Program-made: the position numbers and the translations under genes
DNA from: an uncultured cyanobacterium
GTDB lineage: Bacteria > Cyanobacteriota > Cyanobacteriia > Cyanobacteriales > CAWCAG01
Assembly (NCBI GenBank): GCA_963793425.1
Contig: CAWCAG010000005.1
Span: 192,001-256,000, forward strand
Direction of reading: 5' to 3'
DNA length: 64,000 nt
In this document: positions 1 through 64,000 of the stretch, in pieces
How positions within the stretch are numbered: the stretch's first letter is position 1
Layout: each line of letters begins with the position of its first letter
Notes under the pieces: generated by a model
Database searches by the model: none
Seen by the model: the letters and a program-made list of their open reading frames with translations, nothing else
What the model was told of the DNA's origin: nothing

Positions 1-2275
1 AAAAATAGATGATTATATTGATCTAAATAAGAATATCAACTTTGCTAGTATGACTTCATGCTTACAAATACTTAAGCAGAATATAACTACTCTAGCTGAT
101 GAAAAAGCCGATTTAGTAAAAAAGTCATTTCAACAAGATGATCTGCAAACAAACTTGCCTCCTGAGCAAAATCATAACGCATTTATCCTCAGTACTATTT
201 ATATTGGTCAGGTTTTACTCAACTATTTGGAGCGAAATTATTGTCAAGCTATCGAACTAGCTATTTCAATAGAAAAACTTGGTAATGATATCCCTAGATT
301 TTATTGGTTTTGCTTGAATAACTTATATTATAGTTTAGCATTGTTAGCTGAATATAAGCATCAGGATAAAACAAGACAAAAGCAAACCAAGAAAAAAGTA
401 AATTCTCTCCAACAAGAAATGAAAAAATGGGGACATCATGCCCCAAGTAATTATCAACATAAATATGATTTAGTTGAAGCAGAAAAAGCCAGAGTATTAG
501 GTCAAGAGCTTAAAGCAATGACTTACTATGACTTAGCTATTAAAGGAGCAGGAGAGCATGGCTATTTACAAGAAAAAGCCATAGCTAATGAGCTAGCAGG
601 AGAATTCCACCTAGAAAGAGGGCGGGCTAAAGTAGCCCAAGCTTATTTAATAGATGCTTATCATTGTTATTTAAGTTGGGGAGCTAATGCTAAAGTAAAA
701 GATTTAGAAAGCAGATATTATTCTTTGTTAGAGCAAGTTATCTCTTTAGAAAAGTCTCAAGATCCAACTATTCGTACTACGAGAGACTCAACTACAGGGG
801 CTACTTTAGCCTCCTTAGATTTATCTACAGTCCTTAAAGCCTCGCAAACTATCTCTGAAGAATTAGCTTTAGATAATTTACTGACTAATTTAGTTAAGAT
901 TTTAATGGAAAATGCTGGAGCGCAGAAAGCTCTATTCTTATTAAATAAACAAGGTAAGTTAGTATTAGCAGCTAAAGGATCAACAGAAACAGAACAAGTT
1001 AATGTATTACCTTTCATTACCGTTGAAGAACAGCTAGGCTTGCCCCTTAGTATAATTAACTACGTTCAAAGCACAAAGGAAAATGTGGTTTTGAGTAATG
1101 CCACCTCAGAAGGATTATTTTCTAATTCAAATTATGTACGAGAAAACAAACCAAAATCTATTTTGTGCTTACCTGTACTCAATCAAGGCAAATTGACAGG
1201 AATTTTATATTTAGAAAACAAAATTACTCAAGGTGCATTTACTAAAAATCGCTTAGAATTACTAAAGCTTTTAACTTCCCAAGTTGCTATTTCTATAGAA
1301 AATGCCTTACTCTATGATAATTTAACCGTAGCTAACTCTCAATTAGAAGAGTATAGTCATAATTTAGAACAAAAGGTACAGGAAAGAACTCAACAGATAG
1401 AAGAAAAAAATGAGTGCTTACACCAAACTTTGCAAGAATTAAGAAGTACCCAAACCCAGCTAATTCAAACGGAAAAAATGTCTAGCTTAGGACAGATGGT
1501 AGCTGGGGTAGCTCATGAAATAAATAATCCCGTCAATTTTATTTATGGTAATCTTATTCATACCAGCAACTATATAAAAGAGTTGCTAGATTTAGTAAAA
1601 ATTTATCAACAAGAATACCCACAACCCACAACTAAAATCAAAAAAGCCATCGAGACAATAGAACTCGATTTTCTGGTTGAAGACTTATTAAAAATGCTCA
1701 AATCCATGAAGTTAGGTAGCGATCGCATCCGCGAAATCGTCCTTAGCTTGCGTAACTTTTCGAGATTAGATGAGGTAGATATCAAAACTGTTGATTTACA
1801 CGAAGGAATTGATAATACTCTCTTGCTGTTACAGCATAGAACTAAAAAGAGTTCGGTTCACCCTGAAATTAAAATAGAGAAAAATTATGGTGACTTGCCT
1901 GCTATAGACTGTTATCCTGGACAGTTGAATCAAGTTTTCATGAATCTTTTTTGTAATGCTCTAGATGCTCTAAACTTAGAAACTAGAGATTGGCATGGGG
2001 AGTCACCTAAAATTTCTATTACTACAGCAATCAAAGATCATAACTGGGTAACTGTCTGCATTGCTGATAATGGTAGCGGTATAACAGAGTCAGCTAAATC
2101 CAAGCTTTTTGACCCCTTTTTCACTACCAAACCTGTAGGTAAGGGTACAGGTTTAGGATTATCAATTAGCTATGATATAGTAGTAGAAAAACATCGAGGT
2201 AGTTTACTTTGTAATTCTACAGTAGGACAAGGAACAGAGTTTACTATTGTTTTACCGATGCGACAGATAAAGTAA
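1..2275 (+). CDS. C-terminal part of a multidomain GAF-HisKA-HATPase sensor kinase (likely HstK-type Ser/Thr kinase-AAA-His kinase); 5' end outside window
   Basis: Frame open from position 2; helical region, GAF (LDLSTVLKASQ...LYLEN), H-box AHEINNP, N-box, DNGSG and FTTKPVGKGTGLGL motifs. Confidence 0.85.
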   Translation, partial: KIDDYIDLNKNINFASMTSCLQILKQNITTLADEKADLVKKSFQQDDLQTNLPPEQNHNAFILSTIYIGQVLLNYLERNYCQAIELAISIEKLGNDIPRFYWFCLNNLYYSLALLAEYKHQDKTRQKQTKKKVNSLQQEMKKWGHHAPSNYQHKYDLVEAEKARVLGQELKAMTYYDLAIKGAGEHGYLQEKAIANELAGEFHLERGRAKVAQAYLIDAYHCYLSWGANAKVKDLESRYYSLLEQVISLEKSQDPTIRTTRDSTTGATLASLDLSTVLKASQTISEELALDNLLTNLVKILMENAGAQKALFLLNKQGKLVLAAKGSTETEQVNVLPFITVEEQLGLPLSIINYVQSTKENVVLSNATSEGLFSNSNYVRENKPKSILCLPVLNQGKLTGILYLENKITQGAFTKNRLELLKLLTSQVAISIENALLYDNLTVANSQLEEYSHNLEQKVQERTQQIEEKNECLHQTLQELRSTQTQLIQTEKMSSLGQMVAGVAHEINNPVNFIYGNLIHTSNYIKELLDLVKIYQQEYPQPTTKIKKAIETIELDFLVEDLLKMLKSMKLGSDRIREIVLSLRNFSRLDEVDIKTVDLHEGIDNTLLLLQHRTKKSSVHPEIKIEKNYGDLPAIDCYPGQLNQVFMNLFCNALDALNLETRDWHGESPKISITTAIKDHNWVTVCIADNGSGITESAKSKLFDPFFTTKPVGKGTGLGLSISYDIVVEKHRGSLLCNSTVGQGTEFTIVLPMRQIK

Positions 2276-2331
2276 GAGAATGTAATTATCAACTGATGCA
2301 CGTTACGTCGAGGCGTTGTCATACTGAATTG

Positions 2332-2979
2332 TCAATCATCAAACAATCCTTTCTCATCAAGAAGAGGATAACTTGTGCCTTCTTGTTGATGCCTAGCAGC
2401 TATTTGTGGATAGCCCCACTCGAATAAAACTCGTTCATAGGTTTGCGAATCTAATTGCACTTTATCATATAAACCGGCTTGTAAACGCTGACGTTGCACC
2501 TCAAATAAAATAACCGCAGCAGCTACAGAAACATTTAAAGATTGCACCATACCTACCATCGGAATAATAATTTCCTTGTCAACTAAATTAACTGCTTCTT
2601 CACTCACTCCCCATCGTTCTGAACCCATTAAAATTGCTGTAGGTTGAGTATAATCTAACTTGCGGTAATCAACGGAGCGATCGCTAAGATGGGCAGCATA
2701 AATATGAAAACCTTTGTCCTTAAGATGCTTAATAGAGTCACCTATGCTGTCATGTAAATGTAAATTAATCCACTTTTCGCTGCCCCTCGCTGTACTATTG
2801 TAAGTAGGCATTTCGTGATCGCGATTAACTACATGGGCTTCAAATACTCCCACAGCATCGCAAGTGCGGAGAATAGCCGAAAAGTTGTGGGGTTTATGAA
2901 CATTTTCCATCAAAACAGCTAAATCTGGCTGCCGTTTATTTAATACTTGTCTGAGTTTTTGATAGCGTCTGGGAATCAC
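2332..2979 (-). CDS. trmH: tRNA (guanosine(18)-2'-O)-methyltransferase
   Basis: SpoU motifs ENVHKPHNFSAILRTCDAVG, GSERWG, IPMVGMVQSLNVSVAAA. Confidence 0.92.
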   Translation of the reverse strand: MIPRRYQKLRQVLNKRQPDLAVLMENVHKPHNFSAILRTCDAVGVFEAHVVNRDHEMPTYNSTARGSEKWINLHLHDSIGDSIKHLKDKGFHIYAAHLSDRSVDYRKLDYTQPTAILMGSERWGVSEEAVNLVDKEIIIPMVGMVQSLNVSVAAAVILFEVQRQRLQAGLYDKVQLDSQTYERVLFEWGYPQIAARHQQEGTSYPLLDEKGLFDD

Positions 2980-2997
2980 AGTTTTTTGTCTGAAAAA

Positions 2998-3885
2998 TCA
3001 AAGCCATTTCTTAATAACTTGGGAAGTGATTTCGGGTTGTTCTAAATGAGGAACGTGTCCACATTCTTTAACCCATTCAAGCTGACTATTGATAATTGCT
3101 TGTTGAAATTTAGGGGCAACTTTTGTACCGAGAATGCGATCATTTTCACCCCAAATAATTAAACTGGGTTGTTGGATTTGCCCTAGCTGCTTGAGAAAAG
3201 AACCATAACCACCGCTTTTCGTAAAAGCAATTAAAGCCTGGTCCCAGTTAGCAGATTTTAGGTGCAAAGCCCCACAAAGATAGGCATCTTGGTTAGCTAA
3301 ATTTTTATTGTAATATGCTGAACGACTAATACCTTGCCTCACCTTGGGGTTGCGTAAAAATTCCGTTGCCCAAATATCCAAAGGAGGAAACATCAACTTC
3401 CCCAACAAAGGGGGGTTAGCCAAGCCGGCACTATCCAATAATACTAACCTCTCAACTACTTCTGGGTAGGTAAGAGTAAAATCAAGGGCTGCTGCCCCTC
3501 CCATAGATGCCCCCAGCAGAATTACTGGCTGGCGAATCTCTTGCTTCCAGAAGCAATAAAGGTGAGTTTTAATCGCTTCTGGACTAAAAGATAAACCCCT
3601 CATCCTTTCTGTGAAACCAAATCCCCACAAATCCACAGCCCAGGTTTCTTGATTCTCCCCCAGCAAAGGTAACAAGCGGCGAAATTCCAACACTGAACTA
3701 TCAAAACCATGGAGCAAAAGTATTGGTGTTTGACCATTTCCTTGCTGGGTATAAGTTGTCAGGATAGATTGTGAGGTTAAGGGAGTGGCAACAGAGGTTT
3801 GTTGAATCTTTTTTACTAAACCAATAGAAGTTGCTTCTGTCAGGTTAGCAACTTCAGGAGGGAGGAAACTAGGGAACATAGGCAA
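2998..3885 (-). CDS. alpha/beta fold hydrolase
   Basis: LLHGFDSS, nucleophile elbow GASMGG, WGENDRIL, CGHVPHLE. Confidence 0.88.
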   Translation of the reverse strand: MPMFPSFLPPEVANLTEATSIGLVKKIQQTSVATPLTSQSILTTYTQQGNGQTPILLLHGFDSSVLEFRRLLPLLGENQETWAVDLWGFGFTERMRGLSFSPEAIKTHLYCFWKQEIRQPVILLGASMGGAAALDFTLTYPEVVERLVLLDSAGLANPPLLGKLMFPPLDIWATEFLRNPKVRQGISRSAYYNKNLANQDAYLCGALHLKSANWDQALIAFTKSGGYGSFLKQLGQIQQPSLIIWGENDRILGTKVAPKFQQAIINSQLEWVKECGHVPHLEQPEITSQVIKKWL

Positions 3886-3890
3886 GGTAC

Positions 3891-4799
3891 TTAATCCTCT
3901 AAGCCTTGAATATTTCCTAAATTAAAGAGGAAAGGTACACCACCTGGAGAGTCACTTCCTGAAACCAAAACTTTGGGCATTTGCGAACCACCTTGTCGCC
4001 AGGCTTCAATAGCTTCTTTTTGTAACACTAACTGCCCACCTTGGGCTTTGAGGGTTTCCGCTAATAATCGTTGTGCTTCTGCCCTACCTTTAGCGCGGTT
4101 AATATCTGCTTGTGCCTGTTGTTCTGCTTCTTTAGCAACATAAACAGCCCGGCGAGCCTTCTGTTCAGCAATTTGCTTATCTTCGACCGCTTTAGCAAAC
4201 TCTGGGGAGAAGTTCAAATCAACCACACTGGTATCAAGCACAATAATACCGTACTTTTTCAAGCGCTCTCCCAAGGCTTCATCAAAATCCTGCTTCAGTT
4301 CGCTTCTTTTGGTAATTGCTTCTTCTACAGTCCTTCTTGCTGCAGCAATTTTAAAAGATTCTTGAGTTTGGGGGGCAATAATTTTAGAAACAATATTAGC
4401 CAAAGTTCCTTGTTTCCTCCTAATTTCCACTACCCTACTAGGATCAAGGCGAAAGTTAATCGCAAACCTAGCAGAGAGGTTTTGCAGATCCTTAGTAGAA
4501 CTCTCAGCAGGAACCTCAAACTTTTGTACAGTTAGATCATAAATATCAACATTAGAAACCAATGGAGGGCGAACGTGAATACCTTCTAATAAGGCCCCAT
4601 CCCTGGCTTTACCCAAAATGCTAATCACTCCTGCTTGTCCTGGGTTAATAATTACAAAAGAATTAAAACTGATGAGAATAATTAATGCGGCAATAATACC
4701 ACCAACTAACGGTTGCCAGTTCTGTGAAGTTTGACTTCTCAAGTATCTATCTCCTAAATTGTTATCTTTCTTTACTATGGGAGTGTATTTTCCCATCAA
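3891..4799 (-). CDS. prohibitin / SPFH (band 7) family protein; true start may be ~4742
   Basis: N-terminal TM helix, SSTKDLQ, FSPEFAKAVEDKQIAEQ. Confidence 0.9.
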   Translation of the reverse strand: MMGKYTPIVKKDNNLGDRYLRSQTSQNWQPLVGGIIAALIILISFNSFVIINPGQAGVISILGKARDGALLEGIHVRPPLVSNVDIYDLTVQKFEVPAESSTKDLQNLSARFAINFRLDPSRVVEIRRKQGTLANIVSKIIAPQTQESFKIAAARRTVEEAITKRSELKQDFDEALGERLKKYGIIVLDTSVVDLNFSPEFAKAVEDKQIAEQKARRAVYVAKEAEQQAQADINRAKGRAEAQRLLAETLKAQGGQLVLQKEAIEAWRQGGSQMPKVLVSGSDSPGGVPFLFNLGNIQGLED

Positions 4800-5336
4800 A
4801 GATTACATCTAGATTCAGCATAAAGTGATTCTGGTTCAACCACAATATACTTAACTATTCGAGAATCGTCTTGAGCAACTCAGAAATGATTTCCTTCGCA
4901 ATTCAGGAAAAATGGCTCTATTATTAGAGGAAAATCGCCTTTTTAGACTTTAAAATTTAAAAAGGTGAGTAGGGATAGGAAGAATCAACTTCATTGATAT
5001 AGCTTTATCCTCTCGATTTAGCAGCAAATATCGCCTACCATCGAGATGATTAACCTATATTTTTCAGTTTCCTAGAGGTACTAACCACTCAATCACTTGA
5101 ATGGCTGACACGGAAGACCCATCTACTTAATTAAATTTGTGCATGAAAACTAACTACTTTTGAAAGCAGAAATTTTGTTTCTTGGTAGTTATTCTAGGGG
5201 TTGGGGGCATACTTTAATATACCTGTACCTCATTGTAAGGAGAGAGTGTTTGCGCCTAGGTTTGTGCAAATGTTTGATTTAGTCTAGAAATTGTATACGA
5301 ATGAGAAATTAGGGTAAAGATCGGGATTCATAAATA

Positions 5337-7646
5337 ATGGCAAGGCGATCGCTAAAAGCTTCTTCAGAAGGCATTAGAAAGGCAAAACAAGCATTTGAAC
5401 GTAAATGCTGGACTCAAGAATATCTAGCAGAAACCGTTGGCTTGCAAACTCGCCAACCGATTTGGAAGTTCTTTTCTGGCAAGCCAGTAGACCGTAATGT
5501 GTTTGCTGAGATTTGTTTTCAATTAGACTTAGAATTGGAAGAGATTGTTGCAATACCTAATTTTGCTCAAACTGCGGTAGAGAAAGTAGCTGAAGTAAAA
5601 AATGCTGAAACTGATGCTCTCAATGACTTAATAGCTAAAGTACGCTCAGAGCGAAAGGGCAAGATTCAAGATCAGTGCGGAACTCTCCGTTTATTAGATA
5701 TTGCTCGGCCCATAGAAATTGATGATCTTTATGTCAATGTTAATATCCTTGAAGAAATTACTAGCCAAAGATGGTTACAAATTTCTGATCTCCAAGGTTT
5801 CCAACCAGAAGAATTTGATCGCCTGGGTTTAGGGAAAATGCGCCAGTCTGGAGTCCCCGGACTAGAAGCTGTCAGGAAAAACCCCAAATTAATGGTTTTG
5901 GGTAAGCCGGGGGCAGGCAAAACCACCTTTTTACAATACATCGCCATTCAATGTAACCAAGGCCAATTTCTCCCTAAGCAAGTTCCTGTTTTCATCCGCC
6001 TGAAAAACTTTGCTGAAGATGCTAGCGATGAAGATAACTTTAGTTTTTTAGATTATCTCCAAGTTCAATTTGGTGTTTACGACGTTACCCCAGAGCAAGT
6101 TAAAAATTTGCTTCAGGAAGGAAAAGTGCTACTTCTTCTTGATGGCTTAGATGAAGTACCAGAAAATGCTAGCGACGAAGTTATTAAACAAATTCGTAAA
6201 TTCTCCGAAAGATATTATCAAAATAACTTAATTATTACTTGTCGTATAGCAGCCCAAGAGTATCGCTTCCAGGGCTTTACAGAAGTAGAAATTGCTGACT
6301 TTAGCCCGGAACAAGTAGAAGCTTTTGTCCAAAAGTGGTTTGTTACCGTCGTTCGTAATTCTCAAGATTTAGGTAGTAAAAAAGCCAACGCTTTCTTAGA
6401 AGAGCTTAATTTACCCGGAAATCGTCAAATCAGAGAACTAGCAGTAACTCCCATCCTCCTCAATTTAACCTGCTTAGTTTTCCAAGCCAAAGGTGAATTA
6501 AGTTCTCATCGTTCTGATTTATATCGCCAAGGTTTAGATTTATTACTCGTTCGTTGGGATGAAACCAGAGGCATAAAAAGGGATGCGGTTTATCGTAACT
6601 TATCTTTACCCGACAAACTCAAATTGCTCAGCCAACTTGCGGCGATTACCTTTGAACAAGGAGATTACTTTTTTGAAGCCAACAAAGTTCAACAACTGAT
6701 TGCTGATTATTTACTTACCTTACCCAATGCTCAAACTGACCCAGTAGCCCTTTCCTTTGATAGTTCCGCTGCCCTTAAAGCCATCGAAGCTCAACATGGC
6801 TTATTAATTGAACGGGCCCGTCATATTTACTCTTTTTCTCATTTAACCTTCCAGGAGTATTTTACAGCCAGGAAAATTGCCAACAGCACCGAAGAAGAAA
6901 GCTTAGAAGAATTAATTACCCACTTAAATGAAAAGCGTTGGCGAGAAGTATTTTTGCTAACCACAGAGATGTTACCTGATGCCAGTCTTCTGTTGAAGGC
7001 GATGAAACAGAAAGCCGATACTAATTTAGCTGGGGAAGCAGCTTGGCAAGAATTTTTCCAGTGGCTAGAAAATAAATTTTCCTCTGTCGATACCCCTTAT
7101 CACCCCGCCGCAGTCCGGGCTTTTTACTTAGTTCTTGCCCTTCCTGCGGATCATTCCTTTAACCGCAATCAATCTTTAGCTTTGGCTTTGGATAGTAACA
7201 TAGCTGGGGAACGCTCTGGAGATTTGCCTTTAGACTTAGCCCTTGCCAACCTTTGTTCGGTGGTTCAAAGTTTAACACCGGCTTTAATTTATAATCGTTT
7301 TTCTTCTTTAGAACTGGCCCTTGATTTGAACCAACTCCTTACCGATCAACCAATTTTGCAAAAAGGGATTGAGGGTTTGAGAAAGCAAGTCCCTGATAAG
7401 TCTCAAGGTAAGGAAATTCTCCAAAAATGGTGGCAAACTGAAGGGGAAGCTTGGTCAAATCAGTTAATTTCTCTAGTTAGGAAAAAGCGAAATCTTTGTC
7501 ACCAGTGGCATTTTAGCCTCAAGCAAAAACAGTTAATGGAGCAGTATTGCCAAGCAAATCAGCTACTTCTAGATTGTTTGAACAGTAGTTGTCAGCTCAC
7601 TGGTGAAGCCAAAAAAGAGATTGAGAAGAGTTTATTTTTAATTTAG
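5337..7646 (+). CDS. NACHT-domain STAND NTPase with N-terminal XRE-like HTH
   Basis: WTQEYLAETVG HTH; Walker A GKPGAGKTT; Walker B LLLLDGLDE; ITCR, TPILL, FSHLTFQEYF, WREVF. Confidence 0.9.
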   Translation: MARRSLKASSEGIRKAKQAFERKCWTQEYLAETVGLQTRQPIWKFFSGKPVDRNVFAEICFQLDLELEEIVAIPNFAQTAVEKVAEVKNAETDALNDLIAKVRSERKGKIQDQCGTLRLLDIARPIEIDDLYVNVNILEEITSQRWLQISDLQGFQPEEFDRLGLGKMRQSGVPGLEAVRKNPKLMVLGKPGAGKTTFLQYIAIQCNQGQFLPKQVPVFIRLKNFAEDASDEDNFSFLDYLQVQFGVYDVTPEQVKNLLQEGKVLLLLDGLDEVPENASDEVIKQIRKFSERYYQNNLIITCRIAAQEYRFQGFTEVEIADFSPEQVEAFVQKWFVTVVRNSQDLGSKKANAFLEELNLPGNRQIRELAVTPILLNLTCLVFQAKGELSSHRSDLYRQGLDLLLVRWDETRGIKRDAVYRNLSLPDKLKLLSQLAAITFEQGDYFFEANKVQQLIADYLLTLPNAQTDPVALSFDSSAALKAIEAQHGLLIERARHIYSFSHLTFQEYFTARKIANSTEEESLEELITHLNEKRWREVFLLTTEMLPDASLLLKAMKQKADTNLAGEAAWQEFFQWLENKFSSVDTPYHPAAVRAFYLVLALPADHSFNRNQSLALALDSNIAGERSGDLPLDLALANLCSVVQSLTPALIYNRFSSLELALDLNQLLTDQPILQKGIEGLRKQVPDKSQGKEILQKWWQTEGEAWSNQLISLVRKKRNLCHQWHFSLKQKQLMEQYCQANQLLLDCLNSSCQLTGEAKKEIEKSLFLI

Positions 7647-7771
7647 CGGTTTGATAGGGCAAGAATTAATAACCATTGAAGTGCAAAATTTTCTCCTGGC
7701 TTTCCCCAAATCATGCTGTCTCTTAAAGAAGAATAGTTTATAAAGTATTCCTCTATTGAACAACTGGAATT

Positions 7772-8239
7772 ATGGAATTTGTTAACACCAAGCAAGCAGC
7801 AAAAATATTAAAGGTTACTCCGAGGCGTGTCGTCTACTTACTGCAACAAAAACGCATCACAGGGGCATATAAAATTAAGCGGGCTTGGGCAATTCCTTTA
7901 TATAAAGGCAAGCCGAAGATTTCTCGTGGCAAAAGAGGGCCGACTCCTCGTTGGGGTAAACCTCGCTCGGCGGTAACCATGATTCAGGTTTTCAGGCAAA
8001 AGATTGATGGCAACAAAAAGGATAATACCTTTAACCCAGTAATTAGCGTAGACAGACATGATCTTAATCGCTGTGGTCACGAAGCAAAAATAAAAGGCCC
8101 TTGCCGCATCATTTATAGTCCTCATAAATCAAACAAGCATGGGGCGAGATTGTGGATCGAAACTTATTCAGAAGTGGATGTGTTCGATTGGTCAACGACT
8201 TTACCGATTGATAAAAGTCTGGTAAAAAGTCCTTTGTAA
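7772..8239 (+). CDS. excisionase-like HTH DNA-binding protein with uncharacterised C-terminal domain
   Basis: VNTKQAAKILKVTPRRVVYLL...GAYK...WAIP; C-terminal GPCRIIYSP...GARLWIET. Confidence 0.7.
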   Translation: MEFVNTKQAAKILKVTPRRVVYLLQQKRITGAYKIKRAWAIPLYKGKPKISRGKRGPTPRWGKPRSAVTMIQVFRQKIDGNKKDNTFNPVISVDRHDLNRCGHEAKIKGPCRIIYSPHKSNKHGARLWIETYSEVDVFDWSTTLPIDKSLVKSPL

Positions 8240-8300
8240 TATAGCTTTGGCTATTTTTTAGGGTAGGGAGTAGGGAGTAGGCCGCAAGGGTTAGAACAAA

Positions 8301-8332
8301 TAAAGGGGATCAGCTTAAGCTAATCCCCTTTA
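8301..8332. terminator. palindromic hairpin between convergent genes; probable bidirectional terminator
   Basis: taaaggggat-cagcttaagcta-atccccttta. Confidence 0.65.
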
Positions 8333-8375
8333 CCCCATAACTCAAAAAAAATGATTTGAGGTTAATTTAGTTGTT

Positions 8376-9104
8376 TTAATCTCTACCATTAATAGCAATT
8401 AACAGGCGGAGAATAAAGATGAACAAATTGATGTAAGTTAAATACATCGAAAGTGCTGCGGGGAGATACTGCTCATCTCTATAGGTACGGGGCAGAATAT
8501 AAAAATCAACCACCGCCAACCCAGCGAAAAGAAAGACACCAAGACCAGAAATAGCTACCTCTAACCAGCTTGGGGTATAGATACCAAAGAGGCTAAAAAG
8601 TAGTTGACCGATTAAAACTACAAATAGAGCAATTATGCCCAAGCTGACAGTTTTAGTTAGGGCCATACCATCTTCTTCTGAGAGGTTGGAACCAACTTGT
8701 CTAGCCGCTATGAAAGTTACGCCACAACCTAAAGCCGCAATACCGATACCGCCGATACCGACACCATTAGTTCGCAGGGCTACGAAAATCAAGCCACTGA
8801 GAGTATAGCCAGAAAGTAGGCTGTAAACGGCTAAAAGAGGTAAGGCTACGCTGTTGTTTCCTTTTTCAGCGACACCTCTAGCCACGAAAAAGAGAATTAA
8901 CTCGACAATCATCGCGCCGATGAAAGTTGGCATAAATAGTTCGGGGTAGCTTTTCATTACCCCCAAACCGCCATAGACTCCTACGGCTGTTAATACTAAT
9001 CCTCCACCTACAAAAGGCAAAGCATTGGCGATGACATTAGGGCCAACTAAAGATTGACCTCTAGCTTCTTTAATTGCATTGCGAAAGTTACTTGTACTGC
9101 TCAT
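8376..9104 (-). CDS. Bax inhibitor-1/YccA family membrane protein
   Basis: Multiple TM helices, C-terminal AALSMYLTYINLFIFILRLL. Confidence 0.88.
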   Translation of the reverse strand: MSSTSNFRNAIKEARGQSLVGPNVIANALPFVGGGLVLTAVGVYGGLGVMKSYPELFMPTFIGAMIVELILFFVARGVAEKGNNSVALPLLAVYSLLSGYTLSGLIFVALRTNGVGIGGIGIAALGCGVTFIAARQVGSNLSEEDGMALTKTVSLGIIALFVVLIGQLLFSLFGIYTPSWLEVAISGLGVFLFAGLAVVDFYILPRTYRDEQYLPAALSMYLTYINLFIFILRLLIAINGRD

Positions 9105-9344
9105 AAAAATTTTTGGAGTGTTGAAAGGTTTCTCACTAAAGGAGTTACTTATGTTTCTATTTTATTACTTGTCTTAGGAATAGGGGTCTTTCTTCAGTGT
9201 ATATATTGATGCAGCAAAAAAAATGATTTAGTATTTCCGTAAAAAAACTATGGCATAACAGGTTGGTATCTGAAGAAAATGAATATAGACTCACTAATTT
9301 GCTCCCTACTATTTTTGGTCTGCCTTACTGAGATTCCTGTAATT

Positions 9345-10112
9345 ATGACAAATCAGTCTCTTCCCGTTCGCGGAATGGAACTTTTGATTGCTTACTCTCG
9401 TAACCCTTCCCTAAAAGTTCGGAATAAGTTAGTTCATTTAAACACTGGTTTAGTGCGGAAAGTTGCTCACAGAGTGAGTAAACAATGCCCTGAACCCTAC
9501 GAAGATTTAGAGCAAATTGGCTATCTTGGTTTAATTCGCGCTATTGAACGCTTCGATCCTGACCAAGGCTGTGCTTTTAGCTCCTTTGCTGTCCCTTATA
9601 TTCGCGGAGAAATGCTCCATTTTCTGCGGGATAAGAGCAGCACAGTAAGAATTCCTCGTCGCTGGCAAGAACTTTGTGCTAAGGCTAAGCGGTTGCGTAA
9701 GGAATTGACCCAAACTCTAGGGCGCTTGCCTCAAGACCACGAAATAGCCCAAGAATTGGGAGTATCCGTTGGTGAGTGGCGCGAATGCAAGCTAGCAGTA
9801 CAAAACCGTCTTTTGCTCAGTCTTGATGCGACTATTGGTCACTCAGCCAATTGTCCTGTCACCTTGGGGGAAACTTTACTCGACCCTGAATATCAATCTA
9901 AACAAACTTCCCAAGAAGATAAGCTGCACCTGCAAGGGGCATTAAGCCAGCTAGAAGAAAAAACCCAAGCAGCTATTGAGTTAGTGTTCTTGCGGGATTT
10001 ACCTCGTAAAGAGGCTGCCAAACGTATTGGCGTTAGTCCAATGACCGTAACGCGGCATATCCAAAAAGGTATCGACCGTTTAGGAGAATTACTAGAACCT
10101 CAAGCTGCTTAG
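9345..10112 (+). CDS. sigF: RNA polymerase sigma factor SigF (group 3); ORF track starts at 9279
   Basis: EPYEDLEQIGYLGLIRAIERF, FSSFAVPYIRGEMLHFLRD, region 4 GVSPMTVTR. Confidence 0.9.
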   Translation: MTNQSLPVRGMELLIAYSRNPSLKVRNKLVHLNTGLVRKVAHRVSKQCPEPYEDLEQIGYLGLIRAIERFDPDQGCAFSSFAVPYIRGEMLHFLRDKSSTVRIPRRWQELCAKAKRLRKELTQTLGRLPQDHEIAQELGVSVGEWRECKLAVQNRLLLSLDATIGHSANCPVTLGETLLDPEYQSKQTSQEDKLHLQGALSQLEEKTQAAIELVFLRDLPRKEAAKRIGVSPMTVTRHIQKGIDRLGELLEPQAA

Positions 10113-10114
10113 CA

Positions 10115-10888
10115 TTAATAATGCTTATGAGTTAAAGAGTGGGGTTTTTCTAGACCGTGAGATTCCATCAATTTCTGGTCTGCCATGACTTCTTGGGGTT
10201 TGCCATCGGCAATTATTTTGCCTTCATCTAAGAGCAAAACGCGATCACAAACTTCCAAGATTAGCTCTAGATCATGGGAAGAAATAGCTAAGGTTTCTGG
10301 AGAATGTTGCAGAAACTCAATTAAGCGTCGTCTTGCCCGCAAGTCCAGGTTCGCGCTGGGTTCATCATACAAGACTAACTGTGGCTGCATGGCTAAAACA
10401 GTGGCGATCGCTGCCATACACTTCTCTCCCCCAGATAGTTGGTGAGGAACCCTATCTACAAGATGTTCTACTCCTGTAATTGCTAAAGCTTGTTGTACCC
10501 TAGTTTCAATTTCCTGGGCAGAAAGGCCCATATTCTCCGGACCAAAAGCGACATCATCCCTTACGCTGGTGCAGAAGAGTTGATCATCAGGATTTTGAAA
10601 TACCAAGCCAATTTCCGGGCGAAACTCCCCTGCTTCCATCGGTTTGTCGAAAAGCTTGATTGTTCCGGCAGCAGGAGCTAAAATACCGCAAATGGCAAGA
10701 AACAAGGTGGTTTTACCTGCTCCATTTGGTCCGATTACCCCAACTCTCTCCCCTGGAGAAATGCTCAGATGGAGGTTTTGCCAAATCAATCTCCCGTTAC
10801 TATAAAAAAAGCTGACATCTTCAAGAATAAGTGCTGCTTTCTCATGGGTTTTGATGACAATTTGTTGATTCGGCTGTTTAGTTACCAT
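10115..10888 (-). CDS. cbiO: Co/Ni ECF transporter ATPase
   Basis: GPNGAGKTT, VFQNPDDQLF, LSGGEK, DEP; operon with cbiQ/cbiM. Confidence 0.88.
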   Translation of the reverse strand: MVTKQPNQQIVIKTHEKAALILEDVSFFYSNGRLIWQNLHLSISPGERVGVIGPNGAGKTTLFLAICGILAPAAGTIKLFDKPMEAGEFRPEIGLVFQNPDDQLFCTSVRDDVAFGPENMGLSAQEIETRVQQALAITGVEHLVDRVPHQLSGGEKCMAAIATVLAMQPQLVLYDEPSANLDLRARRRLIEFLQHSPETLAISSHDLELILEVCDRVLLLDEGKIIADGKPQEVMADQKLMESHGLEKPHSLTHKHY

Positions 10889-10965
10889 TGGTTAAAAGTT
10901 AAAGGTCAAAAGTCAAAAGTCAAAAGATGTAATCTGTAGCTTGCTGCCAAGTTAGGGACGTTTTT

Positions 10966-11742
10966 CTAGGGAAACAAACTCAGAATTATTTCTGCACTGA
11001 CAAAGCCCAAAGCAAAAATTAAAGTTACGAGCAAAGCAATTTTATTTTGACCAGCTAGAGAATTCGGTTTCAAAGCGGAAGTGGGCTTTTGTCCATAACC
11101 TCTCAGAATCATCGCTTGGTAAACTCTCTTGGATTTTTCGTAACTACTTACCAGCAAACTTCCTGTTAAGCTAGCCAGAATTTTGAGATTACGGAGGCTA
11201 AACTTTTTGTTTTTGAAGCCTCGCATTTTCATTGCTCTTTGCCTGGTTTGTAAAGTGTCTCCTAATTCTTCTAGATAGCGATAGGACAGCAGCATCATAT
11301 CGACAATGGTGTCTGGCAAACCCAACGAACGCAGGGCTTTGATGCTAGTTAAAAAAGGTGCTGTCCCAAAAAGAATCAAACTAACAGTGAGAATACAAAG
11401 GAAGCGGGTAATAATTAATAAAACTTGTAAGCAGCCTTCTTGTTTTATTTCTAAGAAACCCAAGCTGAAAAGCGCTGTATCTCCTGCTACAAATGGTAAA
11501 AATATTACTACTCCTAAGATAAACCAACCAGGGTAACGTAGTCTTGATAATAAAAAAGAAAAAGGTAATCGGGATAAGTAAAAAAGAGTTGCCGTAAGTA
11601 GCAGCATTGCTGGCAGCAAAATTAAATGTTCTACGAAAGCAAAAGCGAAAATCAAAGGCAACAATGCTATTAGCTTAGAACGTTGTTCCCATTGATGAAT
11701 AACTGAGTCTAAATAAGCGTAACGATCCAGGGCTAATTTCAT
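10966..11742 (-). CDS. cbiQ: Co/Ni ECF transporter T component
   Basis: LSYRY, RAMKMRGF, AMILRGY motifs. Confidence 0.9.
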   Translation of the reverse strand: MKLALDRYAYLDSVIHQWEQRSKLIALLPLIFAFAFVEHLILLPAMLLLTATLFYLSRLPFSFLLSRLRYPGWFILGVVIFLPFVAGDTALFSLGFLEIKQEGCLQVLLIITRFLCILTVSLILFGTAPFLTSIKALRSLGLPDTIVDMMLLSYRYLEELGDTLQTRQRAMKMRGFKNKKFSLRNLKILASLTGSLLVSSYEKSKRVYQAMILRGYGQKPTSALKPNSLAGQNKIALLVTLIFALGFVSAEIILSLFP

Positions 11743-11763
11743 TTCGCTATTGGTGATAAATGA

Positions 11764-12402
11764 CTAGTTTTCTAATAGTTCTGGCTTTACTTGTTGCAAG
11801 AAAGAAACTAACATTACTGTAAAAATTCCTTCGAGTATTGCGAGTATGCCGTAGGCAACAAGAGAGGCAGAAACAGCCGCTATTTCTGCTTGAGCATTAA
11901 TATCACTGGAGATATTGGTGATAACTAATAATGTATAGAGTGAAGCACCTAAAGCTATACCACTAAAACCAGCTAAGAAAGCACAAATTCCTCGCCAAGA
12001 TGGTTTGTTATGTCCTAAACGATGTCGAAGGTGAAAAATGTGATGAGCTAAAAGGGCGGGAAGCCCCATGATTATGGCATTAATTCCCAAGGTAGATAAG
12101 CCTCCATGTTGAAACATCACTGCTTGGAAAAACAGCCCGATGAGAATAGCCGGGAAAGCGTAGTAGCCCAAAATAGCCCCCATCAGACCATTCAAGATTA
12201 AATGAACACTGGTAGGAGGTAGAGGAATATGGATTAAGGAAGCTAGAAAGAAAGCGGCAGTGAGTAAGGAGGCTTTGGGAATTTGTTCTTGAGAATTTTT
12301 ACTGCGGTTGATTTGAGTTAAGGAATACCAAGTTATTCCTCCAGTGGCCCCATAGCCAGCGATCGCAATACTAGGGGGAAGAAGACCATCGGGGATGTGC
12401 AT
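11764..12402 (-). CDS. cbiM: Co/Ni ECF transporter S component
   Basis: N-terminal MHIPDG metal-binding motif, SVHLILNG, HGGLSTLG. Confidence 0.93.
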   Translation of the reverse strand: MHIPDGLLPPSIAIAGYGATGGITWYSLTQINRSKNSQEQIPKASLLTAAFFLASLIHIPLPPTSVHLILNGLMGAILGYYAFPAILIGLFFQAVMFQHGGLSTLGINAIIMGLPALLAHHIFHLRHRLGHNKPSWRGICAFLAGFSGIALGASLYTLLVITNISSDINAQAEIAAVSASLVAYGILAILEGIFTVMLVSFLQQVKPELLEN

Positions 12403-12404
12403 GG

Positions 12405-12884
12405 TTATTGAGTCTTCCTCCTAGCGAAGAATAGGGCTGTACCGACAAATCCCCAGGCACTAGTCACCCCTAAAAGGGCTTTTTGTAAGGGAGTGTAATC
12501 ACTTGCCCCTGTTGCCCAAGAGTTACTGGTTACAGAGGTAGTAATGCCTTCTTCATCTATGGGAATACTGACGATGCTACCGTGGCCTGCTTGGCGTACT
12601 TTAATATCCCAGTCGCCTTGTTGTTCTGTGTCTGGAGTGAAGCTAAAGCGACCTTCTTCATCTGTTGTTCCTTTACTCCAAGGCTTTGCCGGATCTTCAG
12701 GGCTGTAAATTACTACCTGGGCATTAGCCATCGGTTCATTGTTGTCGTAGGTTGCTTGAATTTCGATAGTCTTGGCTTCGCGATAATCAATTTTGCTACC
12801 ATGGGCAATGGCCTTAGTTGACCAAGGCAACAAAGAGATACAAAAAAAAGGAAGCAGATATTTCCACTGGTTTTGAGTCATCAA
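12405..12884 (-). CDS. ECF accessory protein (carboxypeptidase regulatory-like fold, C-terminal TM; CbiL/NikL-like)
   Basis: Signal peptide ending AIAHG, G-TDEEGRFSF, AGHG, C-terminal TM; directly upstream of cbiM. Confidence 0.7.
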   Translation of the reverse strand: MMTQNQWKYLLPFFCISLLPWSTKAIAHGSKIDYREAKTIEIQATYDNNEPMANAQVVIYSPEDPAKPWSKGTTDEEGRFSFTPDTEQQGDWDIKVRQAGHGSIVSIPIDEEGITTSVTSNSWATGASDYTPLQKALLGVTSAWGFVGTALFFARRKTQ

Positions 12885-12929
12885 AGTAAGGGTGTAAGGG
12901 TGTGGGGGTGTGGGGGTGTAGGGGGGTAA

Positions 12930-13056
12930 ACTGACAAAACTTTTGGAAGGCTTATTATCCCGTAGGTTGGGTAGAACAAAGTGAAACCCAACAAAATGTT
13001 TATTGGTGTTGGGTTTCGTCGCCTCAACCCAACCTACTTGATGATCTTTTGTCAGT
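12930..13056. repeat. miniature inverted-repeat element containing a GTAG-type REP cruciform
   Basis: Outer IR actgacaaaa/ttttgtcagt; gtaggttgggt/acccaacctac; gaaacccaaca/tgttgggtttc; embedded in gggtgt/gggtaaa short repeats. Confidence 0.75.
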
Positions 13057-13176
13057 CAATCAGGGGTAAAGGGTAAAGGGTAAGGCTCAAAGAATCAACA
13101 TTTGCTCATAAAAGCTATCCTAAAATTTTGCTTTGACAGAACACTAGTGACAGGTAGAAATAATATTACCTATTAC

Positions 13177-14070
13177 CTATTCCTTGTTGCCTGATTCATA
13201 GAGACAATGCCCTTCTCCTACGTGTCCTAAACCTATTAAGGCTTTTTCTAAAGTTTGGTAATCTTGATCAGAAAGTTGAGATTTTAAGGTTGTTTGATCA
13301 ACGTTTAATTTTCCATTTTCAGCCAATGCTGCTAAGGGTTCAAACCCGATAGCACCTTGATTAATTTCCTCATCAGCTTCTGCTTCTGCATCCCCGAAAA
13401 TATGATCAAAATGAAAAGTTGTTTCCACTTCAGCTTGTTGTTCAGATTGGACAATTCCTTTGCGATCTTCACCAACAAATTCGCCACAAGTATAATTTGC
13501 TTGAGGGTTAAGTTTGATTTGGAAATCTACAGTTTGATTTTCTTTCTTGGCCTGACCAGCCAAGACAATCGTGTTTCCTTCTGCTTCTCCTGATTCTGCT
13601 TTAGCTAGTTTCCAAGCCAAGGCATTATAAGTACCAGGAGGAACTTCTTTTTCAGTAACTAATATTGGGTCTGCATCACTAGCTCCGGCGGCAAGATCAA
13701 CAGTTTCTGGAGCTGCGATTAAGGTTACTTCTTCTTCTGCTTCGATCTCGTTATCAGATTCTGGCTCAAAAGGAGAGGAGGTTTGGTAAGCTTTAACATC
13801 AGTCAAGGTGACGTAAACTTTGTCAAAATCGATTTGCCAATTATCTTTGGTTACAAAACCATTTCTTACAAAGTCTTCACCATTAGCTACTAAAGCTAAA
13901 GTTCCCGGAGTTTGAGAACTTTCGTTTGCAGTTTCTTGTTTAATTTGATTCTGTGCTGCACAACTAACTAATAGAGTAGTAGCTAAGCAAACCAAATTTG
14001 TTTTCTGAAAAATACTTTTCATTAGCTTGCTAAGCATTAAAGAGAGAGTAGTTTGTTTTACCTTAATCAT
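13177..14070 (-). CDS. lipoprotein, DUF4382-like putative metal-binding component of the cbi operon
   Basis: Lipobox LVSC; ANGEDFVR, CGEFVG, TFHFDHIFGD, GHVGEGHC. Confidence 0.7.
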   Translation of the reverse strand: MIKVKQTTLSLMLSKLMKSIFQKTNLVCLATTLLVSCAAQNQIKQETANESSQTPGTLALVANGEDFVRNGFVTKDNWQIDFDKVYVTLTDVKAYQTSSPFEPESDNEIEAEEEVTLIAAPETVDLAAGASDADPILVTEKEVPPGTYNALAWKLAKAESGEAEGNTIVLAGQAKKENQTVDFQIKLNPQANYTCGEFVGEDRKGIVQSEQQAEVETTFHFDHIFGDAEAEADEEINQGAIGFEPLAALAENGKLNVDQTTLKSQLSDQDYQTLEKALIGLGHVGEGHCLYESGNKE

Positions 14071-14246
14071 TTTTCAACTTTTTTGTAATATTTGCAATGC
14101 CCCTAGAGGGGATTTAAAGAGTTTTTTAGAGTCATTAATACTTTCTTTAAAAACGAGGTTTTTTATTGTTTTTTTGTTATAATAGCCAAACCAAAAAAGA
14201 TATTTTTATATTACTTATTACCTATTACTTATTACCTAATTATTGA

Positions 14247-15907
14247 ATGCCCAACAGCTTCATCAATAAACAAAAAATATCCATGGAAACCCGCGATGGT
14301 GTGCGGTTAGATGCAGATGTGTATTACCCTCAAGAAAAGGGAGACTATCCTGTACTATTGATGCGGCAACCCTATGGTAGAGCGATCGCCTCTACGGTAG
14401 TCTATAATCATCCTAGTTGGTATGCAGCACAAGGTTATCTGGTTGTTATTCAGGATGTGCGAGGTAGGGGAACTTCTCAAGGGAAATTTGACCTCTTTGC
14501 CAAGGAAATTGAGGATGGTTATGACAGTGTAGTTTGGGCATCACAGCTTCCTGGTAGTACAAGAGATGTGGGGATGTACGGCTTTTCCTATCAAGGTATG
14601 ACCCAATTATATGCTGCCATTGCAGAGCCTAGTCCTTTAAAAACTATTTGTCCGGCGATGGTAGCGGGAGATTTGTATGCAGACTGGGCTTATGAAGGAA
14701 GGGCATTTTGTCTGCATACCAACTTGGCATGGGCAATACAGTTAGCTGCCGAGACGACTCGTTTACAAGGAGATGAAGAGGCTTTCAACCGTCTTCACAG
14801 TGCTTCTCGTCACCTTCCCTTCTACGATCCTCAACCTTCTCGCCCTCATATTCTCACAGAGTTGCCCCAGATTCTTTTTACCATCAATGGTTAGATATTC
14901 CTCCCCAAGACTCCTACTGGCAGAAGCTTTCTCCTCAAGGATTAATAGAGAGAGTGGACTTACCCATGTTGCATATTGGGGGTTGGTTCGATACCTATTT
15001 ACGTGGCACTCTACGGCTTTATCACCACATGGCTAAAGGTAACAAACCTCAACATTTAATTATTGGCCCTTGGGGACATTTACCTTGGGGACGCAAAGTT
15101 GGGGCAAAAGATTATGGGGCATCGGCTATCAGCCCCATTGATGAGATGCAAATTCGTTGGTTTGATTATTTTCTCAAAGGTAAAGATACAGGGATTAAAC
15201 AAGAGAAGCCCGTTCACTTATTTGCAATGGGTAGCAATCAATGGCGTTACTACACAGAATTTCCTAATCATCAAAAACAAATTTATTATTTAGTAAGTAA
15301 TGGTTTAGCTAGTGTTAGGGAGGATGCAGGAAGATTGTGCAAACTTCCTGACCCTAATAGCCTTTCATCAGATACCATTGTCAGCGATCCTTGGCGTGCC
15401 GTACCTTCTTTAGGAGGACATTCCAGCTTTCCCTCTGGCTCTTTTGAACGTGGTAGCATTGACAGTCGTAGCGATGTTTTAACCTATACATCTGACCCTT
15501 TGCAGGAAGATTTACAGATAATTGGGACAGTAGTGGTAGAGATTTACTGCTTTGCTGATGCACCTAGTTTCGACGTTTGCGCCATCCTATCTGAAGTGCA
15601 AGAAGATGGTGAAGTTTACAATTTCTGCCAAGGTTATCTTCGCGTTGATGCAGAAGAGTTACCCATCAAAATCCCTTTGCAAACTACTTCCATGGTAATT
15701 ACCAAAGGGAAAGCTTTGCGCCTCAGCTTAAGTGCAACCTGTTTTCCTGCTTATCCTATCAATCCTGGTACAGGAAAACCACCTGGAAAAACTACTTTGA
15801 TTGAGTCGAGAGTAATTACTTTAAATGTTAGCAGCAATGAAGATAGTGTTTGTCGGCTATTACTTCCCAAAGCAACAGCAGTCAATGGTGACGGAGAGAA
15901 TCTATAA
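14247..15907 (+). pseudogene. CocE/NonD family hydrolase split by a 1-nt frameshift at ~14862 (possibly a sequencing error)
   Basis: RDGVRLDADVY, QDVRGRG, GFSYQG in ORF1; adding one base gives ELAPDSFYHQW and joins ORF2 (GGWFD, IGPWGH). Confidence 0.85.
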
Positions 15908-15990
15908 ATGTTTAATGTTAATGCTCAATGTTTAATGTTAATGCTCAATGTTCAATGTTCAATGTTTAATGTTAATGCTCAATGTTCAAT
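15907..15990. repeat. degenerate hepta/hexamer tandem repeat (aatgttt/aatgtt/aatgctc/aatgttc), STRR-like
   Basis: Directly visible between convergent stop codons. Confidence 0.85.
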
Positions 15991-16986
15991 GAAAAACGTT
16001 TCTCCTAAAGACAACCTCATGCCGTTAATAAAATCTGCCCCTGATTGAGCTTTTTTTCCTGCGGGTTGTAATTCTCTTAATAGTAATAATCCTTCACCAG
16101 TTTGGATTATGGGGCCAAGTTTTTTGGCTAAGTAAACTACTTCTCCGGGGCTTCCTTTTAGGGATAATAATTCTTCTTCTTGTTGAGACAAAGCCGCTAT
16201 TTTTGGAGGCAGTTGCTGCCAATATCTTTTACCCAAAGGTGCAGAGGCTTTAATTTTGAGCTTTTTACCCCGAAAAGATGTGGCACAGTTAGGAAAAAAT
16301 CCTCTTATTTGATTATGGAGGGCGATTCCACTACGCAACCAGTCTAGTTCGTAATCTGATTTCTTAATCAAGGGTGCGTAAGTTGCTTGGGAGTTATCTT
16401 GGGGAATAGGCTTAATGTCACCTTGATCAAGTTTTAAAAGGGTAGAAATAAGGAGATTCGCTGCAATATCAGCTAAATTTTCTGCCAAGTCACGGGCATT
16501 ATCGAGGAGTCTGATGGGAGTATGTTGTTTCAATAACATATCCCCTGTATCCATCCCTGCATCCATCAACATAGCCGTCATACCTGTTTCTGCTTCCCCG
16601 TTATACAAACACCATTGAATGGGTGCAGCACCGCGATATTGGGGCAAAATAGAGCCATGACCATTAATGCAACCCAAAGGAGGTATGTTGAGGATTTCTG
16701 GAGAAAGTATTTGTCCGTAAGCAACGACAACAAAGGCATCTGCTTCACTGGTTTTAAGTTTAGCTAAAGTTTCTGCATCTTTTTTTATACGTCGAGGTTG
16801 CCAAACTGGTAAATCAAAATCAAGGGCAACTTTTTTAACTGCTGAGGGGATTAATTGTTTTCCCCTACCTCGTGGTTTGTCCGGTTGAGTAACAACTCCT
16901 AAAACTTCTATTTCTGGCTGCTGTAGGAAACATTTTAAGGTGGGAACAGCAAATTGTGGCGTACCAAAAAAGATGATCTTAAGCAT
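15979..16986 (-). CDS. fmt: methionyl-tRNA formyltransferase
   Basis: [47 protein letters not shown]; start moved to ATG at 16986. Confidence 0.95.
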
Positions 16987-17008
16987 TAGGAATTGGTTAA
17001 GGAAAATA

Positions 17009-17785
17009 CTAACGAAAGAGTTTAGGGTAAATTTGCCGCCAAGCCAAGATAGCAAAAACTGCCATCCACAATAATAACCATAAGATGGAAAGCCACCAAT
17101 GATCCGGCAAAATAATTGGCCAGCGTAATAAATCTACTAAAGAAGCTAGAGGTAAAACATTTGCTATATTCCTCAACATAGGGGGCAAAGTATCACGGGG
17201 AAAGTAAGTACCGCAGAGGGTGAACATAGGAATTATGATTAAAAAAAGCGGTACATTAATTTGATCTACAGTGCGTACACTACCAGCGGTGAGTAGTCCT
17301 CCGGCTGCGAATAAAAGACTTCCTAAAAGAATAATCGGTAAAGATAATAATAAATCCCAAGGGGAATAAAGTCCCCAAATTACAGCAACAATTCCTGTCA
17401 TTATTCCGGCAATTATTCCTTTGGTTGTAGCCCACAACCAATCCCCTAAAAAGACTTCTGTAAAGGTCAAGGGTGCTGTCAATAAACCATGCCAAGTTTT
17501 TTGGAAACTGAGGCGAATAAAACAGCCAAAACCACCTTCAAAAAAAGATTGGAAAAGGATGCCAATAGCCATCATACCAGGAGCAATAAATTTTAAATAA
17601 GTAACCCTTTCTCCTTGGTAATTTACCTCTCCTACTAAAGGAGATAAGCCAAAACCAAAGGCAACTAAATAGATAATCGGCTCTGAGACTGGGAGTAGGG
17701 AATTAACTAACCAGGTTTTTTGGTAAACTTTGGCGTGTCGCCGCCAAACTGAGTAAACACCCCACAAGGTTATATTGTTTATCAT
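17009..17785 (-). CDS. ABC-2 type (NodJ-like) exporter permease
   Basis: [26 protein letters not shown]; six TM segments. Confidence 0.85.
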
Positions 17786-17812
17786 TAAAGATTTTTGGTG
17801 TGATATTAATTA

Positions 17813-17854
17813 AAAAACTGTAGAGGAGTTTTTAAAAACATCTCTACAGTTTTT
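17813..17854. repeat. GTAGAG...CTCTAC palindromic repeat / terminator-like hairpin
   Basis: aaaaaactgtagag...ctctacagtttttt; related copy at ~27713-27745 (ctgtagagacg...catccctacag). Confidence 0.65.
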
Positions 17855-17895
17855 ATTTTAGGTGGGGGCGTTTGCTCTATTCCCCACTCCCTTCT

Positions 17896-19281
17896 TCACT
17901 TACCAATACCGATATAACGGAAACCAGCTTTTTCTGCTGCTTTTTTATCGAGGAAGTTACGACCGTCAATAATCACAGGATTATTCATGTGCTTCGCTAA
18001 AGCTTCGTAATCTAATTCAGCAAATTGTTGCCAATCGGTGACTAAAACTAAAGCATCACAACGATCCGCTAACATATTAATCTCTGTCTCAACAATTACT
18101 CCAGATAAACCATGACTCATGCCACTCTGGGAAACAATGGGGTCATAGGCTTTGACTTTTGCACCAAGACGATTAAGTTCTTCAATAAGGTTCAAAGCTG
18201 GGGCATCTCGCATATCATCGGTGTCTGGTTTAAAGGTTAAACCGAGTAAACCAACGACTTTACCTTTAAGGATTTTTAGTTCCTTTTGTAACTTCTCCAA
18301 AGCAATTACTCGCTGGCGTTGATTAACACTAACTGCACTTTTGAGTAACTCTGCTTCATAACCATAATCATCAGCAGTATGAATTAAAGCAGAAACATCT
18401 TTAGGGAAACAAGAACCCCCCCAACCAATACCCGCTTGTAAAAACTTGCTACCAATACGGGAATCTAAACCAATCCCCGCCGCTACTTGAGTAACATCAG
18501 CACCGACGCGATCGCAGATATTAGCTACTTCATTAATGAAGCTAATTTTGGTAGCCAAAAAGGAGTTAGCCGCATATTTAATCATCTCAGCAGAGTTGAG
18601 ATCTGTTTCTACCACAGGAACTTGCGGTAAGGATTTATCGTCGCTAAATTCCCTAGAAACTAAGGGTGCATAGAGTTTCTGCATCATTGCTAAAGCTTTT
18701 TCGCTATTGCTGCCTAGAACAATGCGATCTGGGTTAAAGGTATCATAAACTGCTGAGCCTTCCCGGAGAAATTCTGGGTTACTAACCACATCAAATTCCG
18801 CCGCAATTTTTTCCATCACCTCAGTGCCACCACCAGAAGTAACTAAAGATTTTTGGCGCTCTGCCACACCATCTAAAACAATCATCCTTACCCAGTCACC
18901 AGAACCGATAGGAACCGTAGATTTATTAACTATAACCTTATAACCATCTTTTAAATGAGCGCCAATGCCCCTGGCTACAGCCTCTACATAACGGGTATCA
19001 CTTTCTCCTGTTGGTAAAGGAGGAGTTCCCACCGCAACAAAGAGAATTTCGCCATGATCTACCCCAGCTTCCAAATCCGCAGAAAACTTTAAACGTCCTG
19101 ATTCGGCAGAAGATTTCATTAAATCTGAGAGTCCTGGTTCATAAATGGGGGATTGCCCTGACTGCATTAACTTAACTTTTTGTTCGTTGTTGTCAATGCA
19201 AATAACTTCATGTCCTATATGAGAAAGACATACACCTGTAACCAAACCAACGTATCCAGTACCAATAACACAAACGCGCAT
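17896..19281 (-). CDS. ugd: UDP-glucose 6-dehydrogenase
   Basis: GTGYVG, KSTVP, SNPEFLREG, GGSCFPKD, FKPDTDDMRD. Confidence 0.95.
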   Translation of the reverse strand: MRVCVIGTGYVGLVTGVCLSHIGHEVICIDNNEQKVKLMQSGQSPIYEPGLSDLMKSSAESGRLKFSADLEAGVDHGEILFVAVGTPPLPTGESDTRYVEAVARGIGAHLKDGYKVIVNKSTVPIGSGDWVRMIVLDGVAERQKSLVTSGGGTEVMEKIAAEFDVVSNPEFLREGSAVYDTFNPDRIVLGSNSEKALAMMQKLYAPLVSREFSDDKSLPQVPVVETDLNSAEMIKYAANSFLATKISFINEVANICDRVGADVTQVAAGIGLDSRIGSKFLQAGIGWGGSCFPKDVSALIHTADDYGYEAELLKSAVSVNQRQRVIALEKLQKELKILKGKVVGLLGLTFKPDTDDMRDAPALNLIEELNRLGAKVKAYDPIVSQSGMSHGLSGVIVETEINMLADRCDALVLVTDWQQFAELDYEALAKHMNNPVIIDGRNFLDKKAAEKAGFRYIGIGK

Positions 19282-19398
19282 AGAATGAATCCTCAAAGAA
19301 CAGTAGTTAAACAAGTTTTTCTGACTACCAAGAATCTAGACAGTAGTCTTGGTGACAAAGAAGATTGCAGTGGGCAGAAAAAAACTAAATTTCCTATT

Positions 19399-20328
19399 TT
19401 ATTTACCTAAGCGGTTACTAAAATCCTCTATGGTTAGTTTTAGCCCCTCTTTAAGAGCAATAGTAGGTTCCCAGCCAAGAATTGTTTTAGCTTTGGTAAT
19501 ATCTGGTTGTCGCTGTTTAGGATCGTCTTGGGGTAGGGGTTTATAAACAATTTCTGCATCAGGGTTGATCATGTTTTGAATGGTTTGAGCCAATTCTAAA
19601 ATCGTATATTCACCAGGATTGCCAATGTTAACAGGGCCAATACAATCGCTATTCATCAAGCGGATAAATCCCTCTACAAGGTCAGATACATAGCAAAAGC
19701 TACGGGTTTGGGAACCATCACCGTATACAGTTAAGGGTTCTTTTTGCAAAGCTTGAACAATAAAATTGCTAACCACTCGCCCATCATGTTCTAACATTCT
19801 AGGGCCGTAGGTATTAAAAATACGTACTACCCTGATATCCACACCATTTTGACGATGATAATCAAAAGCGAGGGTTTCTGCCACTCTTTTTCCTTCGTCG
19901 TAGCAAGACCGAATGCCGATACAATTGACATTGCCTCGATATTCTTCCGGTTGAGGATGGACATCAGGATCACCATACACTTCAGAAGTGGAAGCCAAAA
20001 AAAACCTTGCCTTCACCCGCTTGGCTAAACCCAGCATATTTAAAGTGCCGATCACATTCGTTTTAATGGTTTTTACCGGATTGAATTGGTAATGAACCGG
20101 AGAAGCAGGACAAGCAAGATGATAAATTTGGTCTACTTCCAAACGAATAGGTTCGGTAATATCGTGACGAATTAGCTCAAAATAGGGATTATCCAGCCAC
20201 TTAAGAATATTTCTTTTGTGGCCAGTATAGAAGTTATCAAGACACAGCACTTCATGGCCCTGCGTCATTAATCTATCGATAAGATGGGAACCAATAAAAC
20301 CGGCACCACCCGTTACCAGGATTCTCAT
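19399..20328 (-). CDS. UDP-glucuronate decarboxylase (UDP-xylose synthase family SDR)
   Basis: [34 protein letters not shown]. Confidence 0.92.
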
Positions 20329-20575
20329 AACTGACTCTGTTGGGACTTAAACCAATCCTAAGTTAACTTTAGAAATCTTTAATGTCTAGATAGTCTAGTA
20401 TTTATACAAAGGTTATGGCTTTATGACCTCATACTTGATCGTTTGATTATACAAGTAGTATTCCCAATTGCTGTTGTAACTTTACCGAAAGAGTAGTGTG
20501 ATAATTTTGTACTCTATTCCTGGATTAAAATCCACAGATTATTAGGAATCAATACTGAGTCCGGTGAAAGATGCC

Positions 20576-21394
20576 ATGAATAACAACAAAATTATCATTT
20601 TTGATACTACTTTGCGTGATGGGGAACTCACTCCTGGGGTGACAATGAACCTGGAAGAAAAAGTGGTGATCGCTCAACTATTAGACGAAATGGGAGTAGA
20701 TATTATTGAAGTTGGTTATCCCGGTTACGGCCAGAAAGATTTTCAGGAAATTTACCAAACATCCCAACTAATTACCAACTCAACTATCTGCGGCTTAGCT
20801 GCCTCAAAACCAGAAGAGATAATCCAGGTAGCACAAGCAATTAAACCAGCACTAAAAGGTAGAATTAACATTTATACGAACGTTAACAATAAAAAGCATC
20901 AGAAGCAAGTTTTAAACACAATTAAAGAAACTGTTTCTTTAGCTAAAGATTATTGCCATGATCTACAATGGAATGCTTTTGATGCTACCAGAACTGAGTT
21001 GAATTTTCTCTGCCAAACTATCGAAATTGCTATTGAAAGTGGTGCTAATACTATTACCATTGCCGATAGTTTAGGAGTCGCTTCACCAAGCAGTTTTAGT
21101 CAGCTTTTAAAGAAAATTTTCAAGCAAGTAAAAAACATAGACCAAGCCATTATCGCCGTGCATTGTCATAATGATTTAGGTTATGCAGAAGAAAATGCTC
21201 TGGTTGCCTTAAATTACGGGGTTAGACAAATTGAAGTGGCAATTAATGGTTTAGGTATGCGTAAAGGCAATACAGATTTAGCAAAGTTTGTCACTAAACT
21301 TTCTAGCCAAGATCAATACAGCATCAACCTCAATACTTCTCTCTTACCAAAAGCTTCAGAATTAGTCAGTAAAATAACATCTAAATTCCAATAA
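20576..21394 (+). CDS. short DRE-TIM metallolyase, LeuA catalytic-barrel-only homologue
   Basis: FDTTLRDGE, HCHNDLG, NGLG.RKGN; ends after ~272 aa. Confidence 0.75.
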   Translation: MNNNKIIIFDTTLRDGELTPGVTMNLEEKVVIAQLLDEMGVDIIEVGYPGYGQKDFQEIYQTSQLITNSTICGLAASKPEEIIQVAQAIKPALKGRINIYTNVNNKKHQKQVLNTIKETVSLAKDYCHDLQWNAFDATRTELNFLCQTIEIAIESGANTITIADSLGVASPSSFSQLLKKIFKQVKNIDQAIIAVHCHNDLGYAEENALVALNYGVRQIEVAINGLGMRKGNTDLAKFVTKLSSQDQYSINLNTSLLPKASELVSKITSKFQ

Positions 21395-21415
21395 GCAATA
21401 GGCGAAGAATACTCT

Positions 21416-21451
21416 TTACCTATTACCTATTACCTATTACCTATTACCTAT
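21416..21451. repeat. heptamer tandem repeat (tacctat)n
   Basis: About five copies; related short arrays at ~14211-14240 and ~58083-58108. Confidence 0.85.
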
Positions 21452-21891
21452 TTAGGTTCCGATTCTGTAAAAGCTTTCCAAGCGGCATTAACTGCGTTAT
21501 CTATCCGCTTACCCATCTTTTGCATCTCATCAACAAAAACTTCCCAATTTTCTGTCGCTTCATTAGTAAGTTCAGCTAAGGATGTTTCCACAGAATTCTT
21601 TTGTCCTTCAAAAAACTTTTCGGTCTTTCTCAAAGTTTCTTGGGCTTGAGTCATGGCATCAACATAATTTTCGCGGTTCATATCGCCAGCAGCTTCAATT
21701 TGTGATGCTGCCTGCTTCTTAATTGCTTCAATTAATTCTCCCATCTTTTCTTTAACTTCATCAGATTCACCATCACCCATTTTTTTGTTAACAAGGTCTT
21801 TTGTTTCTTCGCTAACGGAGGTGATAGCTGTCTCTTTTACTTCGCTAGGTGGAACAATAGCCGTCTCTTTAGGATCATTAGGTGTATTCAT
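21448..21891 (-). CDS. hypothetical helical acidic protein
   Basis: Clean 147-aa ORF with coiled-coil-like composition, downstream of tocopherol cyclase. Confidence 0.65.
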   Translation of the reverse strand: MNTPNDPKETAIVPPSEVKETAITSVSEETKDLVNKKMGDGESDEVKEKMGELIEAIKKQAASQIEAAGDMNRENYVDAMTQAQETLRKTEKFFEGQKNSVETSLAELTNEATENWEVFVDEMQKMGKRIDNAVNAAWKAFTESEPK

Positions 21892-21917
21892 TAATTTCTC
21901 CTTACTTCTACTAATAA

Positions 21918-22985
<1,068 letters not shown>

Positions 22986-23087
22986 TTAGAAATTAAGAAT
23001 AGGGAAAAAACAAAAATATAGGGGTACAGCTAAACTGCACCCCCATTTCAACATGAGGCATAAACCTAATAATTAGGAAATCTGATT

Positions 23088-23411
23088 TTAAAGATATTTT
23101 TCCAAAGTAGTTGCTAAGGTTGTTTTTGGTACAGCCCCGACTACCATATCCACCCTTTGACCACCTTTAAAAATCATTAAGGTAGGAATGCTACGAATAC
23201 CGTACTGACTCGCAACATTGGGATTTTCGTCAGTATTGAGCTTAACTACCTTAATTTGGTTTTCGTATTGGTCAGCAATTTCGTCAACCACTGGGGCTAC
23301 CATACGACATGGACCGCACCAGGGGGCCCAAAAATCTACCAATACAGGTACTTCGCTCTCTAATACTTCAGATTTAAAACTTGCATCTGTAACTTGTTCA
23401 GTTACCGCCAT
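23088..23411 (-). CDS. trxA: thioredoxin (m-type)
   Basis: [21 protein letters not shown]. Confidence 0.96.
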
Positions 23412-23563
23412 GCCTGAACATCCTTGTTTGTGAGGTTGATAACGTTTATTGGAAATTCTACCATAGCAAGAACTAGTCGGTACTTGTTTAGAATTATCTC
23501 CTAAAATTCACATAAACTTCCTGCTCTTGTCAATATCGCCTTGTAAATAGCCTTGAAAGGAAG

Positions 23564-23629
23564 AAACCGCCTGAACTCTGTCCAGGCGGGGTGTGGTGTG
23601 AGGAGTGAACGGAAACATTTGTCTCCGCC
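23564..23629 (-). ncRNA. yfr1: Yfr1 small RNA
   Basis: Minus strand: 5' hairpin GCGGAGACAAATGTTTCCGT, ultraconserved ACTCCTCACAC (23596-23606), terminator CCGCCTGGAC-AGA-GTTCAGGCGG-TTT; upstream of trxA as known for Yfr1. Confidence 0.93.
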
Positions 23630-23635
23630 ATATTC

Positions 23636-23641
23636 ATTGTA
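23636..23641 (-). promoter_or_regulatory. -10 box (TACAAT) of the Yfr1 promoter
   Basis: TACAAT about 7 nt upstream of the predicted Yfr1 5' end. Confidence 0.65.
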
Positions 23642-24202
23642 ATCTACAGTCTTTGGTTTCCTCCAGTGTTGGGGTAGTTATTCACGCTAATTTTGCGCTC
23701 TTCAAGGAGAGTTTTTCTTTGAAGACAATAAAGAATAGAAGTTTTCAATAAAGACTAGGGGTGATCTTGTACATATCTTTTCCCGATGCTCCTTGGTAAG
23801 ATTGTTAATATTAATGTAGTAAATTGTTTTGGTTTACTAAAATCTCGAATTAAGATAAATCTGTCTCAGGGAACATTAGGTAGAAAAAATAAACCAATTA
23901 ACCTGGGAATACTTATAAAAAGTAAAGGCATAGTATATACCCCTTGTCTTCTTTTTTTAATTCCTCAAGATGCTCTACCAAACATCGGGGTAGTTATTTT
24001 TTGGCAGCTACCTCCTTTCTGTGCTGAAATCCTTTCCGATTCTGAAATCAAAAATTGCTCCTAAAAGAATTACAGATTGAGATCAGCCTATAGAGAATCG
24101 CTAACAGGAAAAAATCACTGCTTATCCTAACTAATTTAATCATATGTCCTTGAGATGCGTAACGGCTTGCTGAGTTGAGTTAAAGACTTTCGATTTTCCC
24201 CT

Positions 24203-27200
24203 ATGAATCAAAATTACTCTGAGGTGGCAAAAGCTAATATTCTAGTTATTGAGGAAACTCTGTCTGATTTACAGTTGTTAGTGAGTATTCTGACTGGGCG
24301 AGGGCATTTAGTAAAAAGTTTGAGAGACGGTAGGGATGTTTTCTTATCTTTCTTGGTAGAAAAACAAAAGCCTGACCTCATTTTGCTCAATCCGATCATG
24401 TTGATAGGGGATGGCTATGAAATTTGTCAGCAGCTTCAAAGCAACCAACAAACCTCTCAGATTCCTTTGGTTTTAATCCTCAGTGGCGAAAATCACCATC
24501 ATAGAGAAAAAGTCTTTGCCGCAGGTGCAGTAGATTACTTACTTAAACCTTTACAAGAGCAAGAAATTATTAGCCGCGTAGAAAATCAATTACAACTTCA
24601 CTCACTACAGGAAAAACTTTCGCAACAGGGTACAAGGCTACAAAAAGAAATTCGTCTTAACGATGCTTCCGAAGCAATTTCTCAACTTAGGGAAGCCAAA
24701 CTTTACCACCAATCTCAAACCCTAGCTAATTTTAGTGCCAACCTCAAAAGTATTCACCGTTTAAATACCACCAGCTATAGCAACTTTGAAAAGTTATTTG
24801 CTGATTATTTAGAAACAGGTTGCAAAATCTTGGGCAGTTCGACAGGAATTATCAGTCGTGTACAAGGACAAACTTATACTATTTATGCTGTTAAATCTCC
24901 TTTGAAAAGTTTAGTTGCTGATCAACAATTTTCCTTGCAGGATACCTATTGTGTAGAGGTGATTAAGCAGCAACAAACAGTAACTTATTACTATGGAGGA
25001 GCGATCGCTCCTGTCAAGATTAATCCTACCTACGGAAATCTTAAACTAGAATGCTATTTAGGTACGCCTATTTGGGTTAATGGGGAGATTTACGGTACTC
25101 TTAATTTCTCTTCCCATCAAGTTCGGCCTCACAAATTCACACCCCAAGAACAAGAAATTATTGAGTTAATGGCTCAAAGTTTGGGTAAACTTGTCACTTC
25201 CCATCAAATAGAAATTAGGCGCAAAAGAGCAGAGTTAGCCCTGCGGGAAAGCGAGAGAAAGTTACGAAAGCAAAATAGTGTTTTAAGCAAACTAGCCCAA
25301 AATCCGGCTCTTTATCAAGGTGATTTGGCCTTAACTTTGGAAATCATAACTGAGACTATTGCTGATACCTTAGAAGTTGAACGAGTTAGCGTTTGGTTAT
25401 ACGATAAATCCGGTACAAAACTACAATGCCAAGATGCCTTCCAACGTAACACTCAACAACACCATCGAAAAGAAGATTTGTTGGCGGCGAACTATCCTAA
25501 CTACTTCAAGGTATTAGAATCTCAGTGGAATATTGCTGCGGATGATGTTCTTACCAACCCCTACACCCAAGAATTTGCTGCCTATTTTGCTGAGACTAAC
25601 ATCGTTTCTACCTTAGATACTTCCATTCGTTTAATGGGGCAAACCGTAGGAGTCCTTTGTTTAGAACAAGTAGACTATCTTCGTGCTTGGACAGCAGACG
25701 AACAGAATTTTGCTAATTCAATCACTGACTTAATCTCTTTAACCTTAGAAGCTACTGAAACAAGACGTACCCAAGAAGCCCAAAGATTATCAGAAGAAAA
25801 GTTCTCCCTAGCTTTTTATTCCAACCCAGATCCTATGGCTATTGTCACTTTGGTGGGGGGAGAATATTTAGATGTTAATGAAAGCTTCCTACGTAGTTTA
25901 AGTTATTGCCGTGAAGAAGTAATTGGTCTTAGCCCCGGAGAACTAAATATTTGGGTTGAACCTCATGAGCGTACTAGAATAATGCAAACTTTGCAACAAG
26001 AGGGGGCTGTAAGTAAGCAAGAGGTTAATTGGCAAACTAAATTAGGGCAAACAAGAACGGTTTTATTCTCAGCAGAACTAATTTATCTTGAAGGTCAAGA
26101 GTGCCTCCTTTCTGTGGTTAATGATATAACTGAACGTAAGCAAGCAGAAAAAGCTTTATTAGAATTATTTGGCTTAGCAGCCCTGGATGCTGATGTGGGG
26201 GTTGCCTTAACTAAAGGGAAAACTTTAGGGGAAATGCTCAATCTTTGTGCGGGTGCTATCCACAAACATCTTGATGCAGCTTTTGCCCGCATTTGGATTT
26301 TAAATGAAGGAGAAAACCTTCTAGAACTCAAAGCTAGTGCCGGGATGTATACTCACTTAGATGGTTCCCATAGTTGCATCCCTGTAGGTAGCTACAAAAT
26401 TGGTCGGATCGCCCAACGAAGAACCCCCTACTTAACTAATGATGTTGTCAATGACCCCCAAATAAGTGACCCTCAATGGGCTAAGGAGACGGGAATGGTA
26501 GCCTTTGCAGGCTATCCGCTGACCTTTGAAAACAAACTTTTAGGGGTGATTGCTGTTTTTGCCCACCATCCCCTCACTGAAGCAACTTTGCTGGCCATGG
26601 ATTCGATTGCCAATAATATTGCTTTGGGTATTGATCGCTTTCGGGCAGAAGAATCTCTTTCTCGTAGCAATGCTTTGCTAACCTCCCAACAGGAAGCCGC
26701 TTTAGATGGGATTTTAGTGGTGGATGAAAAACAGAACATCACTTCCTATAATCAACATTTTTGCCAGTTGTGGCAAGTTCCTGAAGAGTTATTTGCTGGT
26801 AGTAGCGATCACCAAGTTTTTGCTTGGATTTTTCCTCAATTAGAAAATCCCCAAGGCTTCACAGAAAAAGTAGAGTATTTGCATAACCATCCTCAAGAAA
26901 TTTGTCAAGAAGAAATTATTTGTCGCAACGGGTGCATTTTCGATTTTTATTCTGCTTCTATACAATCCCAAGCTGGGGAATATTATGGTAGAATTTGGTA
27001 CTTTCGGGATATCACAGCACGCAAACGTTCAGAATTAGCCCTGCGGGTAGCCCAACAAAAGTCAGAAAGCTTGTTACTAAATATTTTGCCCCAGGCAATT
27101 GTGAAGCAACTAGAAAACTACGAAGGCTCTATTGCAGAACAGTTTGACGAAGCAACTATTCTGTTTGCTGATATTGTTAACTTCACTGATATTGGTGCAA

Positions 27201-27688
27201 GTGTTTCTCCTTTGGAATTGGTTGACTTACTCAATGATATTTTTTCTACCTTTGATGAACTAGTTGACTATCATGGTTTAGAGAAGATCAAGACCATTGG
27301 TGATGCTTATATGGTGGCAGGAGGTTTGCCGATACCAAGGGCAAGACATCTTGAGGCGATCGCAGATTTAGCTTTAGATATGCAACAAGCTATTGATCGC
27401 TTTCATAATTCCCAAGGAGAAACCTTTCAAATTCGCATCGGCATCCACACAGGTTCGGTGGTAGCAGGGGTGATTGGCATTAAGAAGTTTACCTATGATC
27501 TTTGGGGAGATACGGTTAATGTGGCTTCTCGTATGGAATCTCAAGGGGAAGCAGGGAGTATTCAAGTAACCACAGCTATTTATGAGAAGTTGCGCCACAA
27601 GTACGTTTTTGCTAAGAGAGGAACTCTTTTGGTTAAGGGTAAGGGGGAGATGTGTACTTATTGGTTGATAGATCGCAAACAGGAATAA
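24203..27688 (+). CDS. class III adenylate cyclase with REC-like, three GAF and two PAS domains
   Basis: LFADIVNFT, EKIKTIGDAYM, YDLWGDTVNVASRMES (Lys/Asp pair typical of ATP specificity). Confidence 0.9.
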   Translation: MNQNYSEVAKANILVIEETLSDLQLLVSILTGRGHLVKSLRDGRDVFLSFLVEKQKPDLILLNPIMLIGDGYEICQQLQSNQQTSQIPLVLILSGENHHHREKVFAAGAVDYLLKPLQEQEIISRVENQLQLHSLQEKLSQQGTRLQKEIRLNDASEAISQLREAKLYHQSQTLANFSANLKSIHRLNTTSYSNFEKLFADYLETGCKILGSSTGIISRVQGQTYTIYAVKSPLKSLVADQQFSLQDTYCVEVIKQQQTVTYYYGGAIAPVKINPTYGNLKLECYLGTPIWVNGEIYGTLNFSSHQVRPHKFTPQEQEIIELMAQSLGKLVTSHQIEIRRKRAELALRESERKLRKQNSVLSKLAQNPALYQGDLALTLEIITETIADTLEVERVSVWLYDKSGTKLQCQDAFQRNTQQHHRKEDLLAANYPNYFKVLESQWNIAADDVLTNPYTQEFAAYFAETNIVSTLDTSIRLMGQTVGVLCLEQVDYLRAWTADEQNFANSITDLISLTLEATETRRTQEAQRLSEEKFSLAFYSNPDPMAIVTLVGGEYLDVNESFLRSLSYCREEVIGLSPGELNIWVEPHERTRIMQTLQQEGAVSKQEVNWQTKLGQTRTVLFSAELIYLEGQECLLSVVNDITERKQAEKALLELFGLAALDADVGVALTKGKTLGEMLNLCAGAIHKHLDAAFARIWILNEGENLLELKASAGMYTHLDGSHSCIPVGSYKIGRIAQRRTPYLTNDVVNDPQISDPQWAKETGMVAFAGYPLTFENKLLGVIAVFAHHPLTEATLLAMDSIANNIALGIDRFRAEESLSRSNALLTSQQEAALDGILVVDEKQNITSYNQHFCQLWQVPEELFAGSSDHQVFAWIFPQLENPQGFTEKVEYLHNHPQEICQEEIICRNGCIFDFYSASIQSQAGEYYGRIWYFRDITARKRSELALRVAQQKSESLLLNILPQAIVKQLENYEGSIAEQFDEATILFADIVNFTDIGASVSPLELVDLLNDIFSTFDELVDYHGLEKIKTIGDAYMVAGGLPIPRARHLEAIADLALDMQQAIDRFHNSQGETFQIRIGIHTGSVVAGVIGIKKFTYDLWGDTVNVASRMESQGEAGSIQVTTAIYEKLRHKYVFAKRGTLLVKGKGEMCTYWLIDRKQE

Positions 27689-27763
27689 CGAACCTTAGCC
27701 CCAATAAAAAAGCTGTAGAGACGTAAATAATTAACATCCCTACAGCACATAATAGTATATTTT

Positions 27764-29359
27764 CTACTTAAGCCCCGCTTTGATTTCCGGTGCTTGCAAA
27801 GAAATCATTTGTTGACTCTGCACCTCAACAGCAACAGTCTCCACCAAGGAAGGAACTGAACTCCTTGCCCTCGCAGTTAACTGAGTTGTTGTCGCATCAT
27901 AAATTTGGGTAACTAGCTTAGGATAAAAACCAATACCAATAATGGGAACCAACAAAGAAGCAATAATAAATACTTCCCTGGGTTCGGCATCAATTAAAGC
28001 TTCATGTTCTACCAACTCTTTGTTTTCTGGACCATAAAGTAATTCCCGCAACATGGAGAGGAGGTATATAGGAGTGAGAATCACCCCAACGGCGGCTAGA
28101 AAGACCACCAACACCTTGAAAGTGGGGTTATAGGCATCACTAGTAGCAAAGCCGACAAAAATCATTAATTCCGCGACAAAACCACTCATTCCGGGCAAAG
28201 CTAGGGAAGCAAAGGAACAAGTCGTCCACATCGCAAAAACTTTCTTCATTTTCTGCCCTACTCCCCCCATTTCATCCAACATCAGGGTGTGGGTGCGGTC
28301 ATAGGTGCAACCTACCATGAAAAATAAGCTTGCCCCAATTAGTCCGTGGGAAATCATTTGTAACATCGCCCCACTGGTTCCCAACTCCGTAAAGGAACCC
28401 AAACCAATTAAGACAAAGCCCATGTGGGAAATGGAAGAGTAAGCGATTTTACGCTTTAAATTACGCTGGGCAAAGGAAGTGAGGGCGGCATAAACAATAT
28501 TAACTACCCCCAGAATTACCAAAACCGGAGCAAACACAGCATGGGCATCAGGCAACATTCCCATGTTCATCCGAAACAGGGCATAGCCTCCCATTTTTAA
28601 CAAAATACCAGCTAGGAGCATATGGGCAGGGGCTGTAGCTTCGCCGTGGGCATCTGGCAACCAGGTATGTAAAGGGAAGATGGGCAGCTTCACACCGTAG
28701 GCAATTAAGAAACCTCCATAAAGCAGCAATTGCAAATTAAGGGGAATATCTTTAGCGGCGATCGCCTGCATATCAAAGGTTACTGTGTCGCCATAGAAAG
28801 CCATTGTTAAAGCGCCGACTAAAATAAATAGTGACCCGCCGGCGGTATAAAGAATAAACTTTGTGGCGGCATAAAGGCGTTTTTTCCCTCCCCAAATGGA
28901 GAGTATTAAGTAAACAGGAACTAATTCTAGTTCCCATACCAAGAAAAACAGCAACATATCTTGAACAGCAAAGACAGCGATTTGACCGCCGTACATCGCT
29001 AACATCAAGAAGTAGAATAATCTCGGCTTGAAAGTAACAGGCCAAGCTGCCATTATCGCCAGGGTAGTGATAAAGCCTGTGAGGATAATCAGGGGCATTG
29101 CTAAACCATCAGCCCCTACTGACCACTTCAAATCAAGGGCAGGAACCCAGGAATAGCTTTCTACTAATTGCAATTCAGGATTAGCTAAGTCGTAACCATT
29201 GTAAAAAGCATAAACAATGACGATAAAGTCAATTAATCCCACAATTAAGGCATACCACTTTACGGTTTTTCCATCTCCTTTATCAGGAACAAACGGAATT
29301 AGTAAAGCTGCGGCAACAGGAAAAAGAATGATCGTTGTTAGCCAAGGAAATTCTGTCAT
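27764..29359 (-). CDS. ndhD1: NAD(P)H-quinone oxidoreductase subunit 4 (NdhD1)
   Basis: [33 protein letters not shown]; adjacent to ndhF1. Confidence 0.93.
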
Positions 29360-29554
29360 AAACGTAAGTTTTTGAGTTGGCAAGTGATTAAGACGGGGAG
29401 ACTGGGCTGGGGGACACCGGAGACACCGGAGACACTGGAGACGCTTAAATTTAAAACCAGAGAAGAGTTTTTAAAAACTTACCTATGGTTTTAAAATTTA
29501 TACTGCTTCTCCTGCTGCCTACTCTCTACTCCCTACTCCCAGCCCTTTCGGGCT

Positions 29555-31627
29555 TTATGTTACGCTCGAAACAACAACAAAGCCCAAAACAGCAGCAAAG
29601 ATGATTAAAGCGTAAAATTGGGCGCGACCGTTTTCTAAGTATTTCAAACCTTCACCACTAACAATGGCAGCTAAACCAGTTAAATTAACCGCACCATCTA
29701 CCACCCGGTAATCCACTTCCATGATTTGTCTTGCCAAACGACGCAAACCCTTAACAAAGGCAACTTCGTAGATGTCGTTGAGATACCACTTATTGAGGGA
29801 GAAGTTGTAGAGAGGTTTGATTTTAGAGGCGATCCCACTAGGATCAATAACTTTGCGGGAATACATCAATGAAGCCAAAGTTATACCAATTAAGGCAATA
29901 CCCACAGAGTTACCGGCCATAATCAAAAACTCTGACCACTCAAAATGCGCTGCTTCTGCTAGGGCTTCGGTTGCTGTTTCTGTAGGAGGATAAATAAATT
30001 CCTCAAAAGAATTAGCCCAAGGACGACCAAGCCAACCAATGAAAATTGAAGGGACAGCAAGAATAAGCAGAGGTAGAGTCATGGTTAAAGGAGACTCGTG
30101 GGGTTCACTGCTATGATGTTCTCCGTGAGTATCATGGGCTTCTTCAGATTCAAGTTCCTTAACATTCATCGCCCCAGGACCAAAAGCTGGTGTAGGTTCA
30201 ACCCCAGCTTCTGCTTTTAAAGAAGCACGAATGGCCATATCATTACCACGAAACTCGCCGCCGAAGGTGAGGAAATACATCCGGAACATATAAAAGGCGG
30301 TGATTCCGGCAGTTAACCAACCAATCAACCAAAGCCCTGGGTTAGCGAAGAAAGCACTACCGAGAATTTCATCTTTTGACCAAAATCCAGCAAAGGGAGG
30401 AATACCACAAATCGCTAAAGTCCCAACCAAGAAGGTAAGGTGAGTCATGGGCATATATTTACGCAAATTACCCATTAACCGCATATCCTGGGCAAAAACA
30501 GGATCATGACCAACAACAGCTTCCATGCCGTGAATTACCGAACCAGAACAAAGGAAGAGCATTGCTTTAAAGAAAGCATGGGTCATGAGGTGGAAAAGTC
30601 CTGCTGAGTAGGCCCCAATTCCCATAGCCATAACCATATAACCTAACTGGGAAATGGTGGAGTAGGCTAAACCTTTTTTAATATCATTTTGGGTAATAGC
30701 GATGCTAGCCCCCAAAAAGGCCGTAAATGCTCCTGTCCAAGCAATGGTAGTCATCGCCACAGGAATATCTGCAAAGACAGGGTACATCCTCGCCACGAGA
30801 AAAACTCCTGCTGCTACCATTGTGGCAGCGTGAATCAGAGCAGAAATTGGGGTAGGACCCTCCATGGCATCGGGAAGCCAGACATGGAGAGGAAATTGAG
30901 CTGACTTAGCTACGGGGCCGAGGAAGACTAATATAGCGAATAGAGTAGCTAAACCGGCGGACAAAGAACCAGAAGTTACTAATTCTTGTAGGCGATCGCC
31001 CATAACTTCAAATTCAAAACTGCCTGTAGCCCAATATAAACCAAGCATTCCGAGTAATAAGCCAAAATCCCCTACTCTATTGGTAACAAAGGCTTTTTGA
31101 CAGGCATCTGCGGCTGCTTTACGGTCAAACCAAAAGCCAATTAGTAGGTAGGAACACATTCCCACCAATTCCCAGAAAATATAAATCTGGACGAGGTTTG
31201 GGCTAATAACCAAGCCCAACATTGAAGAACTAAATAAACTTAAATAGGCATAGAAACGTACATAACCTGGGTCATGGGCCATATAACCATCGGTGTAGAT
31301 CATCACCAAAAAGGCTACGGTGGTCACAACAACTAACATCAAGGCGGTGAGATGATCTATGGTATAGCCCATGGCCAGATGAAAGCTTCCTGCTGCTGCC
31401 CATTCAAAAGTACGGGTGAAGGTTTCGTGGCCGTGGATTTGACTCCACAGCAAAGCAAATGACAAAACCATAGCAGCTCCCAGGAGGGAGATAATAAATA
31501 CAGCATTTATTTGCCGTAGGCGATTAGTTGCATTACTGAAGGAAATTAAGCCCAGGCCAACCAACATTGCTCCAACTAGGGGCAAAAGTGGAATAAACCA
31601 GGCATACTGATAAAGCGGTTCCATCAC
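29555..31627 (-). CDS. ndhF1: NAD(P)H-quinone oxidoreductase subunit 5 (NdhF1)
   Basis: MEPLYQYAW, KSAQFPLHVWLPDAMEGPTP, FWSKDEIL, ENGRAQFY. Confidence 0.95.
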   Translation of the reverse strand: MMEPLYQYAWFIPLLPLVGAMLVGLGLISFSNATNRLRQINAVFIISLLGAAMVLSFALLWSQIHGHETFTRTFEWAAAGSFHLAMGYTIDHLTALMLVVVTTVAFLVMIYTDGYMAHDPGYVRFYAYLSLFSSSMLGLVISPNLVQIYIFWELVGMCSYLLIGFWFDRKAAADACQKAFVTNRVGDFGLLLGMLGLYWATGSFEFEVMGDRLQELVTSGSLSAGLATLFAILVFLGPVAKSAQFPLHVWLPDAMEGPTPISALIHAATMVAAGVFLVARMYPVFADIPVAMTTIAWTGAFTAFLGASIAITQNDIKKGLAYSTISQLGYMVMAMGIGAYSAGLFHLMTHAFFKAMLFLCSGSVIHGMEAVVGHDPVFAQDMRLMGNLRKYMPMTHLTFLVGTLAICGIPPFAGFWSKDEILGSAFFANPGLWLIGWLTAGITAFYMFRMYFLTFGGEFRGNDMAIRASLKAEAGVEPTPAFGPGAMNVKELESEEAHDTHGEHHSSEPHESPLTMTLPLLILAVPSIFIGWLGRPWANSFEEFIYPPTETATEALAEAAHFEWSEFLIMAGNSVGIALIGITLASLMYSRKVIDPSGIASKIKPLYNFSLNKWYLNDIYEVAFVKGLRRLARQIMEVDYRVVDGAVNLTGLAAIVSGEGLKYLENGRAQFYALIIFAAVLGFVVVSSVT

Positions 31628-31872
31628 TTGTCTTACTTTATATTTCTTTACTTTTTAGAAGTACTCCTGACATTGTGACATAGACAGACCTTTAAGCAAG
31701 TTTCCATATCTAACACTTTAAGGAAAGAGAATATTTTTGCCTATTAACAAACCCGCAGACTTGCTATGGCAAGGGCGGGTTTTCTCAGCTAAAATAATTA
31801 ATACTTTTTTCAGTTATTCACCAAGTTTTACTCCTTTTTTCTCAGAAAAGTTTACGCTTCTATATTTCAACC

Positions 31873-32214
31873 CTACACAGGGCTGACACTCAACGCTTCT
31901 AAATAAGCTTTGAGGCTAGATTGCAAATCCTCTCTACCCTGGAAACTTTCAATGCGATGCACAACCATTCCTTTTTCTAGTAGAAGAATAGTTGGTAAGT
32001 TACTAAGGCGGTAGGTATTGGCTAATCTGAGGTTTTTATCAGCATTAACCTTGGCTATTTTGAATTCACAGCCTAATTCAGGCTGTAAATCCCGTAGAAT
32101 TGGTGAAATTATGCGACACAAACCGCACCAAGGGGCCCAAAACTCCACAATAACGGGTAGAGGAGATTGTAAAACTTCTTGGTCAAAGTTCTTTTCACTG
32201 ACAGAGATGATCAT
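31873..32214 (-). CDS. trxC: atypical cyanobacterial thioredoxin TrxC
   Basis: Active site WCGLC; lies between nnrU-like gene and ndhF1. Confidence 0.85.
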   Translation of the reverse strand: MIISVSEKNFDQEVLQSPLPVIVEFWAPWCGLCRIISPILRDLQPELGCEFKIAKVNADKNLRLANTYRLSNLPTILLLEKGMVVHRIESFQGREDLQSSLKAYLEALSVSPV

Positions 32215-32363
32215 GATCCCGAAAGTTATAAATGATTTGTTATTAAAATGACTTGAAAATTACGCTAACCCCAATTGGGATCAGCTAGTACAGGCGATTT
32301 TAGCAAAAATTTGTCTTAAAGTGATCAAATTTATAATTGCTAGTTGCCAGTAATCCCAGCTCC

Positions 32364-33080
32364 CTACAAACCTGCCCTCGCTGTTACTACCATCAACCAA
32401 GGATGTCCCCACCACAGCAATAGAGTAAAAGCGACAACTCCTACGTAAGCAGGGCGGAGAAATTCTTGCCATTTTAGGGTTTGGCGATCGCTTAAAATTG
32501 CAGCAAAAGGAACAACAGAAGTTCTAGCTTTAGCAGCGAGAAAGGCTTCTCCGTAGCGCTTTTCTAGACGTTTGTCTCCATGCCAAACGGCGAAAAGATG
32601 ATGGGCTATTAAACCTAGTGAAGTAACAAGGGTAAAAGTCGTACCAATCCAGAGGGTATGGGCAATACACCAAATAACTTGTCCGACCATCTGAGGATGG
32701 CGAGTGATGCGAATAATTCCTGTTTCAAAAAGATGAACTTGAGGCTTTTGGATGGCAGCAATTTCGAGGAGGTTAAAAGTGGCTGGGTAAAGAAACAGAA
32801 AGGAAATAGCAGAAAGAATCCAAACTAGGGTTTTAATTCCAGAAATGCCTTGTACCTGCCAGAGAAATAAGCCGTCATAACGATGATTGAAAAAGTAAGT
32901 GATGAGGATGACAGCAAAAGGAATACTAATTAGGGCAAATATAATTCTATAAAGTCGGGGACTAATTTTAGCTTCTGCCCAAGGGCGCAGGGCTGCTAAA
33001 CCACTATGGGTAAGGGCAAACCCCAAAAGCAGCAAGAGCATAATTCCATGACTCAAAGTTAGCCAGTTTTCTGCTTCCAT
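32364..33080 (-). CDS. NnrU family membrane protein (zeta-carotene isomerase Z-ISO-like)
   Basis: HSGLA.LR, NHRYDG, GIIRITRHPQMVGQ, WHGDKRL. Confidence 0.85.
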   Translation of the reverse strand: MEAENWLTLSHGIMLLLLLGFALTHSGLAALRPWAEAKISPRLYRIIFALISIPFAVILITYFFNHRYDGLFLWQVQGISGIKTLVWILSAISFLFLYPATFNLLEIAAIQKPQVHLFETGIIRITRHPQMVGQVIWCIAHTLWIGTTFTLVTSLGLIAHHLFAVWHGDKRLEKRYGEAFLAAKARTSVVPFAAILSDRQTLKWQEFLRPAYVGVVAFTLLLWWGHPWLMVVTARAGL

Positions 33081-33550
33081 ATAAATATTAATTAAAAGGT
33101 AATTGTTAAAGTATTTTTCATATTAGCGGTTTGGATAAGCAAACTTACACCTATCTAAATACAGAAAAATCGTTTTTTCTTGAAGAAGAAATAATAGACA
33201 AAGCCCTTCTATATCAAGGGTTGCTTTCTTGATATTGTACCTTTAGTTAGCCCTTTAACTAGTCTTGGAGGAAAGACTTTCAATATTTAGTTGATGGCAA
33301 AAAGATTGTCAAGGAGATAATTCTCAAGATTACTTGATCCCCTTGGTATGTTACTGTCAAATTCAGCAAGGTTATAGGCAACATTCACAGCGCCAAAGAA
33401 TTTATCGATCCCGATGAGGCGACGGTGACTATTGGTTGCTTCTGTGCCAATCGGAATTAAGACTAAAAAATCAAGGTATTTTTACCTAATTTTTATTCTA
33501 GACCAAATTCCCTTGGAATCTCTGTTTCCTCATTTTTGATGTTAAGCCCT

Positions 33551-34546
33551 ATGTCTGACATACCTTTTACTTTAGATCAACTCCGCATTCTCAAAGCGAT
33601 CGCCGCAGAAGGGAGTTTTAAGCGGGCTGCGGATAGTTTATATGTTTCTCAACCAGCCGTAAGTCTTCAGGTACAAAATTTAGAAAGACAATTAAATGTA
33701 CCATTATTCGATCGAGGAGGACGAAGAGCGCAATTAACAGAAGCAGGACACTTACTTTTAGAATACGGAGAAAAAGTTCTTTCCTTATGTCAAGAAACTT
33801 GCCGAGCAATTGAAGATTTGCAAAATCTCCAAGGGGGTACTCTAATTGTCGGTGCTTCTCAAACTACAGGAACTTACCTTCTTCCTCGTATGATTGGCAG
33901 GTTTAGACAACAATATCCTGATGTTTCTGTACAGCTACAAGTTCATTCGACGAGAAGAACTTCTTGGAGCGTAGCTAATGGACAAGTAGACTTAGCTATT
34001 ATCGGAGGGGAAGTGCCTCCTGAACTGCAAGATACCCTAGAAGTAACTCCTTATGCAGAAGATGAGTTGGCTTTAATCTTACCGCCTTTACATACCTTAG
34101 CCAAAAATGAATCCATACAGAAAGAAGACCTCTATAAAATACAATTTATTGCCCTAGACTCTCAATCAACCATTCGTAAGGTGATTGATCAGGTATTAAC
34201 TCGTTGTGGTGTCAATACCAAAAGGCTCAAAGTCGAAATGGAGTTAAACTCCATTGAAGCGATTAAAAATGCTGTACAATCTGGCTTAGGAGCAGCTTTT
34301 GTCTCGGTTTCTGCTATAGAAAAAGAACTACAAATGGGCATTCTTCATCGCGCCCAAATTCAGGATTTTGTCATAAAACGAACTCTTTCGGTAATCGTTA
34401 ATCCGAACCGCTATCGTTCTAAAGCCGCAGAAGCTTTTAGCAAAGAAATTCTTCCCCTATTTTCTGGACAAGGAAAGAAATTTGGACTAAACCAGCACTC
34501 AGAGTTAAAAAACTCTAATCAATCTCATATTGTTGCTCCCAAATAA
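33551..34546 (+). CDS. rbcR: LysR family regulator RbcR/Ycf30
   Basis: [43 protein letters not shown]. Confidence 0.88.
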
Positions 34547-34689
34547 AAACAGGGAGTGGGAAGTAGGGAGCGGGGAGTAGAAATTAGAGATTTAAGATGA
34601 GCCTAATTTAAAGTTATTGAAGCAACAAGCACTCACCTATCAAGAAAAAGACTTATACTTTTAGTGGTTAACACCGGGTTATTTAGTCA

Positions 34690-36146
34690 ATGAAAATTCA
34701 CTGCACCCGTCCTGGTTGTCCCCGACCAGAAAACTTTTTTGCCGATCTTGATGACGAAAATACCCTAATTACCACCCAGCAGAAGTATTGTACTTCTTGC
34801 GGAATGCCTCTGATTTTAGCAGGGCGTTATATTCCCTCAAGACTCCTCGGAAAAGGAGGTTTTGGTGCAGCATTTTTGCCCGCGATCGCTATACTCCCAC
34901 TAAGCGTCAGTGCGTAGCGAAACAGTTTCAACCTCCTGCCAATCTTAATCCTCAACAGTTACAAATTGCTAAAACCCTTTTTGAAAGAGAAGCTGAGGTT
35001 TTGGAGCAGTTGGGAAATGAGCATCCCCAAATCCCTAATTTATATGCCTTTTTTCCCCTGATTGTTCCAGGTATCAAATCTAGTGGAGATGACCAATTTT
35101 TCTATTTGGTACAGAAGTTTATTGATGGAGAAGATTTAGAACACGAATTGGCTCGTAAGGGTAAATTAACAGAAGAGGAAATTAGAGAAATTCTCAGGGA
35201 AGTCCTGAAAGTTCTTAGCTTCGTTCACACCAACGGCTCTATTCACCGAGATATTAAACCCTCCAATATTATGCGGGAGAAGGGAGGGCGTTTATATTTA
35301 TTAGATTTTGGTGCAGTGAAGCAAGTAACCAATGCCCCAGGGGCAGCCGCAGGAAGATCCACAGGCATTTTCTCCATGGGCTTTGCTCCTCCAGAACAAA
35401 TGGCAGGTTCTCAAGTTTATCCTTCTACAGACTTATATGCTTTAGCCGCAACTTGTCTTAATTTACTTACAGGTAAAGATACAGAAGAATTATACGATTC
35501 CTACAATAATAACTGGGACTGGAAACCCCAAGCACAGGGAGTTAGTCCTCAACTAGCTGAAGTTCTTGATAAGATGTTACGGCGTACTCCTCGTGAACGA
35601 TTTCAAAGCGCCCAAGAGGTTTTGGATGCCCTCAAACCTCCTCAAAAATATAGTCCGCCACCGCCACCCCCTACACGTACACCTACTCCTACTCCTAAAC
35701 CAACCCCAACTCCCCCTCCAATTCAGCAGCCTCCACCTGTAACAACTCCTGCCCCTACACCAGTTCAGTCTCCAGTCAAAGTCAAACAAGGTATGACTTT
35801 TTCTTTGATAGAGACTCTGGGTGCGGCTGCTTTTACTGGTTTTGAGGGAGGACTACTATTTGTCGCTTTTGATAGCTTATTCGACTCGCCAGGGGTGAGT
35901 ATGGGGCTTTTTGGTATGGTACTGGCAGGACTCATTTTTGCTGAATTTCGTCGCTTTATTGAAAAGTGGGATTTTACTATTATTGGAGTAATTACTCTGC
36001 TATTGGTAATGTTTGTTCCTTTGCTCAATGATGCTGTAGGAGATAAAGCTATTATCTTAGGCATAGCTATTTTTGCTGCCGCCGCCGCAGTAGCAATTAC
36101 CGCTCTTTTCCGCTTGATTTATTTGTTGTTATCTAAGTTTCTTTAA
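34690..36146 (+). pseudogene. membrane-anchored Ser/Thr kinase with N-terminal 4-Cys prefix, split by a 1-nt frameshift at ~34875 (possibly a sequencing error)
   Basis: CTRPGC...CTSC and LGKGGFG in ORF1; adding one base gives AFLARDRY and joins HRDIKPSN, DFG, Pro linker and TM tail. Confidence 0.85.
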
Positions 36147-36354
36147 GCTTCAAATTCAGCCACCTCAAAAACGGGGAACTACCCTTAACTGTAATCGGGG
36201 AAACCAATACCGCCACAATTAACCTGTGCTAGTAAACTGAATCTAGTATGACTCATCATCATATATAGTGATGATATTCTTCTATAGACTTCTAGGATAA
36301 AAAGTAGAGAATAATTGTCCTAAACACTATGTTGACTGCATAAGCGAAATAACA

Positions 36355-36570
36355 ATGGTTAAAAAAGAAGAGCAAACCTCCCCCCAACCTGCCCAAAAGA
36401 CACAACAAGAAGAATATCAAGAAGCACTATTAAAAACAGGTATTCAAGCAGCAAACTTACTCACCGAATTAATAGACTTAAAAATCATGCCAGACCCCCG
36501 CGCGAAAGAAATGGCTGATGTGGCTATAGAAGTAATTAAATTAGTAAATTCTCAATCTAGAGATACTTAA
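36355..36570 (+). CDS. small hypothetical protein, copy 1 (upstream of toxin locus)
   Basis: 71-aa ORF; paralogue at 46311-46524 differs mostly at synonymous sites. Confidence 0.75.
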   Translation: MVKKEEQTSPQPAQKTQQEEYQEALLKTGIQAANLLTELIDLKIMPDPRAKEMADVAIEVIKLVNSQSRDT

Positions 36571-36813
36571 ACTATCAACAAGAAGCCCAACAACTTAATA
36601 CTAACTTTGAAGCAATAGATGATGGCAGTATAATAATTTATAAATTTCCGCAATCTTAGTTTCTGAGCAGGAGAAAACTAGGGAATTGCTCTGACGATAA
36701 AGTACATTTCTTCCCAAGTTGCCAAAAATTGGTGGTAAAGTAGGAAAAATTGCTCTGGGGTAAAAATCTTAGGGCAAAAGGCTTAACTTGGCAAAAGTTC
36801 CCCAGGATGAATA

Positions 36814-39800
36814 ATGGCTAGCTACGAACCAATCAAAAAGCCCAGTTTTCAACCTCCCCAGCATTCCCAACCATCAAAACAACAGCATCACCAAGTCCCA
36901 CCGCCGCAGCAAAAAAAGGGACAAAGCCTAGAAGAAATGGAAATAAGTCGCAAAAATGCCGAACGCCTTGGCGACCATATAGTTAACTTTTCTAAATCGG
37001 CTCCAACTCCAGCAATTCAAAGCAAATCAACCACAGAAAAACTTGGAGATAACAATGAGCAAGAAACTGAAGCTGTAGAAACTGAAGTAGTAAAGACAAG
37101 TAACACTCCTTCTACTCCTGAAACTCCTAAAGATAGTAACAATCAAGAAAATCCAGAAGGAATCAATGAAGGTACAACCTCACCAGAAACCTCAATTTGG
37201 TTACAACGTTCTCAGAATCTAGTCTTACAACAGCAGCAACAAAAGCAAGCTTTACTAGCACAAATGGGGGAAAGGTATCAAAGATTTCAAGCCGTAGGTA
37301 GTAATCTTTATAGCCCTGAAACAACATCTCAACTCCAGTCAGAAAACTTAACAGGAGAAGAAGTTCGCCTAGAAAACATTGAACCATCACAGATAAGTAG
37401 CACTCCCTCCACCCCAGAGCAAAACGATTCGGGCGCATCGATTCAAACTAAGTGTGATGTTTGTGAAGCTAAAGAAAAAGAAGAAACCTCAGAAGTACAA
37501 GCCAAACTAACAGTAGGACAACCAGGGGACAAATACGAAACCGAAGCAGATACCACAGCAGCCGAAGTTGTAAAACAAATCAACTCTCCAGCAACTGAGG
37601 AATCAGTATCAGAAAAGGTAGAACCAGTAGACCAACCGACGGTAATGCGTCATGGTGGAGAGCAAGGAGGAGGAGTAGACTCTGGTGTAGAGCAAAATAT
37701 TCAAGGAGCCAAAGGTAGTGGGCAGGAACTATCTGAAAAGATTAAAGAGCCGATGGAGCAGGCATTTGGGTCTGACTTCAGTCAAGTTAAAGTGCATACC
37801 GACGGTAATGCCAATCAGTTGAATCGCTCCTTAAATTCGCGGGCATTTGCTACAGGGCAGGACATCTTTTTCAAACAAGGAGAATACAACCCTGAGAATA
37901 CAAGTGGACAGGAATTGATAGCCCACGAATTAACTCATGTTGTACAGCAAAATGGTAGTAAAGTTCAACGTAAGTCAGATAACGAGCAACAAGACATTAG
38001 TTCAAAAGCAAATCAGGAATTGGGGAAGTAGAAACAGAAGCAAACACAAAAGAAATAGAAGTTCAAGCTATTGAACAACCTTCACTAGACAATCCTACTC
38101 AACCTCAGCAAAAAGAAAATCTCCAGAATCATCAACCGACAGAACCTCAGCCAGAAACTAAACCCCAAGAAAACCCTCCAAAGCTCAACCAGAGAATAAG
38201 TTAAACAAATCAATAGCCAAACTACCTCAAAAAGAAAACAAACTAACAAAAGCAGAAAACAAAATTGCTGATGCAAGCCTAAAACTAGGAATTAAAGCCA
38301 AAGTAATTGACCAAAAAGAAACTCAGTCACAAAAAGAAAACAAAGAGCCAAACAAACTCAACCAACCTGAAAACCAGGAAGTAGACTCAGCAGCAACACC
38401 TCCTACAACGGAAGAAGAAACTCAACAGCAAGCGAACCAAGAAGAAACACAAGCCCATAACCCGGAAGCGCCACAAGAAACAGAAGGTAATAGTATTGCC
38501 GTAGACATCCCAACCCCCAACTTATCTCAAAGAGATTCGGGTGTTTCTTTAGCAGATATGTGGCAACAACAGCAGGAGCAAAGTGACAATGCTGGTGGTA
38601 ACTTTGCCCAAGGCAGATCCAACAAAGAACCTAAAGCTGCATTAGAAGAAGCTCTTGCAACAAGCTCAACAAAAACTTACATCTCATTCCTCAACCGGTG
38701 CAAACCTACCAAAATCTGCATCTTTGCCTCAACCTCAAGTTGAGCAAGTTGAAAAACCCCCAACGGAAACTGCTGCTACTACAGAAGCTCCTGCTGTTAC
38801 CGACTCTGTTGCAGAAGCTACTTCTCTAGAAGAAAAACCAACAGATGTTGAAGCCGTTGCAGGAAGTTCTGAGCAAGTCACAGAAGTAGCAAAGGAAGGA
38901 GAAGCATCACCAGAGAAAGAGAAAGAATCAAGCTCCTGGTGAAACTGTACCTCAAACAGAAGAAAAAGTATCTTCGGAAACTGAAGCAGAATTAGAAGTA
39001 AAGGAAACAGAAGAGCCAATAGCTACAGAAGTAAAAGAGGAAGAAGTAGAAGTTCCTGAAGCTCAGGAAAAGCAAGCAGAAACAGAAGTTGAGGCTGAGG
39101 TTAAAGTAGCAGAAGAAGCTCTCACAGAGAATAGCCTTTCTCAACAAGAAGTTCAATCTGGTCAAGTTATTCAAAAGAGTGATGATGGCGACAACGAGGC
39201 TAATTTAATAGCCAAAGCCAAAGGTGTCTTAAACTCTTTGCGGGGTGATGCTCAAGGTAAGAAAGGTAAATTGCAAGGAGATGCTTCTGGGAAAAAGGGT
39301 CAAATAGATGGGGCAAAGCAGCAGCAAGGTAGTCAGATAGATGCTGGCAAGCAGGCAAAGGGTGCTGAATTAGATGCTGGCAAACAAGCGAAGGGGGCTG
39401 AATTAGATGCTGGCAAACAAGCGAAGGGGGCTGAATTAGATGCTGGCAAACAAGCAAAAGGTGCTGAATTAGATGCTGGCAAGCAGGCAAAGGGAGCTGA
39501 ATTAGATGCTGGCAAACAAGCAAAAGGTGCTGAATTAGATGCTGGCAAGCAGGCAAAGGGAGCTGAATTAGATGCTGGCAAACAAGCGAAGGGGGCTGAA
39601 TTAGATGCCGACAAACAAACCAAAGGTGCGGAACTTCAATCAGCAGTAGAAGGAAAAGGTAGTGAAGTAGAAGCAGGAAGCCAAGCTAAAGGAAACGAAC
39701 TGCAAACCGAAGCTCAAACCAAAGCGGCTGAATTGCAGGGGGAAGAAGCAGGGTTAAAACAAGAAACCACAGCTAAAGAACAAGAAATACAGACCAACGT

Positions 39801-42531
39801 TGGTAATCAAGTTGCATCCTTAGAAAATCAAGCTCTTGCAGGTAAAGGGCAAATCGAAAGTAGTTGGGCAGCCTTAGAAAGTAGTGCCACCACTCAAATG
39901 ACCGGGCTAGAAACAGAAGCCCAACAGTTTTCGCAAACCTACATGGCCAAAGCCCAAAGCTTCGTAGCTAAAGTTAATAACACTCCTCAAGGACAAGGGG
40001 ATAGTCAAGCCTTACAAGCAGAATGGCAGGGCTTAAAAACAGAAGTAGAATCAGTTTGGGGTGGAATTGAAAGTAAAGTCGCCCCGGTTAGCCAAAAAGT
40101 AGAGCAGGATTGGCAAGGATTAAATCAAAAAGCCCAAAACTTAACAGGACAAATCCAACAACAAGGGCAACAGGTTCAAGCCTCTGTCAACCAATCTGTA
40201 AGTAACATCGGGGGTCAATTCAGCTCCAAATGGGCAAACTTAACCAACAAAGCCTCCCAAGGACTAGCCAACTTCCAGGGTAAAATTGGGGCAGCAGAAG
40301 CTTGGGTAAGTAGTAAAGTTAGTAACCTTGGTAGCTGGGCAGCAGAGAAAACGGGAGCAGCCACAGCTTGGTTAAGTGCCAAAACCAGTGGTGCAGGAGC
40401 TTGGGCAGAAGAGAAAGTAGCCACAGCCTCTAGTTGGTTAGGAGAAAAAGTCAACGTTGCTAACAGTTGGCTAGGGGAGAAAACCAGTAGTGTAACCTCT
40501 TGGGTTACTGAAAAAGCTAGTAGTGCTGGAACCTTCATCAGTGGAAAAGCTACTCAAGCCACCTCTTGGTTAACCCAGAAAAGTAGTAACGCTGCCAACT
40601 GGCTAACCCAGAAAGGAGCCACCGCCCAAAGTTGGTTAGCTCAAAAAGGAGCCACCGCAGTCAGTGCTGTAACCCAAAAAGCCAGTTCCTTTAGCAGTGG
40701 TTTACAAGCTAAAGGAGCAAGCGCAGCTTCGAGTATCCAATCCAAAGGAAGTTCCATCTTAAAATGGTTAGGAGGTGCAGTAGGTTCAGTAGTATCAGGG
40801 GTACAAAGTAAAGCTAGTAGCTTGGTATCAGGATTACAAAGTAAAGTATCTAGTGCTGCTAGTTGGGTACAACAGAAGAGTAGCAGTGCCACGAGTTGGT
40901 TAACCAGTAAAGCCAGTAGTGCAGCAAGTTGGGCGCAACAGAAGAGTAGTAGTGCCTTAAGTTGGCTATCTAGTAAAGCAAGTAGTGCAACGAGTTGGGT
41001 ACAAAACAAAGGTTCTCAGAGTGTAAGTTGGTTACAACAAAAAAGTAGTACTGTTGGTAGTTGGGTACAAAACAAAAGTTCCCAGTCTTTAAATTGGCTC
41101 CAACAAAAAGGAAGTGCCGTTGGTAGTTGGCTACAAAACAAAGCATCTCAAGGGGTAAACTGGCTCCGGGAAAAAGGAACTGCTGTTGGTAATTGGGTTA
41201 AAGAAAAAGGCTCCCAAGCTTGGGAGGGAGTGAAGCAATTAGGAGAATTAGGTAACAAGGCTCTGCGATTTGCTGGTAATGGTATTAAAGCGGGTTGGCA
41301 GTGGAGTAAAAATAAAGCTGGGGAGATTAAGAGTTGGGCGGTACAGAAAGCCTCTCAAGGATTAGCCTGGGCTAACAATAAGTTATCCCAAGGTTGGAAT
41401 TGGGTACAGGATAAATGGGGTGCTGTTAGCAAATGGTTGAGTGAGCGCTATTCAACTATCAGCGCTTGGGGACATGGCATTTTGGATTTTGTAGGTATTG
41501 CTGGAGACTTTATACCTGGAATAGGAAACCTAGTTGCTTTTGGTGCTGATGCTATAAACACTCTTTGGTATGCAGCAGAAGGTGATTGGACAAATGCTGG
41601 CTTATCAGCAGTTGCCATGATTCCTTATTTAGGTTGGGGAGCAAAAGGTGGTAAATATGCTAGTAAAGGTCTTAAATATGCAGATGACATTGCAGAATTA
41701 GCGACTAAGTATGGCGATGAGGCGATGGAGTTATTTACTAAGTATGGTGATGAAATTGCTCCATTGATTAAAAATGGCCCTGAAGTAGTAGAAGCCATTA
41801 TCAAAAATCCAGAAGCTGCGGAATTATTCATCAAGCATGGGGATGATGTCATTGCGAAGTACGGCGATGATGGTATTCAAATGTTATCCCAAGGAATACT
41901 AGCAAAACGAGTAGCTTCTGATGGTCATACTCTAAAAGTTCTGGCAAATGGGAAGATAGTACGTTGTTCAACTTGTGGGGAACTTGCTGAAAAGTTTGCA
42001 GAAGAATTAGCAGATCCTAAAAATAAACAACTAGCTGAATGGTTTAGGAGTGTTCAGTCAAGAGCGGCAAAAAATCCAGAAGCAGTCGCTGATGAAGTAA
42101 AAATTATTGAACAGCAGTTACAAAGTGTTAAACAAACAAAACAAAAAGCACCAACAAAAGTTGTTTCTCCAACTGCTAAACCCAAGAAAAGTAGTGGTAA
42201 GTTACCGCAGGATATAGGGAAAATGATGAAAAGCCAGAAAATAGCTCCCGATATCCTCAACAAAGGAGTACACTTCAATGTTGGCAAAGTTGAACTCAAA
42301 CTTGTGCCTTCAGGAAGTAGTTTTAAGTTAGAACCTGTTTTCAGTAGTTATAAAGAAGTAGATGTTGCTAATGCTGTTCGCAAAGCAACAGAAGCTTTAG
42401 ATAACTCTCAATTTCAGAAATGGCTTCTGAAGCACGCAAAAGCTGGTCTGGGAATGGCACAGCAAGCAGAAAAAACAAAGAGAGCAAAATACTTTAACGA
42501 GGTTATCAAAATTCTCGAAGAAACACAATGA
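36814..42531 (+). CDS. DUF4157 (eCIS core) polymorphic toxin carrier, ~1,905 codons when four frameshifts (~38024, ~38180, ~38656, ~38928) are bridged
   Basis: QAKLTVGQPGDKYE.EAD and MEQAFGSDFSQVKVH...AFATGQDIFF...LIAHELTHVVQQ; contiguous E/Q-rich frames link to ORF 39238-42531 with repeats, HGILDFVG pre-toxin segment and variable tip. Confidence 0.82.
39337..39633 (+). repeat. nine tandem 33-bp coding repeats encoding (L/I)DAGKQAKGAE
   Basis: ttagatgctggcaa(a/g)ca(a/g)gc.aa.gg.gctgaa x8 plus one degenerate unit; variation mainly at third codon positions. Confidence 0.95.
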
Positions 42532-42983
42532 TTAATATGCAAGTTGATTACTTTACTTTTATCGCAAATGGTGAGTTTGGGCAGTTCAAATTTGGAACTT
42601 TCTGGAATGAAGTTATTAAGGTGTTAGGAGTTCCGCCACTTTATGAACCAGCAGGTGAGGAGACAGCAGCATTAGCACGCTATGGAGACTTAGAATTTGC
42701 AATTCTAGATGAACGAATCGTTACCGTTTCCTTGGATATAAATTACTCTAAAATAGAGCTTCCAACAAACATTATTGTTAAAAACTTCGAGAAGCCTCAA
42801 TTAGAAATAGTAAAAGTACAAGATATCCTAGAAGTACACAACGTTACTTGGGAGCGTATTGAATTCTTATGTGACGACTGGATTGATTATTATCGTACTT
42901 CTACTGGTGTACACCTCTCATTTGGAAAAAAACTACTTGGCAAAGTAGGTGCAGCCAGTCCTGACAAGTTATGGGGTATGTAA
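42528..42983 (+). CDS. putative immunity protein for the main toxin
   Basis: ATGA overlap with the toxin stop; 151 aa; no recognised family. Confidence 0.7.
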   Translation: MINMQVDYFTFIANGEFGQFKFGTFWNEVIKVLGVPPLYEPAGEETAALARYGDLEFAILDERIVTVSLDINYSKIELPTNIIVKNFEKPQLEIVKVQDILEVHNVTWERIEFLCDDWIDYYRTSTGVHLSFGKKLLGKVGAASPDKLWGM

Positions 42984-43020
42984 ACCAGTAATATAATGTA
43001 GCATTTGAGTCAAGTTTAAG

Positions 43021-43394
43021 AACAACTACGACACCATCAGCAAGTAGGGACATGGTATCCTCGATTTCGTTGGCACGGCTGCACCCTTTATCGGTGCAGT
43101 AGCTGGAGGTGTTGCTGGAGGAATAGCTGGTGCAGCAGCAGGCGGTGTAGGGGCAATACCAGGAGCTTTAGCTGGTGCAGGAAAAGGATGGGCTATTGGA
43201 AGTAAGGTAGGTGATATAGCCGATGGTGTCAATGCCGGATGGTATGGCGCAGAAGGGGCATACTATGCTTCACAAGGAGATGAGGAGAAAGCAAAAGACG
43301 CATTTACTAATGCAGCTTTCTCATCAGCAGGTGTAGCACTCCCGTGGGTACTGTAATTCCCAAAGGAGGACCCAAAATAGGGCCGAATAAGTAA
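43021..43394 (+). pseudogene. orphan toxin cassette 1: startless pre-toxin segment with toxin domain deleted
   Basis: NYDTISK*GHGILDFVG...ADGVNAGWYGAE...YYASQGDEEKAK...GVALPWVL*, then an out-of-frame tail GTVIPKGGPKIGPNK* whose TAA overlaps the next ATG. Confidence 0.8.
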
Positions 43395-43756
43395 TGACTT
43401 TCACACACTTTAATATACCTAGTGAACTTGAATTTTTAGAAGCATTTGGTGTAGAACCAAAGAATGCTAAACCTTCTGATGGTTTTTGGGACTATATTTT
43501 TGAAGGAGAGAATGGACTTAGCTTAAGGCTATCTTTCAATCAACATGAAGGCTCGATTCAAACCGCACTAATTCAAGGAAAGTTCGAGATAGCAACTATT
43601 AGCCATGAAGGGGCTGAAAATCTTGAGATTGTTTCAATGGTAAATGGTAACACAAAACTTTTAGGTACTTGTAATTACGGAAATGAGACAATCAATTTGG
43701 TTATCGAAATTAGTCCTAAGTTATATGTTAGTTGGTCATCACTTAAAAATGAGTAA
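43394..43756 (+). CDS. putative orphan immunity protein
   Basis: Intact 120-aa ORF with TAATG coupling to the cassette 1 tail. Confidence 0.7.
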   Translation: MTFTHFNIPSELEFLEAFGVEPKNAKPSDGFWDYIFEGENGLSLRLSFNQHEGSIQTALIQGKFEIATISHEGAENLEIVSMVNGNTKLLGTCNYGNETINLVIEISPKLYVSWSSLKNE

Positions 43757-43796
43757 TGCTTATTTAGGATAATACGGAACTCAGTCAAGATAAAAA

Positions 43797-45323
43797 AACT
43801 ACGACACCATTAGCAAATGGGATCATGGCATCCTCGACTTTGTAGGATTAACAGCCCCGTTTGTAGGAGCAGGCATCGGCTTCATCCTTGGTGGTCCTCC
43901 AGGGGCAACAGCAGGGTGAGCTGCCGGAGAAGTAGTTGGTAACATAGCTGATGCAGCCAATACAGGTTGGTATGGTAGTGAAGCAACTTACTATGCTTCC
44001 CAAGGAGATGAGGAGAAAGCTAAAGAAGCCTCAGTCAATGCGGCTTTTTCTGGAGCAGGCGTGGCTCTACCTTTGGTAGGTGGACGTGCGCTCAAGTGGC
44101 TGGGTAAAACCAAGGCCGGTAAGTTGGCAGGAGAGGGATTCCAGGCTTTGGGTAAGAGCAAGGTAGGTAAGTTAACCGGAGAGGGTCTGGAGTGGGCAGG
44201 TAAGCAAGGAAGTAAAGGAGTAGATTGGGCAGCTAAGCAAAGGGAGAATGTGATTGAGTGGGGTGGTAAGGCTGTTAAGGGGGCAGGTGAGCGTGGTAAG
44301 GAGATGCTTAGACCTGTCGATGAGTTGCTGACTGGGCGTAACATGGAGATGGTGGGTGTCCCTGGGGGAGGGAAACCCAGGGCTAGTACTCCGAAACCTG
44401 CACCTCATGCTCCTAGACCTAATGCTAGTAAGCCGACTAATGCTGGCAAGGTTAAACCAGAAGGAACTGATGAAATAGCCAATGCTGAAAAGGTTGCAGA
44501 TGATCCTGAAGCGGTGAAAACCCTAACGGATACTGCTCCTAAACAGCGACTAGATGACTTATCTTCCAAAGAGTTGGATACAGAGTTGGAGTTGGCAGGA
44601 GATTTACCCCGTAAGCAAATTAATGAGCCGCCTTACATTGAGGAGGTAGAACTTCCCAACGGACATGAATGGAAGCGTCAAGAAGATGGAACTTGGTGTC
44701 GTTTTTCTGAGCCGAAAGGTGATAATTGTTTGTATTCTGATGCTAAAGAATTAGTCGATACAGTTAACAAAGATGCCCAAGAGGTAATAGCAGGAACAGG
44801 CAAAAATCAAAGAAGAAAGATGGCTGCAACTTCTAGGGCTGGTTCCTCAGAATCTGGAACAATCACCCAGCATTTTGAGAATATAAAACCCACTCAGCCC
44901 ACTCATGAATTTCCGGGATTTGAAGTGACAGACAAATTAGATGATGGTTTTGTGATAACTGTGAAATCTCCAGATAAATTTATGGAGGAGCTGACCATTA
45001 TTTATGACAGGCAGGGAACAACCCTACATCCAAAGCTAGAAGAGAAAATCCGAAATTTAGTCAGTGGAAAGGGAAGAACATTCTCAAGTAGAGACGGAGT
45101 TCCAGGACTTCATGCTGAAGTTCTGGCGGTTAATGCAGAACTTCATAAATTAACTGAGAAGGGAGAGGAAATTACAGAAGAAGTACTTAAAAAAATAGAT
45201 GTTGCAACATATAGAGTTACTCCCAATCCAAAAAACTTGGAAGGAAAGCCTTTTCCAGCTTGCCCTAATTGCACCAAAATACTACAAGATAACAACATAC
45301 TAACTGGAGTAACAGAAAAATAA
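43797..45323 (+). pseudogene. orphan toxin cassette 2 with C-terminal YwqJ-like deaminase domain (startless; TGA at 43917; open from there through ORF 44061-45323)
   Basis: NYDTISKWDHGILDFVG...; deaminase motifs GLHAEVLAVN and PFPACPNC. Confidence 0.82.
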
Positions 45324-46234
45324 TGCTGATGATAAATATCAAGGAACTAAGTTGTATTAAAAATAAATATTTTTATGAAGAACAACTGTTTACCGGAGTT
45401 GGATTTAGCACTTCTGGTGAAAAAGTTAATAATTTCAACAAATTTGAGAATGGAATTAACGTTGGTGCTTACCAATGTAAGTATTTTCCCAATAAAATAA
45501 GTATTCCTCATATAAACATAGATTATATTGACTTCACAGGAGAATTCTTAGATGCTTTTGCACTTTACAAAAACAAAAAATTTTCTGGCATTGCCTATGA
45601 GCTAGAAGATGAGGAAGATGTTTGTTTAGCCAAGCATCTTTTCAAAGATGGAGTACCAGTTGGTTCAATATCTTGGCATTCATCCGGTGAGAAAAAAAGT
45701 TTAAGACTTGAGCGAGAAGGTATTGTTCAGGTTTTTGGATGGTTCCCAGATGGTGCTTTAAAAGAAATGGAACTGTACTCTCAAGAGCAGAGTGAGAGAC
45801 TCATTAATGTTAGCTTCAATCAACCAAAACAGCTAAGAAATGTATGGATAGAAGAGAGTTATTTTGAGTGGATACCTAAGTATACAGCTAAACTTGAATT
45901 TCATTACCTTGAAACCGTAGATTCATTTAAAGATTTCACCATAAGTCCTACTTTTTCTTTAGTTGGTTTAGGAATAAACGATGCAGTATTTTGTGCTATT
46001 GGTTCCAATAAAAAATTTGGAAATTTATCTAAAATTACCATATCGAGAACTTCTATAAGTGAAGAAAGTTTCCTCAAGTTAGCAAACATAAATACTCTTA
46101 ACGAAGTTATTATCCGTGACAAAAATCGCCATTTAACAAATATTGCGAAAAATTTGAAGTCTATACGAAAAGATTGTTTGATAAAATTGAACGGACAAGA
46201 AATAATGGTATTTTATAATGCATTGAAGGAATGA
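45323..46234 (+). CDS. putative immunity protein with MORN-variant (YwqK-like) repeats and LRR-like tail
   Basis: TAATG coupling; Y....FTG/FSG repeats, FKDG.P.G...W..SG.KK; L..L.I..T.IS...F..LA tail. Confidence 0.7.
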   Translation: MLMINIKELSCIKNKYFYEEQLFTGVGFSTSGEKVNNFNKFENGINVGAYQCKYFPNKISIPHINIDYIDFTGEFLDAFALYKNKKFSGIAYELEDEEDVCLAKHLFKDGVPVGSISWHSSGEKKSLRLEREGIVQVFGWFPDGALKEMELYSQEQSERLINVSFNQPKQLRNVWIEESYFEWIPKYTAKLEFHYLETVDSFKDFTISPTFSLVGLGINDAVFCAIGSNKKFGNLSKITISRTSISEESFLKLANINTLNEVIIRDKNRHLTNIAKNLKSIRKDCLIKLNGQEIMVFYNALKE

Positions 46235-46310
46235 TGTCCTTTTGAAACTTTTAGAATAACAAGTGTAGAAATTTTTCTCAATATGATATTTATTGTCTAA
46301 GAAAACAACT

Positions 46311-46524
46311 ATGGTTAAAAAAGAAGACCCAACTCCTACCTCCACCTCCCCAAAAAACATTACAAGAAGAATATCAAGAAGCTTTGTTAAAAACTGGTAT
46401 TCAAGCAGCTAACTTACTCACGGAATTAATTGACTTAAAAATTATGCCAGACCCCCGTGCCAAAGAAATGGCTGATGTGGCTATAGAAGTGATTAAATTA
46501 GTCAATAATAAAAATATAGCGTAA
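46311..46524 (+). pseudogene. small hypothetical protein, copy 2 (+1 frameshift in the C/A-rich 5' part; may be a sequencing error)
   Basis: MVKKE... then QEEYQEALLKTGIQAANLLTELIDLKIMPDPRAKEMADVAIEVIKLVN, identical in amino acids to copy 1. Confidence 0.85.
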
Positions 46525-46871
46525 ATGGGCGTTGGTAAATGAAGGTATGATGCGATTGCCCTCCGCTCATTACCAGAGGTAAACCCTAAACAAGAAAAAG
46601 TCTCTTGGTGTAAGGTACTGGAACATCCCGGAATTTAAGATAGTGAATTAGTAATTTATCGGTTATATACAGACGGTGGAGGTAATCATGATGTTATGGT
46701 TGCTTTGCAAAAACGTCATCATGTCCTTGTTACTCCAACTTAATCAATTTTCTCGACACCTTAACTGTAGTTGAAAAAAAGTTAATATTGCGTGAGAGCA
46801 TTTGGGAGTATTTGGCAGGAAATGGAAGTATGCAAAGAGAAAATAAAGAAATTAAAAACAGATGAATATGA

Positions 46872-48740
46872 TTATTCATCTAATCTTGGTGTTACAGAAA
46901 TATCAAGTTGGTAATTTACCGATTCTCCTGCTTGAGAAACTACCACAAACTCATAAACTCCCGACTCTGACAACTCATTCCACCAACTATGTTCCAGGGA
47001 ATCCTCTAAAACCGCTTCACCGCCGGCAGGAGGGTAAATAGAGAAAAGGACTCCCCTTGGGGCAGTTAAATCAACTCTGACAAACTCACCAGCTTCTAAT
47101 TCCCCAATATAAACTTGTCCTCCTCCCGGTGCTAATTCTTTACTATCTTCATAGGAAGTTTGAGCTGCTGTTAAGCTAATTTTTTCTAACCCTTGTCCAG
47201 ATTGCAAAGCTTTGAGTTTATCCAAAACAATGCCATGCCAAATTTGACCGATAGAAGTATCAAGAAAATCTTCCTGGGCTTGTTGAGGAAAGTATTGTAA
47301 GAATTCTCCATCAGCCAAATCAAAAAGAGTCTTACTGCTGAGATTTAATTCATTAGCTTGCCGTTGCCAACCTTGACGATCAGCTTCACGATATTTCCCC
47401 AAACCTCGGCGGGCTTCAGGAGAAAGGAATGCCAATTCCTCTAAGGTTTCCGAAGCGATTTTGTCCCAATTCGCACGTAATTGTGCATCTTCTGCTTCTT
47501 CAGTGAGGATGCGTCCTTCTTGGGCAGGATATTTTTGCCAAAATTGCTGATTGATTAATTCTAAGTAAAAATCGTAGTTAATACCCAAGTTAAGGCGCTT
47601 TTCCCTTAATTCTTGTTTACGTTGTCTTTCTTGGGAGGAAAGATTAAGAGAAGGTTGTGGTTCGGCATCGTCGATATCAGGAAAGCTAAGTTTTTTGGGG
47701 TCTTCTGATGCGGAGTTTTCCTCAGTTTTGTTGATTTGGTGTTCTATCCAAGTGCGGCCAGCAAACCAACCGATTAAAGCGGAACTGGCAATGAGTAGTA
47801 AGAGAAGGGAAATTTGACCTAATAGCTTGCCTACAGGTTTACTTTTGGTGAGGAAATAGGAAGATTGGGCTTGAACGATGGCCGGAAAATTTTGAGGAGA
47901 AGGCTGGGGAGGATGATCAAGATCATGGAGAACTTCAGTCGCTTCTTGATAGCGATCGCCTGATTCTTGGCTAAGCATCTTTTTTAGTACTAGTTGGAAT
48001 TGGGGGGTAAGATTAATTTTTTCCCAATCCCACTGAGATGTTTGACGATTGAAGAGTTGCTGGGGCAGTTTTCCTGTTAGCAGTACTAATGCTGTTACTC
48101 CTAGGGCATATAAATCGCTATGGGTGGCAATAACACCTTCGGTTCGTTGTTCTGGAGGTGCATAACCTAGTTTTCCCCAACCAGGATAATTTTGAGAGGA
48201 GATATTAGCGACAACTTTTCTAATGCCTCCAAAATCAATTAATACTGGTAAAAGATCCCAAGTCCGCAGCAAAATATTATCTGGGCAGATGCAACCGTGA
48301 ATTACTCCTTGATTGTGGATATATTGTAGTAAAGGTAAAATTTGCTTGAATAATGTGATGACTTCCTCTTCATCAAAGCAATGGCCTTGGCTTTTATGAG
48401 TTTCTAAAAAAGTACGATAGCTATGACCTTCTACATAATCTTGCACCAAAAAGAGGCGCTTTTTTTCGGCCTGCTTGTGGTGAAATAGTTCTCGAAAAGA
48501 AGGGATTTGGGGGTGTTTGAGTTGGTGGAGAAGTTTAAATTCTATGTGCAGTAACTTTTCTGCTTTAGCCCCATGGCGACTATCCGCCCCTGGAACAACT
48601 AATTCTTTAAGAATCCTAGTACCATGACCATTACTGACATCTTTTGCTAAGTAAGTATGACCCAGCTTGCTTTTGCTTAACTGACGCAAAATTCGATAGC
48701 GATCGCTTAAAATTTCTCCTGTAGTTATGGAACTAGACAT
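46872..48740 (-). CDS. membrane-anchored Ser/Thr kinase-like protein with extracytoplasmic C-terminal domain; probable pseudokinase
   Basis: Kinase fold (HPQIP, DFG, GYAPPEQ, SDLYALG) but catalytic loop HGCICPDN; one TM helix. Confidence 0.82.
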   Translation of the reverse strand: MSSSITTGEILSDRYRILRQLSKSKLGHTYLAKDVSNGHGTRILKELVVPGADSRHGAKAEKLLHIEFKLLHQLKHPQIPSFRELFHHKQAEKKRLFLVQDYVEGHSYRTFLETHKSQGHCFDEEEVITLFKQILPLLQYIHNQGVIHGCICPDNILLRTWDLLPVLIDFGGIRKVVANISSQNYPGWGKLGYAPPEQRTEGVIATHSDLYALGVTALVLLTGKLPQQLFNRQTSQWDWEKINLTPQFQLVLKKMLSQESGDRYQEATEVLHDLDHPPQPSPQNFPAIVQAQSSYFLTKSKPVGKLLGQISLLLLLIASSALIGWFAGRTWIEHQINKTEENSASEDPKKLSFPDIDDAEPQPSLNLSSQERQRKQELREKRLNLGINYDFYLELINQQFWQKYPAQEGRILTEEAEDAQLRANWDKIASETLEELAFLSPEARRGLGKYREADRQGWQRQANELNLSSKTLFDLADGEFLQYFPQQAQEDFLDTSIGQIWHGIVLDKLKALQSGQGLEKISLTAAQTSYEDSKELAPGGGQVYIGELEAGEFVRVDLTAPRGVLFSIYPPAGGEAVLEDSLEHSWWNELSESGVYEFVVVSQAGESVNYQLDISVTPRLDE

Positions 48741-48820
48741 AAATGGTTGGTTTTGAAAATAGTCAATTTTTTAAATATTCTGATTTGCGATCGCTTAATT
48801 ATTATTCAAGGTCAATAGAG

Positions 48821-49333
48821 ATGTTCAGTCAGATTCAGCATAAGTTTCACCTCCTGCTCTTTTTTCTTACTGTCTTAATATTTTCGGGAATAGTTGCTCA
48901 GCCAGCAATTGCTGTATTGAGACAACACCAAGATAGCCCAGGAATTATGCGTTACCATGTTCAACATTCTATTCGAGCAGGAAGCGGCACAACTTGGCAA
49001 GTAATTCTCTTTCCTAACTACAAATTAGCTCATCCAGAGCAGTATTATTTACGTTTGGTTGGTTTTCCTGGCTTAGCAGAATTTAAGCACCCTCAACCTT
49101 TAGAGATTATCACGGCTAAAGGGAAGTTGCTGCCCGCAGCAGATGCTTTTCCTGAATTTGCACCAGCTCCTAATGTTGGTCAATTTAAGGTTACAGATAT
49201 TTTATCTCAGTTACCGGAGAATCAGCCTTTAACTCTTTCTATTTCCCTCCAAGGGGAAGAAGATTTGAGACTAAAAATTGCTTCAGAAGTGGTGGCAGAG
49301 TGGCAATTATTGGTTAATATTGATTCCCAGTGA
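48821..49333 (+). CDS. DUF3122-like secreted protein (ORF track starts at 48743)
   Basis: Signal peptide, WQVILF, LRLVGFPG, HPQPL, NVGQF. Confidence 0.7.
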   Translation: MFSQIQHKFHLLLFFLTVLIFSGIVAQPAIAVLRQHQDSPGIMRYHVQHSIRAGSGTTWQVILFPNYKLAHPEQYYLRLVGFPGLAEFKHPQPLEIITAKGKLLPAADAFPEFAPAPNVGQFKVTDILSQLPENQPLTLSISLQGEEDLRLKIASEVVAEWQLLVNIDSQ

Positions 49334-49339
49334 TAAACT

Positions 49340-49622
49340 CGCCCCTAAACTGGGGGACTTCTTACGGTGGAAAGTTAAAGCGATCGCTAATGCTTCTTTA
49401 GGGCAAGCTAAGGCTTTGGATAACATTCCTTTAGAGATGAAGAGATTTTTACTTAACCTAGAAACTGAAGGTCTTCAAGCCCTACAATTCACCCGTAGCA
49501 TACCAGGTTTAGGGACTGCGTTGGTAGGCATGAAGTCTCCTCAATACGTTCAAGAAAACCTTACTTTGACTAAGGTTGCACCTTTAAAAGCAAGGGATTA
49601 TGAGGGATTGTTTCGACAATAG
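49340..49622 (+). pseudogene. C-terminal fragment of an aldo/keto reductase
   Basis: ALQFTRSIPGLGTALVGMKSPQYVQENL typical AKR C-terminus; N-terminal barrel absent. Confidence 0.65.
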
Positions 49623-49651
49623 TCCTTAGCTTAATAAATAACAAAGATTCT

Positions 49652-50425
49652 TTACTTTGTCACTCCTAAAAAGAAAGGTAATCTTTTCTCTAATCCCAAA
49701 CGTATATCTTCATTTTCTTGGGCATATAAAGCAACAGAAGTACCTCCATCTAAATTGATGGCAGTTATTGCTTTGCCAGAAAACATATTTAAACACAACA
49801 TATACTCCGCTAAATCAGTTAGGGAATATAATTCTGTGGTTGCCAGAAAAAACACTTCTCCTGCTTCCGTTGTTCCCAAAATAGACCGTAGATATTCTCC
49901 ATCACCATTCAAGGAACTATGAATATAATCTTCTTGAATCTGATTATTTTTTAAAATAAGTGGCCCAGTTTGAAATTTAATTTTTTCATCACTATTGGTA
50001 GTGTAAGTAGAAGCAGGATAAATATTAATGGTTTCGCCAATTTCTACAATATGAGTAACTTGAACATCATCAGGTACTATAGGAGCAATGGTTGCTCCGC
50101 TAATTTCCAAAAGCCCTGAGTGACTGTAATCGCCATGAAAATATCCGGCGTTGATAGCAGTATTTAATTGATTAGTTTCGATGATTGACTCGAAACTCTG
50201 CAAATCTTGTCTGTCTTCCTGAACATAAAGTTTTAACTCTACATCACTTATCTTAAACAAAGACAAATAAATTCCCTCATCTTTGTAAACGTAAGTTTCA
50301 ATATTTTTTTCTGTCTGGAAATTAGTATCTAGATTGGTATGAGATTGAGCAAAAATAGAGGAGAAACTTCCTGCAAAAAACGCTACTAAACAGGAACTGA
50401 GAAAGATAACAATATATTTTTTCAT
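49652..50425 (-). CDS. secreted phosphodiester glycosidase (NAGPA) family protein
   Basis: Signal peptide, AINAGYF, QTGP, RSILG, AINLDGGTS. Confidence 0.8.
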   Translation of the reverse strand: MKKYIVIFLSSCLVAFFAGSFSSIFAQSHTNLDTNFQTEKNIETYVYKDEGIYLSLFKISDVELKLYVQEDRQDLQSFESIIETNQLNTAINAGYFHGDYSHSGLLEISGATIAPIVPDDVQVTHIVEIGETINIYPASTYTTNSDEKIKFQTGPLILKNNQIQEDYIHSSLNGDGEYLRSILGTTEAGEVFFLATTELYSLTDLAEYMLCLNMFSGKAITAINLDGGTSVALYAQENEDIRLGLEKRLPFFLGVTK

Positions 50426-50434
50426 GACCTACTC

Positions 50435-50556
50435 TACTGGCGTGACACGCCTAAAACATTGCAATAGTAGGGGCGGGTTTTGAGTCAAATTGTGAGATTA
50501 ACATTAAATTAAATACACCCGCCCTAACACACGATTTTAGCTGGGTCACGCTACTA
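50435..50556. mobile_element. MITE-like element with TA termini and internal GTAG REP-like hairpin
   Basis: 22-bp terminal IRs (17/22 match) tactggcgtgacacgcctaaaa / ttttagctgggtcacgctacta; internal gtaggggcgggt...acccgccctaac. Confidence 0.65.
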
Positions 50557-50642
50557 CAAACTATTTTCACCTTACTTTTCTGATAAATATTCTCTTTTCT
50601 TTTTGATTATTTATTTCAGAGTACGATAGAAGAAGAATAAAA

Positions 50643-51311
50643 TCAATTTTTAACTGCCTGTTTTTGTTGCTTAAGATAAACAAATACAGACTTATCGCCA
50701 ATATCTGGTGGGATAGCTTGAACAGACTTGCGTATGGCAAATATTAAGTAAAAAATAGCCCAAGTAGCTAACAAAACTTGTTCGGCCCCTAAAGATAAAA
50801 TATTAGACATATGCCCTAGTAAAAGCAAGGGAATTAAAGGGGTAAGAATCTTCGTTTCTAAGCGATTAAAACAAAAGGCTTCTTTAAAGAAAATGCCTGT
50901 TAAAGCAGCAAAGAGAAAACCAACACCAAAGATGGTTAAAGGATGGTTATAGACAAAAACCGCTAAAGAATTGCCACTTTGCCAAGCTAATACTCCTGAA
51001 GCGATTGTCCCTACTAACCAAAAGCCTTGTAAAACTCGATGTAAGGGTTTGAGGTAAATATGGATGGTTGTTAGACTTACTCCTAAACCAAGGATAAAAA
51101 CCCCAAACAATAAATTAGTGATTAATGAGACAGTGGGAGTAATTCCTTGCCACAATATTAAACCGCTGCCCAAAGCAAAGCTTAAAGCGGAAGCCATTAA
51201 ACCTGCACGATAAACAACCACTTCAGCGCGATCGCGGTCATTAATGGTAAATTCCCCGAATTGCCCTTGATATATTTCTGTTTCTAAAGATGTCATTTTA
51301 TCAGTTATCAA
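50643..51311 (-). CDS. DUF2301 family membrane protein
   Basis: YQGQFGEFTI...EVVVYR, IHIY..PLH, FKEAFCF, DIGDKSVF. Confidence 0.82.
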   Translation of the reverse strand: MITDKMTSLETEIYQGQFGEFTINDRDRAEVVVYRAGLMASALSFALGSGLILWQGITPTVSLITNLLFGVFILGLGVSLTTIHIYLKPLHRVLQGFWLVGTIASGVLAWQSGNSLAVFVYNHPLTIFGVGFLFAALTGIFFKEAFCFNRLETKILTPLIPLLLLGHMSNILSLGAEQVLLATWAIFYLIFAIRKSVQAIPPDIGDKSVFVYLKQQKQAVKN

Positions 51312-51362
51312 TGATTAGTTATCAGTTATTTATTAGCTCAATTAGTAACTAGCAATTATCAA

Positions 51363-52673
51363 TTATTTTACTAACCAAGCACGAATTTTTTGTACAATCC
51401 AAATTAGTTCTGCTTCTTTTAACTTTCGCCCAAAATAATTTTTGTTAAACAGTTCTGCATGGGATGGGTTGGAGACAATTATAATCCCTCTGGCACTATA
51501 AGAAGATGTTTTATAATAAATAGAAATATCTTGAATGGCATTGGTAATACCTATTTGTTTGCTTGTATAAAACCCTAAAAACTTTTTACTAATAGTAAAA
51601 GTATCTTGAGATAATTCCAGCTTGGTTTCAGCAAAGAGGCGTTCTTGAGTAAAAATTAAGATTAATAGAGTTAGACCTACAGGAGTAAGAAAAACTAACA
51701 AACAAGCTAAAACCACAATTGTTAGTGGCGCAGGTATTTTATCAAACTTTAAACGAGAAGGAATAATAATCTTTAATTGTTCTGGAGTTTGAGCAATTTT
51801 GATGGAAGTTTGAACAGGAGGAGGCAGTTGACCAGGTTTATAGTAAGAAGATGTAGATGTGGGTATAGTTTCTGCTTCTAAGGCTTGTAAAGCTTGGTTG
51901 GCAGATTGAAAGCGATTTTCTGGCGCAGGTTGGATCGCTTTTTCTAACCAAGTAATAAAATTGGCACTGACACTTTGTTGCGAGAGGCGATCGCGAAATT
52001 GCAATTGTAATTCTTTTTGGGGTAAATCTCCTGGGGCAACACCCCCTAAAAGATGAATAATTGTTGCCCCCAAAGCATAGAGATCCGAGGCAGGAATCGC
52101 CCTTCCTCCATATTGTTCCATCGGTGCATAACCATAGGTTCCTACAATAGTAAAAGTTGCCCCTTCCGCTGCTGCTTTGTCCTGAACTGCACCAAAATCT
52201 ACTAGATATATTTGGTCATTCTCTCCTAAAATTAAATTGCTTGGTTTGATGTCACGATGGAGCAAAATGGGATTGAGGCTATGAAGATAAATGAGAATTT
52301 CTAAAATCTCTTTAGTTATTTGCTGAACTTTAGCTTCTGTTAACCTTTTACTTTCATTTAAGAGCTGTTTGAGAGAAGAACCCGGAATATATTCCTGTAC
52401 TAACCCAAACCAAAGAAAGCGATCATCTATAGAAAAGTAATCATAATATTTAGGTATTTGACTATTCTGAAGCTGTTGAAGAATATTGGCTTCTCTTTCA
52501 AATAGTTTCAGGTCATCCCATTGAACATCCCCACCAAAAGCAAGTAACTTCACCACAGATAAGCGTTCAGGCATCTGCAAATCTTCAGCTAACCAAGTCT
52601 GTCTTCCAGCATTGTGACCTAACTTTTTAAGTAGTTTGTAGCGGTTATGTAAAATTTGTTGTGCTTCGAGCAT
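51363..52673 (-). CDS. Ser/Thr protein kinase with C-terminal TM region
   Basis: VVK, HRDIKPSN, DFG, GTYGYAPMEQ. Confidence 0.9.
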   Translation of the reverse strand: MLEAQQILHNRYKLLKKLGHNAGRQTWLAEDLQMPERLSVVKLLAFGGDVQWDDLKLFEREANILQQLQNSQIPKYYDYFSIDDRFLWFGLVQEYIPGSSLKQLLNESKRLTEAKVQQITKEILEILIYLHSLNPILLHRDIKPSNLILGENDQIYLVDFGAVQDKAAAEGATFTIVGTYGYAPMEQYGGRAIPASDLYALGATIIHLLGGVAPGDLPQKELQLQFRDRLSQQSVSANFITWLEKAIQPAPENRFQSANQALQALEAETIPTSTSSYYKPGQLPPPVQTSIKIAQTPEQLKIIIPSRLKFDKIPAPLTIVVLACLLVFLTPVGLTLLILIFTQERLFAETKLELSQDTFTISKKFLGFYTSKQIGITNAIQDISIYYKTSSYSARGIIIVSNPSHAELFNKNYFGRKLKEAELIWIVQKIRAWLVK

Positions 52674-52917
52674 AATATTTATAGTAATTCTATTAGAGAG
52701 GTGAACATAGAATTAAACGCTTTAGGCAATAAGCATTTTAGCAAGAGGCAAAAGATCAAAAATCAAGATTTAGCTCTACAACTTATTGAGAAACGCTACT
52801 ATTACCATCATAGTCTATCAATTTAATCTAGAAGCTAACACTAATAATCAATGTTTAATGTTTAATATAGCCTACGGCAACGCTCACGCGAATAATGATA
52901 AATGGTATTAGCTGCCT

Positions 52918-54186
52918 ATGCCAGTTACAGCATTTTTCCAGGGAATTTTGGGTGCTTCAAGTCTTGCCTTTGGAGCCTTTGTTGGGGTCATTTGGCGACC
53001 TCGTAGGGTATTTTCTGCTGCGATTATGGCTTTTGGTAGTGGAACTTTACTCGCTGCGATCGCCTTTGAAATTTCTCTTCCGGCTTATCACAACCACGGC
53101 TTTTTACCTCTGATTATTGGTTTTATGATCGGGGGAAGTTTATTCGTTTATTTAACTCAATATATTGACCAACAAGGTGGTTTTTTACGCAAACCAGCTT
53201 CTAGCCGTCGCTATCTTTATGAACACCGTAGTGATAAAAGCACCGATGTACTCAGTCGCATTTCCCATGTAGAGGTGATGCAAAACCTCCCTGATAAAGA
53301 AAGAGAAGCCCTGGCCCCTTTATTAAAAGCAAAAAATGTTCCTGCTGGAGAAATTCTTTGTGAAGAAGGTCACCCAGGGGAATACTTTTATATGATTGTC
53401 AGCGGCGAAGCAGAAGTCCGTAAAGGGCGTAAGGTTTTATCTCACCTCAAACCAGGAGAAGTATTCGGGGAAATGTCTCTATTGACCGGAGAACCCCGTT
53501 CTGCAACGATTATTTCCCGGACTCCTATGGAGTTATATCAACTGCACCAAGAACATTTTGGTCATGTGTTAAGTTGGTCACCTCATATGGCTTGGGCTTT
53601 AAGTCGTTCCTTAGCCCGTCGCTTACGTGTCGCTACTGAATCACAAGTTGCTGTAGAAAATAATTTAGATCGTTGGCGACAGCAATTAATGGATCAAGTA
53701 GAACTAGATATTTTGATGCGTGAAGATCCTAGTATCTTAGAAGGATTAGTAGAAAGTTCGGCCCCCTTAGCCATTATGGTAGGAACTTTAATTGATAACA
53801 TTCCCGAAGCTGCCACCATCGGGTTAAATGCCGAAAATCCCCATTTAGGTTGGTCTTTCATTTTAGCTGTATTTATTTCCAACTTTCCCGAAGCCTTATC
53901 TAGTGCTGCGGGAATGCAACAAGCCGGAACTTCTAAAGTACAAATTCTCTCTCTTTGGTTAGGAATTGTGTTCCTAAGCGGCTTGTGTTCCGCCGCCGCC
54001 TATTCTGTTCAAGGTTATATGCCAGAATTGTTTGTTAGTTTAATTCAATCAATTGCTGGGGGAGCAATTCTTGCTATGTTAGCCAGTACCATGATGCCGG
54101 AAGCCTACGAGTTAGGAGGTGGCTACGTCGCTTTTTCCACAATCATGGGTTTCTTGCTCGGTTTTTGGGTTTCCTTTGCTCATTGA
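52918..54186 (+). CDS. ZIP family metal transporter with inserted cyclic-nucleotide-binding domain
   Basis: AFGSGTLLAA (ZIP TM2), cNMP domain with FGEMSLLTGEPRSATI, DNIPE/SNFPE (TM4/5), MMPEA. Confidence 0.85.
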   Translation: MPVTAFFQGILGASSLAFGAFVGVIWRPRRVFSAAIMAFGSGTLLAAIAFEISLPAYHNHGFLPLIIGFMIGGSLFVYLTQYIDQQGGFLRKPASSRRYLYEHRSDKSTDVLSRISHVEVMQNLPDKEREALAPLLKAKNVPAGEILCEEGHPGEYFYMIVSGEAEVRKGRKVLSHLKPGEVFGEMSLLTGEPRSATIISRTPMELYQLHQEHFGHVLSWSPHMAWALSRSLARRLRVATESQVAVENNLDRWRQQLMDQVELDILMREDPSILEGLVESSAPLAIMVGTLIDNIPEAATIGLNAENPHLGWSFILAVFISNFPEALSSAAGMQQAGTSKVQILSLWLGIVFLSGLCSAAAYSVQGYMPELFVSLIQSIAGGAILAMLASTMMPEAYELGGGYVAFSTIMGFLLGFWVSFAH

Positions 54187-54239
54187 TCATTAATCATTAA
54201 TCATTGAACATTGATAACTACTCATTACACCTTTTATAC

Positions 54240-55325
54240 ATGAAAATCGATTACGTTCACTTCTACGTTGATGATACTCAGAAGTGGCGAGACTGGTTTA
54301 GCACGAAGATGAATTTTTCTACAGTGGCTAGGGGTTACAACCGTCACGATTGTACAGAAGTAATCGTTAATGGAAACGTTGTCTTTGTCCTCTCTTCTCC
54401 TCTAACTCCTGCTAGTCCTGTAGCAAAATATCTACAGCTACATCCTTGTGGAATAGCTGATATTGCTTTTACTACGAGTAATTTAGCTTCAGCAGTACAG
54501 CAAGCTGTTAACCAAGGTGCAAAAATGTTGGTTGCACCTCAGCGAGAAACTTTTCCCCAAGGAAGTATAAAGTGGTGTCAAATTGCTAGTAAATCTGGTT
54601 TACGCCATACTTTATCGCAACGGGAAGGCATAACTCCAATTTTTCCTGAATTAGGCGTAAAACAAGTCTCTAATGCTAATCTTGCTGAGAGCAACTTTAC
54701 TGGCATAGATCATGTGGTACTTAATGTCGCAGCAGGAAAGTTAGCTGAAACTGTTACTTGGTACAACAAAGCTTTAGGTTTTCAACCACAGCAAAGTTTT
54801 AAAATTAAAACGGCCAATTCGGGTTTATCTTCCCAAGTAATGGTACACCCAGAAAGTGGTACAAAATTTCCCATCAACGAACCTGCTTCTCCTAATTCCC
54901 AAATTCAGGAATTTTTAGATGTAAATAGAGGTGCAGGCATTCAACATATTGCTTTACAAACTCCCCAGATTGTCCTCACCACCGCACAACTGAGAGAAGC
55001 GGGGTTAACTTTCTTACCTGTTCTAGAAAGCTATTATACTCAATTAGCTAAACGCCTCCCTCCTTTGAGCTTAAAAGAGGAAGAATTTGCCGCATTGAAA
55101 GAGCAACAAATTTTGATAGATTGTCAGCAGAAAATTAATTCTCAAACTAGTCAACCTTCACCTTTATTGTTGCAAATTTTCACCCAACCAGTTTTTAATG
55201 AACTTACCTTCTTTTTTGAGTTAATTGAACGTCGGGATCGCGCTGAAGGTTTCGGTGAAGGAAACTTTCGTGCTTTATTTGAAGCAATGGAACAAGAACA
55301 ATTTAAACGAGGGAGTTTGTATTAA
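54240..55325 (+). CDS. hppD: 4-hydroxyphenylpyruvate dioxygenase
   Basis: IDHVVLNV, PINEP, SQIQEFL, GIQHIA, LLQIFT, GFGEGNFRALFEA. Confidence 0.93.
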   Translation: MKIDYVHFYVDDTQKWRDWFSTKMNFSTVARGYNRHDCTEVIVNGNVVFVLSSPLTPASPVAKYLQLHPCGIADIAFTTSNLASAVQQAVNQGAKMLVAPQRETFPQGSIKWCQIASKSGLRHTLSQREGITPIFPELGVKQVSNANLAESNFTGIDHVVLNVAAGKLAETVTWYNKALGFQPQQSFKIKTANSGLSSQVMVHPESGTKFPINEPASPNSQIQEFLDVNRGAGIQHIALQTPQIVLTTAQLREAGLTFLPVLESYYTQLAKRLPPLSLKEEEFAALKEQQILIDCQQKINSQTSQPSPLLLQIFTQPVFNELTFFFELIERRDRAEGFGEGNFRALFEAMEQEQFKRGSLY

Positions 55326-55345
55326 TTGCTAACAACTTAAATCGT

Positions 55346-55516
55346 TCATGAAGCTACAGAAAAATCTGTGTACTGTCTCATTTTTAGCTCATGAAATGCC
55401 AAGACAATATCTTCTTTGGAAACACCTGCATCAACTAAATCATTGGCGATGCCATCTTCAGTCCAATCCTCCTCTATCCAAAATTTACCATCTACAATCC
55501 GAACATAGACTGTCAT
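55346..55516 (-). pseudogene. XisI family protein, C-terminal half only
   Basis: VYVRIVDGKFWIEEDWTEDGIANDLVDAGVSKEDIVLAFH. Confidence 0.8.
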
Positions 55517-55644
55517 AAATGAAGCAACTATTTACACTGCTGAAATGATACTGACTACTGTAGGCAATATTCTAATGCTTATATTCAGACTCCTGTTGTC
55601 AATATGGTAATTGAAAGAGGAGGACGACAAGAAATAATAGATAT

Positions 55645-55937
55645 CTCACGGGGTGACAAGTGCCTCGAAACCTTTTCTATTAAAGGTTCTAGCTCACCGA
55701 TCTTCAAAAAGATTAGAGCTTGTTGACAGGTCTATTGATACCTAAATAGCGCTCACGACCACAGTAGCTTAGTTGCTTACAGTTTATATTACTCAGATGG
55801 TTTCATAATTGCGATCGCAAAGAGATTACCTAATTTTATTGGCAAGCTTGGGTGTCAATAAGTGTCAATTTTCAGAGAGTCAAATAAGCTGAAAGCTTTT
55901 GTAATATTAGCCTTCCAATCCCTTGTCACCCCGTGAG
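55645..55937. mobile_element. non-autonomous 293-bp element with perfect 16-bp terminal IRs (possibly IS4-derived)
   Basis: ctcacggggtgacaag (55645-55660) / cttgtcaccccgtgag (55922-55937). Confidence 0.8.
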
Positions 55938-56063
55938 CATTTTCTTCTCTCTTTAGAGCTTTTTGTAGCTTTTCTTTTTGTTCTGATGTGAGATGATTTT
56001 TGGCTGGCATTTTACGCTGATTTTGATTTTAGATTATACCCTATTTAAAAGCATGACAGCTTA
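55938..56063 (-). mobile_element. IS630-family left end and truncated transposase start
   Basis: Minus strand end TAAGCTGTCATGCTTTTAAAT; ATG at 56010 gives MPAKNHLTSEQKEKLQKALKREEN, cut by the neighbouring MITE. Confidence 0.72.
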
Positions 56064-56253
56064 GTAATCTTCTGATAGTTAATCCACCAGAAGATATCCA
56101 ATCCACTACTGTTCCTCCTAGCATAGAAACTGAGTATTTTATCTGGAAAGATAATCAACTTATACCTATCGAATAAAGTTAATCAAATCACAGGAAAAAT
56201 GATGATTTGATTAACTCTATTCTTTTGTCTCCTATTAACAGGTATTGATTGAC

Positions 56254-56314
56254 GGTGGGCAAGACAAAATAATAAAATCATAACAAAGAATTGCTCCCAA
56301 CTTGCCCACCCTAC
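56254..56314. repeat. GTAG-type REP palindrome
   Basis: ggtgggcaag ... cttgcccacc-ctac. Confidence 0.7.
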
Positions 56315-56352
56315 AAAAGCGATCACTCCGCTAACGCGCAACCAATTTGCCA

Positions 56353-57081
56353 CTAATCCCTAATTGCTTTTAAAACCCCTAATTCTGTTTGCATGGGTAG
56401 AACATCTAAAATATTTTCTTGGGCGCAATATTCTAAATCTGCTCGATTATTTAAACCTAATAAACGCTTGCCGTGGCTGGCAAGTTCAAACATTTTCACT
56501 AAATCATTTTGCCATTGACTATAAAGTGCGATCGCGGCGACAACTTCATCGTTACCAATAATTTCTACATCTTCAGTGTAAAAATCTTTGGCGATCGCCC
56601 CGGCACAAACAGTATCTTCTAAAGAATAACTTCCTTGCCATCCTGAACCCACTAACCAAACCGTTTCTGGTCGTTTCTTCTCTAAGTAGCTGATCACACT
56701 TTGACAGTTAACCAGAGCTGCTGTCACCACTGTAGGAGCCTTTTCTACCCTTTGTAAAGCACGAGTTCCATTAGTCGTAGAAAGGAACAGTCGCTTGCCT
56801 GCCATCAATTCTGCGCTACAGTCTAAAGGAGAGTTTCCTAAGTCGCAACCATCCACCTGTTGCCCCCCTCTTTCCCCCGCCCGTAGTCGCTTTTGGGCAG
56901 GCCAATCAGCACTTTTGGTAAGTAATTCTTCTATGTCTCTAAAGGCTTGTACAGCCTCTGCACCAGCCTCTAAAGCAGTGGCAATGGTAGTGGTTGCCCG
57001 TAATACGTCAATGACAACTGCACAGTCAGGTAAGCTGTCTGTAGGAGTCAATTCTGGGGTGTGATAAACAAATAGCTTCAA
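56353..57081 (-). CDS. comB: 2-phosphosulfolactate phosphatase family protein
   Basis: [34 protein letters not shown]. Confidence 0.9.
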
Positions 57082-57384
57082 TTTTTTGGCGGGTAGATGT
57101 AGATAGATTGCCGACCACTCATTCTATGACCTGAGTACCACGTTTGTCTACTAAATATTTTGATCAAAGAATATCAGCAAAATACTCCAAGTCTAATAGG
57201 GTATCTCATCGGTAATAACTTGATGGCAAAAAAATTAATTTTCTCGTTTTGCATATATTTTTAGACTTGGCGGAGAAATATTGCTAGTTAGTGCTGTAAA
57301 GGGTGATATTGATGGTAGCCACTCTATCTAGCTAGCTCAATTTTCACAGCAGTACTTTGAGAATAACGAATATAGGAAAGTAAC

Positions 57385-58035
57385 ATGATCAAGAAACTAT
57401 TTCCGCTTTTTGTTTCAGCCTCTATAGTGGCTTTGAGTAGTACGTCAGCTTTGGCTGGCGAGCTTTCATTAATTGGCTCAGAATTAAAATATCGTGCTGA
57501 GTCTCAATTCACTCCAACGGGTCAAATATTTGTAACCTCATTTCCAGCATCTGCAATTGTCAGTGAGTCAGAGGTAGAGTTTCCCGATGTTGAGAGCTTG
57601 TTTGATCCATCAAGTGGTGTTCCTCCAGGGCTTATTGGTTCTTTTGTCAATATGGCAATCGATGTCGGGGCAGATTATATCGAATTTGACTATGCTAATG
57701 CAGGATTTGGTCGGTCTGCAAGTGGGTTTAAGAACAATGATGTGTTTACATTCACAGCACCCATTGCTTTGCAAATTACAGATGCGGTGATAGATGAACG
57801 AACCAACATAGGTTTGACACCTGAGCGGGTTACATTTGTAGGAAACGAATTATCTGTAAATTTTGAAAGCTTGCGATATAATCCCGAATCTTTTGCCCGC
57901 ATCAACTTAACTACCGAGGAAGCTACCAATCCAGATCCAGCTTCTGTTCCCGAACCTAGTACAACCTTTTTCTTGGCTGGTGTCGTCCTGTTTGGCATCG
58001 CTTCTAAACGCTGCCGACGTAATCAAGAAAGCTAA
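57385..58035 (+). CDS. PEP-CTERM sorting-domain surface protein
   Basis: Signal peptide; C-terminal VPEPST, hydrophobic helix and basic tail KRCRR. Confidence 0.88.
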   Translation: MIKKLFPLFVSASIVALSSTSALAGELSLIGSELKYRAESQFTPTGQIFVTSFPASAIVSESEVEFPDVESLFDPSSGVPPGLIGSFVNMAIDVGADYIEFDYANAGFGRSASGFKNNDVFTFTAPIALQITDAVIDERTNIGLTPERVTFVGNELSVNFESLRYNPESFARINLTTEEATNPDPASVPEPSTTFFLAGVVLFGIASKRCRRNQES

Positions 58036-58111
58036 CTTTCACATTAGAACTAGATATGGTCAGAGGTAATAGGCGATGGTATATTACCTATTACCTATTA
58101 CCCATTACTTA

Positions 58112-59740
58112 TTATTCCCACTCAATAGTTCCAGGGGGTTTAGATGTAATATCATAAACCACTCGGTTAACTCCGTTTACCTCATTAACAATACGGTTAG
58201 AGATGGTTTCTAATAACTCATAGGGAACACGCGACCAGTCGGCTGTCATACCGTCTTCGCTAGAAATTAACCGTAGTACTATAGGATGAGCATAGGTACG
58301 CTGATCTCCCATGACTCCTACGCTGCGGACAGGTAATAAGACAGCGAATGCTTGCCAGAAGTCGTGGTACATTCCTTGCTTGCCAATTTCGTCCCGGACA
58401 ATGTAGTCTGCATCCCGAAGAATATTGAGCCTTTCTGATGTCACCTCGCCGATGATCCGAATTGCTAAACCTGGTCCCGGAAAGGGATGGCGGCGAACAA
58501 TCTCTTCCGGCAAGCCAATGGAACGAGCGACTTTGCGTACTTCATCTTTAAAGAGTTTGCGTAGGGGTTCAACTAGCTTAAAACGCAAGTCTTTTGGTAA
58601 ACCCCCAACGTTATGATGGCTTTTGATTTTCACTGCTACCCGCTCTCCCGTTTGTGGATCTACGTTGGTATCAGCAGATTCAATGACATCAGGGTAAAGG
58701 GTTCCTTGGGCTAAGTAATCAAATGGCCCTAAACGCTTAGATTCTTCTTCAAAAACGTTGATAAACTCATGGCCGATACGACGACGTTTTTCTTCTGGAT
58801 CAGTGATACCTTTAACTTTAGCGAGGAATTTGTCTCTTGCATTGATGTATTCTACAGAGATGTGAAAACGTTTAGCGAAGAGATTCATTAACCTTTCTGG
58901 TTCACCTTTACGCATGAAGCCCTGATCAATGAACATACAAGTTAGTTGATCACCAATGGCACGGTGTAGTAGAAAGGCGAGGGTGGAAGAGTCTACACCT
59001 CCAGAAAGGGCTAGTAGTACTCGTTTTTTCCCTACCTTGCCACGAATTTCCCGAATAGATTCAGTGACAAAGGTTTCTGTTGTCCAAGTTGGTTCACACT
59101 TACAAACATCGTAAACAAAGTTGCGGATTAGTTCCATGCCGCCGATGGAGTGGACAACTTCTGGGTGAAACTGAACACCGTAAAATTTCTTTTCGTGGTT
59201 GGCGATCGCTGCACAACGGGTATTCTCTGTATGTGCCAGAATTTCAAAGCCTGGGGGTAATAAGCTGCAAGAATCTCCATGACTCATCCACATAGTTGAG
59301 CCGTTTTTGATTTTTTGTAAGGTTATGTTAGGGTTGTCGATGATGAGGGAAGCTTTGCCATATTCCGCCCGTTGCGCGCGTTCAACTTTCCCCCCTAATT
59401 GCCTAACCATAAGCTGCATTCCATAGCAAACTCCCATGACGGGAACTCCTAATTCCCAAATTTGGGGATCACATTGAGGAGCGCCTTTGTCATAAACTGA
59501 GTTCGGACCACCGGACAAAATAATCCCCGACGGGTTAAGCTGTTTAAGCTGTTCGGCGGTGGTACGATAGGAAAGTACTTCAGAGTAGACTTGAGTTTCG
59601 CGAATGCGACGAGCAATTAGTTCTGAATATTGAGAGCCAAAGTCGAGAATGATGACGATTTGGCGATTGAGACTTGTTTGTCTAGCAATTTTAGGTAAAG
59701 TCTCTACTGGTGGATGCACTTGTTGAGTTGAAATAGTCAC
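58112..59740 (-). CDS. guaA: GMP synthase (glutamine-hydrolysing)
   Basis: [41 protein letters not shown]. Confidence 0.97.
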
Positions 59741-59890
59741 TGGAGTCCTGATGAATGTAGATGTGAATGTGAATGTAGATGTGAATGAGAAACAGAGCCG
59801 CTACTACTTTGGGTAGAGGCGACGCTCCTAATTGCAGAGTGATATCTGCTTTCAGAGGCTTGTTATTCTGGCAAGTAATTGAAAAAAATT

Positions 59891-61033
59891 TTATATATTC
59901 GGTACACAATAGCACATTTCTTTTAAGATTGCCGTACCCAAAGAACTTTTTATGATAATTTTTCTTTCTCTGTTAAATAATACCGAGCCAACTTCAACTG
60001 TTCGGTCGCTATGTTTGCGGATATAGCCTTGGGAACGCAGATCAATAGTAGCGGCGATCGCACCATAAACTATCTCTACCCAATTACTCTTATCCCTAGT
60101 ATCTAATTTTTGTAAATATTGTAATCCGGCTTCGATGGTGGCAAGGTCAAATATTTTTTGTAAATCTGCTGTTGCTAAACCGGCTTTGGCACAGTGGGCA
60201 GTAAAAATTTCCTGCCTGCCATCGGCGAGGTGATGGTGGGTATGAAAAATCCCTCCTGCTAGCTTAATTAGCTTGCCATGATAACCAAAAAGGAGCAGAG
60301 ACTTAACTCCTTGTAGAGCGGCTTCTACGAGCATTGGCCCCAACCAATTAGCTGTCTTTACTAATTGTCCCTCTTGCAAACCCAATTTTCTGGCTAAATC
60401 TAAACCATTTTCCCCTAAACAGAAGACTAAGCTCTCAAACTGACTAGCTTTTGTGGCTAATTCCTGGCGATAAATCTCTAGTTGTCCAGGGGCGCTTAGG
60501 GGTTGAGAAATACCAGTAGTACCTAACAGAGAAAGCCCTTCCACCACCCCAAAAGCTGCATTAGATGTTCTTTGGGCTAATTTACGTCCTTCCGGAAGAA
60601 TGAGCGTTACCTCAATCAATTCTCCTGGCTGACATAAGGGCTGTAAATTACTTTCAAATAGCCTTTTGGCATAACCATAAATAGCGGCCCTTCCTTGGGC
60701 TTGCAACTGGCGACCAATTCCTTCTCCGCCCTTAATGACAACTTGCTGTTGCCCCTTTCCTTGTAGCGGTTTAACTTCCACCACTGCCCATAAAGGAGTA
60801 TGGCGAGTTAAATCCAGATTGTCTCCAGGGTCACTACGGGTAATAGCAAGAGCTTTGTTTGCCCCCAACTTAGCAGCTTGTTCTATGGGGATTTCTACTT
60901 CAATAGCCGGTTCGAGCAAATCCAGAGTAACACTCTCCCCTACTTCTGCTTCTCGCCAACAGCGCAAAGCTGCTAGGGCGGCAGCACAAGCGAAGACTGG
61001 TAAAGTATATCCCGAAAGAGGCTGATTGTTCAT
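59891..61033 (-). CDS. cbiD: cobalt-precorrin-5B C1-methyltransferase
   Basis: SGYTLPVFA, SDPGDNLDLT, RTSNAAFGVVEGLSLLGT, GKLIKLAGGIFHTH. Confidence 0.92.
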   Translation of the reverse strand: MNNQPLSGYTLPVFACAAALAALRCWREAEVGESVTLDLLEPAIEVEIPIEQAAKLGANKALAITRSDPGDNLDLTRHTPLWAVVEVKPLQGKGQQQVVIKGGEGIGRQLQAQGRAAIYGYAKRLFESNLQPLCQPGELIEVTLILPEGRKLAQRTSNAAFGVVEGLSLLGTTGISQPLSAPGQLEIYRQELATKASQFESLVFCLGENGLDLARKLGLQEGQLVKTANWLGPMLVEAALQGVKSLLLFGYHGKLIKLAGGIFHTHHHLADGRQEIFTAHCAKAGLATADLQKIFDLATIEAGLQYLQKLDTRDKSNWVEIVYGAIAATIDLRSQGYIRKHSDRTVEVGSVLFNRERKIIIKSSLGTAILKEMCYCVPNI

Positions 61034-61317
61034 GAAAAAGAAAAAAAGATGATTAGTTTTGGCCAGGCTTTAGGATATAGGATATGTATATGTAACGGTA
61101 CTGAATCTACAAATAATGTCATAAGCACCCTTATATCTAAAAAAGGGTTTATCAGCAAGCAAAATCAGGGGTGTATTGCTATCTATATGTAATTTACTGA
61201 TTTTATGTCAGCGATCGCGCCTATGCTTATTTTTTACTGTAATCTCGGCACAAAAAAGTTAGTTGAATACTTGAGTTTACCAACTAAACCTTTTCTGTCA
61301 AGTTGGGAGGTAAAGTT

Positions 61318-62568
61318 ATGAATAAACCTGTAATCATTTGTGTTGATGATGAAAGAGTTGTTTTGATTAGCCTCCGAGATCAACTGATTCAACAGCTTGG
61401 CAATAAATATGAAATAGAATTAGCTGAGGGCGGGGAAGAAGCTTTAGAGATTCTGGAAGAATTAACTGAAGAAGGGTTTGAAGTTCCTTTAATTATTTCC
61501 GATCAAATTATGCCGGGAATGAAAGGAGACGAATTACTCATAGAAATTAACGAGCAATACCCCAGAACCCTGAAAATAATGTTAACAGGTCAAGCTAGCG
61601 TTGATGCGGTGGGCAAGGCTGTTAACTTAGCTAATCTTTACCGCTATTTGGCTAAACCTTGGCAAGTAGAAGATTTGGGGTTTACTGTTCAAGAAGCCCT
61701 AAATAGTTATTTCCAAAATAAGAAGCTGGCAGAACAAAATACTCAACTTTTAGAACTCAACCAAGCCTTATCTCGCTTTGTTCCTAACCAATTCCTCAAA
61801 CTATTAGATAAAGATAGCATCATCGATATTCAACTAGGTAATTCAGTACAAAAAGAAATGTCGATTCTTTTTGCAGATATTCGTAACTTTACTACCTTGT
61901 CTGAAACTATGACACCGGAAGATAACTTTAAGTTTATTAATGGTTATCTTTCCCGGATGGAACCAGCAATTATTGATAATAACGGTTTCATTGATAAGTA
62001 CATTGGTGATGCCATAATGGCCTTATTTGGGGGCAACGCGGATGATGCTTTGCAAGCAGGAATTGCTATGTTAAAAAGTCTCCACAAGTATAATAAAACT
62101 CGTCATAGTCCTAATCGAGAACCACTAAAAATTGGCATTGGTATTAATACAGGACAGTTAATGTTAGGTACAATTGGCGCGAGTTCACGTATTGATAGTA
62201 CGGTAATTAGTGATGCTGTCAATTTAGCTTCTCGTTTAGAAGGCTTAACTAAGCGTTACGGAGTTTCTTTTTTAATTACGCAACAAACTTTTTCTTTACT
62301 CAAAAATCGCCATGAGTATGCAATTCGCTTTATTGATAAAGTTAAAGTTAAAGGAAAGTCAGAATTAGTAACAATTTACGAGGTTTTTGAAACAGATGAA
62401 GCCGAAATCAAGGAGAATAAAAAAGCAACAGGGTCTTTATTTGAACAAGCTTGGTTACTTTATAATCAACAATCTTTTCAGAAAGCAAAACGGCTTTTCA
62501 GCGCTTGTTTAGAAACAAGCCCTCAAGATAAAGTAGCTCAATTTTATTTTAATAGCTGTTCTTCCTAA
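61318..62568 (+). CDS. response-regulator receiver plus class III adenylate cyclase
   Basis: CVDDE, ISDQIMP, LTG, KPW; LFADIRNFT, DKYIGDAIM, DAVNLASRLE. Confidence 0.9.
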   Translation: MNKPVIICVDDERVVLISLRDQLIQQLGNKYEIELAEGGEEALEILEELTEEGFEVPLIISDQIMPGMKGDELLIEINEQYPRTLKIMLTGQASVDAVGKAVNLANLYRYLAKPWQVEDLGFTVQEALNSYFQNKKLAEQNTQLLELNQALSRFVPNQFLKLLDKDSIIDIQLGNSVQKEMSILFADIRNFTTLSETMTPEDNFKFINGYLSRMEPAIIDNNGFIDKYIGDAIMALFGGNADDALQAGIAMLKSLHKYNKTRHSPNREPLKIGIGINTGQLMLGTIGASSRIDSTVISDAVNLASRLEGLTKRYGVSFLITQQTFSLLKNRHEYAIRFIDKVKVKGKSELVTIYEVFETDEAEIKENKKATGSLFEQAWLLYNQQSFQKAKRLFSACLETSPQDKVAQFYFNSCSS

Positions 62569-62659
62569 GTAGCTTTTCAATGTAGATAAAAGCTACTCAT
62601 AATTTAACTCAAAAATATATCTAAATATTTCACCTTATAATGCTTCTGTCTCTACACCA

Positions 62660-64000
62660 ATGGCACACCTCAACTCTTTGTTAACCGCTATATCAAGAAA
62701 AACTCCCCTACGAACAGTTTTAATTGTTCCCTTTGTGGTACAAATTTTCGCAGCAGTTGGATTGGTAGGTTATCTTTCCTTCCGTAATGGGCAGCGAGCT
62801 GTTGCTGATTTGGTAAATCAGTTAACCGAAGAAACTAGCGCCCGCATTGAACAGCACGTTGTCAATTATCTCAACAAATCTCAAGATACCTTGTGGCTCA
62901 ATCAGGGCGCGGTTCAAAGTGGTAACTTAGACCTCAATGATTTTGATAAATTACGGCGTTATTTCTGGCAAGTAGTTCATGAAGGGGACTATGAGGGATA
63001 TCTTTCTTATGGTAACGAACAAGGAGAATTTGTTGGTGTTGAGTATCGCGAAGATGCCACGGTTCAGCTTAAAATCAGAACTAGTACCATTACTCCCCAG
63101 CGAGAAACCTATTTATTAGATGAGGAGGGAGAGCCTCAAGAGCTATTAGAAGCTTCTGAATATGACCCCCGTACTCGCCCCTGGTACAATGCCGCTAAGG
63201 AGGAAGGAGAGGCTACATGGAGTGAAATTTATCCCTTCTTTTCTAGCAAAAATACCATCCTAGGAATTTCACCTGTCTATCCCCTTTATGATGAGCAGGG
63301 TAAGCTGCTGGGGGTTTTATGTATTAATGTTAGATTAACTCGAATCACAGATTTTATCAATCATTTGTCCATTAGCCCCAATGGACAAAGCTTTATCATG
63401 GAGAGGTCAGGGAATTTAGTTGCCGGTTCAGAAATCCCCCAACCCTTCAAAATAATCGGTGACGAGGAAGATAAAGAAATTGAGAGAATTTCAGCCGCCC
63501 AAAGTGACAACGCTGTTGTTAAGGCGACTGCCCAACATCTACTTGAACGCTTTGGTGGCTTCCAGGATATTCAGAAAAGTGAAAAACTCAAATTTCAAGT
63601 GGACGGAGCCTGGTATTATGCTCAGGTGCTACCAATTCAAGATGGGCGTGGCATTGACTGGTTAACCGTTGTAGTTGTGCCAGAGCAAGATTTTATGGAG
63701 GAAATCAATAAAAATGCCCGTACAACCATCTTCTTATGTTTAGCAGCTTTAGTTATAGCAACTCTAATTGGCATTGCTACCTCTCGCTGGGTTATTGGGC
63801 CTATTTTACGTCTCAATGCTTCTGCTAAGGCTATTGCTCAAGGAGAGTGGCAGCAAACTCCTGTTAGTAAAAGGTCTGATGAGTTGGGGGAACTAGCTAC
63901 TTCGTTTAATAGTATGGCCCAACAACTGCAAACTTCCTTTGCTACCTTAGAAAGCAAAAACCAAGCATTACAAAAATTCGACAAACTCAAAGACGAATTT
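62660..64000 (+). CDS. Cache-HAMP sensor histidine kinase, 3' end outside window
   Basis: Not in ORF track; frame from ATG 62660 (LIVPFVVQI TM, YDPRTRPWY Cache, second TM, DELGELATSFNSMA HAMP) to KLKDEF at the HisKA start. Confidence 0.88.
   Translation, partial: MAHLNSLLTAISRKTPLRTVLIVPFVVQIFAAVGLVGYLSFRNGQRAVADLVNQLTEETSARIEQHVVNYLNKSQDTLWLNQGAVQSGNLDLNDFDKLRRYFWQVVHEGDYEGYLSYGNEQGEFVGVEYREDATVQLKIRTSTITPQRETYLLDEEGEPQELLEASEYDPRTRPWYNAAKEEGEATWSEIYPFFSSKNTILGISPVYPLYDEQGKLLGVLCINVRLTRITDFINHLSISPNGQSFIMERSGNLVAGSEIPQPFKIIGDEEDKEIERISAAQSDNAVVKATAQHLLERFGGFQDIQKSEKLKFQVDGAWYYAQVLPIQDGRGIDWLTVVVVPEQDFMEEINKNARTTIFLCLAALVIATLIGIATSRWVIGPILRLNASAKAIAQGEWQQTPVSKRSDELGELATSFNSMAQQLQTSFATLESKNQALQKFDKLKDEF

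Follow-up and report, generated by a model that had tools for sequence, protein, structure and literature searches.

A probable DUF4157-class polymorphic toxin locus with exchanged C-terminal cassettes and displaced relic cassettes in a filamentous-type cyanobacterium

Orphan toxin-immunity modules are known in Rhs, CdiA, MafB and LXG polymorphic toxin loci. What, then, do two startless gene fragments represent when they lie behind a long cyanobacterial DUF4157 gene and each resumes at a sequence block of that gene: a reserve of toxin tips or the remains of earlier ones? The locus occupies positions 36355–46524 of the window (the whole stretch of DNA analysed, 64,000 nt), and all its features lie on the + strand. 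The first-pass annotation, made from the sequence alone, had described it as a tip-swapping arsenal on a DUF4157 chassis. The best explanation, to which we assign a probability of about 0.78, is a PVC-metallopeptidase/DUF4157-class polymorphic toxin locus of a filamentous-type cyanobacterium, in which cassettes are exchanged and the displaced tips are now relics.

The carrier is a modular gene of about 1,900 codons (36814–42531) that ends in a toxin tip. Its first part (36814–38031) encodes a leader with a CxxC motif, which has matches at 11 other places in the same genome, followed by the zincin-like eCIS_core/DUF4157 domain (PF13699; residues 306–381, nt 37729–37956), detected with Pfam at E 1.8e-31 and 108.6 bits against a cut-off of 22. 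An acidic linker (38001–38942) leads into the repeat body (38890–41430), where 33-nt tandem repeats (39236–39726), with additional 66-nt repeats, precede about 800 residues of 11-residue amphipathic repeats. The Pfam Apolipoprotein match to this body (E 4.1e-10) falls below the family cut-off, and no Rhs/YD or FHA repeat family was found on the carrier in Pfam at E<=0.1. This order of N-terminal trafficking region, repeat body and C-terminal toxin is that of the general polymorphic toxin template outlined by Zhang et al. 2012 (PMC3482391). The giant carrier announced by the first-pass annotation was recovered with its domain, acidic linker, repeats, block and tip, except that in the window it is not one ORF. 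Single-ORF carriers occur in relatives, one of 2,079 aa with eCIS_core and block together (L004) and others of 2,165 aa (L012), 2,055 aa (L006) and 1,942 aa (L003). The eCIS_core domain is missing from three of the eight related carriers with N-termini (L003, L006 and G401); it is therefore not essential in cis, and the idea of DUF4157 as the constant chassis is not supported.

The carrier is broken by four single-base frame changes (span 38021–38926), the reading frame shifting four times within the linker at 38001–38942 (f1 to f3 to f2 to f3 to f1). Contigs from four short-read assemblies differ from the window by indels at the same places (38021, 38184, 38606–38696 and 38926), and in run X1 the listed indels together restore the frame (+1, +1, +1, +1, +1, -1, -1, +1, -1). 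The homologous linker of G401, a carrier from the same genus, is in one reading frame. From these comparisons, assembly errors or a strain variant probably account for the breaks. Since the window's own version of the linker was found in none of the contigs from the four runs, and since about 10% substitutions accompany the indels over 38022–38260, the variant could be a genuinely pseudogenised one. The G401 carrier itself has two frame breaks.

Behind the repeat body, the pre-toxin block and the KYGD repeats that follow it (41431–41800) form the left junction of the current cassette, which is of A type. The block is a glycine-rich, membrane-like pre-toxin domain of about 100 residues for which Pfam and NCBIfam hold no model. 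Next comes an internal, Cys-containing Ntox1-like module (41899–42156), whose Pfam match (PF15500, E 1.7e-4) reaches 22.3 bits and does not pass the cut-off of 25, the L003 homologue scoring 25.3 bits; in three other proteins (P0004, P0019 and P0020) the same module sits before different final tips. The final tip of the main gene (42169–42531, about 115 aa) shows 46–67% BLASTP identity to the C-terminal ends of P0001, P0005, P0006 and P0009, and is common to other DUF4157 proteins and one RHS protein; over the last 130 residues the main gene is 88% identical to L014. The coupled small ORF noted previously is indeed present: a 151-aa ORF (42528–42983), candidate immunity gene of the main tip, overlaps the carrier stop (ATGA, 42528), and in L014 a 75%-identical counterpart comes immediately after the same tip. 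A further copy of this ORF, with an in-frame stop, lies within a small-gene array of another genome.

The block is present in three copies, at 41443, 43021 and 43794 (profile E-values of 1.1e-58, 5.8e-13 and 6e-10/3e-10), and no further copy was found in the 5.28-Mb genome by tblastn or by a pattern search, whose three hits all fall at the locus. Profile and pattern searches thus agree with the annotation that two startless cassettes restart at the same block, and such solo or orphan cassettes downstream of a full gene are a feature of polymorphic toxins. Neither has a start codon; each begins about 20 nt past the preceding stop and opens with a degenerate stretch left over from carrier coding sequence, homology to B-type carriers starting at 43016 and 43797 respectively. 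Orphan 1 (43016–43356) is a B-type pre-toxin region cut off after 102 codons, in which no toxin domain was found; its tip is lost. Just ahead of the block it carries a TAG (43045–43047) where relatives have Trp, in a region covered by contig records 14 and 21 with 0 differences. A 27-codon out-of-frame remnant ends in the TAATG that starts a 120-aa ORF (43394–43756); only one relative of this ORF was found (73% identity, 120 aa), and it may be the immunity gene of the lost tip.

Orphan 2 (43794–45323) is a more complete B-type cassette. It has a TGA (43917–43919) at a position that is Trp in the aligned Microseira carriers, also covered by contig record 21 with 0 differences. Its tip is a YwqJ-like deaminase (PF14431, nt 44997–45296; E 1.1e-13, 52 bits against a cut-off of 25.9) whose translation retains the HAE and PCxxC zinc-binding motifs. 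TAATG-coupled to it is a full-length ORF of 303 aa (45323–46234), the candidate deaminase immunity gene, with eight relatives of 295–312 aa at 46–57% identity. This ORF gave no NCBIfam match at E<=1 and no Pfam match at E<=0.1 except a marginal one to RICH (E 0.096, below cut-off), a result that covers any YwqK/MORN models held there. No match to a Pfam or NCBIfam family was obtained for the main tip, for any of the three candidate immunity ORFs or for the conserved 71-aa gene described below. The profile searches therefore place DUF4157, well above its cut-off, on the carrier and the YwqJ deaminase on the second cassette; the claim that each cassette keeps its own tip and TAATG-coupled ORF holds for that cassette (deaminase and 303-aa ORF) and fails for the first, whose tip is gone.

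In a metagenome-derived genome such an array might be an artefact, a chimeric or duplicated join, and single-base indels relative to short-read contigs are scattered at 34877, 38021–38926 and 46342. However, a 5,488-nt X1 contig covers 40821–46308 with 1 difference and no gaps, and contigs of X2 and X3 match the window across the junctions with 0 differences; an artefactual array is scarcely credible.

Comparison with relatives reveals how the cassettes move. Among otherwise similar carriers the C-termini vary, as in other polymorphic toxins: 17 block-bearing C-termini fall into 11 groups by their last 130 residues, with sharp breaks in nucleotide similarity. In all 12 loci an ORF of 151–303 aa begins at most about 85 nt from the stop codon of the toxin gene, and across these loci eight tip groups correspond one-to-one to eight groups of downstream ORFs. 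Because immunity genes should co-vary with their toxins in this way, we read the downstream ORFs as candidate immunity genes. The tips identified on relatives include CdiA_C (L013, E 1e-21), Ntox28 (L012, E 2e-40), Ntox21 (P0020), a colicin-E3-type domain (PF09000; P0004, precomputed annotation) and a YwqJ deaminase like that of orphan 2 (P0019). L002 and L006 are 90–94% collinear until about 510 nt past the block, then have unrelated tips and immunity genes, and become similar again from the 71-aa gene onward. Other pairs are closer in their cassettes than in their carriers (93.5% vs 84–90% for L003/L002; 83% vs 71.5% for L001/L006). In the window, A-type homology starts at 41431–41449 and B-type carrier-body homology ends at 41503, and the exchange junctions all map to the block. 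Finally, the body of the G401 carrier, 85–90% identical to that of the window, leads straight into orphan-1 sequence (89% nucleotide identity over 43033–43350) and extends past the truncation point of orphan 1. A same-genus carrier thus ends in the cassette that has been displaced here, unlike the window carrier with its own tip. The tip swapping proposed in the first-pass annotation is well supported by these sequence comparisons.

We propose the following course of events. The carrier protein consists of a leader common to a multigene effector family, the zincin-like eCIS_core domain, the acidic linker, a body of 11-residue amphipathic repeats about 800 residues long, the pre-toxin domain, KYGD repeats, the Ntox1-like module and the 115-residue tip, against which the protein encoded by the overlapping 151-aa ORF would confer immunity. 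The swap unit extends from the block through the immunity gene and recombines between strains, with its left junction at the block's conserved 5' end and the 71-aa gene marking the right end of the locus. A B-lineage carrier took up an A-lineage cassette at the block, so that its previous C-terminus (orphan 1) and an older deaminase cassette (orphan 2) came to lie downstream, where one deletion and two changes from Trp to stop later inactivated their toxin parts. The downstream ORFs are still open, which fits selection for immunity to neighbours using those toxins. In this course of events, anatomy, exchange, displacement and decay are documented by the sequences; toxicity, immunity and export are inferred.

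With a nonsense codon in each orphan and the tip of one of them gone, the two are relic cassettes and not a ready arsenal. A live arsenal of silent cassettes, in which intact promoterless tips await recombination onto the carrier, is improbable. Its attractions are that both orphans start at the junction of the main cassette, that the ORFs behind both are open, that the deaminase motifs of orphan 2 are intact and that a low-confidence joint in an X1 contig (41635 to 43992, one side of 40 nt) links the carrier block to orphan 2. Yet independent contigs confirm the nonsense codons, each at a conserved Trp, orphan 1 has no tip to offer, the 62–73% nucleotide identity between carrier and orphan blocks over 79 nt makes a poor substrate for homologous recombination, and a crossover in the block would bring the TGA of orphan 2 into the carrier.

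The orphans might instead derive from tandem duplicates or from small independent toxin genes, now decayed, and never have been carrier C-termini. A stand-alone B-type cassette exists at metagenome locus L033, with its own ATG 22 codons ahead of the block and an unrelated WD40 gene adjoining; many distant block proteins are only 200–450 aa long; and two block-bearing ORFs are present at 7 of 76 metagenome loci. This origin is nevertheless very improbable, given the 89% identity of orphan 1 to an in-frame C-terminal region of the G401 carrier, and given that the orphans open, startless, with degenerate carrier remnants shortly after a stop. Against the displaced-relic reading it counts that the array is so far unique to this genome: in six species-representative genomes with this carrier no second block copy was found.

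Copies of the conserved 71-aa gene flank the locus on both sides, a feature not named in the earlier annotation. The upstream copy (36355–36570) is an ORF, and the downstream copy (46311–46524), which closes the locus, has a 1-nt frame break near 46342, where contigs are one base shorter than the window. They form a direct repeat (36313–36562 vs 46270–46519) with 78% ungapped identity, rising to 90.6% over 159 nt. Homologues follow the carrier and immunity gene in 10 related loci; among the relatives examined, none was found in the upstream position.

How might the toxin be delivered? As previously stated, no sheath, tube, gp25 or Baseplate_J match was obtained by profile searches inside the 64-kb window. 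Over the whole genome, which contains nine eCIS_core genes, sheath, tube, spike and baseplate genes were found at three other sites: C7 (sheath, three tubes and Pvc16_N), C9 (gp25, Baseplate_J and Tail_P2_I) and, nearest to the locus at about 88 kb, C5:326–334 kb (tube, CIS_tube and VgrG-like spike). The proximity to an injection operon that is usual for eCIS-associated toxins, 88% of the known ones lying within ten genes of it (PMC11297309), is thus not seen here. DUF4157 proteins were detected by mass spectrometry in the Anabaena contractile injection system, unplaced in its structure (PMC8894136), and in Halogeometricum they are commoner in the secretome of the wild type than in that of a sheath mutant, two of them being toxic unless co-expressed with the downstream gene (PMC11566945). 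Export of the carrier by the genome's dispersed contractile-injection genes is most likely, and the targets would most likely be other bacteria, probably kin.

The same toxin locus could use another route, such as lysis, other export or surface display, with eCIS_core acting only as a processing peptidase. We consider this unlikely, despite the window without injection genes, the scatter of those genes over three sites and the three carriers without eCIS_core. A profile search for the block gave 2,175 cluster representatives; on DUF4157, Rhs, WXG100 and subtilase carriers the block lies immediately N-terminal to a toxin (it follows Rhs cores in P0040 and P0042), so the block family points to no single export route. 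On the other side stand the strong statistical link between DUF4157 and injection systems (PMC8213781), the experimental links in the cyanobacterium and the archaeon cited above, a near-complete set of structural families in the genome, and a leader recurring at 11 other places, as expected for the cargo of one machine. Returning to injection as the route, we tentatively suggest that the block might be a widely shared "cassette plug" whose conserved 5' end is the recombination junction, so that toxin-immunity cassettes could be traded between delivery systems and, in filamentous cyanobacteria, contractile-injection cargo would be armed for kin discrimination; the 71-aa gene might be a dedicated cassette partner, either a chaperone of the hydrophobic block or a right-hand recombination anchor. 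If true, this would give a concrete answer to the purpose of cyanobacterial injection systems.

The swap mechanism is a familiar one; the carrier class is not known to have been described with it. As in Rhs, CdiA, MafB and LXG loci, a big carrier ends in a variable toxin with an immunity gene (here a candidate) directly downstream, startless C-terminal fragments beginning at a conserved junction keep their own (candidate) immunity genes, and the incoming cassette displaces the earlier tip. Unlike in Rhs and CdiA, the carrier body consists of an acidic linker and 11-residue amphipathic repeats, and the junction is the 5' end of a pre-toxin domain instead of VENN or PxxxxDPxGL. The conserved 71-aa gene that ends the locus and the nonsense codons in the orphans set it apart from all four systems.

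With the PVC-metallopeptidase/DUF4157 toxins (PMC3482391, PMC8213781, PMC11297309), reported from cyanobacteria such as Microcoleus chthonoplastes, the locus shares the HExxH domain at the N-terminus (PF13699), diverse C-terminal toxins, several genes per genome and a very long linker, for which lengths above 1,000 aa are noted by Geller et al. 2021 (PMC8213781). Many members of this class are described in these sources as being without an adjacent immunity gene and as possibly acting on distant organisms. In contrast, a co-varying downstream ORF is present at every locus here, the tips are of interbacterial nuclease and deaminase types, the locus is far from injection genes, and the domain is absent from three of eight carriers. 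The word "orphan" occurs 0 times in Geller 2021 (PMC8213781) and Danov 2024 (PMC11297309), and a full-text literature search found no description of orphan cassettes on DUF4157 carriers, in keeping with the first-pass annotation. The DUF4157 proteins of the Anabaena thylakoid-anchored system (Alr3311/Alr3312, PMC8894136) and of Halogeometricum borinquense (PMC11566945) are tied to their injection systems by proteomics and, in the latter, two are toxic and neutralised by the downstream gene. Unlike the carrier, they are short and encoded in or beside the injection cluster, and the available text of these two reports mentions neither cassette exchange nor orphan modules. The tip of orphan 2 distantly matches the C-terminus of YenC2 (PDB 9c4k chain Q, residues 849–956; E 8.6e-6); unlike YenC2 and the YwqJ-like deaminase toxins, it belongs to another carrier and is silenced by the upstream in-frame TGA.

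All features of the locus lie on the plus strand. A 71-aa ORF (36355–36570), the upstream copy of a small gene, precedes the 5' part of the carrier, a 405-aa ORF (36814–38031). Residues 306–381 of this ORF match Pfam eCIS_core (E 1.8e-31), confirming the DUF4157 domain that the first-pass annotation had placed there. An A-rich acidic-coding stretch of about 900 nt, open only via four frames, leads to a 1,213-codon open frame (38890–42531). Two Pfam matches in this long frame stay below cut-off, an Ntox1-like module (22.3 bits vs 25) and an apolipoprotein-like repeat (40.1 bits vs 90); tandem 33-nt repeats occupy 39236–39726 and additional 66-nt repeats are present. The small ORF said to be coupled to the carrier is a 151-aa ORF (42528–42983) that overlaps the carrier stop through an ATGA at 42528. 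It is followed by cassette 1, a 102-codon open stretch (43048–43356), a 120-aa ORF (43394–43756), cassette 2, which consists of 41-codon and 467-codon stretches of one frame split by a stop (43794–45323), a TAATG-coupled 303-aa ORF (45323–46234) and a second copy of the 71-aa gene (46311–46524). Both copies of the small gene are contained in a 250-nt direct repeat. The layout proposed from the sequence is borne out, with two corrections: the carrier frame is broken and the cassettes are inactivated. A promoter/terminator scan of 36000–46900 was uninformative (16 + 8 sites versus 17.8 + 12.4 expected from shuffles).

The carrier had been described as one giant gene, but in the window its frame runs f1, f3, f2, f3 and back to f1, the four changes falling within 38001–38031, 38162–38204, 38646–38743 and 38890–38942. 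Contigs from four metagenome runs of a single study (X1–X4) were aligned to the region. They are identical or nearly identical to the window across most of the locus and differ from it by single-base indels at 38021 (+1), 38184 (+1), in a cluster at 38606–38696 and at 38926 (-1). The X1 indels (+1, +1, +1, +1, +1, -1, -1, +1, -1), each located at a window frame change, restore the starting frame by simple arithmetic on the listed values, a sum that covers X1 only; X2–X4 list six of the seven gaps. The homologous linker is in a single frame in G401, a genome of the same genus, and related carriers are single ORFs of 2,079 aa (L004, Microseira wollei NIES-4236), 2,165 aa (L012), 2,055 aa (L006) and 1,942 aa (L003), the first of which contains both eCIS_core (309–381) and the conserved pre-toxin block. 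The carrier is one gene despite the frame breaks of the window. Since about 10% of the positions in 38022–38260 are substituted between the window linker and the contigs, and since its version was found in none of the contigs of the four runs (which show the presence of variants, not their absence), it may be a true strain variant.

Other differences between the window and the run contigs were noted. A Ser/Thr kinase gene upstream (34690–36146) is split between two frames near 34877; an extra G after 34877 (+1) in X1–X3 contigs, absent from X4, would rejoin them, suggesting that the window assembly has scattered single-base indel errors. A -1 at 46342 in X1–X3 contigs removes the break of the second 71-aa gene, a position that X4 does not cover. 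After the small gene and before the carrier start, contigs of all four runs skip 137 nt (36636–36772; joint 36635 to 36773); this segment has no second copy in the genome and may represent either a small insertion or variation between strains. At 39389–39579, contigs of the runs covering the stretch (X1–X3) break off at both sides of the 33-nt array and their summed depth is about double, so the number of repeats in the window is uncertain.

A 79-nt block occurs three times, in the carrier (41443) and at the head of each cassette (43021 and 43794). The 5.28-Mb genome holds no fourth site: a six-frame regular expression found three sites in total and tblastn was concordant. Both cassettes begin about 20 nt past the preceding stop, in a degenerate carrier-coding remnant without a start codon, in agreement with the proposal of two startless cassettes restarting at the same block. 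In cassette 1, a TAG (43045–43047) replaces the Trp that precedes the block in every relative, and the frame stops after 102 codons with no toxin domain. The TAATG at which the 120-aa ORF starts also closes a 27-codon remnant read in another frame, suggesting that the tip was lost via an internal deletion. Cassette 2 is interrupted by a TGA (43917–43919) at a position occupied by Trp in Microseira carriers and in the metagenome locus L033. Its 467-codon stretch ends in a YwqJ-like deaminase (Pfam, E 1.1e-13) with HAE and PCxxC motifs retained. Both orphan stops are covered by contigs with 0 differences (X2 record 14, 42117–43818; X3 record 21, 42905–44009), and a 5,488-nt X1 contig covers 40821–46308 with one difference, so neither the array nor the stops are assembly artefacts. 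Three X1 joints (41635 to 43992, 44031 to 44332 and 44359 to 46302) were judged unreliable, as they come from one contig with sides of 28–40 nt and intervening letters not given.

The claim that each cassette has its own tip and TAATG-coupled ORF therefore holds for cassette 2, with its deaminase and the 303-aa ORF, and for the TAATG of the 120-aa ORF, but not for the lost tip of cassette 1. The arsenal picture is not supported, since the orphans are displaced and decaying (Trp-to-stop codons, lost tip), with only their downstream ORFs still open. No orphan array was found in the six species representatives of this carrier. Among 76 metagenome loci, seven (L018, L036, L040, L041, L076, L085 and L087) have a tandem pair of block-bearing ORFs on other, mostly short carriers; in two of the 76 (L076 and L085) the second copy begins near the block, as in an orphan. 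Stand-alone short cassette forms also exist: on its metagenome contig, L033 (9584–11272) has the pre-toxin region of the orphan and Microseira type, its own ATG 22 codons 5' of the block and no carrier upstream, and adjoins a large WD40-repeat gene.

Tip swapping itself is supported by comparison with relatives. Block-bearing C-termini were collected from six species genomes (Microcoleus, two Coleofasciculus, Symploca and two Microseira), metagenome contigs and protein clusters. According to their last 130 residues, 17 of them fall into 11 groups, with named tips including CdiA_C (L013), Ntox28 (L012), Ntox21 (cluster P0020), a colicin-E3-type domain (cluster P0004, precomputed Pfam) and YwqJ deaminase (orphan 2 and cluster P0019). 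The two Coleofasciculus loci (L002 and L006) are collinear at 90–94% nucleotide identity up to a point about 510 nt 3' of the block, unrelated across the tip and downstream ORF, and similar again from the 71-aa gene. In two pairs the cassettes are closer than their carriers (93.5% versus 84–90% identity for L003/L002; 83% versus 71.5% for L001/L006).

The window locus is a chimera, as its similarity pattern shows. Up to 41503 the repeat body is similar to G401 (85–90%) and Microseira (about 70%); carriers with the current cassette type are similar from 41431–41449 on, through the tip and 151-aa ORF to 42979 (77% to L014); and the likeness of the orphans to Microseira-type carriers begins at 43016 and 43797. 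These start and end points place all three junctions at the 5' end of the block, which is conserved. The G401 carrier body runs directly into sequence 89% identical to orphan 1 (window 43033–43350), which stays in frame beyond the orphan 1 cut-off into a different tip, followed by a 185-aa ORF and the 71-aa gene. The counterpart of orphan 1 is thus the predicted working C-terminus in G401, and the present cassette of the window (41431–42983) is interposed between the body and the former C-terminal end. This arrangement is direct evidence that the former end was displaced.

The flanks of the G401 locus are not syntenic with the window, and G401 offers no empty-site comparison: the left flank of the window locus matches G401 C11:45–52 kb and its right-hand kinase lies inverted at C11:581 kb, the locus itself being on C2. 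In an island test, alternative junctions at loose contig ends (36214–36253 and 46620–46655) were explained by short genomic repeats. Repeats of 32–39 nt at 36214–36250 and 46620–46651 recur at 5 and 3 other genome places, respectively (about 90–96% identity), and account for the contigs of all four runs breaking or diverging at both locus edges.

An ORF of 151–303 aa begins within about 85 nt of the toxin stop in all 12 loci with DNA available. These ORFs form 8 groups, one to one with 8 tip groups; the ORF is shared in all four pairs sharing a tip, and no cross-group similarity was detected. In these counts L004 and L005 are close relatives; in the other three pairs the carriers have diverged or further parts of the locus are different. 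Such strict co-variation makes the downstream ORFs candidate immunity genes. The 303-aa ORF has eight relatives of 295–312 aa and is therefore full length; a single relative of the 120-aa ORF was found. Homologues of the 151-aa ORF occur in 2 of 400 sampled other genomes of the phylum, one strong (68% identity) and one marginal (E 6.6e-4). The strong one (L008, G208:C38:579–4016) is interrupted by TAA and lies in a row of small ORFs of the same strand, downstream of a toxin-like C-terminus, an arrangement that looks like an immunity-gene array. The 151-, 120- and 303-aa ORFs match no Pfam or NCBIfam family, and for the tips and the 71-aa gene, too, NCBIfam gave no meaningful result. A YwqK/MORN-like assignment of the 303-aa ORF was rejected: with a threshold of E 0.1, Pfam returned a marginal RICH match and no other family. 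A PDB sequence search gave a best E of about 0.7 for the main tip and no match for the 303-aa ORF; the ESM Atlas gave no usable match for the 71-aa protein or the main tip.

A profile built from eight copies of the block scored the three window copies at E 1.1e-58, 5.8e-13 and about 1e-10. At thresholds of E 1e-3 and E 1e-10 it retrieved 2,175 and 130 cluster representatives, respectively. The top set has a clear block consensus and a median of 131 residues C-terminal of it. The block co-occurs with PT-HINT, LHH, EndoU, ADP-ribosyltransferase, Tox-REase-9 and other toxin domains, which are C-terminal of it wherever coordinates were compared; it directly follows Rhs-associated cores and is also found on WXG100/RHS, T7SS-signal and subtilase carriers. 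These data show that the block is the first part of a swappable C-terminal region and is not peculiar to this carrier. It has no Pfam or NCBIfam model (0 of 8 members above the Pfam cut-off), so that the analysis defines a widespread pre-toxin domain without a model in the libraries searched. The best Pfam match, DUF6861, was rejected (E 4.6e-4, one member, below cut-off). The hydrophobic, glycine-rich make-up of the block suggests a membrane role.

The system is of a known kind, since both polymorphic toxins with orphan modules and DUF4157 toxins have been described. Consistent with the first-pass annotation, we found no literature description of an orphan array on DUF4157 carriers, nor of the block as a junction, the closing 71-aa gene or carriers lacking eCIS_core. 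The term "orphan" is absent from the text of Geller 2021 and Danov 2024; supplements, outside this search, may hold examples (Zhang 2012 Additional File 1, Geller 2021 Supplementary Fig. 15). Our results extend tip displacement by orphan modules to a carrier class for which no such description was found. Together, the DUF4157 carriers, nuclease- and deaminase-type interbacterial tips, strictly co-varying immunity candidates and clear traces of cassette exchange point to other bacteria, probably kin, as targets of the carrier family, which bears on the targets of cyanobacterial contractile injection systems. The available text of Weiss et al. 2022 (PMC8894136) reports two DUF4157 proteins detected by mass spectrometry in the Anabaena injection system, not placed in the structure, and no clear effect on the organisms tested and no clear target. 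The locus and its relatives supply matched candidate toxin-immunity pairs and natural tip variants, with culturable relatives in Microseira, Coleofasciculus and Microcoleus.

No injection-system structural family is present in the window, as previously stated. The genome search for sheath, tube and baseplate genes placed them all at three other sites: two Pvc16_N, a sheath, three tubes and a chaperone-like ORF (C7:39–47 kb), gp25, Baseplate_J and Tail_P2_I (C9:197–202 kb), and a gp19 tube, CIS_tube and VgrG-like spike (C5:326–334 kb, about 88 kb from the locus). We infer that the carrier is delivered by an injection system. In the text consulted, Zhang et al. 2012 (PMC3482391) defined PVC-metallopeptidase toxins, present in Microcoleus chthonoplastes and many without immunity genes, and Geller et al. 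2021 (PMC8213781) described DUF4157 as N-terminal, linkers as very long and toxins as C-terminal.

In each of the 10 related loci long enough to show it (L001–L006, L012–L014 and G401), carrier and downstream ORF are followed by a homologue of the 71-aa gene, which matches nothing in Pfam or NCBIfam; the second, upstream copy is specific to the window. The eCIS_core domain was found in five of eight carriers with N-termini (window, L001, L004, L005 and L012). The other three (L003, L006 and G401) lack it and keep the leader with its CxxC motif, showing that the domain is not a fixed part of such a carrier. The G401 carrier (L093, G401:C2:366001–386000) has lost about 200 codons in frame, the whole domain among them, and its frame is itself broken at two places. 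The N-terminal ~100 residues of the window carrier match 11 other places in its genome, some in ORFs without eCIS_core (e.g. C5:1653358, C5:1505962, C5:1674039 and C7:688288). This distribution fits cargo of one machine, and the shared segment may serve an effector family as a common leader for packaging or export. In total the genome encodes 9 eCIS_core genes, whose C-termini differ; the eight further genes include C7:671360–678026, C1:152771–157711, C5:136898–138970, C7:57501–59138, C7:521307–522674 and C7:901612–903231, three being in tandem on C7 and one C1 open frame encoding 1,646 aa.
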